Notes under the pieces: model-generated
What the model saw: the letters and a program-made list of their open reading frames with translations, nothing else
Database searches by the model: none
What the model was told of the DNA's origin: nothing
Translations under genes and position numbers: made by a program
Shown: in pieces, positions 1 through 53,331 of the stretch
How positions within the stretch are numbered: position 1 is the stretch's first letter
Layout of the letters: each line of letters begins with the position of its first letter
Assembly: GCA_041498975.1 (NCBI GenBank)
Contig: JBGQJI010000002.1
Coordinates: 1 to 53,331, forward strand
Reading direction: 5' to 3'
Source: Candidatus Methylomirabilis sp.
GTDB lineage: Bacteria > Methylomirabilota > Methylomirabilia > Methylomirabilales > Methylomirabilaceae
Length of the DNA stretch: 53,331 nt

Positions 1-924
1 GACGGGGTCCGGTTGATGTCGATGGCAGAGTTGCTGGACTACGTCGAGGACAAGGCGGCGTTCGAAGACCTGCTCCGGGCGCTCGACGTTCCGGCATTTG
101 GGATCAAGAACCCGACGGCGGTGGGCAAACTCCGTCTCCGTCAGCCCCTCGCCCTTGGCGACCTCGAATTCCTCAGGGAGCACACGCGCAAACCGGTGAA
201 GGTGACGCTCCCCGGTCCCTACCTGTTGAGCCGCTCGATGTGGGTCAAGGCACTTTCGGAGGCATCCTATCCGACGCGGGAGGCTCTTGCGGAGGACGTG
301 GTGAGCATCCTGCGCGCCGAACTGCGCTCGCTGGCCGACGCCGGGGCCGACATCGTGCAGTTCGACGAGCCGGTGCTCACTGAGCTCGCGCTGGCAGGAA
401 AGTCGACGACGCGCACGTTCATGTGCGCAGCGCTTGCCGCAAGCGCGAGCCCGGAACGCGAACTGGACTTCGCAGTGGACCTTATCAACCGGGTGGTCGA
501 TGGCATCGAAGGGCCGATCATCGCCCTGCACGTCTGTCGAGGCAACTGGAGCCAGAAGGAGGAGATCCTTCTTCAAGGGTCCTATGATAGTCTGGTGCCC
601 TATTTCTGTCGGATGAAAGTTCGCCAGTTTGTGCTCGAGTTCGCCACGCCACGGGCCGGTTCGCCAGTCATCCTGCAAGATCTCCCACCGGAGGCGCAGG
701 TCGGGTTCGGGGCGGTCAACCCCAGGACATCTGTGGTGGAGTCACCGGACGAGATCGTCGCTCGCGTCGGCACCGTGGCAGAGCTGATCGGCCCAGACCG
801 CGTGTTTCTCAACCCCGACTGTGGATTCGGGACCTTCGCCGATCGGCCGGTGGGGACGCCCGAGGTCGCATTCCGAAAGCTCTGCGCGCTGTCCAAGGCG
901 GCTGAGCGTCTCCGCCATCCCTGA
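1..924 (+). CDS. Cobalamin-independent methionine synthase II family protein (5'-truncated by window)
   Basis: Motifs IVQFDEP, HVCRGN, LEFATPRAG, NPDCGF; frame is open to position 1. Confidence 0.88.
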   Translation, partial: DGVRLMSMAELLDYVEDKAAFEDLLRALDVPAFGIKNPTAVGKLRLRQPLALGDLEFLREHTRKPVKVTLPGPYLLSRSMWVKALSEASYPTREALAEDVVSILRAELRSLADAGADIVQFDEPVLTELALAGKSTTRTFMCAALAASASPERELDFAVDLINRVVDGIEGPIIALHVCRGNWSQKEEILLQGSYDSLVPYFCRMKVRQFVLEFATPRAGSPVILQDLPPEAQVGFGAVNPRTSVVESPDEIVARVGTVAELIGPDRVFLNPDCGFGTFADRPVGTPEVAFRKLCALSKAAERLRHP

Positions 925-1042
925 AAAGCGCCTCTTCCGCGCTCCGCACTCTGCTGAGGGCACATCGCGTATTGCGCCTCGGGACACCGCACGGCGCACC
1001 ACAGTCGCCGAATGGCGCTTTCCCCACCCCGCACACCCGGGT

Positions 1043-2383
1043 TTACAGCCTGATCTCGCCCCAGCGCAAACGGTGGAACCGTAGCAGCACCACCGCGCCC
1101 CTCACCCACCAATCGACCCACATCGTCAACCAGACCGCCACCAGGCCCAAGCCGAAATGCACGCCGAGGAAGTACGCAAGCGGGATCCTCACGAACCAGC
1201 CCCCGATGATGGCGGCATACAAGACAACCGCCGTCTCCCCAGCCCCTCGCAGGGCGCCGGAAAGGGCCAGGGCGAGCGCCAGGGGCGGCTGCAGGAACGC
1301 CATGATCCACATCAGGGTGCGGCCATAGGCGAGGACTTCACGGTCGCTGGTGAAGAGCGCTATCCACTGCGAGGGATAGAGGACATAGGTGAGACCCACG
1401 ACTGACATGGCTCCAACCGCCAGCCAGGCTGCCCAGACCCCGGTGCGGCGCGCCGCGCTTCCCTCCCCAGCCCCCAGACGCTGGCCGACGAGCGTGGTGG
1501 CTGCCTGGGCGAATCCGAGGCCGAGCAAAAACGAGAGGGCCTCGATGTTCAGCCCCACCTGATGCGCGGCATAGGCCGCCACACCGAAGGCGAGAACAAG
1601 CTTGGCATAGACGAGCTGCATCCCGTGAGTGACAAGGCGCTCGCCCATCGCCGGCGAGCCAATCGACACGACCAACCGCATCTCGTCAAGATCGCCCCAC
1701 GATCCACTGCATCCTAGCCACCCGCGGCGCCATGCCAGGAACAGGAGCGAAACGGCGCCGAAGGCCTCAGACACGACCGAGGCAATGGCTGCGCCCGGCA
1801 CGCCCATCCTGGGCGCGCCAGCCCATCCGAAGACCAGCAAGAGGGCGATCGCAACATGGATCAGGTTTACAAAGACGATGACCGAGAGCGGCGTGCGACT
1901 GTCGCCCACCCCGTAGAAGATGCTGGCGGCGATGTGCAGCATGACCTTGAAAATGAAAAAGGTCCAGGTGATGGCCAGGTATTGCAGGGCAAGAGCGAGG
2001 ACTGATCCCGATGCGCCAAGTAGCCGTGCCGTCGGCGGCGCCCCGGCGAGGCCGAGGAGGGTGAGGACAGAGGCAGCGGCGACGCCGAGGACCAGGGATG
2101 CCCGGATGGCGCGGGCCCGCCTGTCGGGATCGCCTGCGCCCGTATGGTAGGCCACTGCCACGGTGCAGCCGATCCCCAGCCCATAGACGAGACCCATCAG
2201 GAAGAGGATCAGGAGCTGCGAGAGGCCGACTGCTGCCAGCTCGGCTGCGCCCAGGCGGCCCACCATCAGCGCATCGACGATCCCCACGCCGCGCTGGAGC
2301 AGATTACTCCCCGCGATGGGCAGTGCCAGACGGACGAGAGCGGGAAGGAGAGGCTCGATCGACGAAGCGGGAGCAGGCCTCAC
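1043..2383 (-). CDS. MATE family efflux transporter
   Basis: About 12 hydrophobic segments; D-x-x-MVGRLG, GDSRTPL, GFAQAATTLVGQRLGAG. GTG start overlaps the ccdA stop (GTGA). Confidence 0.9.
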   Translation of the reverse strand: MRPAPASSIEPLLPALVRLALPIAGSNLLQRGVGIVDALMVGRLGAAELAAVGLSQLLILFLMGLVYGLGIGCTVAVAYHTGAGDPDRRARAIRASLVLGVAAASVLTLLGLAGAPPTARLLGASGSVLALALQYLAITWTFFIFKVMLHIAASIFYGVGDSRTPLSVIVFVNLIHVAIALLLVFGWAGAPRMGVPGAAIASVVSEAFGAVSLLFLAWRRGWLGCSGSWGDLDEMRLVVSIGSPAMGERLVTHGMQLVYAKLVLAFGVAAYAAHQVGLNIEALSFLLGLGFAQAATTLVGQRLGAGEGSAARRTGVWAAWLAVGAMSVVGLTYVLYPSQWIALFTSDREVLAYGRTLMWIMAFLQPPLALALALSGALRGAGETAVVLYAAIIGGWFVRIPLAYFLGVHFGLGLVAVWLTMWVDWWVRGAVVLLRFHRLRWGEIRL

Positions 2384-3129
2384 AGCCTCTGCCAGAGCCA
2401 CTGAGGCGTCAGGCGGAGCGCGTAGGCGGAGAGGAGGGTGAAGTAGTTGGTCAGCAGGAGCGTGCCGACGAATACCAGGAAGATCCCTCCGGCCATGCTG
2501 ACAACCGGCATCACCCGCTTGAACCGGTCAAAGAAGTCGAGGAACCGATTCAAGGCCAAGGCGCTGAGGAAGAACGGGATGGCAAGGCCAAGCGAGTAGG
2601 CGCCGAGCATCAGGATCCCGGTGTAAGCGGTTTTGGCCGTACTGGCATACAGCAGGATAGAGCCCAGGATCGGGCCGACGCACGGGGTCCAGCCGGCCGC
2701 AAAGGTCACCCCTACGATGAAGGCGCCGATGTATCCGGCCGGCCGATCCGTCAGGTCGACGCGGACGTTCCGCATCAGAAACGGAAGCTTGAGGAGTCCT
2801 GCGATGTACAGGCCGAACAGGATGATCAGTACGCCACCGACCTTTCTGAGGATCTGCTGGTAGTCAAAGAGCAGCCTCCCGAGCAGGCTGAAGGAGGCGC
2901 CCAGGGACATGAAGACGACCGTGAAACCGAGGATGAAACAGAGTGAGTTCAGGATGATCGCCCGCCGCGCTCTGGCCTTGGCCACCGAGCCAGACAGCTC
3001 GCCCAAAGACAGACCGGTCACGAAGGAGAGGTAGGAAGGAAAGATCGGGAGCACACAGGGCGAGAGGAAAGAGAGGATCCCTGCCCCCATGGCCACCCAG
3101 ATGGACAACGATTCACTGGCCCCTGGCAT
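2380..3129 (-). CDS. ccdA: Cytochrome c biogenesis protein CcdA (DsbD transmembrane domain)
   Basis: SFLSPCVLP and GWTPCVGPIL motifs with the two membrane cysteines. Confidence 0.92.
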   Translation of the reverse strand: MPGASESLSIWVAMGAGILSFLSPCVLPIFPSYLSFVTGLSLGELSGSVAKARARRAIILNSLCFILGFTVVFMSLGASFSLLGRLLFDYQQILRKVGGVLIILFGLYIAGLLKLPFLMRNVRVDLTDRPAGYIGAFIVGVTFAAGWTPCVGPILGSILLYASTAKTAYTGILMLGAYSLGLAIPFFLSALALNRFLDFFDRFKRVMPVVSMAGGIFLVFVGTLLLTNYFTLLSAYALRLTPQWLWQRL

Positions 3130-3318
3130 TTCGGTCTTGCGTCTTCAGCCTTTACGTGAAACGAGGCACACGCTCCGGACCCGGTTCACGGTGAACGGTT
3201 CACACCCCACCAAGAAGCTCACAGTTGACAGTTCACGGATGACTTACAGAAACGATGGCACCTTCTATGGGCCGATGGACTTAAAGTAATTTTTGAACTA
3301 TGAACTTTAACCAGTGAA

Positions 3319-4671
3319 CTAATCCTCTGGTAACGCCACCTTGGCTTGATCGCCCACAACAACCAGGACGTATCTGTCCGGCTTGAGATACTCGCGCGCC
3401 ACCCGCAGGACATCCTCCTTGGTGATAGCCCCGATCAAAACCGGGTAGCGGTCGGCGTAATCCAGGCCGAGCTTGTAGTACTCGACGGTCGAGATCAACC
3501 CGGCCAGCTTCGAGTTGGTATCAAGCCGGAGGGGAAAGCTCCCGGTGAGGTAGGCCTTGGCGTCCGCAAGCTCCTGGTCGGTCACTCCGTTCTCACGGAT
3601 CCGCCTGATCTCTCGAAGCACTTCCGCAACCGCTTGGCCGGCCGTGTCGTTCTTCGTCTGCAATCCCACCTGGAACGTCCCCCGCTCCAGACCGGGGTAG
3701 AAATACGAATGCACGTCGTAGGCCCACCCCTTTTCCTCACGGATTCGCTCCACCAGGCGCGACGAGAAGCCGCCCCCGCCCAGGATATAGTTCATCACCG
3801 AAATGGCGTAGAAATCGGGGTTATCCCGACGGATCCCTTGATGGCCGAGGATGATGCTAGCCTGGGTCACGCTTCGATCGATCTTCTTGACGACGATCTT
3901 CTCCTGCATTGGCTTCGGCTCCGCCGCCATCTTCGCTGGCCCTATGCTCTTGGGCCAGGAGCCAAGGAGGGTGCGGAGCCGCTCTGTGAACTCCTCTCGT
4001 TCGATGTCGCCGACCACGGTGACAAATGCCCGTTCCGGAGTATAATGCTCGCGGTAGAACCGCACGATGTCATCCCTGGTGATCGCAGCGAGGGAGGCAT
4101 CGGTTCCCTCCAGCAGTCGGCCGTACGGGTGGCTGCCGAAGACCAACTCGTTGAACGCCTCGCTGGCCACTTCACCCGGATCCTCTTGACGTTTACGGAG
4201 CGCTGCCTTGAGCTGCTTTACCTTCCTGGCGATCTCAGCCTCTGCGAATGCCGGGTGCAGCAGGACATCCGTCAGCAACTCCAGTCCTTTCGGCAAATCC
4301 TTCTTCAGGAGGGTCAGGTCCACCTCACTGGAGTCCCGCTCCGCCGTGGACGAGAGGGAGGCGCCGATGAAGTCTACCGCCTCGTCGATCTGGGCTGCCG
4401 TGCGCGTCGTCGTGCCTCTCGTGAGCAGCGAAGCGGTCAGGTACGCCAACCCGGCGCGATCTTCGGGCTCCCAGAGAGGGCCAGCCTGCACGGTCACCTT
4501 GATAGTGACGATCGGGAGTGCATGCCTGCTCGCGATCAGCAAGGTCAGCCCATTCCCCAAAACCTCCCGTTCCGCCAATAGCGCTGCAGCCACGAACACG
4601 GGCAGCAGGAGCAGGACGAAAACCAGGGCGCCAACCCTTCGTAGTGGAGCTACCATACGTGACGTCGTCAT
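3319..4671 (-). CDS. M16 peptidase, non-catalytic partner subunit
   Basis: No HxxEH (GLAYLTASLL instead); ILGGGGFSSRL..IREEKGWAY motif; signal peptide. Start moved to ATG 4671. Confidence 0.85.
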   Translation of the reverse strand: MTTSRMVAPLRRVGALVFVLLLLPVFVAAALLAEREVLGNGLTLLIASRHALPIVTIKVTVQAGPLWEPEDRAGLAYLTASLLTRGTTTRTAAQIDEAVDFIGASLSSTAERDSSEVDLTLLKKDLPKGLELLTDVLLHPAFAEAEIARKVKQLKAALRKRQEDPGEVASEAFNELVFGSHPYGRLLEGTDASLAAITRDDIVRFYREHYTPERAFVTVVGDIEREEFTERLRTLLGSWPKSIGPAKMAAEPKPMQEKIVVKKIDRSVTQASIILGHQGIRRDNPDFYAISVMNYILGGGGFSSRLVERIREEKGWAYDVHSYFYPGLERGTFQVGLQTKNDTAGQAVAEVLREIRRIRENGVTDQELADAKAYLTGSFPLRLDTNSKLAGLISTVEYYKLGLDYADRYPVLIGAITKEDVLRVAREYLKPDRYVLVVVGDQAKVALPED

Positions 4672-4685
4672 CTCTCTAATCTCTG

Positions 4686-6020
4686 TCACTGTTTTTCGGC
4701 TTTCGTCGGGATCAGCACCGCCACGGTCCGGTTGTCCGCAGTCAGGTAGGCCCTCGCGACTCGCTGCAGATCCTCTGCCTTGACGGCTCGGATGCCGGGC
4801 AGATAGTCCTCCCAAGTGCGCCAGCCCGCCACGATCTCATATTCGGCCAGTTGTCTGGCCAGGTTGAATACCGAATCCTGCCCCAACAGGAAGCCGGCCT
4901 CGACCTGATTCTTCGCCTTCTCCAGCTCCTGGTCAGGGATGGGCTCGTTCTTCACACGCTCGATCTCGGCCGCAAGTACCCGTTCAACCTCTTCAGCCGT
5001 CTTCCCCGGCATCACGCTGGCGTAGAGCGGAAAGAGGTTCGGATCGATGCTTTCCCGCTCGTACCCACCCCCGGCGTACAGGGCAAGCTGCTTCTCGTAG
5101 ACCACGCTCTTGTAGATCCTGGCGCTCCTGCCGCCGGCCAGGATGTAGGCCAACAGCTCGAGGGCAAAGTTATCCGGGTGTTTCAGGTCCGGGACGTGAT
5201 GGCCCATGAACACAAAGGGGAGTTCCGCCTCCTTCTTCAGGACGAGTCTCCGCTCTCCACGTTGCGCCGGCTCCACGGCGCGGACCCCGGGCGGTTCCTG
5301 ACCACGGGAGATCGTCCCGAAGAGACGCCGGATCTTCGGGAGCAACACATCGCCCTGGAAATCGCCTACCACGATCAGCACGGCGTTATTCGGAACATAG
5401 TAGGCGTTATAATGGCGGACCAAGTCTTCCCGCGTCAGCGCCTCGATGTCGGACATCCAGCCGATCACCGGCTGGCGGTATGGGTGCTCCAGAAAGGCCA
5501 CCGTTTCCATCGCCTCTCTGAGCGCGGAAACGGGATCATCGTCCGTCCGCAGCCGCCGCTCCTCCATGACCACCTTCTTCTCGGACTCCACCTCCTTCGG
5601 ATCGAGCAGCAGTCCTCGCATCCGGTCCGCTTCGAGTTCCAGGGCCAGCTCGAATCGGTCCGAGGCAAAGGTCTCGAAGTAACCGGTGTAATCATCGCTG
5701 GTGAAAGCGTTGTCGCGGCCGCCGTTCTTCTGGACGGTCTTCGAAAACTGTCCCGGGCCTACCTTCGACGTCCCCTTGAACATCATGTGCTCAAGGAAGT
5801 GGGACAGGCCCGTAGCCCCGGGGTGCTCGTTCCGCGAGCCGACCCGATACCAGACGTGCACCGTGACAACGGGCGCCTTGTGCTCTTCGAGCAGCAGAAC
5901 CTTCAGGCCATTCTCGAGCACCGATTCCTTAACTCTCGCCGTGACCTGGGCCTCTGGGACGCCTTGCGCCAGCAGGATAAAGAGCGTCGTCCAGGCGGCC
6001 ACGATCGCCCGCCTTCCCAT
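4686..6020 (-). CDS. M16 zinc peptidase, catalytic subunit
   Basis: GLSHFLEHMMFKGT (HxxEH), NAFT, VVMEERR; SD GGAGGTGA upstream of ATG 6020; signal peptide. Confidence 0.92.
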   Translation of the reverse strand: MGRRAIVAAWTTLFILLAQGVPEAQVTARVKESVLENGLKVLLLEEHKAPVVTVHVWYRVGSRNEHPGATGLSHFLEHMMFKGTSKVGPGQFSKTVQKNGGRDNAFTSDDYTGYFETFASDRFELALELEADRMRGLLLDPKEVESEKKVVMEERRLRTDDDPVSALREAMETVAFLEHPYRQPVIGWMSDIEALTREDLVRHYNAYYVPNNAVLIVVGDFQGDVLLPKIRRLFGTISRGQEPPGVRAVEPAQRGERRLVLKKEAELPFVFMGHHVPDLKHPDNFALELLAYILAGGRSARIYKSVVYEKQLALYAGGGYERESIDPNLFPLYASVMPGKTAEEVERVLAAEIERVKNEPIPDQELEKAKNQVEAGFLLGQDSVFNLARQLAEYEIVAGWRTWEDYLPGIRAVKAEDLQRVARAYLTADNRTVAVLIPTKAEKQ

Positions 6021-6057
6021 ATCCCTCACCTCCTGTCTCATCGTCGCTCCCACCATC

Positions 6058-6531
6058 TCACTGACTCGCTGACGAGTATCTGACCCGCACCGGCTGGCCC
6101 ACGCGGATCCCCATCTCACGGGCGTAGCCTGCCGGCACCTCCAGGACCAGATCCGCGACATGGCTGTAGACCGCAAGCGGCTTTCCCGGAAACGGGGGTG
6201 GGATTTTCGCCTCGATGGCCACGATCTTTCCGTCCCGGATCCAGAGTATGTCAAGAGGGATCAGCATCCCCATCATCCAGAAGGCTCGCGGTCCGGGCCC
6301 GTCATAAGGGAATACCATCCCCGTCCCCTTCTTGAGGGCCGATCGGCCTCCCAGCCCTTTGGCCTGCTCCTCGATGCTCCGCGCCACCTCCGCGTCGATC
6401 CTGACCCGGCCGTCGATGACCACCTTACCCTTTTGAACGGCCGAGGCAGGCAGAATCGGAAGGCCGAATTGCAACACGGCCAGGGCCGTGAGCAGGAACC
6501 CCCCAAGCGCTTGGCTCCGAACCGCCCTCAT
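6058..6531 (-). CDS. DUF192 family exported protein
   Basis: AEVA...GL...GMVF, FWM...PLDILWI, VLEVPAG...GIRVG pattern. Confidence 0.85.
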   Translation of the reverse strand: MRAVRSQALGGFLLTALAVLQFGLPILPASAVQKGKVVIDGRVRIDAEVARSIEEQAKGLGGRSALKKGTGMVFPYDGPGPRAFWMMGMLIPLDILWIRDGKIVAIEAKIPPPFPGKPLAVYSHVADLVLEVPAGYAREMGIRVGQPVRVRYSSASQ

Positions 6532-7655
6532 GCCTCGGGGAGCTCTCCCAAGCGAACCGACACTACCCTCGACCGGCCGTCGCGGAGGAGGTCCATCTTC
6601 ACTTCGTCCCCCACCTTGCGCTCCGAATCCAGGAAAGCCGTCATCTCGTCCACAGACGTCACCTTCCGGCCATCGACCGCAACGATGATATCTCCGCCCA
6701 CACTGACGAGCGTATTACCGACCCGGGCCCTTTTCACGCTGCCCTTGATGCCCGCACGGGCGGCCGGTCCCCGAGGAGACACAGAGACGACGAGGATCCC
6801 CTCCGTCGCATGCAGCTTGAGTGTCTTGGCCACCTCGGGCGTGATGTCCAGGCCGGAGATACCCAGCCAGGGGTGGCTTACCCGCCCCTTGGCGATCAAC
6901 TGAGGAAGCAGACGTTTCGCGGTGTTAATCGGAATGGCAAAGCCGATCCCCACCGACCCGCCGCTGGGCGTATAGATGGCGCTGTTGATCCCGATCACCT
7001 CGCCGCGCGAGTTCAGCAGTGGACCTCCGGAGTTTCCTGGGTTGATCGGCGCGTCGGTCTGGACAATCCCTCGAATCTGGCGTCCGCTCTCGGAGCGAAG
7101 CGTCCTCCCGACAGAGCTGACGACCCCGCGCGTCACTGTCCGATCCAACCCGAACGGGTTCCCGATCGCAATCGCCATCTGGCCGACCTGCAAGGCATCG
7201 CTATTTCCGAGCTTGAGGGGGAAGAGCTTCTCCTTTGGAACATCGATCTTGATCACCGCCAAGTCGTTGCTGGGGTCGCGGCCCACCAGCTTCGCCGACG
7301 CCTTGCTCTTGTCGGTCAGCGTCACCTCCAGGCTATCAGCATCTTCCACGACATGGTTGTTGGTGAGGATATACCCGCGGTCATCCACGACGAAGCCCGA
7401 TCCAGTCCCGTGCTGCGGCACCGGGTTAAAGAAAAAGTCGTAGGCGATGGCGGTGCTGGTGATGTGGACGACGCCTGGGCTGGCCCGCTTGTAGACCGAG
7501 ACAACGATCTGTTCCTCGGGGCTGAGCCCCTGGGGCTCTTGCTGGGATTTTTCTGCCTGGGCGACCACCCCGACTCCGAGCAGCTCTAGGGCCATGAGAG
7601 CGGCGAGAAGCGCGCGCCGGATGCGCAGTCGGAAGAGAACGGACATTCTTGTCAC
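6528..7655 (-). CDS. HtrA/DegP-like serine protease, one PDZ domain
   Basis: GSGF, TNNHV, DLAV, GNPFG, INPGNSGGPL triad motifs; C-terminal PDZ. Confidence 0.93.
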   Translation of the reverse strand: MTRMSVLFRLRIRRALLAALMALELLGVGVVAQAEKSQQEPQGLSPEEQIVVSVYKRASPGVVHITSTAIAYDFFFNPVPQHGTGSGFVVDDRGYILTNNHVVEDADSLEVTLTDKSKASAKLVGRDPSNDLAVIKIDVPKEKLFPLKLGNSDALQVGQMAIAIGNPFGLDRTVTRGVVSSVGRTLRSESGRQIRGIVQTDAPINPGNSGGPLLNSRGEVIGINSAIYTPSGGSVGIGFAIPINTAKRLLPQLIAKGRVSHPWLGISGLDITPEVAKTLKLHATEGILVVSVSPRGPAARAGIKGSVKRARVGNTLVSVGGDIIVAVDGRKVTSVDEMTAFLDSERKVGDEVKMDLLRDGRSRVVSVRLGELPEA

Positions 7656-7676
7656 CCCTGGTGAATGGTCAACGAC

Positions 7677-7706
7677 AAAAAAGAAAAGTGGACCCTCGGT
7701 CCACTT
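7677..7706 (-). terminator. Intrinsic terminator-like hairpin
   Basis: AAGTGGACC-3 nt loop-GGTCCACTT followed by TTCTTTTTT on the minus strand. Confidence 0.65.
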
Positions 7707-7711
7707 CGGAT

Positions 7712-7740
7712 ACTGTACTCGACGAATCCAGGCTTGTCAA
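7712..7740 (-). promoter_or_regulatory. Sigma70-like promoter upstream of htrA
   Basis: TTGACA-17 bp-TACAGT. Confidence 0.6.
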
Positions 7741-7822
7741 CGCCGAAGGCAGGCGCTTTGCCGCCCTGACCACAGTGACCTCGCTGGCAGTCGAGAGTCG
7801 AAGGTTGGAGAGGGCAGAGTTT

Positions 7823-7930
7823 CTACTTCTTCCCGACGTACTTCTCGGGCGCCCGCTCAAAGGCCCGTTTGCACTTCTGCGCGCAGAAATAGTAGATGAT
7901 CCCCTAAAAGACTGCGGTGGCCGCGGCCCA
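7823..7930 (-). pseudogene. Degenerate duplicate of the 3' part of the YHS gene
   Basis: Translates AAATAVF*GIIYYFCAQKCKRAFERAPEKYVGKK*, versus intact AAATAVYQGTTYYFCAQMCKRAFEQAPEKYVGKK at 10179-10328. Internal TAG at 7904-7906; no 5' half. Confidence 0.9.
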
Positions 7931-7957
7931 CACCTTCAGGCCCGTGTTAGGCAACAG
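7931..7957 (-). other. Truncated attC (inverse core only) of cassette 3
   Basis: TGTTGCCTAAC contains the ORF stop TAA and is complementary to the cassette start (A)TTGGGCAACA. Confidence 0.7.
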
Positions 7958-8453
7958 GGTTCAAAGAGCCGGGATCTTCAGGTGGAGCTGGACAGACCTC
8001 AACGAACACTGAGTCGGTACATGTTGCTTGGTCAGCGACCCCTAGGTGGACGCGGTCCTTGTAGCGAAGGGCGAACTCGCTCGGTGACTGGACGAACTGG
8101 AGGAGAATGCCGTAGTGCGAGGCAACTTTCTCTGCTCCTCGCTGGAAGCCCTTGGTCGTGGCGAGCGCACCGCGCACCGTCAGCGAAGGATTCGCCGCCT
8201 GAATGTCGTGAATTCTCCCAAGGAGCGTAAGCACAGACTCACCAGTAACGCGACGCTTCCAGCACTTGCACTCGATTACATGAAGCTCCGTACGAGCCTG
8301 GATGGAGACATCAATCTGGTGGGCATACCCTGATGCACCCGTGATCCGATTGATCTTCCTAGAGCGGATGTGCTCGGGTGGGAGGCCGTCCACTGATCTA
8401 ACAAGGGCGGCAACCAGATCCGATACCGTCTTCTCATACTCCGCTGAGTTCAT
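7947..8453 (-). CDS. Mrr-like PD-(D/E)XK restriction endonuclease (gene cassette)
   Basis: YE...HQIDV...VIECK...TTKGFQRGA pattern; stop codon lies inside GCCTAAC. Confidence 0.8.
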   Translation of the reverse strand: MNSAEYEKTVSDLVAALVRSVDGLPPEHIRSRKINRITGASGYAHQIDVSIQARTELHVIECKCWKRRVTGESVLTLLGRIHDIQAANPSLTVRGALATTKGFQRGAEKVASHYGILLQFVQSPSEFALRYKDRVHLGVADQATCTDSVFVEVCPAPPEDPGSLNPVA

Positions 8454-8466
8454 GAGGTTGGGTGTT

Positions 8467-8533
8467 GCCCAATGTCATGCCGCTCACGGGCGCGAACGGA
8501 GTGAGCGTCCCTTGCAGCGGCCGGTCGGTTCAC
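8467..8533 (-). other. Degenerate attC site of cassette 2
   Basis: GTGAACCGAC...GCCGCT gcaa GGGaCGC tcactccgttc GCGCCC gtg AGCGGC...ATTGGGC: imperfect hairpin with both core sites mutated. Confidence 0.75.
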
Positions 8534-8554
8534 TTTCATATCAACGTGGGCCCC

Positions 8555-9140
8555 TTAAAATGCAACCTCCAGAATCGGTCGTATTCGATCCCAAATCTCG
8601 GCGAGCCCAGCTGCACCTCCAACAAGCGTAGCGATTTCCTGGAGTAACGGCCTAATAGCGGCGACACGACGACGCTCCTTCGGCGCGGTTGCCTCACTCG
8701 CCAGTACGCTAAGGATGTCTACAAGCTTCGCTTTTGTGTCAGCGATCAGTGCGCTGCTATTTAGTACGGCTTGAGACAACTCCAGGATTGCGGTCGCTAG
8801 CGGAGGGTCCCCTGAGTGCCTCAGAACAGTCACTGCTGAATCCCCCGTCTCGATTGACCCGGTATTGACGACCCCGATCGTACTCCGGTCGATCTTGATA
8901 TTGTTCAACGTCACCCCTCCCATAGTCGCGGTCTTGCGCTCTGGGAGTCTCGGACCAAGCCCAGGCAGCCCGACAATCATGCCCATGTAGTCGGTCAGGT
9001 AGTTCATCTGGCGCTCAAGCATATCGTTCTGCATGGTGATCAACTGGACGTGCTTAAGATTGCAGTCAAGACAGAGCGGCACCTGAGCATTCTAGGGATC
9101 CACTAGATACAAGGCTGGTGGAGCATTGGCGGCACTTCAT
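8555..9140 (-). pseudogene. Cassette gene, hypothetical protein with N-terminal CxxC...CxxC, disrupted
   Basis: MKCRQCS / frameshift / PALYLVDP*NAQVPLCLDC...; TAG at 9092-9094; remainder open 9082-8555. Confidence 0.7.
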
Positions 9141-9155
9141 GTCATGACCTAGCGA

Positions 9156-9293
9156 ACCTAACGACTCGGTCGCTGAGCTGAGGGAGCTGTGCTCCACATT
9201 CACAAAAATTGTTTCCTCAGCTCGGCACCGGGACACCCCAGCACACCAGACCTTGCACCGCGAGCGCCCGCCACTTCCAGCAATGCGTTAGGC
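9156..9293 (-). other. attC site of cassette 1 (138 bp)
   Basis: Inverse core GCCTAAC (9287-9293), core GTTAGGT (9156-9162), internal GAGCTGAGG/CCTCAGCTC inverted repeat. Confidence 0.8.
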
Positions 9294-9637
9294 CCGGGAT
9301 CCCCCCAATTCCAACACGAGTAAGGCCTCATCGGGCGCCGCCAGGAAGCCATGAATAGCGCCAGCCCGCTCCTCCAGCAAGCGGCCAATGCGGCGGTGCC
9401 CGCATTACCGACGGCAAGCCATATCACCTTGGGCGGCGGACCGTGGAGAAACGCGAGCTGGCGGAAGTCGTTGTCCTTGGACACGATAGTGAGACCGCGG
9501 TCGCGCGCGAACTCCCAAATGGCGTGATCGGTCTGGCCTCGGAACCCGGCAAGGTCGACGTGTTGGATCCCCGGGAAGATGGGGTGGAGGCGATCAACGA
9601 GCTTTGGGCTCAGGTTCGCATCCAACAGCAGGCTCAC
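9288..9637 (-). pseudogene. DUF5615 (PIN-like, VapC45-type) toxin, frameshifted
   Basis: LLLDANLS, TDHAIWEFA, IVSKDNDF, GPPPKVIWL. A 1-nt loss near 9381 is indicated: the alternate frame LLEERAGAIHGFLAAPDEALLVLELGGSRA* ends in the attC inverse core. Confidence 0.8.
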
Positions 9638-9861
9638 CCGACGGGCGGTGCAGTCAGGCGGCGCTCGCGGGCCGCAGCGAACGCCAGGCAGGCACGGATG
9701 TCCTCACGGGTGAGACCAGGGAAGTCCCCGAGAACCTGATCCTCCGTCATGCCCCCCGCCAGGTACTCAAGAATGTCATATACCGTGATGCGCGTGCCAC
9801 GCACACACGGCTTTCCACTCCGAATCCCGGGGGTGATCGTTATGCGGTCTTCCCAGTTCAT
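9634..9861 (-). CDS. DUF433 antitoxin
   Basis: RITITPGIRSGKPCVRGTRITVYDIL...FPGLTREDIRACLAFA. Confidence 0.92.
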   Translation of the reverse strand: MNWEDRITITPGIRSGKPCVRGTRITVYDILEYLAGGMTEDQVLGDFPGLTREDIRACLAFAAARERRLTAPPVG

Positions 9862-9867
9862 GTCGTC

Positions 9868-9896
9868 ATTGTACGGCAGTTGCCCCCCTCGGACAA
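9868..9896 (-). promoter_or_regulatory. Cassette-internal promoter for the TA pair (leaderless geometry)
   Basis: TTGTCC-17 bp-TACAAT, 6 nt before ATG 9861. Confidence 0.6.
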
Positions 9897-9914
9897 GTAC
9901 CTGCCTCTGCTTTT

Positions 9915-9945
9915 CTCTGGGCCCAACTATTGAGCCTACTGCTCC
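9915..9945 (-). other. attI-like junction (first core site of the array)
   Basis: GTAGGCTCAATA-GTTGGGCCC; complements this cassette's inverse core GGGCCTAAC; no attC hairpin seen upstream. Confidence 0.6.
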
Positions 9946-10114
9946 GCCCCCTGCAATCTGTTTCGCAGAGCCGCCCCAACCCTAGAAACCAAACATCTTC
10001 GGCAATTTTCGACATTTGGGAAGACTACGTCAAGCCTCCTCGTACCGACAAACATTGCGGAACTCGCAGTCTATCCCGATATCAGCGATGTGTATTCAGG
10101 CCAACAACCCACGG

Positions 10115-10171
10115 TCAGAGCCGATCCGAAGGGCCGTAGACACCACCCACACCCCGAACGTGGGCGAAGAG
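10115..10171 (-). pseudogene. Relic resembling an integron integrase C-terminus
   Basis: LFAHVRGVGGVYGPSDRL* resembles the IntI ending IYTHVLNRGGxGVxSPxDxL*; lies about 190 bp upstream of the attI-like site. Confidence 0.55.
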
Positions 10172-10178
10172 AGGGTTT

Positions 10179-10328
10179 TTATTTTTTCCCGACGTACTTC
10201 TCCGGCGCCTGCTCGAAGGCGCGCTTGCACATCTGAGCGCAGAAATAGTAAGTCGTCCCTTGATAGACGGCGGTGGCCGCCGCCCGCTTCTCATCCACCA
10301 TCATCCCGCACACCGGATCTTTCAACAT
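10179..10328 (-). CDS. Stand-alone YHS domain protein (49 aa)
   Basis: MLKDPVCGMMV...YYFCAQMCKRAFEQAPEKY; SD GGAGG. Confidence 0.9.
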   Translation of the reverse strand: MLKDPVCGMMVDEKRAAATAVYQGTTYYFCAQMCKRAFEQAPEKYVGKK

Positions 10329-10407
10329 TACGTGCCTCCGTATTCGCCTTCCCCCACACTCTGCTCCTCTCCCCCGATGGGGAAGAGGATACAGGTGAGG
10401 GGATCCA

Positions 10408-10863
10408 CTACCACGGCTGAGACCTGGCGTACTTGCGATCAATGGCCGCTTTGATCTGTGGGATCTTCTTCCCCTGCTTGTGCATGGCATACGCCTCCAG
10501 CGTAATGTCCTGGCACATGTCTCACCCGAACGCATGCCGGTCCACGTAGCAATCGAGGTTGTTCCGATGGCCGTTTCCCTTGAAGCAACCGCAATAGCAG
10601 GGCATCCGTTCGATCAGCTCTGGCGCCTCCCTCGCTATCTCGTAGGCCCTCGCGGTCTTGCCTGTGAATAGCGCCGAAGAAAGCGTCTGAGGGCGCGGAC
10701 GCCTCGGGACCGGCTGAAGGACGCGGTCGCCCATCTCGTCCGCCCTCACGGATGATCGCCGCCCACCGATCATCCCGAGGAGAAAACCGACCACGCCTCC
10801 CATGACAGCCCGGAAGAACTGTCTACGCTCCGGTTGTGACTCGCATCCGTCCTGTCTGTTCAC
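10408..10863 (-). CDS. PCYCGC-motif protein, probable selenoprotein (in-frame UGA at 10522-10524)
   Basis: MPCYCGC...GHRNNLDCY...HAFG-UGA-DMCQDITLEAYAMHKQGKKIPQIKAAIDRKY; RRQFF twin-arginine-like signal; SD GGAGG before GTG 10863. Confidence 0.8.
10479..10517 (-). promoter_or_regulatory. Bacterial SECIS-like hairpin
   Basis: UGUGC ca GG a CA u UACGC [UGGAG] GCGUA UG CC au GCACA; upper stem begins 11 nt after the UGA. Confidence 0.7.
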
Positions 10864-10932
10864 CAGTCTTCCTCCCATGGTAGGTCTTTGAGAACCGCCT
10901 GCATGGTTCATAACAACAATGCGGTCAGATGC

Positions 10933-10980
10933 CATTGCGAGCGTGTGCGACTGAGAGATTGCTTCGCGATGCTCGCAATG
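10933..10980. repeat. REP-like palindromic element
   Basis: Perfect 10-bp inverted repeat CATTGCGAGC/GCTCGCAATG enclosing GAGATTGCTTCG. Confidence 0.6.
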
Positions 10981-11074
10981 ACGCTCCTCCGCACGGCAAT
11001 GCTCCAAAGGTCCCCCTTGCACCCTCTCCCCCAGTTGGGGGCGAGGGGCCTACATTCATGACAGGCCCAGCAAT

Positions 11075-13789
11075 CTACACATCAGTGACGGGCCGGAAGC
11101 GGCGCAACCGGAGCGCGTTGGTGACCACGGTAACCGAGGAAAGGGCCATGGCCGCGCCTGCCAGGACCGGGCTCAGCAGCACCCCGAAGAACGGGTAGAG
11201 AATGCCGGCGGCCACCGGGATCAAGATGACATTGTAGGCGAAGGCCCAGAACAGGTTCTGCTTGATGTTCCGCATCGTCTGTCTGCTCAACTGGATGGCT
11301 GTCACGACACTTCGCAGGTCGCCCCCGATCAGGGTGATGTCGGCTGCCTCCATCGCCACATCGGTACCCGTCCCGATGGCGATCCCGACATCAGCCTGTG
11401 CGAGCGCCGGCGCGTCGTTGATGCCATCGCCTACCATCGCCACCAGCTTCCCCTGTTCCTGGAGTTTCCGGACCTCGACCGCCTTGTGTTCCGGCAGAAC
11501 CTCCGCCAGGACTCGATCGATCCCCACCTGCCCGGCGATCGCCTCCGCGGTCCGACGGTTGTCACCGGTAATCATGACCACCTCGATGCCGAGGTGATGC
11601 AGAGCTGCCACAGCCGCCCTCGAGTGAGGTTTAAGAGTGTCGGCCACGCCCACAATCCCGAGGAGCTGGCCATCTGCAACAACAAACATCGGTGTCTTCC
11701 CCTCCCCAGAGAGCATCTCGGCCCGGTCGCCGATCCCTGTGAGGCCAATCACTCTCTCCTGCATCAGGCGAAGATTGCCAAGGAGAATCTCTTTTCCCTC
11801 CACAACCGCCCTGATCCCATATCCAGGAATCGCCTTGAACTCCTGAGGTCCGGCCAAGTCGAGCCCTTCCTCCTTCGCGCGATCGATGATCGCCTGTCCA
11901 AGCGGATGCTCGGATCCTCTTTCCGCCGATGCGGCAAGCCGAAGCAGCTCACGCTGAGCCGGGTTTAGGGTTTCGGGTTTCGAGTATCGGGTCAAATTCG
12001 ACGGAGAACTCGAAACTCCAAACTCGAAACTCGAAACGATGTCGGTGACCGATGGTTGACCGAGGGTCAGCGTACCGGTCTTATCGAACACGACCACGTT
12101 CACCTGATAGGCGCGCTCCAGGCTCTCGGCATTCTTGATCAGGACGCCATATTCCGCCCCCTTTCCGGTCCCCACCATGATCGACGTGGGGGTGGCCAGA
12201 CCGAGCGCGCATGGACAGGCGATCACCAGAACAGCGACGCAGTTGGAAAGAGCAAACAGGAACGCCGGCTGTGGTCCGAAGAGGAGCCAGACCCCGAACG
12301 TCACGGCCGCGGCGGCGATGACGATCGGCACGAATACCCCTGCGATCTTGTCCACCAGCCGCTGGATGGGGGCCTTCGACCCCTGCGCCTGCTCCACAAG
12401 CCGGATGATCTGGGCCAGGGCTGTCTCCCGCCCGACCCTGGTCGCCTCGAACCTGAAGCTGCCGGTCTTGTTCAGGGTTGCGCCAATGACCTCGTCCCCC
12501 GGGCTTTTCTCCACCGGAAGGCTTTCCCCGGTCAGCATCGACTCGTCGAGCGCCGATCGCCCGTCACGGATGATCCCGTCCACCGGCACCTTTTCTCCCG
12601 GCCGGACCATGACGAGGTCGCCCACGCGAACGTCCTCTATCGGGATGTCTTGCTCCAGCCCTCCGTGGATCACCCGCGCGGTCCTCGGCTGGAGCCCCAT
12701 GAGCCTCTTGATCGCCTCAGAGGTCTTGCCCTTCGCCTTCGCCTCGAGCCAACGACCCATGATGATCAGGGTCATGAGGATAGCCGCGGTGTCATAGTAG
12801 GTCATCGCCTCCATCCCCTTGGGGGCGATGGCGGCGGGAAAGAAGGTGAGGGCAACACTGTACAGATAGGCCGCATTGGTCCCGACCGAGACCAGGGTGT
12901 TCATATCGGCAGTCCTGTGTTTCAGCGTCGCCCAGAATCCCCGGTGAAATTGCCAGCCGACCCAGAACTGGACAGGCGTGGTAAGTAGGAAGAGCAGGAA
13001 GGGGTTGGACAGGACCGTCGGCGCCCATGGGAACAGGTCGGGAAAGCTTCCCAGTAGGACCGGAAGACTCAGGGCGGCCCCGACCAGGAGCTTGGTGCGA
13101 AGGAGGCGGACCTCCGCGTCCCTGGCCGCGCCTTCATGATCGATCAGTTCGGATGGGCGAGCCACCTCGGGTACGCGATACCCGGCGTCTTCGATCGCTT
13201 TCCGCAACTCGGCCGGCTGGACGACCGAGGCAAGGTAGGACACCGTCGCCCGCTCCACGGCGAAGTTCACGGAGGCGGAGACGACCCCCGGGGTCTCCAG
13301 CAGCGCGCGCTCGATCCGCTGCACGCAGGAGGCGCACGACATCCCCTGGATCGGCAGGACCGCCTCATCCACTCCTGCCTTGTAGCCCAGTTCCCGGATC
13401 TGCTTGATGAACCGATCGACTGTGATGATGTCAGGGTCATACAGGATCGTGGCCTGCTGCGTGGCGAAGTTGACGCTGACCTCTTTGACCCCAGGCAGCT
13501 CCGAGAGGCCGGATTCGATTGTGGCCACGCATGAGGCGCAACTCATCCCGCGGATCGGGATCTCGATGCGCTGGGAAGCCCGGCCCCTTCGGGACAAGGG
13601 AGGGGCAATCTCCACCGAGTGAGGCGACGCCCTCGGTTGTGGAGACCCGTCCACGTACTGCGCGGGCGACTTGTCGAATGCTTCCTTGCAGCTTGACGCA
13701 CAAAAGTAATAATCCACGCCGTTGTAGCGGCTGGTCCCGGCCGCCTCCTCCGGCAACACCTCCATCCCACAGATCGGATCTATCGGCAT
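11075..13789 (-). CDS. copA: Copper-translocating P1B-type ATPase with N-terminal YHS and two HMA domains
   Basis: DPICGM (YHS), 2x [41 protein letters not shown] and MxxSS Cu(I) signatures. Confidence 0.96.
11960..12037. repeat. Inverted heptamer repeat array inside copA
   Basis: GGGTTTA/GGGTTTC/GGGTTTC/GAGTATC facing GAAACTC/CAAACTC/GAAACTC. Confidence 0.75.
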
Positions 13790-14997
13790 GAACAGTCCTC
13801 AGGATCTTTCGATTTTCCGGGCATCAACGCTTGAGGATAGCGGGCGCCCAAGAGGAGAGCCAAGGGCCTCGGAATTCCCGCCCATGCACGGTCAGCGAAC
13901 GATCGGTAGCTTTTCTCTCCCATCAACACCCTGCGGAAGTGATCGATCATCCCACGGCGGCGCTTGAGCACCTTGAACCAGAGCCAGGGGAACCGATGGG
14001 CCTGCCGGCTGAGTTCGCCGGCAGCCTCCAGTTCCGGTGTGATCTCGGTTGAAATGGCTCGGTCATAGCACATGAGGTCACCGCCATCGTCGGCCGCCTG
14101 TAAAATCCCTCTGGCCGCCAGTTGGCCGCTCTGGATGGCGTAGTAGATCCCTTCTCCCAGAAACGGATCGACCAGCGCCGCCGCATCACCCGCCAGCAAT
14201 GCGCGCCCCCGATGAAGCGGCCCGCCGCTGGATGGGTGAAGTGGAATCAGCGCCCCATGAGTGCGCGCCCCCCTTCGCTCGCCGAAGCCCCCCGAGCCGA
14301 GGAAAGCGTCCAGGCAACTTGACGCGTGCTTCGCTGCCGTGCGGCCGACCATCACACCGACAGAGGCAACCCCACGCTTCGGAAAAGCCCAGCAATAGCC
14401 GCCTGGGGCGCGACCCACATCGATCACCACCCGGCCCTGAAGCGCGGTCTCAGCATAGCCCGCTAGTGGAAGCTCTCCATCCAGCCCCATGGCCCTCGGC
14501 CGCGGCCGACCTGGAAATAGATCTCGGGCAACAACCCCGGACGCCCCATCGGCCCCGACCAAAAAATCGGCGATCTCCGTCCTCCCGTCGAGATCGACCT
14601 CGACCCGGCCGCCCACCTCCCTGACAGCCCGAACAGCCTGCCCATCTTGGAATATGGCGCCAGCCTCAACGGCTTTGATGCAGAGCGCCTGATCGAACCG
14701 ATCGCGCCACACCATGTGGGCCATTGGCTCGGAGAAAGTCGCCTGAATCGGACTGCGGCCACGGCAGGTGAAAGTGAGCCCGGTTATCTGCTCTTCAACC
14801 AGGTCGGCCAGATCACACTTCAGCAGGTCCGCCACTCGCCTGGACAAGCAGCCGCCGCAGGCCTTATAGCGCGGCAGACGCCGACGCTCCAGAAGGAGGA
14901 CCTTGCCGCCACTACGCGCCAGCCCATGCGCAGCGGTAGCTCCCGCCGGCCCGCCGCCCACGACGATGGCATCGTATCGCACCGACCGCTCCGCCAC
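13780..14997 (-). CDS. Geranylgeranyl reductase family FAD oxidoreductase
   Basis: [46 protein letters not shown]. Confidence 0.88.
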
Positions 14998-14998
14998 G

Positions 14999-15277
14999 CT
15001 ACCGGGCGTACCGCGTAAAGACCTCGAGGAGTTCGTCGATCTTCTTCTGGCGGTCGGCCTCCCGGCAGGACGCCATCGCCTCAGCCACGCACGATTCGAT
15101 GTGACGGCCGAGGAGGATCTTGCGTACCTGCTCCAGAGCGCCCTGAATGGCGGAGATTTGAAGGAGGATGTCTACGCAGTATTTCCCCTCCTCCACCATC
15201 CGCTGCACCCCCTGGACCTGCCCCTCGATCCGCTTGAGCCGGACCATCGCCTTCCGTTCAGTCTCCTCGTTGATCAC
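14999..15277 (-). CDS. csoR: CsoR family copper-sensing repressor
   Basis: RLKRIEGQV...YCVDILLQ...HIESC (Cys-His-Cys ligand set). Confidence 0.92.
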   Translation of the reverse strand: MINEETERKAMVRLKRIEGQVQGVQRMVEEGKYCVDILLQISAIQGALEQVRKILLGRHIESCVAEAMASCREADRQKKIDELLEVFTRYAR

Positions 15278-15310
15278 CTACCCCTCCGCGTTTTCATTGG
15301 AATCCTAGAA

Positions 15311-15325
15311 TACCCTACCAGGGTA
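15311..15325. promoter_or_regulatory. CsoR operator
   Basis: Palindrome TACCCT-ACC-AGGGTA matching the TACC...GGTA CsoR type, over the predicted transcription start. Confidence 0.8.
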
Positions 15326-15326
15326 G

Positions 15327-15355
15327 AGTATACTCCCGTCAAGGCATTCTGTCAA
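15327..15355 (-). promoter_or_regulatory. Sigma70-like promoter of the cso operon
   Basis: TTGACA-17 bp-TATACT. Confidence 0.75.
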
Positions 15356-15547
15356 GTCTGTCAACTTCTTGACACGGGAATGGCCTTCACGTGTTTCGGC
15401 ACGTTCAATCCTCCTTTTCGGAATCTACCTGATACACCGACTCGCCGCTATGGACGTTCACAGCTACAGCTAAGCCCGAACTATCCTGGTTCATGAATTC
15501 CTGACGCGCGAATGATCAGGGTCGAGACCAAGAAGAAGCGCACAAGT

Positions 15548-16504
15548 TCACGAACCGGGATCGAAGACCTCGTTCAGGCCGCTCCTGGAAGCGCCAGGCT
15601 TGAGGCCGCCGCCGATCACGTAGACCTTCCCGCCGACCACGCCCACGCCGAGGCCATGACGGGCCGTCGGCATCGGTGCCATACCGGTCCAGGTATCAGT
15701 GGCCGGATCGTAGGCCTCAGTCTGTGAGAAGGTCCCCTCCGACTCCTCGCCGCCGAAGACGAAGAGACGCCGGCCAAGCGCGACCACCGCAATCCCACCC
15801 CTGGCGGTTGGCATCGGCCGCCTCGACTCCCACCGATCGGCCGCAGGATCGTACACTTCCGTGGCGGCCAGGTTTCGACGCATCAACCCGACACGGCCGC
15901 CAACCACGTAGACCTTTCCACCCAGCGTGGCGGCAGCCAGGTGATCGCGGCCCGTTGGCATCGGCGCCCGCTGTCGCCAAGCGTCAGCCACCGGATCGTA
16001 CTCTTCATTGGTGCTGTAGACTTGCTCGGCCTTGCCGCCTACCGCGTAGAGCTTCCCGCTCACAACCGCAACGGCTAAACCCCCGCGCGGCGTCGGCATC
16101 GGCCGCCTTGCCTCCCAACGATCAGCGGAGGGATCGTAGCGCCAGACGGTCGCCAACGGCCTCCATGGCCAGGCATCCCGATACCCCCCCACCACGTAGA
16201 CCTTGCCGTCCAGGGCAGCGGCCGCGGCATGATGGAGAGGCTCTGGCAACGGCGCCCGGGCCCGCCAGCGATCAAGACCGGCGTCGTACTCCTGGACGGC
16301 ATGAGTCACGCCACCGATGAAAAACGACTTGAAGCCGCCGATCACGTAGATCTTCCCTGCCAGGGCCGCAGCTGCCACTTCGGTGCGCTCCAGAGGCATC
16401 GGCGCGGCAGCATGCCAGCTTCCCAGGTTGCTGGCGAAAGCGCCAAGGCCGGCGAGAAGGCTTGCTGCGCCAACAGCCACCGCCAGTCGTGTTCCGCGTC
16501 GCAT
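15548..16504 (-). CDS. Secreted Kelch-repeat beta-propeller protein
   Basis: Six repeats of GKxYVxGG...YDP..D.W...PMPT.R; signal peptide. Confidence 0.92.
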   Translation of the reverse strand: MRRGTRLAVAVGAASLLAGLGAFASNLGSWHAAAPMPLERTEVAAAALAGKIYVIGGFKSFFIGGVTHAVQEYDAGLDRWRARAPLPEPLHHAAAAALDGKVYVVGGYRDAWPWRPLATVWRYDPSADRWEARRPMPTPRGGLAVAVVSGKLYAVGGKAEQVYSTNEEYDPVADAWRQRAPMPTGRDHLAAATLGGKVYVVGGRVGLMRRNLAATEVYDPAADRWESRRPMPTARGGIAVVALGRRLFVFGGEESEGTFSQTEAYDPATDTWTGMAPMPTARHGLGVGVVGGKVYVIGGGLKPGASRSGLNEVFDPGS

Positions 16505-16526
16505 TATCCGTCCCTCCTCAGAGTGA

Positions 16527-16556
16527 TTGACACGTCCGACATCCCCTCAGTACAAT
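16527..16556 (+). promoter_or_regulatory. Promoter of the hydrolase (leaderless geometry)
   Basis: TTGACA-18 bp-TACAAT, 6 nt before ATG 16563. Confidence 0.65.
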
Positions 16557-16562
16557 CGGTCC

Positions 16563-17357
16563 ATGCCAAAGGTGCGCGTAGGCGGTATCCAGATGTTTTA
16601 CCGGGAAGATGGCCACGGCGATCATGTGGTTTGGATCCAGGGGCTCGGACTGGACCACCGCGGCTGGGCTCTCCAAATCCCTCTTTTCGCCCAGCACTAC
16701 TGCTGCCTGACTTTCGACAACCGTGACGCCGGCCAGACCGACCGGTCACCTAGTCCCTACACCATCAAGACCATGGCCGACGATACCATCCGGTTGATGG
16801 ATGCGCTCGCGATCAAGCAGGCTCATATCGTCGGCCTCTCGATGGGCGGTGCCATCGCGCAGGAGTTGGCGATCAATCACCCCGGCAGGGTGAGACGGCT
16901 CGTCCTCGTGGCCACTTACACCTCCGGCGATCCGCGAGGGACCGACCTCCTCAGTTCCTTCGTCCTGATGCGGGCCCGTTTCAGTCGGGCGGAGTATCTG
17001 CGGGCTATCGGCCCGTGGATCTACTCGTACCAGGACTACCTGATCCCCGGACTGGTCGAATCGGCCATCAAGAAAGGACTGGAGGACCTCTACTTTCTCC
17101 CGGCCAAGGTCTACGCCCGCCAGGTCGAGGCCGCGACCGGCCACTTCACCGAGGATCGCCTGAAGCAGATTCATGCGCCAACCCTGATCGTGGCCGGCGA
17201 CGAGGACTTGCTGACCCCGATGCGCTTCGCCAGGACTCTTCACGACGGGATCCCTGCCGCCAAGCTCGTGGTGCTCCAGGGCACGGGCCACGCGCTGATC
17301 TGGACCCGCGCCGAGGAGTTCAACAATCTCGTCCTGTCATTCCTCCAGGAAGCCTGA
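16563..17357 (+). CDS. Alpha/beta hydrolase (enol-lactonase-like)
   Basis: FDNRDAG, GLSMGG nucleophile elbow, GDEDLLTP, GTGH. Confidence 0.9.
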   Translation: MPKVRVGGIQMFYREDGHGDHVVWIQGLGLDHRGWALQIPLFAQHYCCLTFDNRDAGQTDRSPSPYTIKTMADDTIRLMDALAIKQAHIVGLSMGGAIAQELAINHPGRVRRLVLVATYTSGDPRGTDLLSSFVLMRARFSRAEYLRAIGPWIYSYQDYLIPGLVESAIKKGLEDLYFLPAKVYARQVEAATGHFTEDRLKQIHAPTLIVAGDEDLLTPMRFARTLHDGIPAAKLVVLQGTGHALIWTRAEEFNNLVLSFLQEA

Positions 17358-17419
17358 CATCAACTGCCCCCCCCTTTTTCGCTTCTCGGCTCCGTCCGCG
17401 TGATCGTTCCCATGCTACT

Positions 17420-18583
17420 TTACCTTGCATACGCCATCTCCTCCAGGATCTTGATGCGCTGGGCCAGCGGGGGGTGCGTAGCCAGGAGATCGGCCCAGAA
17501 GCCTTCACGGTCGCTCAGAGGGTGCTCCAGCGGGTCGCAGATGCAGAGTGGTGCGGTGCCACGGCTAATGCTGCGGGTGGGAGCGGCCGCGGCCTGGAGC
17601 TTCCGAAGGGCGCTTGCCAGCCCCATGGGATGACGCGTCAGTTCGGCGCCGGAGGCGTCGGCGAGATACTCACGACTCCTCGAGATCGACATGGCGATCA
17701 GTTGGCCAATGAGCGGGGCCAGCACAACCAGCACGATCCAGACCACGAATAACACGATCTGGCCGGCTCCCGATCCTTTCCTGTCGCCTGAGTCTCCTCC
17801 CCGCCACGATCCGCTCCGAGCGGTCCAGTCGTGGAGCAGCAGCGCTGCCCCCAGGAGCGCAGCCGTGACAGTCATGACACGGGTGTCGTAGTTACGAATG
17901 TGAGACATTTCATGGGCGACGACCCCCTGCAACTCCTCCCGGTTCATGACCGCCAGGAGGCCCTGGGTCAGCGCGAGGGATGCATGGGCCGGGTCGCGAC
18001 CGGTGGCAAATGCGTTCGGATCGGGATCGGGCACAATGTAGACCCTCGGCTTCGGAAGGCCTGACGCGATCGCCATCTCCTCCACGACGTTGTCGAGTTG
18101 GCGGGCCTTTACGTCGGTTGGGTCCAGCGGGACAGCCCGGCACGAGGCGAGGACCAACTTGTCACCGCTTCTGAAGCCGAGCCAGGCTGTCAGCGTCCCC
18201 ACGCCGATTGCCGCGAGGGTTGCCACCGGGAACGTCACCTGTCTTGGATGTCCGGGATGGGAAGGGTCGAATCGGCTGATATCCATCGGGCCCCTTGAGA
18301 AGCCCGCGCCGATGACGAAGCGATCGACCCCGTATCCCAAGAACAGCAGGAGGAGGAGGAAGATACCGATCACGATGGCCGTCTTCCTACGGTTCCTGGC
18401 CTGCTGGTCGTACAGGTTGGCCGGCTGGATGGGCGGCAGAGGTGGCCTCGCGTGGGCCTGGCGCGAGGGGTCTGGCGGCGGCCCGACGGGCGTGATCGAG
18501 GGGCCGCGGGCCCCGACAGGGGCTCCGCACTGTTTGCAGCGAGTGGCATCAAACTGGACGAACCCGCAGGAAGGACAGCGCAT
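17420..18583 (-). CDS. htpX: M48 zinc metalloprotease HtpX with N-terminal zinc-ribbon extension
   Basis: PNAFATG, HEMSH, SREYLAD, THPP; N-terminal CPSC...CKQC. Confidence 0.9.
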   Translation of the reverse strand: MRCPSCGFVQFDATRCKQCGAPVGARGPSITPVGPPPDPSRQAHARPPLPPIQPANLYDQQARNRRKTAIVIGIFLLLLLFLGYGVDRFVIGAGFSRGPMDISRFDPSHPGHPRQVTFPVATLAAIGVGTLTAWLGFRSGDKLVLASCRAVPLDPTDVKARQLDNVVEEMAIASGLPKPRVYIVPDPDPNAFATGRDPAHASLALTQGLLAVMNREELQGVVAHEMSHIRNYDTRVMTVTAALLGAALLLHDWTARSGSWRGGDSGDRKGSGAGQIVLFVVWIVLVVLAPLIGQLIAMSISRSREYLADASGAELTRHPMGLASALRKLQAAAAPTRSISRGTAPLCICDPLEHPLSDREGFWADLLATHPPLAQRIKILEEMAYAR

Positions 18584-18605
18584 TCCCCGCCCCCGTCTCT
18601 CGATC

Positions 18606-19163
18606 TCAGCTCAGCGAGAGGTCGACGCGGGGAGGGGCTTTCTCCGCCTCGTCGATGTGGAAGTAGTCGGCGGGGCCGAAGCTCATTCCGGCCGCCATCA
18701 AGTTGGTCGGAAAAACCTGCTGCCTGATATTGTACCTGGCTACGAGATCGTTGTAGAGCTGGCGCGCGAACCCGATCCGATTCTCGGTGCTGGTCAGCTC
18801 TTCCTGAAGTTGAAGGACATTCTGGCTTGACTTGAGGTTCGGGTAATTCTCCATGAGCGCAAACAGCCGGGAGAGCGCCTGGCTGAGCTGCCCCTCTGCC
18901 GCCGCAACGGCCTGAGGTCCTTGCGCCGAGGCCGCCCGGTTGCGCGCGGCAATGACCCGCTCCAGTGTGTCGCGCTCGAATTGCATCGCCCCCTTCACAG
19001 CATTGACCAGATTCGGAATCAGGTCGTGGCGACGCTTGAGCTGGACATCGATCTGCTGCCAGGCATTCTGCACCTGATTCTTCAGGGCAACCAGGCCATT
19101 GTACATCACCACCAGCCAGACGACGATCAGGCCGAGAATCCCCAGGATCACCGCAATCACCAT
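18606..19163 (-). CDS. lemA: LemA family protein
   Basis: YNGLV...AWQQIDVQLKRRHDLIPNLV, ENYPNLK, TENRI; SD GGAGGT. Confidence 0.95.
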   Translation of the reverse strand: MVIAVILGILGLIVVWLVVMYNGLVALKNQVQNAWQQIDVQLKRRHDLIPNLVNAVKGAMQFERDTLERVIAARNRAASAQGPQAVAAAEGQLSQALSRLFALMENYPNLKSSQNVLQLQEELTSTENRIGFARQLYNDLVARYNIRQQVFPTNLMAAGMSFGPADYFHIDEAEKAPPRVDLSLS

Positions 19164-19388
19164 GCCCACCTCCCGTCGAACGATCCGCTCGCCGAACAGT
19201 GCAAAGCACGCTGAGCCCGCTGTCTCTGCTCTCTTCTATCATTGATAGAGCCGCGGGTCAATCCCGCTCAGCCGAAGGGCGCCCCGACAGGTCCCGCCGC
19301 CAAAGGACCAGATTGCCTTTGAAACCACTTGGCGGTTGTGCTAGATTCTCACCCGTTGTCCCACGGTTCAACAGCGAGGGTATGACCG

Positions 19389-20891
19389 ATGCGAACACGA
19401 TGGCTTGTCACGTTGGTGTTGGCCCTGCTGCCCTTCTTGATCCCCCATGGCGTCGAGGCCCAAGAAGTCTCCCTCGACGTGAGGGAGCACACCCTGAAGA
19501 ACGGCATGAAGCTCTTGATCGTCCCGAGGCGCAGTTCCTTCACTTTCTCGGCCTACTTGCGCTTCAGGATCGGGAGCGCGAAAGAACAGGCCGGCAAGAC
19601 CGGCCTCGCTCACATGCTGGAGCATATGATGTTCAAGGGGACACGGCTGATCGGCGGCGTGGAGACAGCGGCCGAGGAGCCGATCCTCGAGAAACTGGAC
19701 GGGCTGCAGCAGGAATTGTCACAACTGCAAGAACTTGAGCGATCCCCTCTGCTGCCCAAGGATCCTGGCCGGCGCATGTCATTGGAGAAGGAGATCACTG
19801 AGACCACAGCGATGCTGAAGCGTTTCATCATTCCTAACGAATTCTGGGAGATCTACCGCCGCCACGGGGCGATAGGCATAAATGCGTCCACTTCCAGGGA
19901 TGGGACCCAGTACTATGTGAGCCTCCCCAGCAATCGCCTCGAGCTCTGGGCGTTCCTGGAATCGGACCGAATGAAAGCTCCGGTCCTCCGCGAGTTCTAC
20001 ACCGAACGGGACGTCGTTCGAGAGGAGAGGCGACAGCGATACGAGGCGAATCCCGACGGCGCCCTCTCGGAAGCGCTGGTCACGTTGGCCTACGCGGCCC
20101 ACCCGTATCGCAACCCGGTTATCGGCTGGCCCAGTGACGTCGATGGGCTCCTCCGCCCCGACGCCCTCCGCTACTTCAAGACCTTCTACGCGCCCAACAA
20201 TGCCGTGGCGGTCCTGGTCGGCGACCTCGATCCGGAGCGGACCGCCCGGATCATCGAGGAACAGTTCGGGTCGATTCCCGCGCAGCCGCTCACCGAACTC
20301 CGCATCACGCAGGAGCCACCACAGCGGGGGGAGCGGCGGGTCTCGGTGCGGTTCGATGCCCAACCCCGGACGATGATCGGCTACCACATCCCGGCCCTGG
20401 GTCATCCCGACACCTACGCCTTGCAGGTCGCCGCTACGATCATGGGGAGTGGCAGGACAAGCCGATTTTACCGTGGCCTCATCGACGGCAAACGTGTGGC
20501 ATCCAATATCGACGCATCCATCAGCCACCTTCGAGACCCTGGACTTCTCACCATCTCGGCCACCCCTCTGGCCCCCCACACGGTGGAGGAGCTGGAGAAG
20601 GAGATCTACACCGAGATCGAGCGGCTGAAAGAGTCGGCCGTGACCGAGAGCGAACTGCAACGGGTCAGAAACCGCTTGGAGGCTGACCTCGTCCGTTCCC
20701 TTCGCTCGAATGCCTCCCTGGCAGCGCACCTTGGCAGCGCGCAGGCCATGGCGGGTGACTGGCGCTACCTTCTGGAGTCTCGCAAGCGGCTGAAGGCGGT
20801 GACCGCCGAGGACGTGCAGCGCGCGGTGAAATCCTACCTGACCCCCGAAAACCGGACCGTCGCCACCCTGCTTCCCGAGAAGCCGCGATGA
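19389..20891 (+). CDS. M16 zinc peptidase, catalytic subunit (second pair)
   Basis: GLAHMLEHMMFKGT, NAST, VVREERR; signal peptide; helical insertion after FKGT. Confidence 0.9.
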   Translation: MRTRWLVTLVLALLPFLIPHGVEAQEVSLDVREHTLKNGMKLLIVPRRSSFTFSAYLRFRIGSAKEQAGKTGLAHMLEHMMFKGTRLIGGVETAAEEPILEKLDGLQQELSQLQELERSPLLPKDPGRRMSLEKEITETTAMLKRFIIPNEFWEIYRRHGAIGINASTSRDGTQYYVSLPSNRLELWAFLESDRMKAPVLREFYTERDVVREERRQRYEANPDGALSEALVTLAYAAHPYRNPVIGWPSDVDGLLRPDALRYFKTFYAPNNAVAVLVGDLDPERTARIIEEQFGSIPAQPLTELRITQEPPQRGERRVSVRFDAQPRTMIGYHIPALGHPDTYALQVAATIMGSGRTSRFYRGLIDGKRVASNIDASISHLRDPGLLTISATPLAPHTVEELEKEIYTEIERLKESAVTESELQRVRNRLEADLVRSLRSNASLAAHLGSAQAMAGDWRYLLESRKRLKAVTAEDVQRAVKSYLTPENRTVATLLPEKPR

Positions 20892-20901
20892 GGCCTCGAT
20901 C

Positions 20902-22410
20902 GTGATGAAGCCGACTGTCCTGAAGCGCGCCTCCGGCGCCGCCATTCTGATCATTGGGCTCCTCGCGGGCCAAGGCAGAGCCATGGAGCAGCAAGGCCCG
21001 GCCCCCGCTGACCGTCGCTCTGAGGGAGCGGAGAAGATCGGCCTGATGATCTTCCCGCCCCTCATCTGGCGCCCACCGTCCGTCGGGATCGAGGTCGAGC
21101 GCCGCACCTTGAGCAACGGGATCATCCTCTATCTCTATCCGGACCGCACCCTCCCGCTTTTGGATCTCGTCGGTCTGTTCCGCGCCGGCCGGCTCTATGA
21201 GCCTGCCGAGAAGGCAGGTCTCGCCCGAATGGTCGCATCGCAGATCCGCGGCGGGGGCACCACGGGAGTCACGGCAGACGCCCTCAACGAGGAGCTGGAC
21301 TCGCTTGCAGCATCCCTCGAACTGTCGGCAGGTGATGAGGCGATCGACATCCACCTGAATCTTCTGTCGAAGCACGCCCAACGAGGCCTCAAGCTCCTCG
21401 CCGATGTGCTGCTCCGGCCGGCCTTTGATCCCGGGCAATTGGAGCTCGCCAGGGGACGCAAGCTGGAGGAGCTTCGGCGGCGCCGTGACCACCCGGCTCA
21501 GCTCCTCCACAGCGAGTTCGCCGCACTTCACTACACGACCCAGCACCCGCTTGGCCGAGAGCCCAACGAGACGACCCTCCGCGCCATCAGCCGCGATGAC
21601 CTCGTCGCCTTCCATCAGCGCTTTATCCGACCCGACAACCTGATGCTGGCGGCAGCCGGCGATTTCGACAAGGAGTCGTTGGTGGCGCTCCTCGAACAAG
21701 CATTTGGCGATTGGCCGAGCAGCGGGAAACTTTCGTTGCCAGCTATTCCCCCGGTCGAGACCTCCGGCAAGCCCGGCGTCTACCTGGTGGACAAACCGCT
21801 CCCTCAAAGCAGCATCGCCATCGGCCACTTCGGCGTCGATCGGACCAATGCCGACCGTCACGCGATCAGGCTGATGAATCAACTCCTCGGCGGAGGGGCG
21901 ATTGTGACGCGACTCGGGCAGCGCGTCCGATCCGCGGAGGGCTTGGCCTACTCGGTCGGCTCCCATTTCGGAACGGAGGGGCCCGTACCAGGATTGTTCC
22001 AGGTGCTGGCGCACACCCGCACCGACGCGACTCCCAGAGCCGTCGCCGCCATACTCGACGAGATCAAACGGATCAGGGACGAGCCGGTGACCGGTTCCGA
22101 GCTCGAGACGGTGAAGGAGAGCTTGGCGAATTCCTTCCTCTTCAAGTTTGACGATCCGACGGAGACGGTGCGTCGATCGATGCTGCTCGAGTTCGAGGGC
22201 TTGCCGGCCGACTATTATCACACAGTTCTCGAGGGCTACACAGGCATCACGGCAGAGCGCTTGCAAGAGACGGCCCGGCGCTATTTGAGGCCGGCGGATC
22301 TTGCCATCTTTGTGGTTGGCGACGCAAAGGCTCTCGAACCAGCGCTCGCGCGGTTCGGCGCCGTTAAGAACATGCCGGGCGAACCTCTCCCGTCTACCGA
22401 CGCGCCATGA
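20902..22410 (+). CDS. M16 peptidase, non-catalytic partner (second pair)
   Basis: No HxxEH; LLGGG...RL..RVRSAEGLAYSV. Confidence 0.85.
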   Translation: MMKPTVLKRASGAAILIIGLLAGQGRAMEQQGPAPADRRSEGAEKIGLMIFPPLIWRPPSVGIEVERRTLSNGIILYLYPDRTLPLLDLVGLFRAGRLYEPAEKAGLARMVASQIRGGGTTGVTADALNEELDSLAASLELSAGDEAIDIHLNLLSKHAQRGLKLLADVLLRPAFDPGQLELARGRKLEELRRRRDHPAQLLHSEFAALHYTTQHPLGREPNETTLRAISRDDLVAFHQRFIRPDNLMLAAAGDFDKESLVALLEQAFGDWPSSGKLSLPAIPPVETSGKPGVYLVDKPLPQSSIAIGHFGVDRTNADRHAIRLMNQLLGGGAIVTRLGQRVRSAEGLAYSVGSHFGTEGPVPGLFQVLAHTRTDATPRAVAAILDEIKRIRDEPVTGSELETVKESLANSFLFKFDDPTETVRRSMLLEFEGLPADYYHTVLEGYTGITAERLQETARRYLRPADLAIFVVGDAKALEPALARFGAVKNMPGEPLPSTDAP

Positions 22411-22493
22411 GCTTTGATCCAAGCCCGAGCTCTATCCGAGAACACGTTTCCCACCCCCCTCCGATCGCCCCCGCCGCGCATCCAAGTTTTTTC

Positions 22494-22551
22494 TTGACAT
22501 CGGCAGAACCAAGGCGTAATCTACGGCTAATCGACACTGATAATCATTTTC
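22494..22551 (+). promoter_or_regulatory. fur promoter and Fur box
   Basis: TTGACA-17 bp-TAATCT; GACACTGATAATCATTTTC (22533-22551) matches 16/19 of GATAATGATAATCATTATC. Confidence 0.8.
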
Positions 22552-22564
22552 ACTTTCACTTACA

Positions 22565-23038
22565 ATGCCACACAAGCTCCGTCAATTCCAGCAGCACCTC
22601 GATCGATCCGGCCTGAAGGCCACACGCCAGCGCGAATTGATCGCCAGGGCGTTCTTTGCCACGAACACGCACATCAGCGCAGAGGCTCTCTACCGCCGGG
22701 TGAGCGGCCGAGACCATCGAATCGGGCTGGTCACCGTTTATCGGACCCTGAAACTGCTGAAGGAGGCGGGGCTCGCGCACGAACGGCAGTTCGGCGAGGG
22801 ACGCGCCCTCTTCGAACATGCCTCCAGTGAGCGCCATCACGATCACATGATCTGCACCGACTGTGGCAAGATCACCGAATTCGAGAACTGCGAGATCGAG
22901 GCGCTCCAGGAACAGGTCGCCCGCAGGCTCGGGTTCACTCTTCGATACCACAAATTGGAGCTGTACGGTTTCTGCCGCGAGTGCCGCGCGAACAGCAACA
23001 GGAGGGCGGGAAGGGTTCGCGCGGTTGGGGCCCGCTGA
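22565..23038 (+). CDS. fur: Fur family transcriptional regulator
   Basis: TRQR, HISAE, TVYRTL, HHDHMICTDCG, YGFCREC. Confidence 0.93.
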   Translation: MPHKLRQFQQHLDRSGLKATRQRELIARAFFATNTHISAEALYRRVSGRDHRIGLVTVYRTLKLLKEAGLAHERQFGEGRALFEHASSERHHDHMICTDCGKITEFENCEIEALQEQVARRLGFTLRYHKLELYGFCRECRANSNRRAGRVRAVGAR

Positions 23039-23041
23039 GAC

Positions 23042-23065
23042 ACCCCGGAACTTCCGGGGTTTTTG
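23042..23065 (+). terminator. Intrinsic terminator after fur
   Basis: ACCCCGGAA-C-TTCCGGGGT followed by TTTT. Confidence 0.75.
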
Positions 23066-23079
23066 TCGGGGCCGCAATT

Positions 23080-23098
23080 GAAACTGATACTCATTATC
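23080..23098 (+). promoter_or_regulatory. Fur box upstream of FTR1
   Basis: GAAACTGATACTCATTATC, 16/19 match to consensus. Confidence 0.8.
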
Positions 23099-23155
23099 AT
23101 CTAAGCCACTGGCGCGGTCTCGAACCGATCCGAGACGACTCGCAGAGGAGGAACA

Positions 23156-24007
23156 ATGATCGCTGGAATGCTCATCACCATTCGGGAGGGACTTGAGGCT
23201 TTCCTCATTACCGGAATCCTCTTGGGATACCTGAGGAAGGTCGGCCGCCCCGCCCTCAGCCGATACGTCTGGGCTGGGACGATCGTGGGCGTGCTGGCCA
23301 GCATCGGGTTGGCCATGATCTTTCAGCGGCTTGCCGTGGAGTTCGAAGGCCATCGGGCTGCCTTATTCGAGGCGATAGCATCTGCCATCGCCGTGCCGAT
23401 CCTGAGTTATATGGTGCTCTATATGCAGCGCCAGTCTCACAAACTCAAGGGGGAGGCGGAGGTCAAGGCCGACCTGGCGATCTCGACAGGCCAGGTCCTG
23501 GCCCTTGGAACCCTCGCCTTCATCACCGTGCTGCGCGAGGGGCTGGAAACCGCTCTCTTTCTCACTGCCCTCACCACCCGGGTGTCAGGCGGGGGGCTGA
23601 TGCCGGGCGCCGTCCTGGGACTGGTACTGGCAGCCGCGATCGCCTATACGATCTTCGCCTCGACGATACGGCTGAACCTCCGACGCTTCTTCATCGTGAC
23701 CGGTTTCCTGCTCATTTTCATCGCTGCCGGCCTGTGCGCGCACATCTTCATGGCCCTCCACGAAGTTGGTTTTCATCTCCTCGGGATGACCGCCTGGAGT
23801 ACCAAAGCGATCCTCGATAGCGAGAGCTTCTTCGGGCGGCTACTCCACGCCTTCATGGGGTATCACGATGAACCGACCGTGATCCAGGTGGTGGCCTACT
23901 TCGGGTATCTCGGCATTATGAGCTGGGCCTTCCTGAGGGCGGTGAAGGCGACGGCACGACCGAATCCGACCCGGCAGGAAGTCCCCAAAGCCGCAGCCGT
24001 CCGCTGA
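23156..24007 (+). CDS. FTR1/EfeU family iron permease
   Basis: Two REGLE motifs; about 7 TM segments. Confidence 0.93.
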   Translation: MIAGMLITIREGLEAFLITGILLGYLRKVGRPALSRYVWAGTIVGVLASIGLAMIFQRLAVEFEGHRAALFEAIASAIAVPILSYMVLYMQRQSHKLKGEAEVKADLAISTGQVLALGTLAFITVLREGLETALFLTALTTRVSGGGLMPGAVLGLVLAAAIAYTIFASTIRLNLRRFFIVTGFLLIFIAAGLCAHIFMALHEVGFHLLGMTAWSTKAILDSESFFGRLLHAFMGYHDEPTVIQVVAYFGYLGIMSWAFLRAVKATARPNPTRQEVPKAAAVR

Positions 24008-24335
24008 GGGGGTGGCGCAATGGTGCGGATGGCTCAGGCAACAAGGGTACTTGAGGAGGGCAATTAGGAAGAGCAGCTTCTAACTGTTTCGAGGGTTCAA
24101 AGCATTCATAAATAGAAGGCGACCCCACCGCTCCCTGCTTGCCGGCCGGTGCGATGGAGCCGCCTGCTGCCTCGGAAGGCCATTCCATTAAACGGCCCTG
24201 TGGAGCCCTTTTCTTTTACGGCCTTCCTGGCAGCGCAATTCTACCAACCTCCATAAAGCAAGTCCAGGGAAAAGGCCCCCAGTGGTGGCAGAGCAATTAC
24301 CCGAAATTGTATCCATGAAAAGAAAGGAGCAATCA

Positions 24336-25916
24336 ATGAAACGATTGCTGGCCCTTTTCGTTGTGTTGGGGATCGGGGTGACCTCCGTTGGCACTGCGTT
24401 TGGGGCAACCTTGGAAGACCTGGAGAGGCAGCTTCAGGATCTTCAACGACAGATTCAGCAGATGAAGGAGGAGAAACAGCGCCAGGATCAGAAGCTCCGG
24501 GAGGTTGAGGCGGTCCAGGCCGCGCAAAAGGAGGAAGTCAAGAAGGAGGCGGCGAGCCTGCGCGAGCAGGCGAGACGGGTCTCTTCTGAGCTGGCCGAAC
24601 GGGTGAAGATCGGCGGGTACGGTTCTGTCCGGTTTGAGTCGAACAGCCTCAAGGAGCAGAGCAATACCTTCACCTTCCGGAGATTCGTCCTGACCGCGGA
24701 CGCCAAGCCTGCGGACCCCATGCAGGTGTACATGGAGCTGGAGTTCGAACGGTTTACCCAACTCGAACTCGAGAGGAAGGTCCAGCCTATGGGTGGCGGC
24801 CTCACGGTTGAGGAGGCCATCGAAGGTACCGATGGGTCAGAGATCAGCTTGGAGCAGCTCTGGTTCCAGTACGACCTCTACCCGTGGCTGAAGTTCCGGA
24901 CCGGCCAGGTCCTGGTGCCTCTGGGCCGGTTCAACATCAACCACGATGATAACCGCTGGAACATCGCCCGGCGCTCCCTCGTCGATCGCGGCGTGCCGGT
25001 CCTTCCGGTAAAAGCAGCTTGGCCTGAACTGGGCGCCGGTTTCTTGGGAGATATCCCTCTGGGAGATCTGGGGAAGCTCAGCTACCAGGCCTACGTTATC
25101 AACGGTGTCGCCCTCGACGCCGAGGTGGAAAAAGTCCTCCAGGCGCGTGGTGGGGACACCCAGAAGCTGGAGCTCGAGGCCAAATTCAGCCCATCGAGAG
25201 GGACGGCGAACTTGGACATGAAAGACAGCAAGGCCGTCGCAGCTCGCCTGGCCTGGAGCCCTTTCCCAGGCCAGGAGATCGCCGGCTCCTTCTACTACGG
25301 GCGCTACACCCCGAAGTCCTTGAGCGACGAGTCACTTTTCGCCTTCGCCATCGACGGCTTGACCACGATCGGGCAGTTCGAGATCGAGGCAGAGTACGTC
25401 AATACCCATTTCCGGAACGTCGATCGAGTTGCCAGGAGCTTCGGCCAAGTCGCCGTGCGAAACGAAGCCGAGAATGAAAGTATTGCCGGGGGGCTCGAGG
25501 CTGAGGTGGATTTCGAGCTGGCCGGGCTCGCCAGGAACAAGCATGGTTTCTGGATCGAGGGGCGCTACCGCTTCTGGCCGGAATTCCTGACCCCCACCGT
25601 ATTCGGGAAGTACTTCGAGAACCCCCAGCTTGTCGCCCTTCTGCGAGGGGAGCAGGTGTGGTTGAACGGCCTGATCCGCGCGGCGGAATTCGAGAACGGC
25701 GTGCTCACCAATCTCGACCAGGAGAACCGCCAACTCTATCGGGTCGCCACAGGCCTGGCCTATAGACCGACACCCCTAGTGGTCTTCCAACTCGCCTATG
25801 AGTACACGAAGACCGATAGAGGACGGAGCCTGGCCGAGGTCACCAATTTCCTCCCGGCCCAGGCGGGCGAGGATGAGGCCCATGCGATCCTGGTGGGGGT
25901 GGCCTTCGGTTTCTGA
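24336..25916 (+). CDS. Outer-membrane beta-barrel (porin-like) with N-terminal coiled coil
   Basis: Signal peptide, coiled-coil segment, KIGGYG, amphipathic strands, C-terminal Phe (GVAFGF); SD AAGGAG. Confidence 0.75.
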   Translation: MKRLLALFVVLGIGVTSVGTAFGATLEDLERQLQDLQRQIQQMKEEKQRQDQKLREVEAVQAAQKEEVKKEAASLREQARRVSSELAERVKIGGYGSVRFESNSLKEQSNTFTFRRFVLTADAKPADPMQVYMELEFERFTQLELERKVQPMGGGLTVEEAIEGTDGSEISLEQLWFQYDLYPWLKFRTGQVLVPLGRFNINHDDNRWNIARRSLVDRGVPVLPVKAAWPELGAGFLGDIPLGDLGKLSYQAYVINGVALDAEVEKVLQARGGDTQKLELEAKFSPSRGTANLDMKDSKAVAARLAWSPFPGQEIAGSFYYGRYTPKSLSDESLFAFAIDGLTTIGQFEIEAEYVNTHFRNVDRVARSFGQVAVRNEAENESIAGGLEAEVDFELAGLARNKHGFWIEGRYRFWPEFLTPTVFGKYFENPQLVALLRGEQVWLNGLIRAAEFENGVLTNLDQENRQLYRVATGLAYRPTPLVVFQLAYEYTKTDRGRSLAEVTNFLPAQAGEDEAHAILVGVAFGF

Positions 25917-25980
25917 AGACAACGAGGTGGGGTCAGGGAGAGCCTGGCGTTGCCCCGCCCTGACCCCTTATGCTATAAGG

Positions 25981-26568
25981 ATGAGGATGCTTTCCCGACG
26001 CCACTTCCTGACCTCGCTTCTCACGCCGGCCATCCTGGCCCTGGCCCCCGACCTGATCAGTGCCCAGGAGGGGGTCTTCCTTGACGAGGAGGAAGCCCCA
26101 AGGGCTGTCTTTCCAGAAGGCACACACTTTGAAAAGAAGGTCATTCCCTCAACGGAGGACCTGCGCGAGAAGATGCGGGGCCTTCTTGGCAGGGCGCGAC
26201 CCTCGATCTGGGAAGACGCCTATGTCACCTACCTCGCCCGCCGGCACGGAGAGCGGCTTGGCTTCGCCGTCATCGCTGAAGAGATCGGGAAGCACCGCCC
26301 TATCACCTTCGTCGTCGGCATCAAACCGAACGGGAAAGTCAAGGATGTCGCCCTCATGGTCTATCGCGAGGCCTATGGGGGGGAGGTTCGGGACCGACGC
26401 TTTATGCGCCAGTATCACGATAAAGATCTCACTGCCCCGCTCCTACCGTATCGAGACATCGTGAATATCGCCGGAGCCACCCTCTCGGTCCAATCGATCG
26501 GCCGAGGGGTCAAGAAAGCCCTTGCCCTCGCGCAGATCGTCTTCCTCGATGGGCCGGGTCGGTCATGA
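25981..26568 (+). CDS. FMN-binding (flavinylation target) protein with Tat-like signal
   Basis: SRRHFL; IGKHRPITFVVGI, YRE..GGEV, DIVNIAGATLS (variant of the SGAT motif). Start may be 25987. Confidence 0.82.
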   Translation: MRMLSRRHFLTSLLTPAILALAPDLISAQEGVFLDEEEAPRAVFPEGTHFEKKVIPSTEDLREKMRGLLGRARPSIWEDAYVTYLARRHGERLGFAVIAEEIGKHRPITFVVGIKPNGKVKDVALMVYREAYGGEVRDRRFMRQYHDKDLTAPLLPYRDIVNIAGATLSVQSIGRGVKKALALAQIVFLDGPGRS

Positions 26569-27584
26569 CACCTCCCTCTCCGTGCGCCGGAACTTACGCC
26601 TCCGCGCTTTCCGGCCAGCCGCCCACCGTCGCCCTGCGGGAGATCCATTATGTCATGGGGACCCTGCTGGACATCACCCTGCACCAGGAATCAGGGGAAA
26701 AGTGGAAACGGCTGCTGCGCGGATGCTTCCAGGAGGCCCGGCGCCTGGAGCACGTCTTCTCGACTTACGACGACGACAGCGACCTCGGCCGGCTCAACCG
26801 GCACGCAGGCCTGGGACCCCTCGAGATCAACCGGGAACTCTGGTCGATCATCGAGGTCTCGCTGCGCCTCGGAAGAGAGACGGAAGGCGCCCTGGACATC
26901 AGCGTTGGACCTCTCATCGCCCTCTGGAGGACGGCCGAGGAACATGGCGCCCCGCCCCCGCCCGCTTCCGTGGCGGAGGCCCTGAGCCGGACAGGCACCT
27001 CGAAGGTCCAGCTCCTCCCCGATGGCAGGGCAGAGTTGCGGCAAGCCGGGATGCAACTGGACCTGGGCGGGATCGGCAAAGGGTATGCGGTGGACCGGCT
27101 GAGGGAGTACCTGATCGATGAGGGCGTTGAGCGCGCCTTCATCAACTTCGGGAGGAGTAGTCTGGCTGCGATCGGGTCGCCTCCGGGGCGGGAGGCGTGG
27201 CCCGTCCTGCTCCTGGGTGACAACGAGGAGCCCCTTGGCGTCGTGCACCTGAACGATCAAACCCTCTCCGCCTCCAGCAGCTTCGGCCACTCCTCCGAGA
27301 TCGAGAAAGCCCGCTACGGCCATCTCATCGACCCGCGGGACGGATTCCCGCTCCGCCACCCTGCCCTCGGCGTGGCTGTGGCCAGGACAGCCACCGAGGC
27401 CGAGGCTCTGACCAAGGCCCTGGTGATCCTCGGCCCCGAGGAAGGCATCAACGCAGTCAGCAACGTTTCGACAGCCGAGGGCTTGTTCGCGTTTCCCGAC
27501 GGCTCGAGGATCAGCACCTCGGGATTCAACGAGGCGGTTCGGTTCGAGCCCGGGGCAGTCATATCGAGAGAGGCTATCAGTTGA
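26565..27584 (+). CDS. apbE: FAD:protein FMN transferase ApbE
   Basis: MGT, GALDISVGPL..LW, LDLGGIGKGYAVD, GHLIDPRDG, AEALTKA. Confidence 0.92.
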   Translation: MTPPSPCAGTYASALSGQPPTVALREIHYVMGTLLDITLHQESGEKWKRLLRGCFQEARRLEHVFSTYDDDSDLGRLNRHAGLGPLEINRELWSIIEVSLRLGRETEGALDISVGPLIALWRTAEEHGAPPPPASVAEALSRTGTSKVQLLPDGRAELRQAGMQLDLGGIGKGYAVDRLREYLIDEGVERAFINFGRSSLAAIGSPPGREAWPVLLLGDNEEPLGVVHLNDQTLSASSSFGHSSEIEKARYGHLIDPRDGFPLRHPALGVAVARTATEAEALTKALVILGPEEGINAVSNVSTAEGLFAFPDGSRISTSGFNEAVRFEPGAVISREAIS

Positions 27585-28126
27585 AAATTTTCACGTATCC
27601 CCTCTACAGGCTCTCCGCCGCCAGTCGGGAGGTCAAGATCATCTATACCGGCTTCTTGTCCTTCGTGGCGATCGGCATGCTGACCATCGGCCTGTTTCAG
27701 TTCAAGCGGATCGGGGCCACGTACGATCTGGTCGTGGCGTATTATCGTGGCGGGGACTTGGGACGAGAGATGGCGTTCCCCAAGACCTTTACGCAGCTCC
27801 TCGAGACCACCCACTTTCATGCCTTTATCATGGGGGTCTCCTTCCTCATCCTCGCCCACCTTTTCGTCGCGACCTCGCTCGACGCGCGGGCGAAGGGGTT
27901 CTTCATCGGCCTCGCCTTCTTCTCCTCCCAAGGTGATCTCGCCGGACCCTGGCTCATTCGATATCTCTCCCCCGCCTTCGCCCTCCTCCAGATCGCGTCC
28001 TGGCTCGCGATGTGGCTGGGCTACGGGGCGATGATCCTGCTCCCGCTCTATGAGATGTGGGGAAAGGAGTGGCGGCGATGCGGAGGGGGGACGGTCTCGC
28101 AGGGGCAGGAGAACGACACTCCCTAG
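27581..28126 (+). CDS. Hypothetical 4-TM membrane protein with intramembrane His residues
   Basis: TTG start overlaps the apbE stop; LETTHFHAF and ILAHLF in hydrophobic segments. Confidence 0.7.
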   Translation: MKIFTYPLYRLSAASREVKIIYTGFLSFVAIGMLTIGLFQFKRIGATYDLVVAYYRGGDLGREMAFPKTFTQLLETTHFHAFIMGVSFLILAHLFVATSLDARAKGFFIGLAFFSSQGDLAGPWLIRYLSPAFALLQIASWLAMWLGYGAMILLPLYEMWGKEWRRCGGGTVSQGQENDTP

Positions 28127-29055
28127 CGATTCCTCGGAGACGCTGTCTCCTCCAAGGTGCTCAGGGCGCAGGCCTCCTGCGGCGGGCAGGCCTCGGCTTC
28201 CAGTTGGATCGTGGTGTGGGTGATGCCGAACCGCTCGTTGAGCATCCGGCTGATTCGTTCGAGAAGCTGGTTCCCTTCGCTCACCGGGAGGTCGGCCACT
28301 TGGAGGTGACAGCTCAGGGCATAGACATGGGAACTGAGGCTCCAGACATGGAGATCGTGTGCATCCTTGACTTCCGGCAAGCTGCGGACCGCCCGGAGAA
28401 TACGATCCACATCAACCCCCCGTGGAACCCCTTCCATCAACACATTCAAGGTCTCCGCCAGGATGTCCCAGGATCCGACGAGAATCAGCAGCCCGATGAA
28501 CAGACTGAGGAGCGGATCGACTAGGCTCCAGCCGGTGAGCAAGATGATGATCCCGGCCGCCACGACGCCGAAGGACACAACGGCATCGCCCAGTAAGTGC
28601 CGGTAGGCGCTCCGGATGCTGACATCTCTCGTCCTTCGCTTGAGCGAGAGGGCGAGCGAGAGGTTCATCACGAACCCTATGCCGGCCACCGCGAGCATCA
28701 CGGCAGCCTCCGGGGCTTCGGGATGTCTCAGCCGCTGAATTGCCTCATAAAAGAGCCAGAGGGTAATTCCAACCAGGGCGACTCCGTTGCCCAGCGCGGC
28801 CAGGATGGTGGCCCGGTGGTAACCGAAGGTCTTGCGCCCCGTGGCGGGACGCTCAACCTGCGCGAGCGCGATCCATGAGATGGCCAAGCCGATGACATCG
28901 CTGAAGTTATGCCACGCATCGCCCACCAGCGCGAGACTGCCGGCCGCCAGGCCGGCGACCAGTTCGGCAAGCGCGAACAGGAGGTTGAGGACCATCCCGA
29001 TCTTCAACCGACGATTGACGGAAGCCCCGCTGTCCTGCAGGTTACTTGAATTCAC
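28123..29055 (-). CDS. Cation diffusion facilitator (CzcD/ZitB-like)
   Basis: SLALVGDAWHNFSD, TFGYHR, HLLGD, HDLHVW, HTTIQLE. Confidence 0.92.
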   Translation of the reverse strand: MNSSNLQDSGASVNRRLKIGMVLNLLFALAELVAGLAAGSLALVGDAWHNFSDVIGLAISWIALAQVERPATGRKTFGYHRATILAALGNGVALVGITLWLFYEAIQRLRHPEAPEAAVMLAVAGIGFVMNLSLALSLKRRTRDVSIRSAYRHLLGDAVVSFGVVAAGIIILLTGWSLVDPLLSLFIGLLILVGSWDILAETLNVLMEGVPRGVDVDRILRAVRSLPEVKDAHDLHVWSLSSHVYALSCHLQVADLPVSEGNQLLERISRMLNERFGITHTTIQLEAEACPPQEACALSTLEETASPRNR

Positions 29056-29070
29056 GCCTTCTACCCCATC

Positions 29071-29925
29071 TCACCTCGGCATCACGGGCTCGCCGTCGCC
29101 TGGCAAGGCGAGGTCTCGGACGACCTGGCCCCTGTCCCCCTTGAGGGCCACCAGCTTGCCATTGAGCGAAAGCGCGATCCCCTCGGGATTGCCGATGGTC
29201 ACAACAAAGCCCTTGTGTGCCGACCACTGCGATGTCTCCCCTGCACGCAGCAAGACTTCCTTTCGGGCTGAACCATCCACCGAGAGCGCAAGCCAGGTCG
29301 TCTTCTTCGCCGTCGCTTTCAGCGTATAACGGAATGGTTGCCCCTGGGACTGCTGCACTCCGGGAGCAACCGCCGGCTGCGGCGGGTTCAACCCCTTCGG
29401 CTGCGCCGCATTTAGGGAAGGGGATGCCTGGGGATTTGGCGGACGGACCTCGCTACCTTGCGAGGGCTGCGGAGGGGCCTCCTGAGGCGGTGGAGATTGC
29501 GCCTGGTGACCAGGCGGCGATTCTGGCCGCCGCCCGGAAAAGAGGGAGAGCACGATGAAGATCAGGGGGATCACCGCCACCGCCGTCAGCACATACACGA
29601 GCAGACGTCGGAGCTCGATCCTCGACCCTCTATACGCCGCCGCCTGTGGCGGTGCGCTTGCCCTTCCGGAACTCACCTGCCGACGGAATTGCGTCTCGAC
29701 CTGTTTCGGGTCGAGCCCAAGGGAGGCAGAATACTCCGCAAGAAACCGCAGGATGTAGAGTGGGTCCGGGATCAGGTGAAACTGCTCCTCCTCCATCAAG
29801 CGGACGAAAGAGAGCGAGACCTTGCTGGCGGCCGAGGCCGCCTCGATGGTCAGGCCCTTCGCCGACCTGGCCTCCTGCAAGAGCCGGCCAACTGTGATCG
29901 TCGGGCTGCTTGCGCTGCTAGTCAT
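29071..29925 (-). CDS. rodZ: RodZ-like protein (HTH, TM, DUF4115)
   Basis: N-terminal HTH (GRLLQEAR..KGLTIE), single TM, Pro-rich linker, W...VDG...IGNPEGI.L.LNG. Confidence 0.8.
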   Translation of the reverse strand: MTSSASSPTITVGRLLQEARSAKGLTIEAASAASKVSLSFVRLMEEEQFHLIPDPLYILRFLAEYSASLGLDPKQVETQFRRQVSSGRASAPPQAAAYRGSRIELRRLLVYVLTAVAVIPLIFIVLSLFSGRRPESPPGHQAQSPPPQEAPPQPSQGSEVRPPNPQASPSLNAAQPKGLNPPQPAVAPGVQQSQGQPFRYTLKATAKKTTWLALSVDGSARKEVLLRAGETSQWSAHKGFVVTIGNPEGIALSLNGKLVALKGDRGQVVRDLALPGDGEPVMPR

Positions 29926-30149
29926 TCTACGCTCTTCTTCCCAGAGCTATCGCCGACCGGCATCGAGAACATCGACCCTTCATATCCCCCTGAAGAAAGA
30001 GGGCCCGCCCTGCCCGGCGCCTCACCCCGATTCCCGAAGGGCTATCCACCAGACTGGCCTTGAATGTTCACTGCAGCAAGTGACGCCGCTACGCTACCGC
30101 ACCAACGTGACGGAGGCAACTCGGGCGGGCGCTGATCCGCAGGCGATTT

Positions 30150-31310
30150 TCACGCGTCTTGATCCCCCGCGGCAAGCGGGGGGCGATTAGCGCTTTCGAG
30201 GTACAGGCTGCCTGCGCCTTGTCTGGCTCTGGACAATTGGGTCCGCAACTCACTCCGGCTATTGTCAAGCTGCGTGAGCGATTTCGAGAGCCGGCCCTCC
30301 ACCTCTGCGTCCATCTTCTCCAGGGCGTCACCGATCGTTTTCAAGGCCGAGCTGAGTCTGGCCACGTCGATCTGTGTTGAAAAGCGGAGGACGACCTGGA
30401 GAAGCGAGAGGAGGTATGGGAGCGCCTGGCTGTAGCTCACCAGGACGATCCCTTCCTTGAATGCCTCTACGTGCGCCTCGAGGCAGAGATCAAAAACGGC
30501 ATCGGGCACGACCACGACGCCCAGTTGGATCGTCCGCTCGGGATCGAGGTATTTCGCGGCTTCTCTGACTTTCTTCCTCACCTCGGCCTGGATCGCCTCG
30601 ACGAGCGGTCGGCGGGACGCTGGGTCCTCGGTCTCGGCCAGCTTCTCGAGCGTGGCCATGCTTGGCCACTTGCTATCGATGGGCAACAGCTTATCGTTCG
30701 GGAGGCGGAAGGCAAACTCAACGACCTTGTTATTGAGAGTGAGGTTCGTCTCGCGGAGTTCCGGCGGCAATTGCGCGAGGATCCCCGCAAGGATATTTTC
30801 GCCCGCCATCCCACGGCTCTTCGTGCCCGCGATGACGTGTTCCACTCGTCTCAAGGAGTGCAGGGCCTCGCGCGCCACCGTCTCGCGAACCTCTTCAGCC
30901 GACCTCATCTCCGCCAGGAGCTCGCGGGTCTGGCTGATCTCCTGGCGAAGACTTGCCTGGGCCGACAAGAGATTCGACTGGAGGACCTCCTGCACTTGGC
31001 CCAGCGTCTGCGCGAGCCCACTGCGAGCGCCCGCGGTTGTCTCCACCATCTTCGTTTCCAAGGACTGCAGCCCACGCTCCGTGTCCTGCGCCTGCCCCCG
31101 CAGGCTCTCCTGCTGCCGGGCAATCCCCTGGGTCTCGGCAGCGAGGAGGCTGAGCTTCTCGGTCAGCTCGCCCAGGCTCTTCTGGAACCCCGCCGCAAGC
31201 GCCACGACCAGGCGGTCCTGCCCGCGCCCGCGAACCAGGACGAGGAGTGCCACCATCAGCAGGAGGGTCAGGACTCCGACCGGGATCATCAACCAGGGTG
31301 CAGGCATCAT
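30150..31310 (-). CDS. rmuC: DNA recombination protein RmuC
   Basis: N-terminal TM, coiled coil, RGMAGE..L, LPIDSKWP. Confidence 0.85.
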   Translation of the reverse strand: MMPAPWLMIPVGVLTLLLMVALLVLVRGRGQDRLVVALAAGFQKSLGELTEKLSLLAAETQGIARQQESLRGQAQDTERGLQSLETKMVETTAGARSGLAQTLGQVQEVLQSNLLSAQASLRQEISQTRELLAEMRSAEEVRETVAREALHSLRRVEHVIAGTKSRGMAGENILAGILAQLPPELRETNLTLNNKVVEFAFRLPNDKLLPIDSKWPSMATLEKLAETEDPASRRPLVEAIQAEVRKKVREAAKYLDPERTIQLGVVVVPDAVFDLCLEAHVEAFKEGIVLVSYSQALPYLLSLLQVVLRFSTQIDVARLSSALKTIGDALEKMDAEVEGRLSKSLTQLDNSRSELRTQLSRARQGAGSLYLESANRPPLAAGDQDA

Positions 31311-31350
31311 CGCTTATTCTCGTTTCGAAAAACACTCGTTTCGAAAGAAA

Positions 31351-31379
31351 TTGACAAGCTGCTGGAGGCCGACTAAACT
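31351..31379 (+). promoter_or_regulatory. Sigma70-like promoter
   Basis: TTGACA-17 bp-TAAACT. Confidence 0.65.
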
Positions 31380-31456
31380 ATCCGGCGCATCTCTCCTTTA
31401 ACTCAACAAACACCCTCAACCTGCGGGCTGGCCCGCCAACCGAAAGGAGCCGTGAG

Positions 31457-31768
31457 GTGAACAAGCTGACAGGAATCATCATGACAGGGGCCCTCCTCAC
31501 CATCGCTCTGCCCCACCCCTTCCTCGCTGGGGCAGGAGAGATCGGGGATCGACAGAAGCTCCAGCAGGAGCGAATCGGGGAAGGGATCGAGAGCGGCGCA
31601 CTCAAGCCGAAGGAGGCGATAAAGCTTGAGGCCGAGGAAGGCAAGATCCGGAGGGAGAAGCGCCGCTTCAAGCGTAATGACGGCAAGCTGGGGCCCAAGG
31701 AGAGGGCAAAGCTGAACAAGGATCTCGACAAAGCTTCCAAAGACATCTACAAAGAAAAACACGATTAG
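31457..31768 (+). CDS. Small secreted, highly charged hypothetical protein
   Basis: Signal peptide; internal GxLxPKE repeats; SD-like sequences upstream. Confidence 0.8.
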   Translation: MNKLTGIIMTGALLTIALPHPFLAGAGEIGDRQKLQQERIGEGIESGALKPKEAIKLEAEEGKIRREKRRFKRNDGKLGPKERAKLNKDLDKASKDIYKEKHD

Positions 31769-31816
31769 GGATAACAACCCCCTTCTATCCCTCTCTTAGG
31801 GCCACCAGAAGTTTGT

Positions 31817-31860
31817 GAAGGCCGGGGACGACAGCGTCGGCTGGATTGTCCCCGGCCTTC
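31817..31860. terminator. Strong hairpin between convergent genes
   Basis: 13-bp perfect inverted repeat GAAGGCCGGGGAC/GTCCCCGGCCTTC. Confidence 0.55.
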
Positions 31861-31948
31861 GCTTCCCTCAAGGTACGAAGCAAACCAACTCGCCACCACA
31901 TCATCCACAAGCGTCACCTAGCCTCATGTACGCGCATCCAATGAGGAG

Positions 31949-32542
31949 TCATTTTCCCTTGCCTCCGTTGAACTCACCGATCCACGTCAGGACCTCGTTC
32001 CAGTGGCGAACACGCTGCATGTTGTCCGGTAGTGTCCCCTGATTCCACGGCCGATCGAACAGCAGGACCGGAACGGCCGATTCAGCGACGGCGATGGCCA
32101 CCGTCAGCTCATCCTCGATAAAGAGATCGAGCTGCAGCCTGGAAGCAACCCCCGATTTGTAGCGGCTCACCGGCTCCATCCCATTATGGACAACCGCATT
32201 GAAGTGGCGCAGCAGCCCAACCTGCTCCAGCCATTCCCTGGTCGTGGCCGCATCCCTCGTCGCGCGGCCAGTGACGATGAACAGGCGATGACCCTCCTCG
32301 GCCAGAGATTCCACAGCCTCCCTCGCGCCGGGCAGGAGGGGGCGCGAAGAAAAGAACCCATCTTCGATCAGCTCCGAGAAGAAGCTGTGGGCTTCCCGAC
32401 GAGGGATGTGTGGGAAGCGATCGAAGATCCGCCACGCGGCGCCGGCGAGGTCTATTGTGAGATCAAAGCGCCGGTTAAGGGCCTGAACGTAGTGAGGCAG
32501 CGAATCAGCCAGGACGTCGTCGAGATCGATGCCGATCCTCAT
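31949..32542 (-). CDS. HAD-superfamily 5'(3')-nucleotidase, NT5C-like
   Basis: IGIDLDDVLAD, IVTGR, K...FIED, LFDRPWN; ATGA overlap with the helicase stop. Confidence 0.85.
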   Translation of the reverse strand: MRIGIDLDDVLADSLPHYVQALNRRFDLTIDLAGAAWRIFDRFPHIPRREAHSFFSELIEDGFFSSRPLLPGAREAVESLAEEGHRLFIVTGRATRDAATTREWLEQVGLLRHFNAVVHNGMEPVSRYKSGVASRLQLDLFIEDELTVAIAVAESAVPVLLFDRPWNQGTLPDNMQRVRHWNEVLTWIGEFNGGKGK

Positions 32543-35487
32543 CCCTGATGTTCCCCGGTCCAAGCGGTCGCGGGGCAGATCGTCCTGAAAGCACAAAAGC
32601 CGCAGACCCACTGGCTGGGGGTCGCCTGGAACAGGCCGGCCCGGATCCCGCCCGCCGCGGCCCGGATGCGCTCGGTCGCCTTCTCGAGATCCTTTTCCCG
32701 CTTCTGAGCCTGCCCGACGACCACGCCCCCATGGGTCAGGAAGTGGAGTTCCACCCGATCGGGCAACCGGCCGTTTACTTCCCGGTACGCCAGGGCGTAC
32801 AGGGCGAGTTGCTGGTTCTCCCGGACATCTTTGTCCGCCTCTTTTTGATCCCGGACCAATGACGTCTTGTAATCGATGATCACGACCTCGCCATCCCGTT
32901 CGTCCACCCGATCCAGAAAGCCCGTGACCGTGTCCTGACCGAGCTGGAATCGGAACTTCTTCTCGACGAAAGAAGGCGGTTCCAAGGCATCGGCGAAGGC
33001 GCGGAAATGGGCCAGCGCTTCCCGCCCCTCCTGCAGCCGCCGCTCCTCATGCTCTCGGGAGATGAACCCCTCGTTGACCCAATGGTCTTCAAAGGTGTCG
33101 ATCAATTCCTCGAGCGACATCGTCTGGCCCTGAACCCGGCGACTGTTGTACGCCTGGACGGCCCGGTGCAGTGCGGCGCCATAGATGACCGCCTGATCCC
33201 TCAGGACGGGCACCCGCAGGATGTGGACGTACTTGTATTTCAACGGGCAGGTCAAGTAGTCGTCGATCCTATAGTGAGAGAGGTTGAGAGGGATGTCCGC
33301 CTGGAGGGCGAGATCGGGCTCGATCTCCGGGGGTGGCGCGGCCCTCCCGATGACCGCCTCGGCCACGCCTCGCCAGGGATGTTCCTCTTCTTCTTTCGGC
33401 AGCCCCAGCGCCTCTGCCAGAAGGCGGCTCCGCTTCCATTCCCGCTTCGTCCCGTAATCCCTGGCCCGCGTAAGGAAGAGGTACCCCTTTGCGCGCGTCA
33501 TGCCGACGTAGAACAGGCGCCGCTCCTCCTGCAGGTGGAAGTCGCCGGAAGGCAGCAGGTCTTTGATCAGCTCGTCGGGCAGGGGGATCGTCTCCCTTCG
33601 ATCGATCGAGGGGAACCGTTTGTCTACCAGGCCCGCGAGAAAGACCGCGCCAAACTCCAACCCTTTGGCCTTGTGGAGCGTCAGGACTTGAACAGCCTCC
33701 GCGGCCTCCTCCGCCTCGGCGACCGGGGGATCTTCTCCCGCCTCGATCAACATCGTCAAATAGGGGACAAAGCCGGCCACGCGATCCTGGGGCGCCACCT
33801 CGCCGAACCGCTGAACGACGCCGAAGAACTCGGCCAAGTTCCCCACCCGCTGGTGATCGCGTGGAGAATTCGAGCGGACGAGCCGCTTGCCATAGCCGGG
33901 CCGCTCCATGAGAAACTCATAGAGGATGCGACCTGTCGCCTCGCGGAGGGCTTTCCCGAGGTAACGGTCGAGGTCGGCCAGGAGTGTGGTGGCGGTGGCG
34001 ATCCCTTCGGGCGAGACCCCGGACAGTTCCGGGATCTTCCCGGGCCGCTTCGTTTCCTCGAGCAGCACTTCGTAAAGGCTCCGATGCTTCCGACTTGCAT
34101 AAGCATTGCAGAGCACCAGATCGGCCGCCGGCATCCCGTAGATGTCCGAGCCTGCGAGATGAAAGAGGCTCAGAGAGTCGTGCGGGTCGGCGAGCAGCCG
34201 GAGGAACGAGACAACCAGCCGTATCTCCTCCCTGTCGTACAGACCTCTTGCCCCGCTGAACCTCCACGGAATCCCCTTCATGTTCAGCGCCCGGAGGAAC
34301 GGATCGGCATCGCTGTTCCGGCGGACGAGGATGGCGATGTCGCCAAGCGCACAGTGTTTCGCCTCGATCAGCTCCTCGATCTTCCCGGCAACCCAGTCCG
34401 CCTCCTCCTGATAGGTCTGAAACGCCACACTCTCGAGAGACGGTCCATCGGCATTCTGCGGCCGGAGCCGCTTGTCCACGCCCTCCCGGTATTCCAGACG
34501 ATCCGGATTGTTGTGCTGGATCAGGCGATAGGCCGCATCAAGGATGCCGGGCGTCGAGCGGTAGTTTTCGACGAGGACGACCGTCTCCGTCTCGGGAAAC
34601 TCCTTCCGGAAATTCAGAATATTGCTGATGGAGGCCCCCCGGAACTTGAAAATCGATTGGTCGTCGTCGCCCACCACTGTGACGTTCCGATGCGTGCCGG
34701 CGAGGAGCTTGATGATCTCGAACTGCGCGTAGTTGGTGTCCTGGACCTCATCGACCAGGATATACCGAAACCGCTCTTGCATCTGTCGCAACACAAGCGG
34801 GTGTTCGCGAAACAAGGTGAGGGTCTTTGTCATCAGGTCTCCAAAGTCTAACTTCCCTTCCCTGGCCATCAGCTCCTGGTAGCGCTGATACGTTCCGGCA
34901 ATCTCGGACTCGCGTTTCGCACGCTCCGCGAGGACCCCATCATCAGGAGCGGCGGCGGCCCGCTTCTGGAGTTCTTCCGCAAACCCCGCATACTCCTCTG
35001 GAGTTATATCCTCATCCTTGGCTCGGCTAAACAGTTGCAACAAGGCCTGCACATGCTTCATGGGATTGCCCAGCGGCCGGAAATAGTGGAGCGGAAGATC
35101 GAAGAGGTGTTCCTGAAGGAAGATCACCTGCTCCGCTTCCGTGAGCAGACGGAAGTCCGGGCTCAGCCCAAGGACCAGGGCGTGTTCCCGAAGCACGCGA
35201 TCCCCGAAGGCGTGAAAGGTGGAGATCCAGGTGTCGGTGAACCCATACGGAACCAACAGGTCCACCCGCCGCTCCATCTCCGCAGCCGCCTTCTCGGTGA
35301 AGGTCAGGGCAAGCACCTGTTCAGGCCTCGCCCGCTTGCTGCTCATCAGGTGGGCGATCCGGTGGGTGATGACGGTCGTCTTCCCTGTCCCGGCACCGGC
35401 GATGACGAGCAGGGGGCCATCACCATGGACGATCGCCGCCTGCTGCGCAGCGTTCAACCTCTCGTCGATTGTCGCGTCAACCCCCAT
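32539..35487 (-). CDS. UvrD/PcrA-like SF1 helicase fused to a PD-(D/E)XK nuclease with Fe-S cysteines
   Basis: AGAGTGKT, DEVQD, GDDDQSIF.FRGA, NYRST, HKAKGLEF, EERRLFYVGMTRA; C-terminal YLTCP...LDRVD...IDYKT...CGFCAFRTIC. Confidence 0.92.
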   Translation of the reverse strand: MGVDATIDERLNAAQQAAIVHGDGPLLVIAGAGTGKTTVITHRIAHLMSSKRARPEQVLALTFTEKAAAEMERRVDLLVPYGFTDTWISTFHAFGDRVLREHALVLGLSPDFRLLTEAEQVIFLQEHLFDLPLHYFRPLGNPMKHVQALLQLFSRAKDEDITPEEYAGFAEELQKRAAAAPDDGVLAERAKRESEIAGTYQRYQELMAREGKLDFGDLMTKTLTLFREHPLVLRQMQERFRYILVDEVQDTNYAQFEIIKLLAGTHRNVTVVGDDDQSIFKFRGASISNILNFRKEFPETETVVLVENYRSTPGILDAAYRLIQHNNPDRLEYREGVDKRLRPQNADGPSLESVAFQTYQEEADWVAGKIEELIEAKHCALGDIAILVRRNSDADPFLRALNMKGIPWRFSGARGLYDREEIRLVVSFLRLLADPHDSLSLFHLAGSDIYGMPAADLVLCNAYASRKHRSLYEVLLEETKRPGKIPELSGVSPEGIATATTLLADLDRYLGKALREATGRILYEFLMERPGYGKRLVRSNSPRDHQRVGNLAEFFGVVQRFGEVAPQDRVAGFVPYLTMLIEAGEDPPVAEAEEAAEAVQVLTLHKAKGLEFGAVFLAGLVDKRFPSIDRRETIPLPDELIKDLLPSGDFHLQEERRLFYVGMTRAKGYLFLTRARDYGTKREWKRSRLLAEALGLPKEEEEHPWRGVAEAVIGRAAPPPEIEPDLALQADIPLNLSHYRIDDYLTCPLKYKYVHILRVPVLRDQAVIYGAALHRAVQAYNSRRVQGQTMSLEELIDTFEDHWVNEGFISREHEERRLQEGREALAHFRAFADALEPPSFVEKKFRFQLGQDTVTGFLDRVDERDGEVVIIDYKTSLVRDQKEADKDVRENQQLALYALAYREVNGRLPDRVELHFLTHGGVVVGQAQKREKDLEKATERIRAAAGGIRAGLFQATPSQWVCGFCAFRTICPATAWTGEHQG

Positions 35488-36040
35488 ATCACAACTATGG
35501 CTCGTTCCGACATCCCTCTCCACCCAGACGAACAGCTCGCCAGGACCAAATTTTGACTCATCATAACACGTTTCACTATCGCTGACCACGGATTGGTTCC
35601 CACCGGCATCGTGAAGGCGTTAAGAAATCACACGTGGGAGTTTACCAAGCGCAGTTCGGTCGGGGATGAGAATGAGGGTAGTATCGTCGCTTACCAGCCC
35701 GAAAAGACAAAGGATGCGATCCAGGCCCCTTCCTCATGTGAGACTGCTGTCATATCGCCATTGGCGCCAAAACACCTTGGTAAACCCAGTGATGATCGCC
35801 CACTCCAACTCGCCTAGGGTTCCCTGGGGCAGCTTGCCTTCCCCCTAAGCTCCGCTACACCTTCAACTGCAGCTTCCCCACCCGAGCGCCCTAAAGAGGG
35901 TCCTCTCATTGCGGCAACTTGATCAGTCACTTCGAGCGTCACTTGGGCATCGGCAAGTTCTACGCGAACGTTACTTCACGACCACAGTCTGGTCCCCCAT
36001 CTGAACCGGATCAGGCGACCGGCACCCCCGACTGCCCAGT

Positions 36041-36730
36041 TCACGCTTGACGGAGAAGCGGGTCGGGAATGCCGGCGTTGGCGAATCCCTTTTCACGCAG
36101 GATGCAGCTATCACAGGCGCCGCAAGGCCGTCCGTCGGGTGCCGGGTCATAGCAGCTCCAGGTGAGGGAGAAATCGACGCCGAGCGCGAGGCCGCGCTGT
36201 ATGATCTGGGCTTTTGTCAAGTGGATGAGGGGGGCGTGAATGGTGAGTTTCGATCGGCCTTCGACGCCGGCTTTCGTCGCCAGATTCGCCATCCGCTCAT
36301 ACGCCGCAATGTATTCGGGCCGGCAGTCCGGGTAGCCGCTGTAGTCGATGGCGTTAACGCCGAGGAAAATGGCCTCCGAGCCGAGCACTTCTGCCCAGGC
36401 GAGGGCATGGGATAGAAAGATGGTGTTGCGGGCGGGAACGTAGGTGACAGGGATGCCGGAGCCGATTTCCTCGATGCCACGGCCCTTCGGCACCGAGATG
36501 TGATCGGTCAGGGCCGAGCCGCCGATCTGACGAAGGTCGAGATCGAGGACCAGGTGCCGCTTCGCACTCAGGGCGCCTGCGACGCGCTTCGCGCTCTCCA
36601 GCTCGCGGACGTGGCGCTGGCCGTAGCGGAAGGTCAAAGCATGTAGCTCATATCCCTCGGCCCGGGCCACCGCGGCGGCCGTCGCTGAATCGATGCCGCC
36701 GCTCAGGAGAACGACGGCCCGTTTGCTCAC
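36041..36730 (-). CDS. queC: 7-cyano-7-deazaguanine synthase
   Basis: SGGIDS, YGQRH, TYVPARN, SGYPDCR, TWSCY, CGACDSC. Confidence 0.97.
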
Positions 36731-37371
36731 TACACGCCCCGCTGATCTGGATCCCAGAGGTATTTGTGAAGCTGGATCTGGAGCCGGGCCTGGAGCCGGT
36801 CGGCCAAAATCCACTCAGCAACCTCCCTGGGGTGTAGCTCGCCGAACACCGGGGAGAAGAGGACCTGAACCTTTTCGGCGAGAGCGTGCTCTGCCATCAT
36901 CCGCTTGGCCCACTCATAGTCCCGGCGATCCGCCACGACGAATTTGACCTGATCTTTCCGGTCCAGATGCCGAAGGTTGTTAAGGTTGTTGCGGTGCTCC
37001 ATCCCGCTTCCAGGGGCCTTGAGGTCGAGGATCTTGACCACTCTGGGATCGAGGCGACCGACATCGAGGCTACCGCCCGTTTCGATCAGGACCTCGTATC
37101 CCTCCAGAAGCAGCCGATCGATCAGGGGATGCACCTCTTCCTGCAGAAGCGGCTCACCTCCCGTGATCTCGACCAGCGGGCACTTATAGTCTCGCACCCG
37201 TTCCAGAACCTGTTCGATCGTGAGCCCCTCGCCCTCATAGAACGCGTATTCTGTGTCGCACCAGCGACAGCGAAGGTTGCAGGCCGTCAGGCGGACGAAG
37301 ACACACGGCCGGCCGGTATAGGTCGATTCCCCCTGAATGCTATAGAAGATCTCGTTGACGCGAAGGCTCAT
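36730..37371 (-). CDS. queE: 7-carboxy-7-deazaguanine synthase (radical SAM)
   Basis: [28 protein letters not shown]. Confidence 0.95.
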
Positions 37372-37449
37372 AACTGTCCGTCCAGATGGGCTCTTCTATC
37401 ACGCGGCCCCGATGGTGTCAAGGCCACCCCGTCCAGGGCTCCAGGGACG

Positions 37450-38778
37450 TCATGACGGCAGGAGGGTCTTGTCACGCTCCGTGCGGGCGAAGGCTATGTA
37501 GGCCACCGGGCCTGTGAGCGCGGCGACTAGTCCGACGAAGATGTTGACGAGGCCGCTGGTCAGCATGGCGAGCACGGCCAGGAAGCTCGGGACAGCGACC
37601 ACGAGGAGCGCCCCCGCCCTCCCCCCGGGCACCCGCCAGGGACGGGCGAGACTGGGCTCCCGGAGCCGGATCGCGAGGAACGCCGCCATCTGAACCAGCA
37701 GCGTCAAGGAGTAGAGCCACACGTCCAGGACCACGAGCTTGGTAAACGGCAGCAGGGCCAGCGCGCTGCACACCGCGCTCGAAGCCGCGATAGCCACCCA
37801 CGGCGTGCTGTAGCGGGTGTGCAGCACCCCAAACACCCTGGGCAACAGGTGATCCCGACCAAGGACAAACGGCAGGCGCGAGTTGGTCAGGAGATTCGAG
37901 AGGAAAAGGCCTGCAGCGCTCAGGAGCGCGGCGAGGGTGATCCAGCCAGCGAGCCAGGGACCGCCGACCCGCCCTCCCACCTCCGCGAGCGACCCGGATC
38001 TCCAGCTTGTGAGACGGGGGTCCGCGCCGAGCCCGACCGCCACCGGGATGAGGTAGGCCAGAATGACGAACGGGAACGAGAGCCACAGCGCGAGGCGGTA
38101 ATTGGACTCGGGCTTCTGTGTTTCCCCAAGGCAGGTGGTGGGGTTGCCCCAGCCCGAGTAGTTCCACATCATCACGGCAAGCCCCACCCCGAGCCCTTCC
38201 GCCAGACCTTTCCCCTCGACGCCGAAGGGGAGGACAGTCAGCTCACCTAGGTGTCTCATTCCAGCGACCGCCATGCCAAACACCGGGGAAAAAGCCAGCG
38301 CTCCTAGGAGAACCGCGCTCCACCCCACCAGTCGGACGCCCCGGATGTTGAGAATCGTCAGACCCCAGATGAAGGCCAGCGCCAGGGACCACCGAGCGAG
38401 CGGGCTGGGGTTCGGAAGCCAGTGGCTCAGGTACTGGACGAAGAGGACAGGATACAGCGCCATGTCCGTGAAGCCTCCGAGCAGGCTCCACCAACCGATC
38501 TGAAATGCCCACCACGGCCCAAAGGCCCGCTTCACCCAAAAGACATACCCCCCCTCGAGCGGAAGCGCCGAGCTGAGCTCGGCCATGACGGCGGCCACCG
38601 GGAGGCTCCAGACAAGTGGAGTGAGGAGGAGAAGCAGGAGGGTGAGACCGGGGCCGAAGGAGGGGACCGCATCCTCGATCCCGTAAGGGCCGCCACTCAC
38701 ACTGAAGAAGATGACAGCGATCAGCGGCAGGAGGCCGAGCTCCCGCTTGAGATGAGGACCGGGCGAGGGTGTGCTCAC
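37450..38778 (-). CDS. APC family amino acid/polyamine permease
   Basis: SGGPYGIE, AELSSALP.EGG, WNYSGW; about 12 TM segments. Confidence 0.88.
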   Translation of the reverse strand: MSTPSPGPHLKRELGLLPLIAVIFFSVSGGPYGIEDAVPSFGPGLTLLLLLLTPLVWSLPVAAVMAELSSALPLEGGYVFWVKRAFGPWWAFQIGWWSLLGGFTDMALYPVLFVQYLSHWLPNPSPLARWSLALAFIWGLTILNIRGVRLVGWSAVLLGALAFSPVFGMAVAGMRHLGELTVLPFGVEGKGLAEGLGVGLAVMMWNYSGWGNPTTCLGETQKPESNYRLALWLSFPFVILAYLIPVAVGLGADPRLTSWRSGSLAEVGGRVGGPWLAGWITLAALLSAAGLFLSNLLTNSRLPFVLGRDHLLPRVFGVLHTRYSTPWVAIAASSAVCSALALLPFTKLVVLDVWLYSLTLLVQMAAFLAIRLREPSLARPWRVPGGRAGALLVVAVPSFLAVLAMLTSGLVNIFVGLVAALTGPVAYIAFARTERDKTLLPS

Positions 38779-38891
38779 GTTGCCCCCGCCCTTCGAGCCG
38801 CCTGACCCCTGCGCAGCCTTACGGAGGCATCGTTAGCGGCAGCCAACTCTGGAAACCCTTGAGCCATCCTTCTGCCGTCCCACACGCGAAC

Positions 38892-40121
38892 CTACATCCC
38901 CCAGAGTGCCTTCAGTGCCCACGCCACGAGCGCCCCCCCACCCACGAGCCACGCCGGATTCAGTTGGAACTTCACGATCCCTAGGAGGGCCGCCAACCCG
39001 ATGGCCCACTCTACCCAGCCTCTTAGAGCCGCTCGGCCCAACTCGGCAGTCACCGCAGCCATGAGCCCGATGGCGCTGACATTGACCGCATCGAGGAAAC
39101 CACGCGCAATCGCCGACCGACGAATGCGCGGGATGAGGGGGTTGGTGGCGAGCACAAAGAGAAACGAGGGAAAGAAGATCGCGATAGTGGCGACACATGC
39201 GCCAGGCCAGCCTGCGAGAAGATACCCGATAAAGGTGGCCGTGCTCAGCACCGGGCCAGGTGTGAATTGCCCGATGGCAACAGCATCGAGGAGCTGGAGC
39301 TCGGTCAGCCATCGGTATTCTGCAACCAGCCCTCCTCTCAGGAAAGCGATCAGGACATAGCCGCTGCCAAACAGCACACTCCCGATCTTCAGAAAGAAAA
39401 GGCCGATATTTGAAAGCGAAGGCGGATGGCTGCCCCACGTTGTTGCGTCGCCTGCGCCCATGGCCCCAACCGCGATCGAAGCACCAGCGATGCATCCTAT
39501 ACCCACTAGGAGCGCGAGACCGGTCGGCCTCGGCGGGCCACGAAATATAGTGATCCAGAGGATTCCCGCGGCGCCGCTGCCCAGAAGGAGCACGATCTCG
39601 TTGACGCCAAGGAGCGAAAGCGCAAAGACAGCGAGGCCCAGGGCGGCGAAAGCGGGAGTCTTGACGGCCGTCCGGCCCAACCTGACGACCGCGGACAGGA
39701 TGATGGCAACCACCACCGGCTTGACCCCGAGCAAGAGGCTCGAGGCCTGCGGGATCGATCGAAACCGGACATATGCCCAGGCGAAGCTTAGGGTAATCGC
39801 GGTGGCCGGCAGGATGAAACAGGCGCCGGCTACGAGGAGGCCGGGCAATCCGGCCCGGACCATTCCGATATGAATCGCCATCTCCGTTGAATTGGGGCCG
39901 GGGATGAGATTGACCGCGCCGATGAGGTCGAGGAACTGCTCCCTCGAGATCCAGCGCCGACGGGCAACGACCTCCTCTTCCATCATGGCGATGTGCGCCG
40001 CAGGCCCTCCAAACCCGATCAGACCCAGGCGCAAGAATAGGAGGGCGATCTCCGCCAGTCCGCCCGTGGACGGTAGCCCGTTACGACCCCTGGCAGTTCC
40101 ACCGTCTACGTGCTCCGTCAA
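38892..40121 (-). CDS. chrA: Chromate efflux transporter (long-chain CHR)
   Basis: GFGGPAAH, PGPNSTE, FGSGYVL, TPGP; start uncertain. Confidence 0.92.
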   Translation of the reverse strand: MTEHVDGGTARGRNGLPSTGGLAEIALLFLRLGLIGFGGPAAHIAMMEEEVVARRRWISREQFLDLIGAVNLIPGPNSTEMAIHIGMVRAGLPGLLVAGACFILPATAITLSFAWAYVRFRSIPQASSLLLGVKPVVVAIILSAVVRLGRTAVKTPAFAALGLAVFALSLLGVNEIVLLLGSGAAGILWITIFRGPPRPTGLALLVGIGCIAGASIAVGAMGAGDATTWGSHPPSLSNIGLFFLKIGSVLFGSGYVLIAFLRGGLVAEYRWLTELQLLDAVAIGQFTPGPVLSTATFIGYLLAGWPGACVATIAIFFPSFLFVLATNPLIPRIRRSAIARGFLDAVNVSAIGLMAAVTAELGRAALRGWVEWAIGLAALLGIVKFQLNPAWLVGGGALVAWALKALWGM

Positions 40122-40194
40122 CAACTCCCCTTTCCTGGCGAATCGCCTTTGCGTGCGGTCCAACCGGATCCCTCAGGTGCGAATACGGAGGCCC

Positions 40195-40248
40195 AAAAAT
40201 AAATGGGCAGACTTTCCTGGGCGCCTGCCACACGGAAAGCCTGCCCGT
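40195..40248 (-). terminator. Terminator-like hairpin after the small zinc-ribbon gene
   Basis: GGGCAGgCTTTCC...GGAAAGtCTGCCC followed by ATTTATTTTT. Confidence 0.6.
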
Positions 40249-40271
40249 CAAATCGTCTCGATATCCACGCT

Positions 40272-40418
40272 TTACGCGGCCTCCTTTCGGCTCTCTCGAA
40301 CCTCCTCCACCTTCGGCCTCCCACCGGGCCGACAGGTGGGACATTCATAGGTTAGCTTCGCCGGATCGTACCGGAGGTCAACTCCGCACTCCAAGCACTT
40401 CGGCGCGATACCGGGCAT
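40272..40418 (-). CDS. 48-aa zinc-ribbon microprotein (not in the ORF track)
   Basis: MPGIAPKCLECGVDLRYDPAKLTYECPTCRPGGRPKVEEVRESRKEAA; SD AAGGAGGTGA; downstream terminator. Confidence 0.8.
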   Translation of the reverse strand: MPGIAPKCLECGVDLRYDPAKLTYECPTCRPGGRPKVEEVRESRKEAA

Positions 40419-40553
40419 GCTGATCACCTCCTTCCTGCCAGCGGCGTCACGTTATCATCTCATCACCTCCTTTCTGCTTTCCCCACTCTCTTGAGGGGGG
40501 AATCTGTACGCCATCGGTCGAGTCTCGCCTTTGCGGCCGAAACTCCCTCCGCC

Positions 40554-42041
40554 CTACCCCTCGGACGTAATCACCACATACCGCGTGTCGCCGTCCCGCT
40601 TGATCAGGAGGACCGTCGGCTCATCCGGCCGGGTTTTCTCCAGGGCCTTCCGGACCTGGTTCACTGTGGCCACCTTGGACCGGTTGATTTCCAGGATCAG
40701 GTCCCCAGGTTGCAAACCTGCGCCCTCGGCGGGGCTATCGGGCTCGACACTCGTGATCACCACACCCTTGTCATCCTTGATCCCGAACTTGCGGGCCAGC
40801 GCGGGGTTGAGCTGCTGGACATCGATCCCCAGTCTGGATTTCGGAGAGGAAGGCGTCGTCGCTGCCAACTGCTCCTCCTTCAACTCCCCGACCTTGACCT
40901 GCAACGTCACCTCGGCCCCGTCGCGGACGACCTTCATTGCGACCTCTTTTCCGACCGCGGTGCTGGCCACGACGTGGGGGAGCTCAGTAGAGGACTTGAC
41001 CTTCTTGCCGTCGAACTCTACGATGACGTCCCCCTGCTTCACCCCGGCGTTTTCGGCCGGCGAGCCATCCACCACGTCGGACACGAGTGCCCCATTCGTC
41101 TGCTTCAAGCCGAATGTCTTCGCCAGCTCGGGGGTGATCTGCTGGATCGCCACGCCCAGCCACCCCCGGGTCACGCTCCCTCGCTCCTTGAGCTGAGGCA
41201 GCACCTCCTTGGCCATGTCGATGGGGATGGCAAAGCCGATCCCGATGGAACCGCCTGTCGGGCTGAAAATGGCTGTGTTGATGCCGACCGCCTCACCGTT
41301 GGTGTTGATCAAGGGCCCGCCGCTATTGCCACGGTTGATGGAGGCGTCGGTCTGGATGAAGTTATCGTACGGCCCCTCACCGATGAATCGGCCCTTGGCG
41401 CTCACGATCCCCGTGGTGACCGTCTGGTTCAGGCCAAACGGATTGCCGATCGCCATGACCGGCTCGCCCACCTCCAGCTTGTCCGAGTTGCCAAATGGGA
41501 TCACCGGGAGATTGGACGCCTCGATCTTGATGAGGGCAATGTCGGTCTTCGGATCCCTTCCGACCAACTTCGCCTTGAAGTCGCGGCCGTCGCCAAGCTT
41601 GACGGTGATGTCCGTCGCGTTCTCGACCACATGGTTGTTGGTCAGGATGTAGCCCTCTTTGTTGATGATGAAGCCCGACCCCAGGCTCGTGGATTTGAAC
41701 TGTCGCGGAGTATCGCCGAAGAACCGCTTGAAAAACTCGTTGAACGGATCGTCTTCGCCGAACGGCCCATGGAACCGCATGCTCCTGCCCTTCATAACCT
41801 GCGTCGTGCTCACGTTCGCAACGGAAGGGGTCAGTTCCTTGGCCAACCGAACCCAGATCTTGCCGTCTGAGGTCTGGCTCGAACTGAACGGCCCGTCCTC
41901 CCGTTTCTCCGTCCACAACTGAGACGTGGTCGCCTTCGTCAGTGGGACCAGGTTCAATGAGGCCGTGATCACAATTCCCACGATAAGGCAGGAAGCTGCA
42001 ACAGCTAGCAGGGTCCTGCCTGTAAACCTTCCATTCCCCAT
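40554..42041 (-). CDS. DegP/DegQ (Do family) serine protease, two PDZ domains
   Basis: LGSGFI, TNNHV, DIAL, INRGNSGGPL, two PDZ domains. Confidence 0.95.
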   Translation of the reverse strand: MGNGRFTGRTLLAVAASCLIVGIVITASLNLVPLTKATTSQLWTEKREDGPFSSSQTSDGKIWVRLAKELTPSVANVSTTQVMKGRSMRFHGPFGEDDPFNEFFKRFFGDTPRQFKSTSLGSGFIINKEGYILTNNHVVENATDITVKLGDGRDFKAKLVGRDPKTDIALIKIEASNLPVIPFGNSDKLEVGEPVMAIGNPFGLNQTVTTGIVSAKGRFIGEGPYDNFIQTDASINRGNSGGPLINTNGEAVGINTAIFSPTGGSIGIGFAIPIDMAKEVLPQLKERGSVTRGWLGVAIQQITPELAKTFGLKQTNGALVSDVVDGSPAENAGVKQGDVIVEFDGKKVKSSTELPHVVASTAVGKEVAMKVVRDGAEVTLQVKVGELKEEQLAATTPSSPKSRLGIDVQQLNPALARKFGIKDDKGVVITSVEPDSPAEGAGLQPGDLILEINRSKVATVNQVRKALEKTRPDEPTVLLIKRDGDTRYVVITSEG

Positions 42042-42675
42042 CTTTTCCCCCATTAGGTGCGTAGCAAGCTCCTCGATTCGCTGGTGCACAAACCATCGTG
42101 CCCCTATTCGGCCCATTCGGCGCAGGAAACACCTCTTTCGATGATCGCCTACAACCCGGCTGTAAGCCTCCGATCACGCTGGCTTTCAATTAGACAGTGT
42201 AGCAAACCGGCCGTTTAACTTCAAGGTCTCTGAACGGTTTCTGAAAGGCCCCAGGAATGGGGGTGGACAATTCCTCGTCTTGAGCCTGCCTGTCGTTGTC
42301 CGCCGGCAATCGTCCCAGGTGACGCGTGAGCTGGACGACGGTGGCGTCAGTCAAGCGGGACTCCTCGAGATCGCGGCTCATGGCTGGCTGCTGTCGCGAC
42401 AGCCGAAGGTCTTCATTCCGCTCCTCGTCGCGGTGAGGGCGATGGCTTCACGCAGCGGGCAGGATAGGCAAAGCCCGTAGGCGGGTCAAGACGGCAGTGC
42501 AAATGCGCGTGTCGAATTCCGCACTCGGCTGTATAATCATGATACATTTTCCTGGAGAAACGCCCGGAAGGCGTCTCAGATCACTCGACGCTCAGCCGAT
42601 CCTTGGCTCGCAGGAATTACGGCGCACCATGAATCGGAGGCCTGAGAAGCCACTCGACGAGATACAGGCTGGCGA

Positions 42676-43236
42676 ATGGAAATGGACGATAGACATCTGC
42701 ACACCATCGGGCACTCGACGCGCAGCCTCGAAGAGCTCGTCAGTCTGCTCCACACCTTCCGGATAGACTGCCTCGCCGATGTCCGGACCATTCCGCGCTC
42801 GCGGCACACCCCGCAGTTCAACCATGAAGCGCTGGAGATCGAGCTCCCCAACGCCGCACTGCGATACGTCCATCTTCCTCGGCTGGGCGGGCTCAGGAAA
42901 AGCTCCGGCAAGGGATCGCTCAACAGCGGCTGGCGCAATGCGGGCTTCCTTGCCTTCGCCGATTATATGCAGAGCGAGGAGTTCGCTCATGGCCTCGACC
43001 AGTTGTGGATGCTCGCGGGACAGGCCCGGACCGCCATCATGTGCGCCGAGGCCCTCTACTGGCGGTGCCATCGTTCCCTGATCGCCGACGCATTTACGGT
43101 TCGCGGCGGCACGGTCTCCCACATCCTTTCCGACCAGAAGATCGAACGCCACCGGATGACCTCGTTCGCCGTGGTGATTGATGGGCGCATTACCTATCCT
43201 CCCCCTGCTCTACCTCAGGCTTCATTCCTGACATAG
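42676..43236 (+). CDS. DUF488 family protein
   Basis: TIGHSTR, DVRTIPRSR, LGGLR, MCAE...CHRSLIAD. Confidence 0.9.
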   Translation: MEMDDRHLHTIGHSTRSLEELVSLLHTFRIDCLADVRTIPRSRHTPQFNHEALEIELPNAALRYVHLPRLGGLRKSSGKGSLNSGWRNAGFLAFADYMQSEEFAHGLDQLWMLAGQARTAIMCAEALYWRCHRSLIADAFTVRGGTVSHILSDQKIERHRMTSFAVVIDGRITYPPPALPQASFLT

Positions 43237-43388
43237 AATCCCGGATCGGCCCGTGAACCCTGCTCAGGTCTCGAGCAGCCTGCATAGATAGCCGAGCTCC
43301 AGTCTTTCACCCTTCCGCATCCGCTTCTGATCGGCCGGCCGACTGCCGATGACTTCGCCAGTTGAGAGGCCTGTGCCTCGTTGCAGAA

Positions 43389-43427
43389 CAAAAAGACGCC
43401 GGCCGGTTCGCGTGAACCGGCCGGCGC
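43389..43427 (-). terminator. Intrinsic terminator after ssrA
   Basis: CGCCGGCCGGTTC-ACGC-GAACCGGCCGGCG followed by TCTTTTT. Confidence 0.85.
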
Positions 43428-43440
43428 TCCTATCGAATGA

Positions 43441-43789
43441 TGGTGGAGGCGGCGGGAGTCGAACCCGCGTCCGAGGACATGTCGGAAAGGGCGTCTACGT
43501 GCGTAGCCTGCGTACGTTGATTCGCCTCTCCTGCCCCCACAGGCGGGGTCGTGGATCGGCTAGCTCATTTGGTCTCGCTCGCCTCTCCCGAGCAGGAAAG
43601 GCAAGCCAGCCCGCCTATACGGCGCCCAATTCCCGCCCGGCGGACACGGCGGGGTGGACGTGGCCACCCTTAGGCAGCCAGTGCCAATTCGTGGTTGGCA
43701 GTTGCTTGTATTTCCACCTTTTTACGAGGAGATGGAACCTCGGCACGCAACCCTAACCCCCTTGGCCCCGTCGAAACCGGAGCGCCCCC
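43441..43789 (-). ncRNA. ssrA: tmRNA; tag peptide ANHELALAA* (43670-43699)
   Basis: 5' GGGGGCG...TTCGAC; 3' T-arm GGTTCGACTCC and CGCCTCCACCA with a G3-U pair; adjacent to smpB. Confidence 0.96.
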
Positions 43790-43867
43790 ATCGGAAAGTC
43801 ATCGGTGTAAGCGAAATATACTGGGGTTAAAGGAGCACTTATACTATATGCCGCAACGACGGAAAAG

Positions 43868-44347
43868 TCAAGGCTCCCGACGGTCCGCCCGGCCGCGGGC
43901 AAGCTGAGCCATTTCCCTCGCCATGGCCCGCTGCTTCAGGGCTTCCCGCTTATCGTACAGTTTCTTCCCTTTGGCGAGGGCCAGTTCTAACTTGATCTTG
44001 CGTCGAACTGTGTAGAAACTCAAGGGGATCAAGGTGAGGCCCTTTTCCTGGACCTTCCCCATGAGCCTGTCGATCTCCTCGCGGTGCATCAGGAGCTTGC
44101 GCTTCCGATTTGGGTCCGGGTTGAAGCGGGTGCCCGCGGAATACGGGCTGATATGGCAGTTGAACAGATAGACCTCCTTGCCTTCGATCGTCGCGTAGCT
44201 GTCCTTCAGGTCGGCCCGGCCATCTCGCAGCGACTTCACCTCGGTCCCGGTGAGCGCGATGCCTACCTCGACGACCTCCACGATCTCGTAATCGTGCCTC
44301 GCTCGGCGATTGGAGCAAAGCGTTCTCCTTTCCTGCGCCTGTTGCAT
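43868..44347 (-). CDS. smpB: SsrA-binding protein
   Basis: NRRARHDY, GIALTGTEVKSLR, RKLLMH, GKKLYDKRE. Confidence 0.97.
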   Translation of the reverse strand: MQQAQERRTLCSNRRARHDYEIVEVVEVGIALTGTEVKSLRDGRADLKDSYATIEGKEVYLFNCHISPYSAGTRFNPDPNRKRKLLMHREEIDRLMGKVQEKGLTLIPLSFYTVRRKIKLELALAKGKKLYDKREALKQRAMAREMAQLARGRADRREP

Positions 44348-44409
44348 CGCGCTGACTATAGCCTAGCCAAATGAGGCGCCGCAAGGGAAATCCCGGGACT
44401 GCTGCGATC

Positions 44410-44467
44410 CGAGCGACAAATTCGAGCGACAAATTCGATTGACACGGAGATGGGCACGTAGTATAGA
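44410..44467 (+). promoter_or_regulatory. pal promoter preceded by a 13-bp tandem repeat
   Basis: CGAGCGACAAATT x2, then TTGACA-17 bp-TATAGA. Confidence 0.55.
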
Positions 44468-44618
44468 TGCTCCAGCGCTGAAAAGGATACTCCCTTTCGA
44501 TCTGATCTGTGCTGTGATGGGGGCCTATCTTAACCCCGCGCCCGACCGAGGCTGGAGTGTTTCCTCGCCCCGGGGACGGTCTTCTTCACATGACGCAGGT
44601 TTGGAGGAGGCGAAGCCG

Positions 44619-45278
44619 ATGATGATGAGGCCCATGAAGTTCACAACTATTCCGACGATGGCGTTGGTGATGGCCATTCCGTTCCTGCTGTCGGGCTGCC
44701 CGAAGCGGGCGGATGTTGCCGATATCGGCGCCCAATCGGCCCCCGCTCAGGCGGGAGCAGTATCACCGTCCACAGGAACCTCGACCTCTCGCCCTACCGG
44801 CTCGGCTGGGGAGCCATCTCGATCGTACTCCAGTACGGTCACGCCCAAAGAGGAGATGGTCAGCCCTCCCACCGGCGTTCAGGAACAGCCCGTAAAGGGA
44901 GCGCCTTCGGCACGACCATCTGGGACGGCGGCAGGCCAGACATCCCCGCTCAAGGATATCTTTTTCGATTTCGACAAATCGAACATCCGGGATGACGCAA
45001 AGCCAAACCTCTCCGAGGATCTCCAGTGGCTTAAAGCCAATTCGAGCGCCCAGATCAGCATCGAGGGACACTGCGACGAACGAGGCACGGCCGAGTATAA
45101 CCTGGGCCTGGGCGAACGACGGGCGAAGGCGACCAGGGACTACCTCGTGGCGGCTGGGATCGATGGGAAGCGGATGAAGGTCATCAGCTACGGAAAGGAG
45201 CGCCCCTTTGTGCTGGGCCACGATGAGGCAGCCTGGAGGTGGAACCGAAGAGCCCACTTCGTGATAGATGGGCAGTAG
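44619..45278 (+). CDS. pal: Peptidoglycan-associated lipoprotein (OmpA family)
   Basis: Lipobox LSGC; IFFDFDKS, EGHCDERGT.EYNL.LGERRA, SYGKERP, NRRA. Confidence 0.93.
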   Translation: MMMRPMKFTTIPTMALVMAIPFLLSGCPKRADVADIGAQSAPAQAGAVSPSTGTSTSRPTGSAGEPSRSYSSTVTPKEEMVSPPTGVQEQPVKGAPSARPSGTAAGQTSPLKDIFFDFDKSNIRDDAKPNLSEDLQWLKANSSAQISIEGHCDERGTAEYNLGLGERRAKATRDYLVAAGIDGKRMKVISYGKERPFVLGHDEAAWRWNRRAHFVIDGQ

Positions 45279-45432
45279 CCACGCGGCAACAGAAGACACT
45301 CCGACCCCCGGCTTTTCCACCGGCCGGAGACCGGATCTAGCTTTCTTCGCCGCGTTGGAGTGTGCTAACGAGAAGTAGTCCGGGAAGTCACCCCGCGTCT
45401 TTGGGGATGCACGCACCCCAGGTTCAGGGTGG

Positions 45433-45546
45433 TCACACACCTGTCTCGATATCTGCCTGCTTATACCCCTGTTCCAGGATGCGGTTCAACCACTCGACGA
45501 GCCATCGCATCCTATCCCTCCAGGTCGCCCGCGTTTTCGCCGTCAT
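45433..45546 (-). CDS. Small ORF, 37 aa to the first UGA, possibly extended by UGA recoding
   Basis: MTAKTRATWRDRMRWLVEWLNRILEQGYKQADIETGV-UGA-PP-UGA; SD-like GAGGGGG. Confidence 0.45.
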   Translation of the reverse strand: MTAKTRATWRDRMRWLVEWLNRILEQGYKQADIETGV

Positions 45547-45580
45547 GCGAATTGCCCCCTCTGCAAGCCTTGCATAAGGC

Positions 45581-47002
45581 CTAAGGACGGAAGAAGACCA
45601 AGGTGACGACGACGAACAGCGGAATCAGGACGCCGCCGGAATACTTCATGTACCCGAAGAACGAGGGCATCTTGATCCCCGACTCTTCCGCGATCGCCTT
45701 GACCATGAAGTTGGGGCCGTTCCCGATGTAGGTGTTGGCGCCCATCGACACGGCCCCGACGGAAATGGCCGTCAGCAGCATCTCGCCCGTGATACCTCCC
45801 TTCATAGCCTGGAGAAGCTGGTCCAGGTGGATCGCCTCCGTTCCCAACAGGCCGCTCGCCGTCGTGGCAAAGGTAAGGTAGGTTGGGGCATTATCGAGGA
45901 CACTTGAGAGGGAGCCGGTCGCCCAGAAGAAGTGCCACGGTTGCTTGAGGCCAAGTTGTTCCCCGCGGGCCTCCAGGATCGCCAGGGCAGGGACCATCGT
46001 CGCGAAGATCCCCGCGAAGAGCACCGCCACTTCCACAATGGGGTGAAAGGTGAACCGGTTCGCGGCACGGGTCTCCTTTCTCGTTGCAACAAGGGAAAGG
46101 GCCGCAAGGAGGCCCATCCCAATCACCTGTGCCCCCTTGCGCGCATGCTCGGACTGTAGCCCGATCTCCTCGCCAAACCGGCCGACGACAAAGGCCACCG
46201 CCAGCACCCCAAGCAGCAGCAGGAAGTTAGCCTTCCCCTCCACGCCCAGCTTCTCCTTGACCTGCATCTCCTTGTGCAAGGCCCCCGGGCTCGCCGCACG
46301 CTCCGCATTGAAGAGGCGCTGGTCCCATGAAAAAAAGATGACAAGCAATGCCGCGTTCATCAGAAGCCAATGAGGGAAGAGCCGAAGGGTCCACTCGAAA
46401 GGGACCCCACGAAGAAAGCCGAGAAAGAGTGGCGGGTCGCCGAGGGGGGTGAGGAGCCCTCCGATGTTCGAGACGACGAAGATGAAGAACACCATGATGT
46501 GGACCTGGTGCCGCCGCTCCTCGTTGGCGCGGAGCATTGGGCGGATGAGCAGCATGGAGGCGCCCGTGGTCCCTACGACATTCGCGAGGATGGCGCCCGC
46601 CGCCAGGACTCCGGTGTTCACGGAGGGGGTTCCCTCTAATGAACCGCGCAGGAAGATCCCTCCGGAAATGATGAAGAGCGCAGCGAGAAGGACAATAAAC
46701 GCGCTATACTCGATCCCGGTCTCGACGAGCCGGTGGGCATCCAACATGGAGATGTAGACTGCCACCGGGAGGCCGAAGATGCCGCTGATGAACCCCTTCT
46801 TGAGATTGGATTCCCACCAGTGGGGGACAATCAGGGGAAGGAGTGCGATACAAAGGAGTAGGAGGACGAATGGGGCCACCCACCCCAACGACAGTTGATG
46901 GCCCAGGCTCGTCCCACCCCCCTCCGCTGCGGCAACAGCCGGATCAGCGAAAGATATTGCTGCAATGAGCGCGAGGCTCGCGTACGGAACTCGAGCGGCC
47001 AC
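45581..47002 (-). CDS. Ion transporter superfamily protein (putative Na+/H+ antiporter, CitMHS_2-like)
   Basis: GTTGASMLLIRP, LTPLGDPPLFLG, LDNAPTYL, TYIGNGPNFMVKAIAE; start uncertain. Confidence 0.85.
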   Translation of the reverse strand: MAARVPYASLALIAAISFADPAVAAAEGGGTSLGHQLSLGWVAPFVLLLLCIALLPLIVPHWWESNLKKGFISGIFGLPVAVYISMLDAHRLVETGIEYSAFIVLLAALFIISGGIFLRGSLEGTPSVNTGVLAAGAILANVVGTTGASMLLIRPMLRANEERRHQVHIMVFFIFVVSNIGGLLTPLGDPPLFLGFLRGVPFEWTLRLFPHWLLMNAALLVIFFSWDQRLFNAERAASPGALHKEMQVKEKLGVEGKANFLLLLGVLAVAFVVGRFGEEIGLQSEHARKGAQVIGMGLLAALSLVATRKETRAANRFTFHPIVEVAVLFAGIFATMVPALAILEARGEQLGLKQPWHFFWATGSLSSVLDNAPTYLTFATTASGLLGTEAIHLDQLLQAMKGGITGEMLLTAISVGAVSMGANTYIGNGPNFMVKAIAEESGIKMPSFFGYMKYSGGVLIPLFVVVTLVFFRP

Positions 47003-47196
47003 CTGCGATTTCGCCCCACACCGCCAGCCACGCGAGCGCCCCTGCCATCCTTGGCATGAAGTCGTGTGGCCATCCCGCCAGCCAAGTCTGCCCCTGGCCA
47101 CGATCTGCCGAATTCCGATCATAAAGCTTCCGAAGGAGCGAGACCCCATCGCGCACCTGCTCGATCCCGTAGCAGACAGTCTTTCATTGACGTGGA

Positions 47197-47769
47197 TCAC
47201 GAGATGATATCGACCACCCCGCTCTCCAGATCGTAACATGCCCCAACGTTCTTGAGCTTCTCTTCTTTGACCAATTCCGCCAGGAGCGGTCTTGAGGATA
47301 TCAATCGACCGACCACCATCTGGACGTGGGCCTTCCCCGCATCCCCCCAGTTCAGCGGCCGGCCGGTCTTTCACCGCGGGCCTGATAGCTTCGACGACGC
47401 TGGCGACATTTCCGTGGGCGTCACCCTCCTTCACCGACGCTTCAACCGCCGCGCATCCCTGATGACCGAGTACCACAAGTAATGGTGACCCGAGATGACC
47501 TGTGGCGTATTCATTGGCCCCCAGCACGACATTGCTTACGACATGGCCTGTCACACCCTGATGACAAACAGATCACCGGGGCCCTGGTCAAAAACGATTT
47601 CAGGAAGTACCGTCGAATCCGAACAGTCCTCTATGACGGAAAACGGCTGCTGCCGTTCGACAACCGCGGTGCGGCGTTGGACCGTTTGGTTGGGATAGGT
47701 CCGTTGCGCCGCAGCAAACCGCTGATTGCCGGGGATCAGTTATTGCAATGCCTGGTCACCGGCGAACAT
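47197..47769 (-). pseudogene. Beta-carbonic anhydrase pseudogene
   Basis: GNQRF, CSDSTV.PEIVFDQG.GDLFVIRV, LVVLGHQGCAAV, VGACYDLESGVV; TAA at codon 10 and at least two frameshifts. Confidence 0.88.
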
Positions 47770-47949
47770 TTTCCCACCGAGACCTCCTATCCAGTTCAGG
47801 GAACCGGACCTCGCTGAACGAGTCATCTGCTAACAGCCGTACCTGTGACACCGTTACAGGGTAATCAATCGTCAAAGACACGAAGCTTCTTGCCGCGCAG
47901 CCACCATCCTCATGTGGATTGCACTGACTGAGAGCACGAACGCAGCCTC

Positions 47950-47989
47950 AAAACACAACAAGAGGCCCACCCTACAGATGGGCCTCTTG
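47950..47989 (-). terminator. Terminator after the OFA-family MFS gene
   Basis: 12-bp inverted repeat ACAAGAGGCCCA/TGGGCCTCTTGT followed by TGTGTTTT. Confidence 0.7.
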
Positions 47990-48030
47990 TCGAAGCAACT
48001 TCTGGGAATAGTCTGATCGAGATGCCGCGC

Positions 48031-49257
48031 TTACGCCTCCTTCGGGGCTGGCGCCTTCGTGATCAAGGCCAGGAGAATCCCAGCCACGCAGAGGGCTGAC
48101 AGGATCCAGAATGCCCCCACGAAGCTCCCGGTTTGCTGCCGTACCTGAGCGCCGATGATTGGGCCCATGACCCCCGCCGCGCCCCACGCGCTGAAGACCA
48201 AGCCGTAGTTGAGTCCCAGGTTCTTGGTCCCGAAGTAGTCGGCCGTGTAGGAGGGCATCAGGGCCAGGTAGCCGCCGTAGGCAAAGCCGACCATGCTTAT
48301 GCCGGTCGTGTACATACCGAAAGTGTCGGCGCCTCTCAGGACGCCCAGCAAGGCCACGATGTAGACAGCGAACGCCAGCATCGTCGCGTTGCTCCGGCCG
48401 ATTTTGTCGGAGATCGCGCCGAAGGCGGGCCTCCCGAGGCCGTTAAAGATGGCCATGATCCCCAGCGCACCGGCCGCCACCCCTGGCGTAAGCTTCGCCA
48501 GCTCAACGCCCATCGGCACCGCCTGTGAGATCGCCATGAGCCCTACGCCGGCGCCGAAGAGGTAGATGAACCAGAGAAGGTAGAACTGGATGGTTCCCGC
48601 CATCTCCGATGGCGCGTAGTCGTCCTTCTTCGCCTTGACGCCGGCCGCTGGCGCTGGCGGGCTCCAGCCTGCCGGCTTATACCCGGCCGGGGGGTTTCGG
48701 AGCATGGCCCCTGCCAGCGCCGTCAAGACGCCGAAGACCACCCCGAAAAGGGCGAAGGTGTTCAGAACTCCCATCTGCGCGATTAACCTGGTCCCTACTG
48801 GAGCACCAATCATCGACCCCGCGCCAAATCCCAGGACGGCGAGCCCGGTGATGAACCCCCGCATGTCGGGGAACCACTTGACGCAGACCGCGATGGGCGT
48901 CACGTAGGCAAAGCCAACCCCGAGCCCAGCCAGGACACCGTAGGCGACGTAGAGGCCTCCAAGTGTGCCCCCGATCTGACTGGCGAGCAGGAAGCCCGCA
49001 CCGAGGAGGATCCCCCCTGTGATCGCGACTTTCCTGGGCCCAGCCTTGTCTTGCCACCGGCCCGCAAACACCATCCCCACGGCGAAGAACACCACCGACA
49101 ACGTGAACGGAACCGTCGCCTCCTTAATCGTCCAGCCGTATGTCTTCATCAGCGGGGACCGGAAGATGCTCCAGGTGTAAAGATTTCCGAGGCACATCTG
49201 CATGATGAGCGCCCACACCACAAACATCCAACGATTTGGAAGCCTCTCCTCCGCCAT
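48031..49257 (-). CDS. OFA family MFS transporter (oxalate/formate antiporter-like monocarboxylate carrier)
   Basis: LYTWSIF, GRWQDKAGPR, KWFPD.RG, FNGLGR..FG.ISDKIGR, DYFGTKN.G.NYG. Confidence 0.9.
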   Translation of the reverse strand: MAEERLPNRWMFVVWALIMQMCLGNLYTWSIFRSPLMKTYGWTIKEATVPFTLSVVFFAVGMVFAGRWQDKAGPRKVAITGGILLGAGFLLASQIGGTLGGLYVAYGVLAGLGVGFAYVTPIAVCVKWFPDMRGFITGLAVLGFGAGSMIGAPVGTRLIAQMGVLNTFALFGVVFGVLTALAGAMLRNPPAGYKPAGWSPPAPAAGVKAKKDDYAPSEMAGTIQFYLLWFIYLFGAGVGLMAISQAVPMGVELAKLTPGVAAGALGIMAIFNGLGRPAFGAISDKIGRSNATMLAFAVYIVALLGVLRGADTFGMYTTGISMVGFAYGGYLALMPSYTADYFGTKNLGLNYGLVFSAWGAAGVMGPIIGAQVRQQTGSFVGAFWILSALCVAGILLALITKAPAPKEA

Positions 49258-49748
49258 TTTCCCCCCCCTTTTGTGATTCGGTCTTGGGAACAGACAGCCA
49301 CAACCCGATGGACCCCTTCTCCTCCTGGGAATATCGATCGTCTGATATAGTCCCTGCTATCACCCCCCAACCCCAAAGCCCCACACCCGGCCGACTGTTT
49401 CTATCAAACTCGCAAGAGGTGTGTCAAGAGAAATTTATAAACCTGTTTTACTTTTTGAGCTGAGATATGATGAGAACCTCCAAAACCCTGCCACATCCCC
49501 AACTCGCTCATCGGTGAATCAGCCAAGAAAGGCGCCGCCGCCCGGCAAAGGATTCGAAGTCCTAAACATCCTGTTCGGTGGCATTGATCTAAAATCTCGT
49601 TTGATTTCACTATGCACTCAGGCTCAGGTGAGCATGATCGTTGCCCCCAGATGGCTCGAGGCGCAGAACCCGTGCAGCAGCGATGAACCCGCCGGCGCGC
49701 ACGCTGCGCAGACAACCAGACCCGTGCGTTGAAGGGAGGGGCAATTCC

Positions 49749-50483
49749 GTGATACAGTCAGTAGCGCTTCCAGTGAACCAGTCAGAGAAGGGGGAACGTG
49801 TGGAGCTCGGCGATACCGATATTCCGGGCATCTTCATTACAGCCCGCGCATTTCACCGGCTCAAACTCCTGTTGAGGCTATGTCCAGCCGAGATAGCCGG
49901 CCTGGGGTCTGTCACACCATACCCGCAAGGATTCCTGATTCAGGACGTCTTCGTTCTGCCACAGCTCGTCACGGACTCCGAGGCCGAGCTGGATCAGGAA
50001 GCCCTTTTCGGCTTCCTCGCCAAATTCGTCGGCGACGGCGGCGACCCGTCCTCCATTCAACTCTGGTGGCACAGCCATGGCGGCGGCGACGTCTACTGGA
50101 GTGACACCGACCTCGAGACGATCGAACGCTTTCCTGGACTCCGGGTGATCTCTGTCGTGGGGAACCGTCAGGGTGAACTGCTTTGTCGGCTGGACCTCTT
50201 CGCTCCCCGACGCGAGCGAATGGAGAACCTCTCCCTCGTTGAAGAGGCTTGCGCCGAGGCACCGTTGGAACTCGAGTCCCTCCGCCAAGAGGTCCTGGCC
50301 GAGATCAGGACGAAGGTCAGACTACGCCTTCCAATGGAGCCCCTCGTGGACCATGAAGGGGTGGTGAGCTTGATTTCATATGCGGGCTATGAGGTCCCGG
50401 TCGAGCCGAGCGAGGAAGGAGTGGCAGAAGTTGGGGAGCCAGGCGGGGGGCAACCAGCAATCGCTGAGGGCTCACCGGGGTGA
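49749..50483 (+). CDS. JAB/MPN+ (JAMM) domain protein
   Basis: E (PAEIAGLG) ... WWHSH ... WSDTD metal motif; SD GGGAGG before GTG. Confidence 0.72.
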
Positions 50484-52004
50484 ACGGCGGTCCAGGGTTC
50501 GGTATTGGATGGCCTCGGCGAGGTGGTCGGTGCGGATCGCGTCGTGGCCCTCGAGATCGGCGATGGTGCGAGCGACTTTGAGGATCCTGTCATGGGCCCG
50601 GGCCGACAGCCCCAGCCGCTCGATCGCGGTCTCGAGGAGCCGCTGCCCATCCGGGCCGACCGAGCAGGCTCGCCGGAGTTGCTTGGTGCCCATCTGGGCG
50701 TTGCAGAAGGTCCGAGTCCGCCGGAACCGGTCATGCTGGAGAGCCCGGGCCCGCTTCACCCGCTCCCGTACCGCCTCGGAGCTCTCCCCCTGCGTTTCCG
50801 CCGCAAGCTCCCGATAGCGCAACGACGGGACATCGACGTGCAGGTCGATCCGGTCGAGGAGGGGCCCCGAGATCCGGGACCGGTATCGCTCGATTTGTGG
50901 AGGGGAACAGGTGCAGTCGCGCTGCGGGTCGGTGAAATAGCCACAGGGACAGGGGTTCATGGCGGCAGCCAGCATAAACCTTGCGGGGAAGGTCACGGAG
51001 GTCACCGCGCGGGAGATGGTCACGACCCCGTCCTCAAGCGGCTGACGCAACACCTCCAGGACGCTCCGCTTGAATTCCGGGAACTCATCCAGGAAGAGCA
51101 CGCCGTGGTGGGCCAGACTCACCTCGCCAGGCCGTGGGATGGTCCCGCCTCCAATCAGCCCTGCATCCGAGATGGTGTGGTGAGGCGCCCGGAAAGGTCG
51201 CGTCGCGATCAGGGCGGCGCGACCCGGCAGCAGGCCACAGATGGAGTGAAGCTTGGTTACCTCGATTGCCTCTTCGAGGATCAGATCAGGGAGGATAGTG
51301 GGCAGGCGCTTTGCCAGCATCGTCTTGCCGGACCCGGGCGGCCCGATCAGCAGGATGTTGTGACCTCCGGCGGCCGCCACCTCCAGCGCACGTTTCGCGT
51401 GGGCCTGCCCTTTCACATCGGTTAAATCAACCGAATACTCAGCATGCTGAGCGAAAACCTCCTGGAGGTTAATTCGCGTGGGAGGCACTTCCTGGGCGGC
51501 GTTCAGGAATTCCACCACCTGCGGCAGTGTCTCGACACCGAAGATCTGAATCCCTTCCACGACGGCCGCCTCCGGGGCGTTCTCCGCTGGCAGGATCATC
51601 CCAGCAAGCCCGGCTTGAGCGGCTGAGACAGCCATCGGCAGCGCGCCTCGAATCGACCGGATCCCGCCGTCCAGCGACAGTTCTCCGAGGATCACAAGGT
51701 TCTTGAGCCGGTCGTGCCGGATGACGCCCGTCGCCGCCAGGATGCCGCAAGCCGTCGGCAGATCGAAGCATGCCCCCTCTTTCTTGATGTCGGCCGGGGC
51801 CAGGTTCACGGTGATCCGACGCGACGGAAAGTCGAAGCCCGAGTTCTTGATGGCCGCCTTGACCCGATCGCGGCTTTCCTTGACGGAGGTATCCGGCAAG
51901 CCAACGGTGTTAAAGGTGGGCAGCCCCATGCCGATGTCCACCTCGACTTCGACCAGGTAGGCATCCACTCCCAGGACAGCGCTCGACAACACCTTGGCCA
52001 GCAT
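50472..52004 (-). CDS. comM: YifB/ComM Mg-chelatase-like AAA+ ATPase
   Basis: [56 protein letters not shown]. Confidence 0.95.
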
Positions 52005-52283
52005 CGTGATCCTTCGCTCGCTACTTCAGGCCGAAGAGGAGGGGATGGTGGCAGGAGAACTCGTTTAGGACATCACAGCTCACCGCCGCGAACTTCTTCT
52101 GGATGGCGCCGATCCCGTTGCCAAGCAGGAAGAGGGTTGTCCAGACCACGGGAAGAAGCACCAGAGCTCGTCGAGGTTGACAGGGCGTTCCTGAATCCGC
52201 AAAAGATACATCAACATCCCAGACGATACAACGCGCCCCGGCGTCCTGGATGGCCGGTTGCCTGACGGGAGGAGCCTACGGTG

Positions 52284-52379
52284 TCAGGAACCTAAGAGCG
52301 CCCAGAGCACGCCCAGAATCGCAAGGGCCCCCAGCACAATCATTGACCAGTGGCTCCGCAGATGGTTGATCGGGGCCAT
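52284..52379 (-). CDS. 31-aa single-TM small ORF (or N-terminus of a decayed gene)
   Basis: MAPINHLRSHWSMIVLGALAILGVLWALLGS; SD GGAGG 9 nt upstream. Confidence 0.5.
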   Translation of the reverse strand: MAPINHLRSHWSMIVLGALAILGVLWALLGS

Positions 52380-52457
52380 CCCTTTCATCCTCCGTGAGAG
52401 GTGCGGACCTGACCTATCTTTCCCCCGTCTCCCCCTCTCCAGCCGCCATCCGCCGGG

Positions 52458-52847
52458 TCAAAAGATGGCGGTTCCCCCACTGCCAAATGCGTCCCGGATT
52501 AGGAGGATCTGCGGCCGTTCGGTGCTCTCCCTCTCAAACGTCACCGCCACCACGTCAAAGCGACAGGCCGCCTCGGCAAGCCCCTCTCGCTGCAGATACA
52601 CCCCTGCGGCCTTGAGTATCTGCCGCTGCTTTGTCAGCGTGACCGAGGATTGAGGCGGCCCGAACTCGAGAGACGCGCGGGCCTTCACCTCCACGAAGAC
52701 GACCACATCCCCCTCCAGGGCGATGAGATCGATCTCGCCGAGGGGGGTGGAATAGTTCTCGCGCAGGATTCGATAGCCATTGGCCTTCAGGAATGCTTTC
52801 GCCGCCCGCTCCCCTTCGGCCCCCAGTCGCAGCCTTGCGCTTCTCAT
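52458..52847 (-). CDS. yraN: YraN family nuclease
   Basis: GAEGE..A..FL, GEIDLIA, FVEVKAR, RFDVV. Confidence 0.93.
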   Translation of the reverse strand: MRSARLRLGAEGERAAKAFLKANGYRILRENYSTPLGEIDLIALEGDVVVFVEVKARASLEFGPPQSSVTLTKQRQILKAAGVYLQREGLAEAACRFDVVAVTFERESTERPQILLIRDAFGSGGTAIF

Positions 52848-52860
52848 TCGCCGGCCCCGG

Positions 52861-53331
52861 CTACCACTGCCCTCGCACGCCCCGGAAGGTCTTCCTGTGG
52901 AGCGGACTGGCCCCGTACCGGGCAATGGCCACCAGGTGGTCCCTGGTGCCGTACCCTTTGTGCCGGCCGAATCCGTACTGCGGGAGGGCGTGATCATATG
53001 CCTGCATGATTCGATCACGGGCAACTTTGGCGAGGATGGACGCAGCGGAGATGGAGAAGCACAGACGATCGCCTGAAGGGATAACACGATGAGGGATGGA
53101 ACAGCCGGGGGATTGATTGCCGTCGATCAGGACAAAATCCGGAGGAGGATCGAGGGCATCAATGGCTTGCCGCATGGCCTGGAATGTCGCTTGAAGGATA
53201 TTGATCGCATCGATGACCTCCTCCTGGACCACGCCGAACCCGACGGACAGGGCTTCTGCCCTGATAGCCCTGTCAAGAGCTTCCCGCCGGCGCGCGCTGA
53301 GCCTCTTGGAATCATCGATCCCGGCGATGAC
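52861..53331 (-). CDS. rnhB: Ribonuclease HII (5'-truncated by window)
   Basis: DDSKRLS, IDAINILQAT, LIDGN, SAASILAKVARD, HKGYGT, HRKTF. Confidence 0.95.
   Translation of the reverse strand, partial: VIAGIDDSKRLSARRREALDRAIRAEALSVGFGVVQEEVIDAINILQATFQAMRQAIDALDPPPDFVLIDGNQSPGCSIPHRVIPSGDRLCFSISAASILAKVARDRIMQAYDHALPQYGFGRHKGYGTRDHLVAIARYGASPLHRKTFRGVRGQW

Follow-up and report, generated by a model that had tools for sequence, protein, structure and literature searches.

Here, we show that a gene in the 53,331-nucleotide stretch of Candidatus Methylomirabilis sp. DNA that we analyzed (the window) contains an in-frame TGA (10524-10522, minus strand) that is almost certainly read as selenocysteine (Sec), and that this UGA-containing gene is very probably a genuine Sec member of the CYCXC/OS_HP4/PCYCGC family (NF041379, PF13798). 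Because CYCXC is already catalogued and curated as a selenoprotein family, the finding of the UGA is correct yet ordinary and adds little as a discovery. Together, the conserved CopA–CYCXC–YHS gene order, a candidate twin-arginine signal, and eight invariant soft ligands provide a testable copper-handling hypothesis.

Results

The gene and its family

The complete coding sequence (10405..10863, minus strand) runs from GTG 10863-10861 through the in-frame TGA and 37 more codons to a TAG at 10407-10405, giving 151 codons, of which the UGA (10522..10524) is codon 114, and a 151-residue product. Reading the minus strand confirmed the earlier note's observation that the table-11 open reading frame (10522..11022) stops at the TGA, where it ends ...PCYCGCFKGNGHRNNLDCYVDRHAFG, and that with TGA read as U the frame runs on for 37 codons (DMCQDITLEAYAMHKQGKKIPQIKAAIDRKYARSQPW) to the TAG. 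The motif spanning the UGA is H-A-F-G-U-D-M-C (H-x3-U-x2-C), with Sec at the first position of U-D-M-C (UxxC). GTG 10863 was taken as the start because V-N-R-Q-D is kept in relatives without an upstream ATG and because a GGAGGA that may act as a Shine-Dalgarno sequence (10870..10875, minus strand) lies 6 nt upstream. An alternative start is present at ATG 10878. From its N terminus, the protein consists of a predicted export region (residues 1-40; 10744..10863), the C-Y-C-G-C family signature identified from the sequence and the homologue alignment (C89, C91, and C93; 10585..10599), and, after the UGA, two C-terminal helices encoded by the 37 codons (10408..10521), a stretch that includes C117, Q-D-I-T-L-[ED]-A-Y..., and I-K-A-A-I-D-R-K-Y and is conserved as protein.

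Both family models recognize the protein across the UGA. Residues 58-145 align with positions 2-89 of the 90 in NCBIfam NF041379, "CYCXC family (seleno)protein", and reach 123.7 bits, where the cut-off is 90. The Pfam PF13798 (PCYCGC) match reaches 55.3 bits, where the cut-off is 25, over residues 123-199 of the longer ORF translation, crossing the TGA with U at 167. The two motifs by which the family is recognized are both present, C-Y-C-x-C as C89-Y-C91-G-C93, invariant in 36 aligned homologues, and [U/C]-x-x-C as U114-D-M-C117. The tables of two reviews list CYCXC with a UxxC motif, and the table of the 2026 review cites the 2007 Olavius paper for the family; the name OS_HP4 is absent from the main text of that paper and from the 2008 GOS paper. 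The word "unannotated" in the earlier note is accurate for the gene call in this genome and for most public calls, which stop at the UGA, but not for the family, which has both NF041379 and its entries in the review tables. Among 74 close public protein matches, 33 align to exactly 75% of the query and so end at the UGA, among them all 8 matches of 73-99% identity other than one (P0010); 58 of the 74 are 105-125 aa long. Gene callers thus still truncate CYCXC genes at the UGA, which leaves public protein sets without the final two helices and an invariant Cys. The literature passages searched contain no description of a function for the CYCXC/PCYCGC family, and our literature search found no printed account of three local features, namely the candidate twin-arginine signal, the gene order CopA-CYCXC-YHS of Ca. 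Methylomirabilis, and the conserved hairpin described below.

Selenocysteine machinery and conservation of the UGA

The machinery for Sec insertion, whose absence would have spoken against Sec decoding, is present in the same assembly. Profile searches found SelA (505 bits), the SelB wing domain (73.8 bits), and SelD (398.6 bits), the last with an in-frame TGA of its own at G-A-G-U-A-C-K, and a tRNA-Sec(tca) adjoins SelB on contig C73. These genes sit on contigs other than that of the CYCXC gene because the assembly is a metagenome-assembled genome (MAG) of 241 contigs, 84.9% complete. A search of this genome for pmoB (PF04744) gave no match, but the control gave none either and the MAG is incomplete, so this negative is uninformative.

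The TGA is widely conserved. It is contained in 47 of 48 genomic matches, from 43 of 61 related genomes. Of 40 fetched relatives, 38 have it at the same H-x3-U-x2-C column (35 of 36 frames identified by pattern and three of four further loci that escaped the pattern), one has TGC, and one was unresolved. All 20 of the loci L007-L026 have it in this column, as do seven Bacillales/Bacillota records. L032 carries TGC and is a natural Cys form; more broadly, Cys occupies the column in 127 of the best 150 of 1517 cluster representatives, and 19 end exactly there. The proposal that the UGA sits at the first Cys of H-x3-C-x2-C is thus borne out, and the idea that relatives might uniformly carry TGC or TGT is not. 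A selenoprotein gene is generally expected to keep its in-frame UGA in orthologues and to have homologues with Cys in its place. Contigs from three other metagenome runs (X1, X2, and X4) span 10522-10524 without any listed difference, and because they carry the same letters, the UGA is not an assembly error. Strain differences specific to X4 at 10441-10482 fall at third codon positions or give residues known from relatives (checked by hand against the frame), and X1 and X4 show a further difference at 10409-10410, within the gene's final two codons.

A conserved hairpin downstream of the UGA

The 60 nt counted from the UGA were folded by minimum free energy, with 200 shuffles as a control. The resulting SECIS-like hairpin (nt 8-46 from the U of the UGA; 10479..10517, minus strand) has a lower stem at 8-12/42-46 and the pairs G15-C39 and G16-C38, beginning 11 nt after the UGA. 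Above these stand C18-A19-U20 paired with A35-U36-G37, a bulged U21, and a stem A22-U26/G30-U34 closed by a GGA loop. Its energy of -16.6 kcal/mol (z = -1.72) is matched by 9 of 200 shuffles, so that by itself the hairpin in the window is only mildly better than chance. The hairpin carries weight because it is conserved in relatives, not because of its single-sequence fold energy. The conserved core stem comprises nt 19-25/31-37 (10488-10506), and the G-rich apical loop, at approximately nt 26-30 (10495-10499), ~23 nt downstream of the UGA, has an invariant G28 and a G27 kept in at least 90% of sequences. A stem-loop just 3′ of the UGA with a G in its apical loop is likewise generally expected of a Sec codon.

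The hairpin is kept with compensatory pairs in all four subgroups, shifted in register by one nt in subgroup D. Paired cells amount to 76.2%, compared with at most 51.9% in slid controls; compensatory changes occur at pairs 20-36, 21-35, and 22-34; and RNAalifold returned a core stem at 21-25/31-35. The covariation score of 0.219, against 0.123 in shuffles, was reached by none of 500 shuffles, although such scores are inflated because the sequences are related and coding. Two of five covariation measures did not rise above the shuffles, namely pairs changed on both sides (3 vs 2.7; reached by 377 of 500) and further pair types (6 vs 6.2; reached by 427 of 500). Synonymous variation is suppressed over the hairpin: in 20 sequences of the genus, only 2 variable sites fall within nt 7-35 after the UGA, whereas upstream of the UGA 31 of 33 third positions vary. 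An Rfam scan of 10300-10700 returned no SECIS family, just four chance-level rows (E ≥ 2). The hairpin first proposed from the window stands with respect to its stem 11 nt after the UGA and its G-containing loop, and it is conserved, but relatives beyond the genus do not share the bulged U.

Ligands, fold, and predicted export

Judged on the 36 aligned homologues, eight soft ligands are invariant, namely C89-x-C91-x-C93, H99, C105, H110, and U114-x-x-C117 (five Cys, two His, and Sec). C89, C91, and C93 are kept in 149, 150, and 149, respectively, of the best 150 of 1517 cluster representatives, and some Sec forms carry Met in place of H110 (M-S-F-G-U, M-G-F-G-U). AF2 predicts helices at 115-129 and 134-148, in a block with a pLDDT of 96-99. 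A PDB sequence search with the family profile gave no match at E ≤ 1, Foldseek against the PDB gave none at E ≤ 0.001, and a wide VIA search gave nothing at Z ≥ 8, its top row being a designed zinc-bound helical dimer at a nonsignificant Z of 6.0. The best natural structural neighbor is the periplasmic domain of CcmH (2hl7), with a Foldseek E of 1.5 and a TM of 0.53 normalized to the target; VIA gave Z 5.1 and an rmsd of 4.1 over 69 residues, below the level that is meaningful for small helical bundles.

The N terminus carries E-R-R-Q-F-F-R, in which RRQFF is residues 13-17 from GTG 10863 (RR at 10822-10827), followed by a hydrophobic helix at about residues 18-34 and a low-confidence linker; AF2 models a helix at 12-33 with a pLDDT below 50 for residues 33-50. 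The pattern RR-x-hydrophobic-hydrophobic-[RK] is present in 20 of 20 loci L007-L026, and TatC is found in the genome as two pieces at contig ends. The earlier description of RRQFF as Tat-like agrees with the motif, with its presence in all 20 close relatives, and with TatC, but no Tat-signal HMM matched (Pfam at E ≤ 0.01, NCBIfam at E ≤ 1). Several other subgroups are without RR and have plain N-terminal hydrophobic anchors instead, and a published passage calls a PCYCGC protein of Parageobacillus a lipoprotein.

Gene neighborhood

Upstream of the CYCXC gene lies a gene for a CopA-type P1B ATPase (11075..13789, minus strand) with an N-terminal YHS domain, two HMA domains, and E1-E2 ATPase and HAD domains, and downstream lies one for a 53-aa YHS-domain protein (10179..10340, minus strand; PF04945, 62.1 bits) without a signal sequence. 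Of the 20 loci L007-L026, 17 encode the CopA C terminus no more than 1.5 kb upstream of the CYCXC gene, and 18 have the YHS gene as the next gene downstream, with a gap of only a few codons in L018 and L024; L010, L025, and L026 have no CopA in that upstream interval, and L025 and L026 also have no YHS gene. In RNA run X22, contigs (90-95% likeness) covered the YHS gene and intergenic repeats only, and none covered the CYCXC gene. The copper link is confined to the genus. Distant paralogues adjoin genes for cytochrome c, COX2, Caa3_CtaG, CusB-like/OEP, and CDF proteins, and the neighbors in other genera are of iron or redox type (DtxR/FeoA, FeoB, a P19-like Fe2+ transport protein, Fer4_5, NrfD, and EB_dh). 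What the "copper regulon" proposed earlier amounts to is a conserved arrangement of the CYCXC gene with those for a CopA-type ATPase and for a YHS protein.

Discussion

The most straightforward account of these results is that SelB, carrying Sec-tRNA(Sec), would bind the hairpin that starts just after UGA-114, allowing Sec to be inserted at that codon and translation to continue for 37 codons to the TAG, yielding a 151-aa precursor; we consider this decoding, taken as a whole, highly likely. The same stop could have arisen as a nonsense mutation, a pseudogene lesion, or a sequencing or assembly error in an ordinary Cys-type PCYCGC gene, as might be supposed from the prevalence of Cys at this column among the best 150 representatives and from public gene calls that end at the TGA. 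That reading is already contradicted by the same-column TGA in relatives from several genera (38 of the 40 fetched) and in Bacillales records, by the conservation of 33-37 downstream codons as protein, and by the identical letters in contigs of three other runs alongside a full set of Sec machinery; named isolate genomes with the TGA argue against an artefact of a single assembler, and we regard a lesion or error as extremely improbable. It is also very improbable that the UGA terminates a working 113-residue product, with the downstream stretch serving as a separate small ORF or solely as an RNA element. A 36-aa ORF does begin at ATG 10518 in the window, and the sequence immediately 3′ of the UGA is conserved as nucleotides, but this ATG is not conserved, as relatives read D-I-C, R-I-C, or T-V-C. 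Moreover, Pfam and NCBIfam profiles built from full-length proteins align across the UGA into the tail, C117 is invariant, the Cys forms are single polypeptides, and in the AF2 model the tail helices are predicted to pack into the domain.

With Sec decoding as the preferred reading, the question becomes what the full-length protein does. A twin-arginine signal or anchor at its N terminus would place a helical domain of ~95 residues on the periplasmic side, a topology that the sequence makes reasonably probable. The eight invariant ligands suggest periplasmic metal handling, and the metal is probably Cu(I). We tentatively propose, as the likeliest single role, that outside the cytoplasm the CYCXC domain binds Cu(I) or passes it along; it might, for instance, accept copper that CopA has released and then buffer it or hand it on. 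Sec would act there either as a low-pKa ligand of high affinity or as the reactive partner in a selenenylsulfide. A more specific version is unlikely to hold in full: the protein would be a Tat-exported, Sec-based periplasmic Cu(I) acceptor devoted to the neighboring CopA-type ATPase as its partner on the outer side, the small cytoplasmic YHS protein would be the partner on the inner side, and together they would supply or buffer copper for periplasm-facing cuproenzymes. Were this to hold, the PCYCGC/CYCXC family would gain its first functional assignment, and Sec would be seen to serve a trafficking protein as a copper ligand. The gene in itself indicates that Ca. Methylomirabilis puts selenocysteine to use outside classical redox enzymes.

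Two other roles for the same selenoprotein have to be weighed against copper handling. The UxxC motif may form a redox-active selenenylsulfide in a periplasmic thiol/selenol-disulfide oxidoreductase with a CcmH- or TlpA-like role. Such an enzyme would carry no metal itself and, during maturation, would maintain cysteines in cytochromes c or at copper sites in the reduced state. Most UxxC/CxxU selenoproteins are redox proteins according to a passage of the 2007 Olavius paper, the CcmH domain is the best natural structural neighbor, and the distant paralogues adjoin cytochrome c, COX2, and CtaG genes. The fold matches are nevertheless below a meaningful level for small helical bundles, eight invariant Cys, His, and Sec residues exceed the needs of a redox pair, and the His-to-Met swap at -4 and the CopA and YHS neighbors fit metal ligation better; an oxidoreductase is thus a serious but doubtful candidate. 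Alternatively, the Cys/His/Sec set might hold a structural or redox cofactor loaded before export (zinc sites or an Fe-S cluster), the copper link being indirect. Tat substrates are often exported folded with their cofactor, and pre-export loading would account for the Tat route; eight ligands could make two tetrahedral sites, other genera have FeoAB, DtxR, Fe2+ transport, and Fe-S protein neighbors, and the top VIA match, though not significant, is zinc-bound. We consider such a cofactor quite improbable, since the twin arginine is missing in several subgroups, the PDB profile search, Foldseek, and VIA matched no known Fe-S or zinc family by sequence or fold, and the operon partners in this genus are of copper type. 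Copper handling therefore remains the role that we favor, tentatively.

Comparison with known systems

As a member of the CYCXC family (NF041379/PF13798), the protein has both Sec and Cys forms among its relatives and shows no family-defining difference from them. Its hairpin resembles the E. coli fdhF SECIS in starting ~11 nt after the UGA, in the G's of its apical loop, and, in this genus, in the bulged U on its 5′ side. The fdhF element has three pairs between bulge and loop and a GGUC loop, whereas the hairpin described here has four to five pairs and a GGA/UGGAU loop, loses the bulge in other subgroups, and matches no Rfam model. YHS proteins are another selenoprotein family listed in the published passages; the YHS neighbor is a Cys form that has no in-frame TGA and scores 18.8 bits against a cut-off of 70 for NF041384, the YHS (seleno)protein family, which differs in fold and family from the CYCXC protein. 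Like the periplasmic domain of CcmH (2hl7, 2kw0), the CYCXC domain is a small helical bundle predicted to lie outside the membrane with an xCxxC-type motif, but it has no sequence similarity to CcmH and a different ligand set, and with nonsignificant scores (E = 1.5; Z 5.1) the likeness is a lead only and not membership. CusF, PCuAC, and Sco are periplasmic copper chaperones that work with copper exporters. The CYCXC protein differs from them in being all-helical and in using Sec, and no sequence or fold relation to them was found, but in its predicted copper role it would be their counterpart, a soft-ligand protein outside the cytoplasm that is encoded beside a copper pump.

Results

A member of a catalogued selenoprotein family, truncated in public gene calls

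The minus-strand gene at 10405..10863 of the window, which we call the CYCXC gene, very probably encodes a selenoprotein in which UGA-114 is read as selenocysteine (Sec). Under translation table 11, the ORF at 10522..11022 (minus strand) ends in ...MPCYCGCFKGNGHRNNLDCYVDRHAFG at a TGA (10524-10522); with TGA translated as U, the same frame runs through 37 further codons (DMCQDITLEAYAMHKQGKKIPQIKAAIDRKYARSQPW) to a TAG at 10407-10405. The start codon is likely GTG 10863, which has GGAGGA 6 nt upstream and opens a V-N-R-Q-D segment conserved in close relatives without an upstream ATG. Initiation there yields a precursor of 151 aa whose Sec, residue 114, belongs to the motif H110-A-F-G-U114-D-M-C117. 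An earlier note made from the bare sequence had described the frame exactly.

The translation scores 55.3 bits with Pfam PF13798 (PCYCGC; cut-off 25), in an alignment that crosses the UGA, and 123.7 bits with NCBIfam NF041379 (cut-off 90), covering profile positions 2-89 of 90. The latter is an equivalog model named "OS_HP4_CYCXC, CYCXC family (seleno)protein"; the gene belongs to a family already known to contain Sec and is not a new selenoprotein. One entry in a 2022 review (PMC9312934) reads "Hypothetical protein OS_HP4, UxxC," and a table in a 2026 review cites the 2007 Olavius paper for OS_HP4/CYCXC; the name is absent from the main text of that paper and of the 2008 GOS paper. Our literature search, which included selenoproteins of Methylomirabilis, found no functional study of the CYCXC/PCYCGC family, nor one joining a selenoprotein, a YHS domain and copper. 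One publication (PMC13068155) describes a Parageobacillus PCYCGC protein as a lipoprotein whose function is unknown and which neighbors an iron-binding protein. The earlier description of an unannotated selenoprotein thus applies to the gene and not to the family: nearly all of the closest public protein entries are cut at the UGA. Of 74 hits, 58 are 105-125 aa long, and 33 align to residues 1-113, which is exactly 75% of the query and stops at the UGA; 25 of the 33 are 113 aa long.

Sec decoding and conservation of the UGA

The window's genome assembly, a MAG of 241 contigs and 84.9% completeness, encodes SelA (505.3 bits), a SelB wing domain within a 726-codon frame, SelD (398.6 bits) and, sharing a contig with SelB, a 95-nt tRNA-Sec(tca). 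The canonical G-A-G-U-A-C-K site of the selD gene itself (G000:C199:1054-1980, minus strand; locus L003) is encoded with an in-frame TGA, followed 8 nt later by a 7-bp hairpin, so SelD of this genome is probably a selenoprotein as well.

A genome search found the CYCXC gene in 43 of 61 related genomes. TGA is present in 47 of the 48 genomic matches (45/46 without those from the unpublished genomes G027 and G054, on which none of our other conclusions depends), the one lacking it coming from genome G025. The TGA column is identical in all 20 close loci, the window's own included. Across 40 loci (L007-L046), a motif search located the frame in 36, with TGA in 35 and TGC in one (L032, from G025); among the remaining four, three combine TGA at this position with Met for His at -4, and L044 yielded no frame. 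Seven named Bacillales/Bacillota records (Bacillus sp., Fictibacillus, Ammoniphilus, Schinkia and MAGs) carry TGA at the same column. A search of 1.84 billion cluster representatives gave 1517 proteins at E ≤ 0.001. Of the 150 best, 127 have Cys at the Sec column, 19 end exactly at it, and the others have W (two), D (one) or S (one). Sec/Cys pairs therefore exist in this family, with the Sec form the minority, and the two W residues may be hidden Sec forms in which TGA was read as Trp by the gene-call code.

Contigs from three other metagenome runs (X1, X2 and X4) span 10522-10524 with no difference listed there and no other letters in X1 record 7 and X2 record 14, although the window itself may derive from one of these runs, so that the three cannot count as wholly independent confirmations. 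The X4 contig, record 21, represents a diverged strain and shows 19 differences; manual comparison with the frame shows that those at 10441-10482, downstream of the UGA, either are third-position changes or yield residues known from relatives (H128Y, Q136E). X1 and X4 also differ at 10409-10410, within the last two codons. The truncated public entries take the UGA as a stop; set beside its conservation, the Cys homologues, the decoding machinery and the conserved hairpin described below, both a nonsense mutation and true termination are extremely improbable, and the selenoprotein reading of the earlier note was correct.

The hairpin behind the UGA

Starting at the UGA, 60 nt fold into a hairpin of -16.6 kcal/mol (z = -1.72; equaled by 9 of 200 shuffles). 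Counted from the U of UGA, the fold comprises a lower stem (nt 8-12/42-46), pairs 15-16/38-39, the first of which lies 11 nt after the UGA, pairs 18-20/35-37 followed by a bulged U21, and an apical stem (22-26/30-34) closed by a GGA loop. On its own, the fold in the window is weak. In an alignment of 36 homologues that is gap-free from the UGA onward, the core stem 19-25/31-37 has standard pairs in 76.2% of cells, compared with 18.6-51.9% when the partner strand is slid by 1-3 columns. Both-sided changes occur at pairs 20-36, 21-35 and 22-34, and RNAalifold retains stem 21-25/31-35. The covariation score is 0.219 versus 0.123 ± 0.014 in shuffles and is attained by none of 500, a test in which related sequences can exceed shuffles even without structure; the numbers of both-sided-change pairs and of further pair types do not rise above shuffles (attained by 377 and 427 of 500, respectively). 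In the loop, G28 is invariant and G27 is present in at least 90% of the sequences. The hairpin is one nucleotide out of register in subgroup D (L038-L042), and no Rfam family matches it.

Across the 20 genus-level sequences, nt 7-35 after the UGA contain just 2 variable sites, whereas in the 33 codons before it 31 of the 33 third positions are variable; this is the signature of RNA constraint on top of coding constraint. The TGC-bearing Cys form L032 (556-618) retains the hairpin while its congener L033 (G029) has TGA, a pattern suggestive of a recent Sec-to-Cys change in which the SECIS persists as a fossil.

Protein anatomy and probable export

Residues 12-18 (E-R-R-Q-F-F-R) precede a hydrophobic stretch, and RR-x-hydrophobic-hydrophobic-[RK] recurs in all 20 close loci (L007-L026), a motif that fits the Tat consensus. 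The genome holds tatC as two halves at two contig ends (C157:5210-5536 and C71:11448-11720), probably one gene broken by assembly. Pfam and NCBIfam Tat-signal HMMs do not match the protein, and subgroups B and C have plain hydrophobic N-termini that lack RR. Judged from these N-termini, the protein probably sits outside the cytoplasm, and the Tat-like signal proposed earlier is plausible as a route for this genus only.

An AF2 model (36-sequence alignment; mean pLDDT 76.1, pTM 0.60) places a helix at 12-33, a linker with pLDDT below 50 and a helical domain at about 60-150 with 10-residue block means of 85-99. A77, C89, C91, C93, H99, C105, H110, U/C114, C117 and I141 are invariant in 36/36 aligned homologues. 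In some further Sec forms (L043, L045, L046, L069, L070 and L072-L076, Bacillales included), H110 is replaced by Met (M-S-F-G-U or M-G-F-G-U) and the protein ends in a proline-rich T-P-T-P tail. No solved structure is related by sequence or convincingly by fold, the best natural neighbor being the CcmH periplasmic domain (E = 1.5, Z 5.1).

Gene neighborhood

All neighbors named within the window lie on the minus strand. Upstream, a 904-aa CopA-type P1B ATPase (11075-13789) carries a CPC motif, two HMA domains and, at its N-terminus, a YHS domain; its start is overlapped by 10 nt by a FAD-dependent, geranylgeranyl-reductase-like oxidoreductase (13780-14997), so that the two may be co-translated. 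A 53-aa YHS protein (10179-10340) lies 64 nt downstream of the CYCXC gene, and just beyond it are a toxin-antitoxin-like DUF433/DUF5615 pair and a protein with an Mrr-type restriction endonuclease domain (9200-9861 and 7947-8453). Of the close loci, 18/20 have the YHS gene directly behind the CYCXC gene and 17/20 have the ATPase C-terminus no more than 1.5 kb upstream; the exceptions are L010, without the ATPase, and L025 and L026, without either gene.

Neighbors vary across 19 loci from other genera. They include DtxR/FeoA, FeoB and a large Fer4_5 protein (L051, L052); 4Fe-4S/NrfD (L053, L054); Fer4_5, EB_dh, a P19-like Fe2+ transport protein and a molybdopterin enzyme (L055, L056); and, around the distant subgroup D paralogue in other genera of the order (L057, L058, L060-L063), cytochrome c, COX2/cupredoxin-cytochrome c fusions, Caa3_CtaG, CusB-like/OEP and a CDF transporter. 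Their common thread is the handling of metal and respiratory proteins outside the cytoplasm, with the copper context specific to this genus and subgroup D.

Short palindromic repeats at 10932-10983, 11019-11051 and 10366-10400 lie within the spacers that flank the CYCXC gene. Elsewhere in the genome they occur in 4, 6 and 2 further copies, respectively; they coincide with depth spikes and loose ends in metagenome contigs and look like REP-type elements.

Discussion

We propose that Sec would be inserted at codon 114 in a SelB-dependent manner, that the protein would be exported by its twin-arginine signal, and that its Cys/His/Sec set may bind or relay Cu(I) in partnership with the CopA-type pump. 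A His/Met swap, as seen at residue 110, is what might be expected at a Cu(I) site. From motif and gene context, we regard the copper role as tentative, at somewhat under an even chance. The main alternative, that the protein is a selenenylsulfide oxidoreductase whose targets would be cytochromes or copper sites, is rather unlikely; a pre-loaded Zn or Fe-S cofactor, to be set beside the iron-related neighbors of other genera and the copper pump of this one, is less likely still.

With the family already catalogued, the value of the present analysis lies in showing that public gene calls systematically truncate these genes, in offering a concrete copper-handling hypothesis for a family lacking a function, and in the evidence that Ca. 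Methylomirabilis uses Sec in such a protein. The hairpin had been likened to the SECIS of E. coli fdhF. The bulged U present in the window is not conserved outside the genus; the 11-nt offset and the G-rich loop fit the fdhF element.
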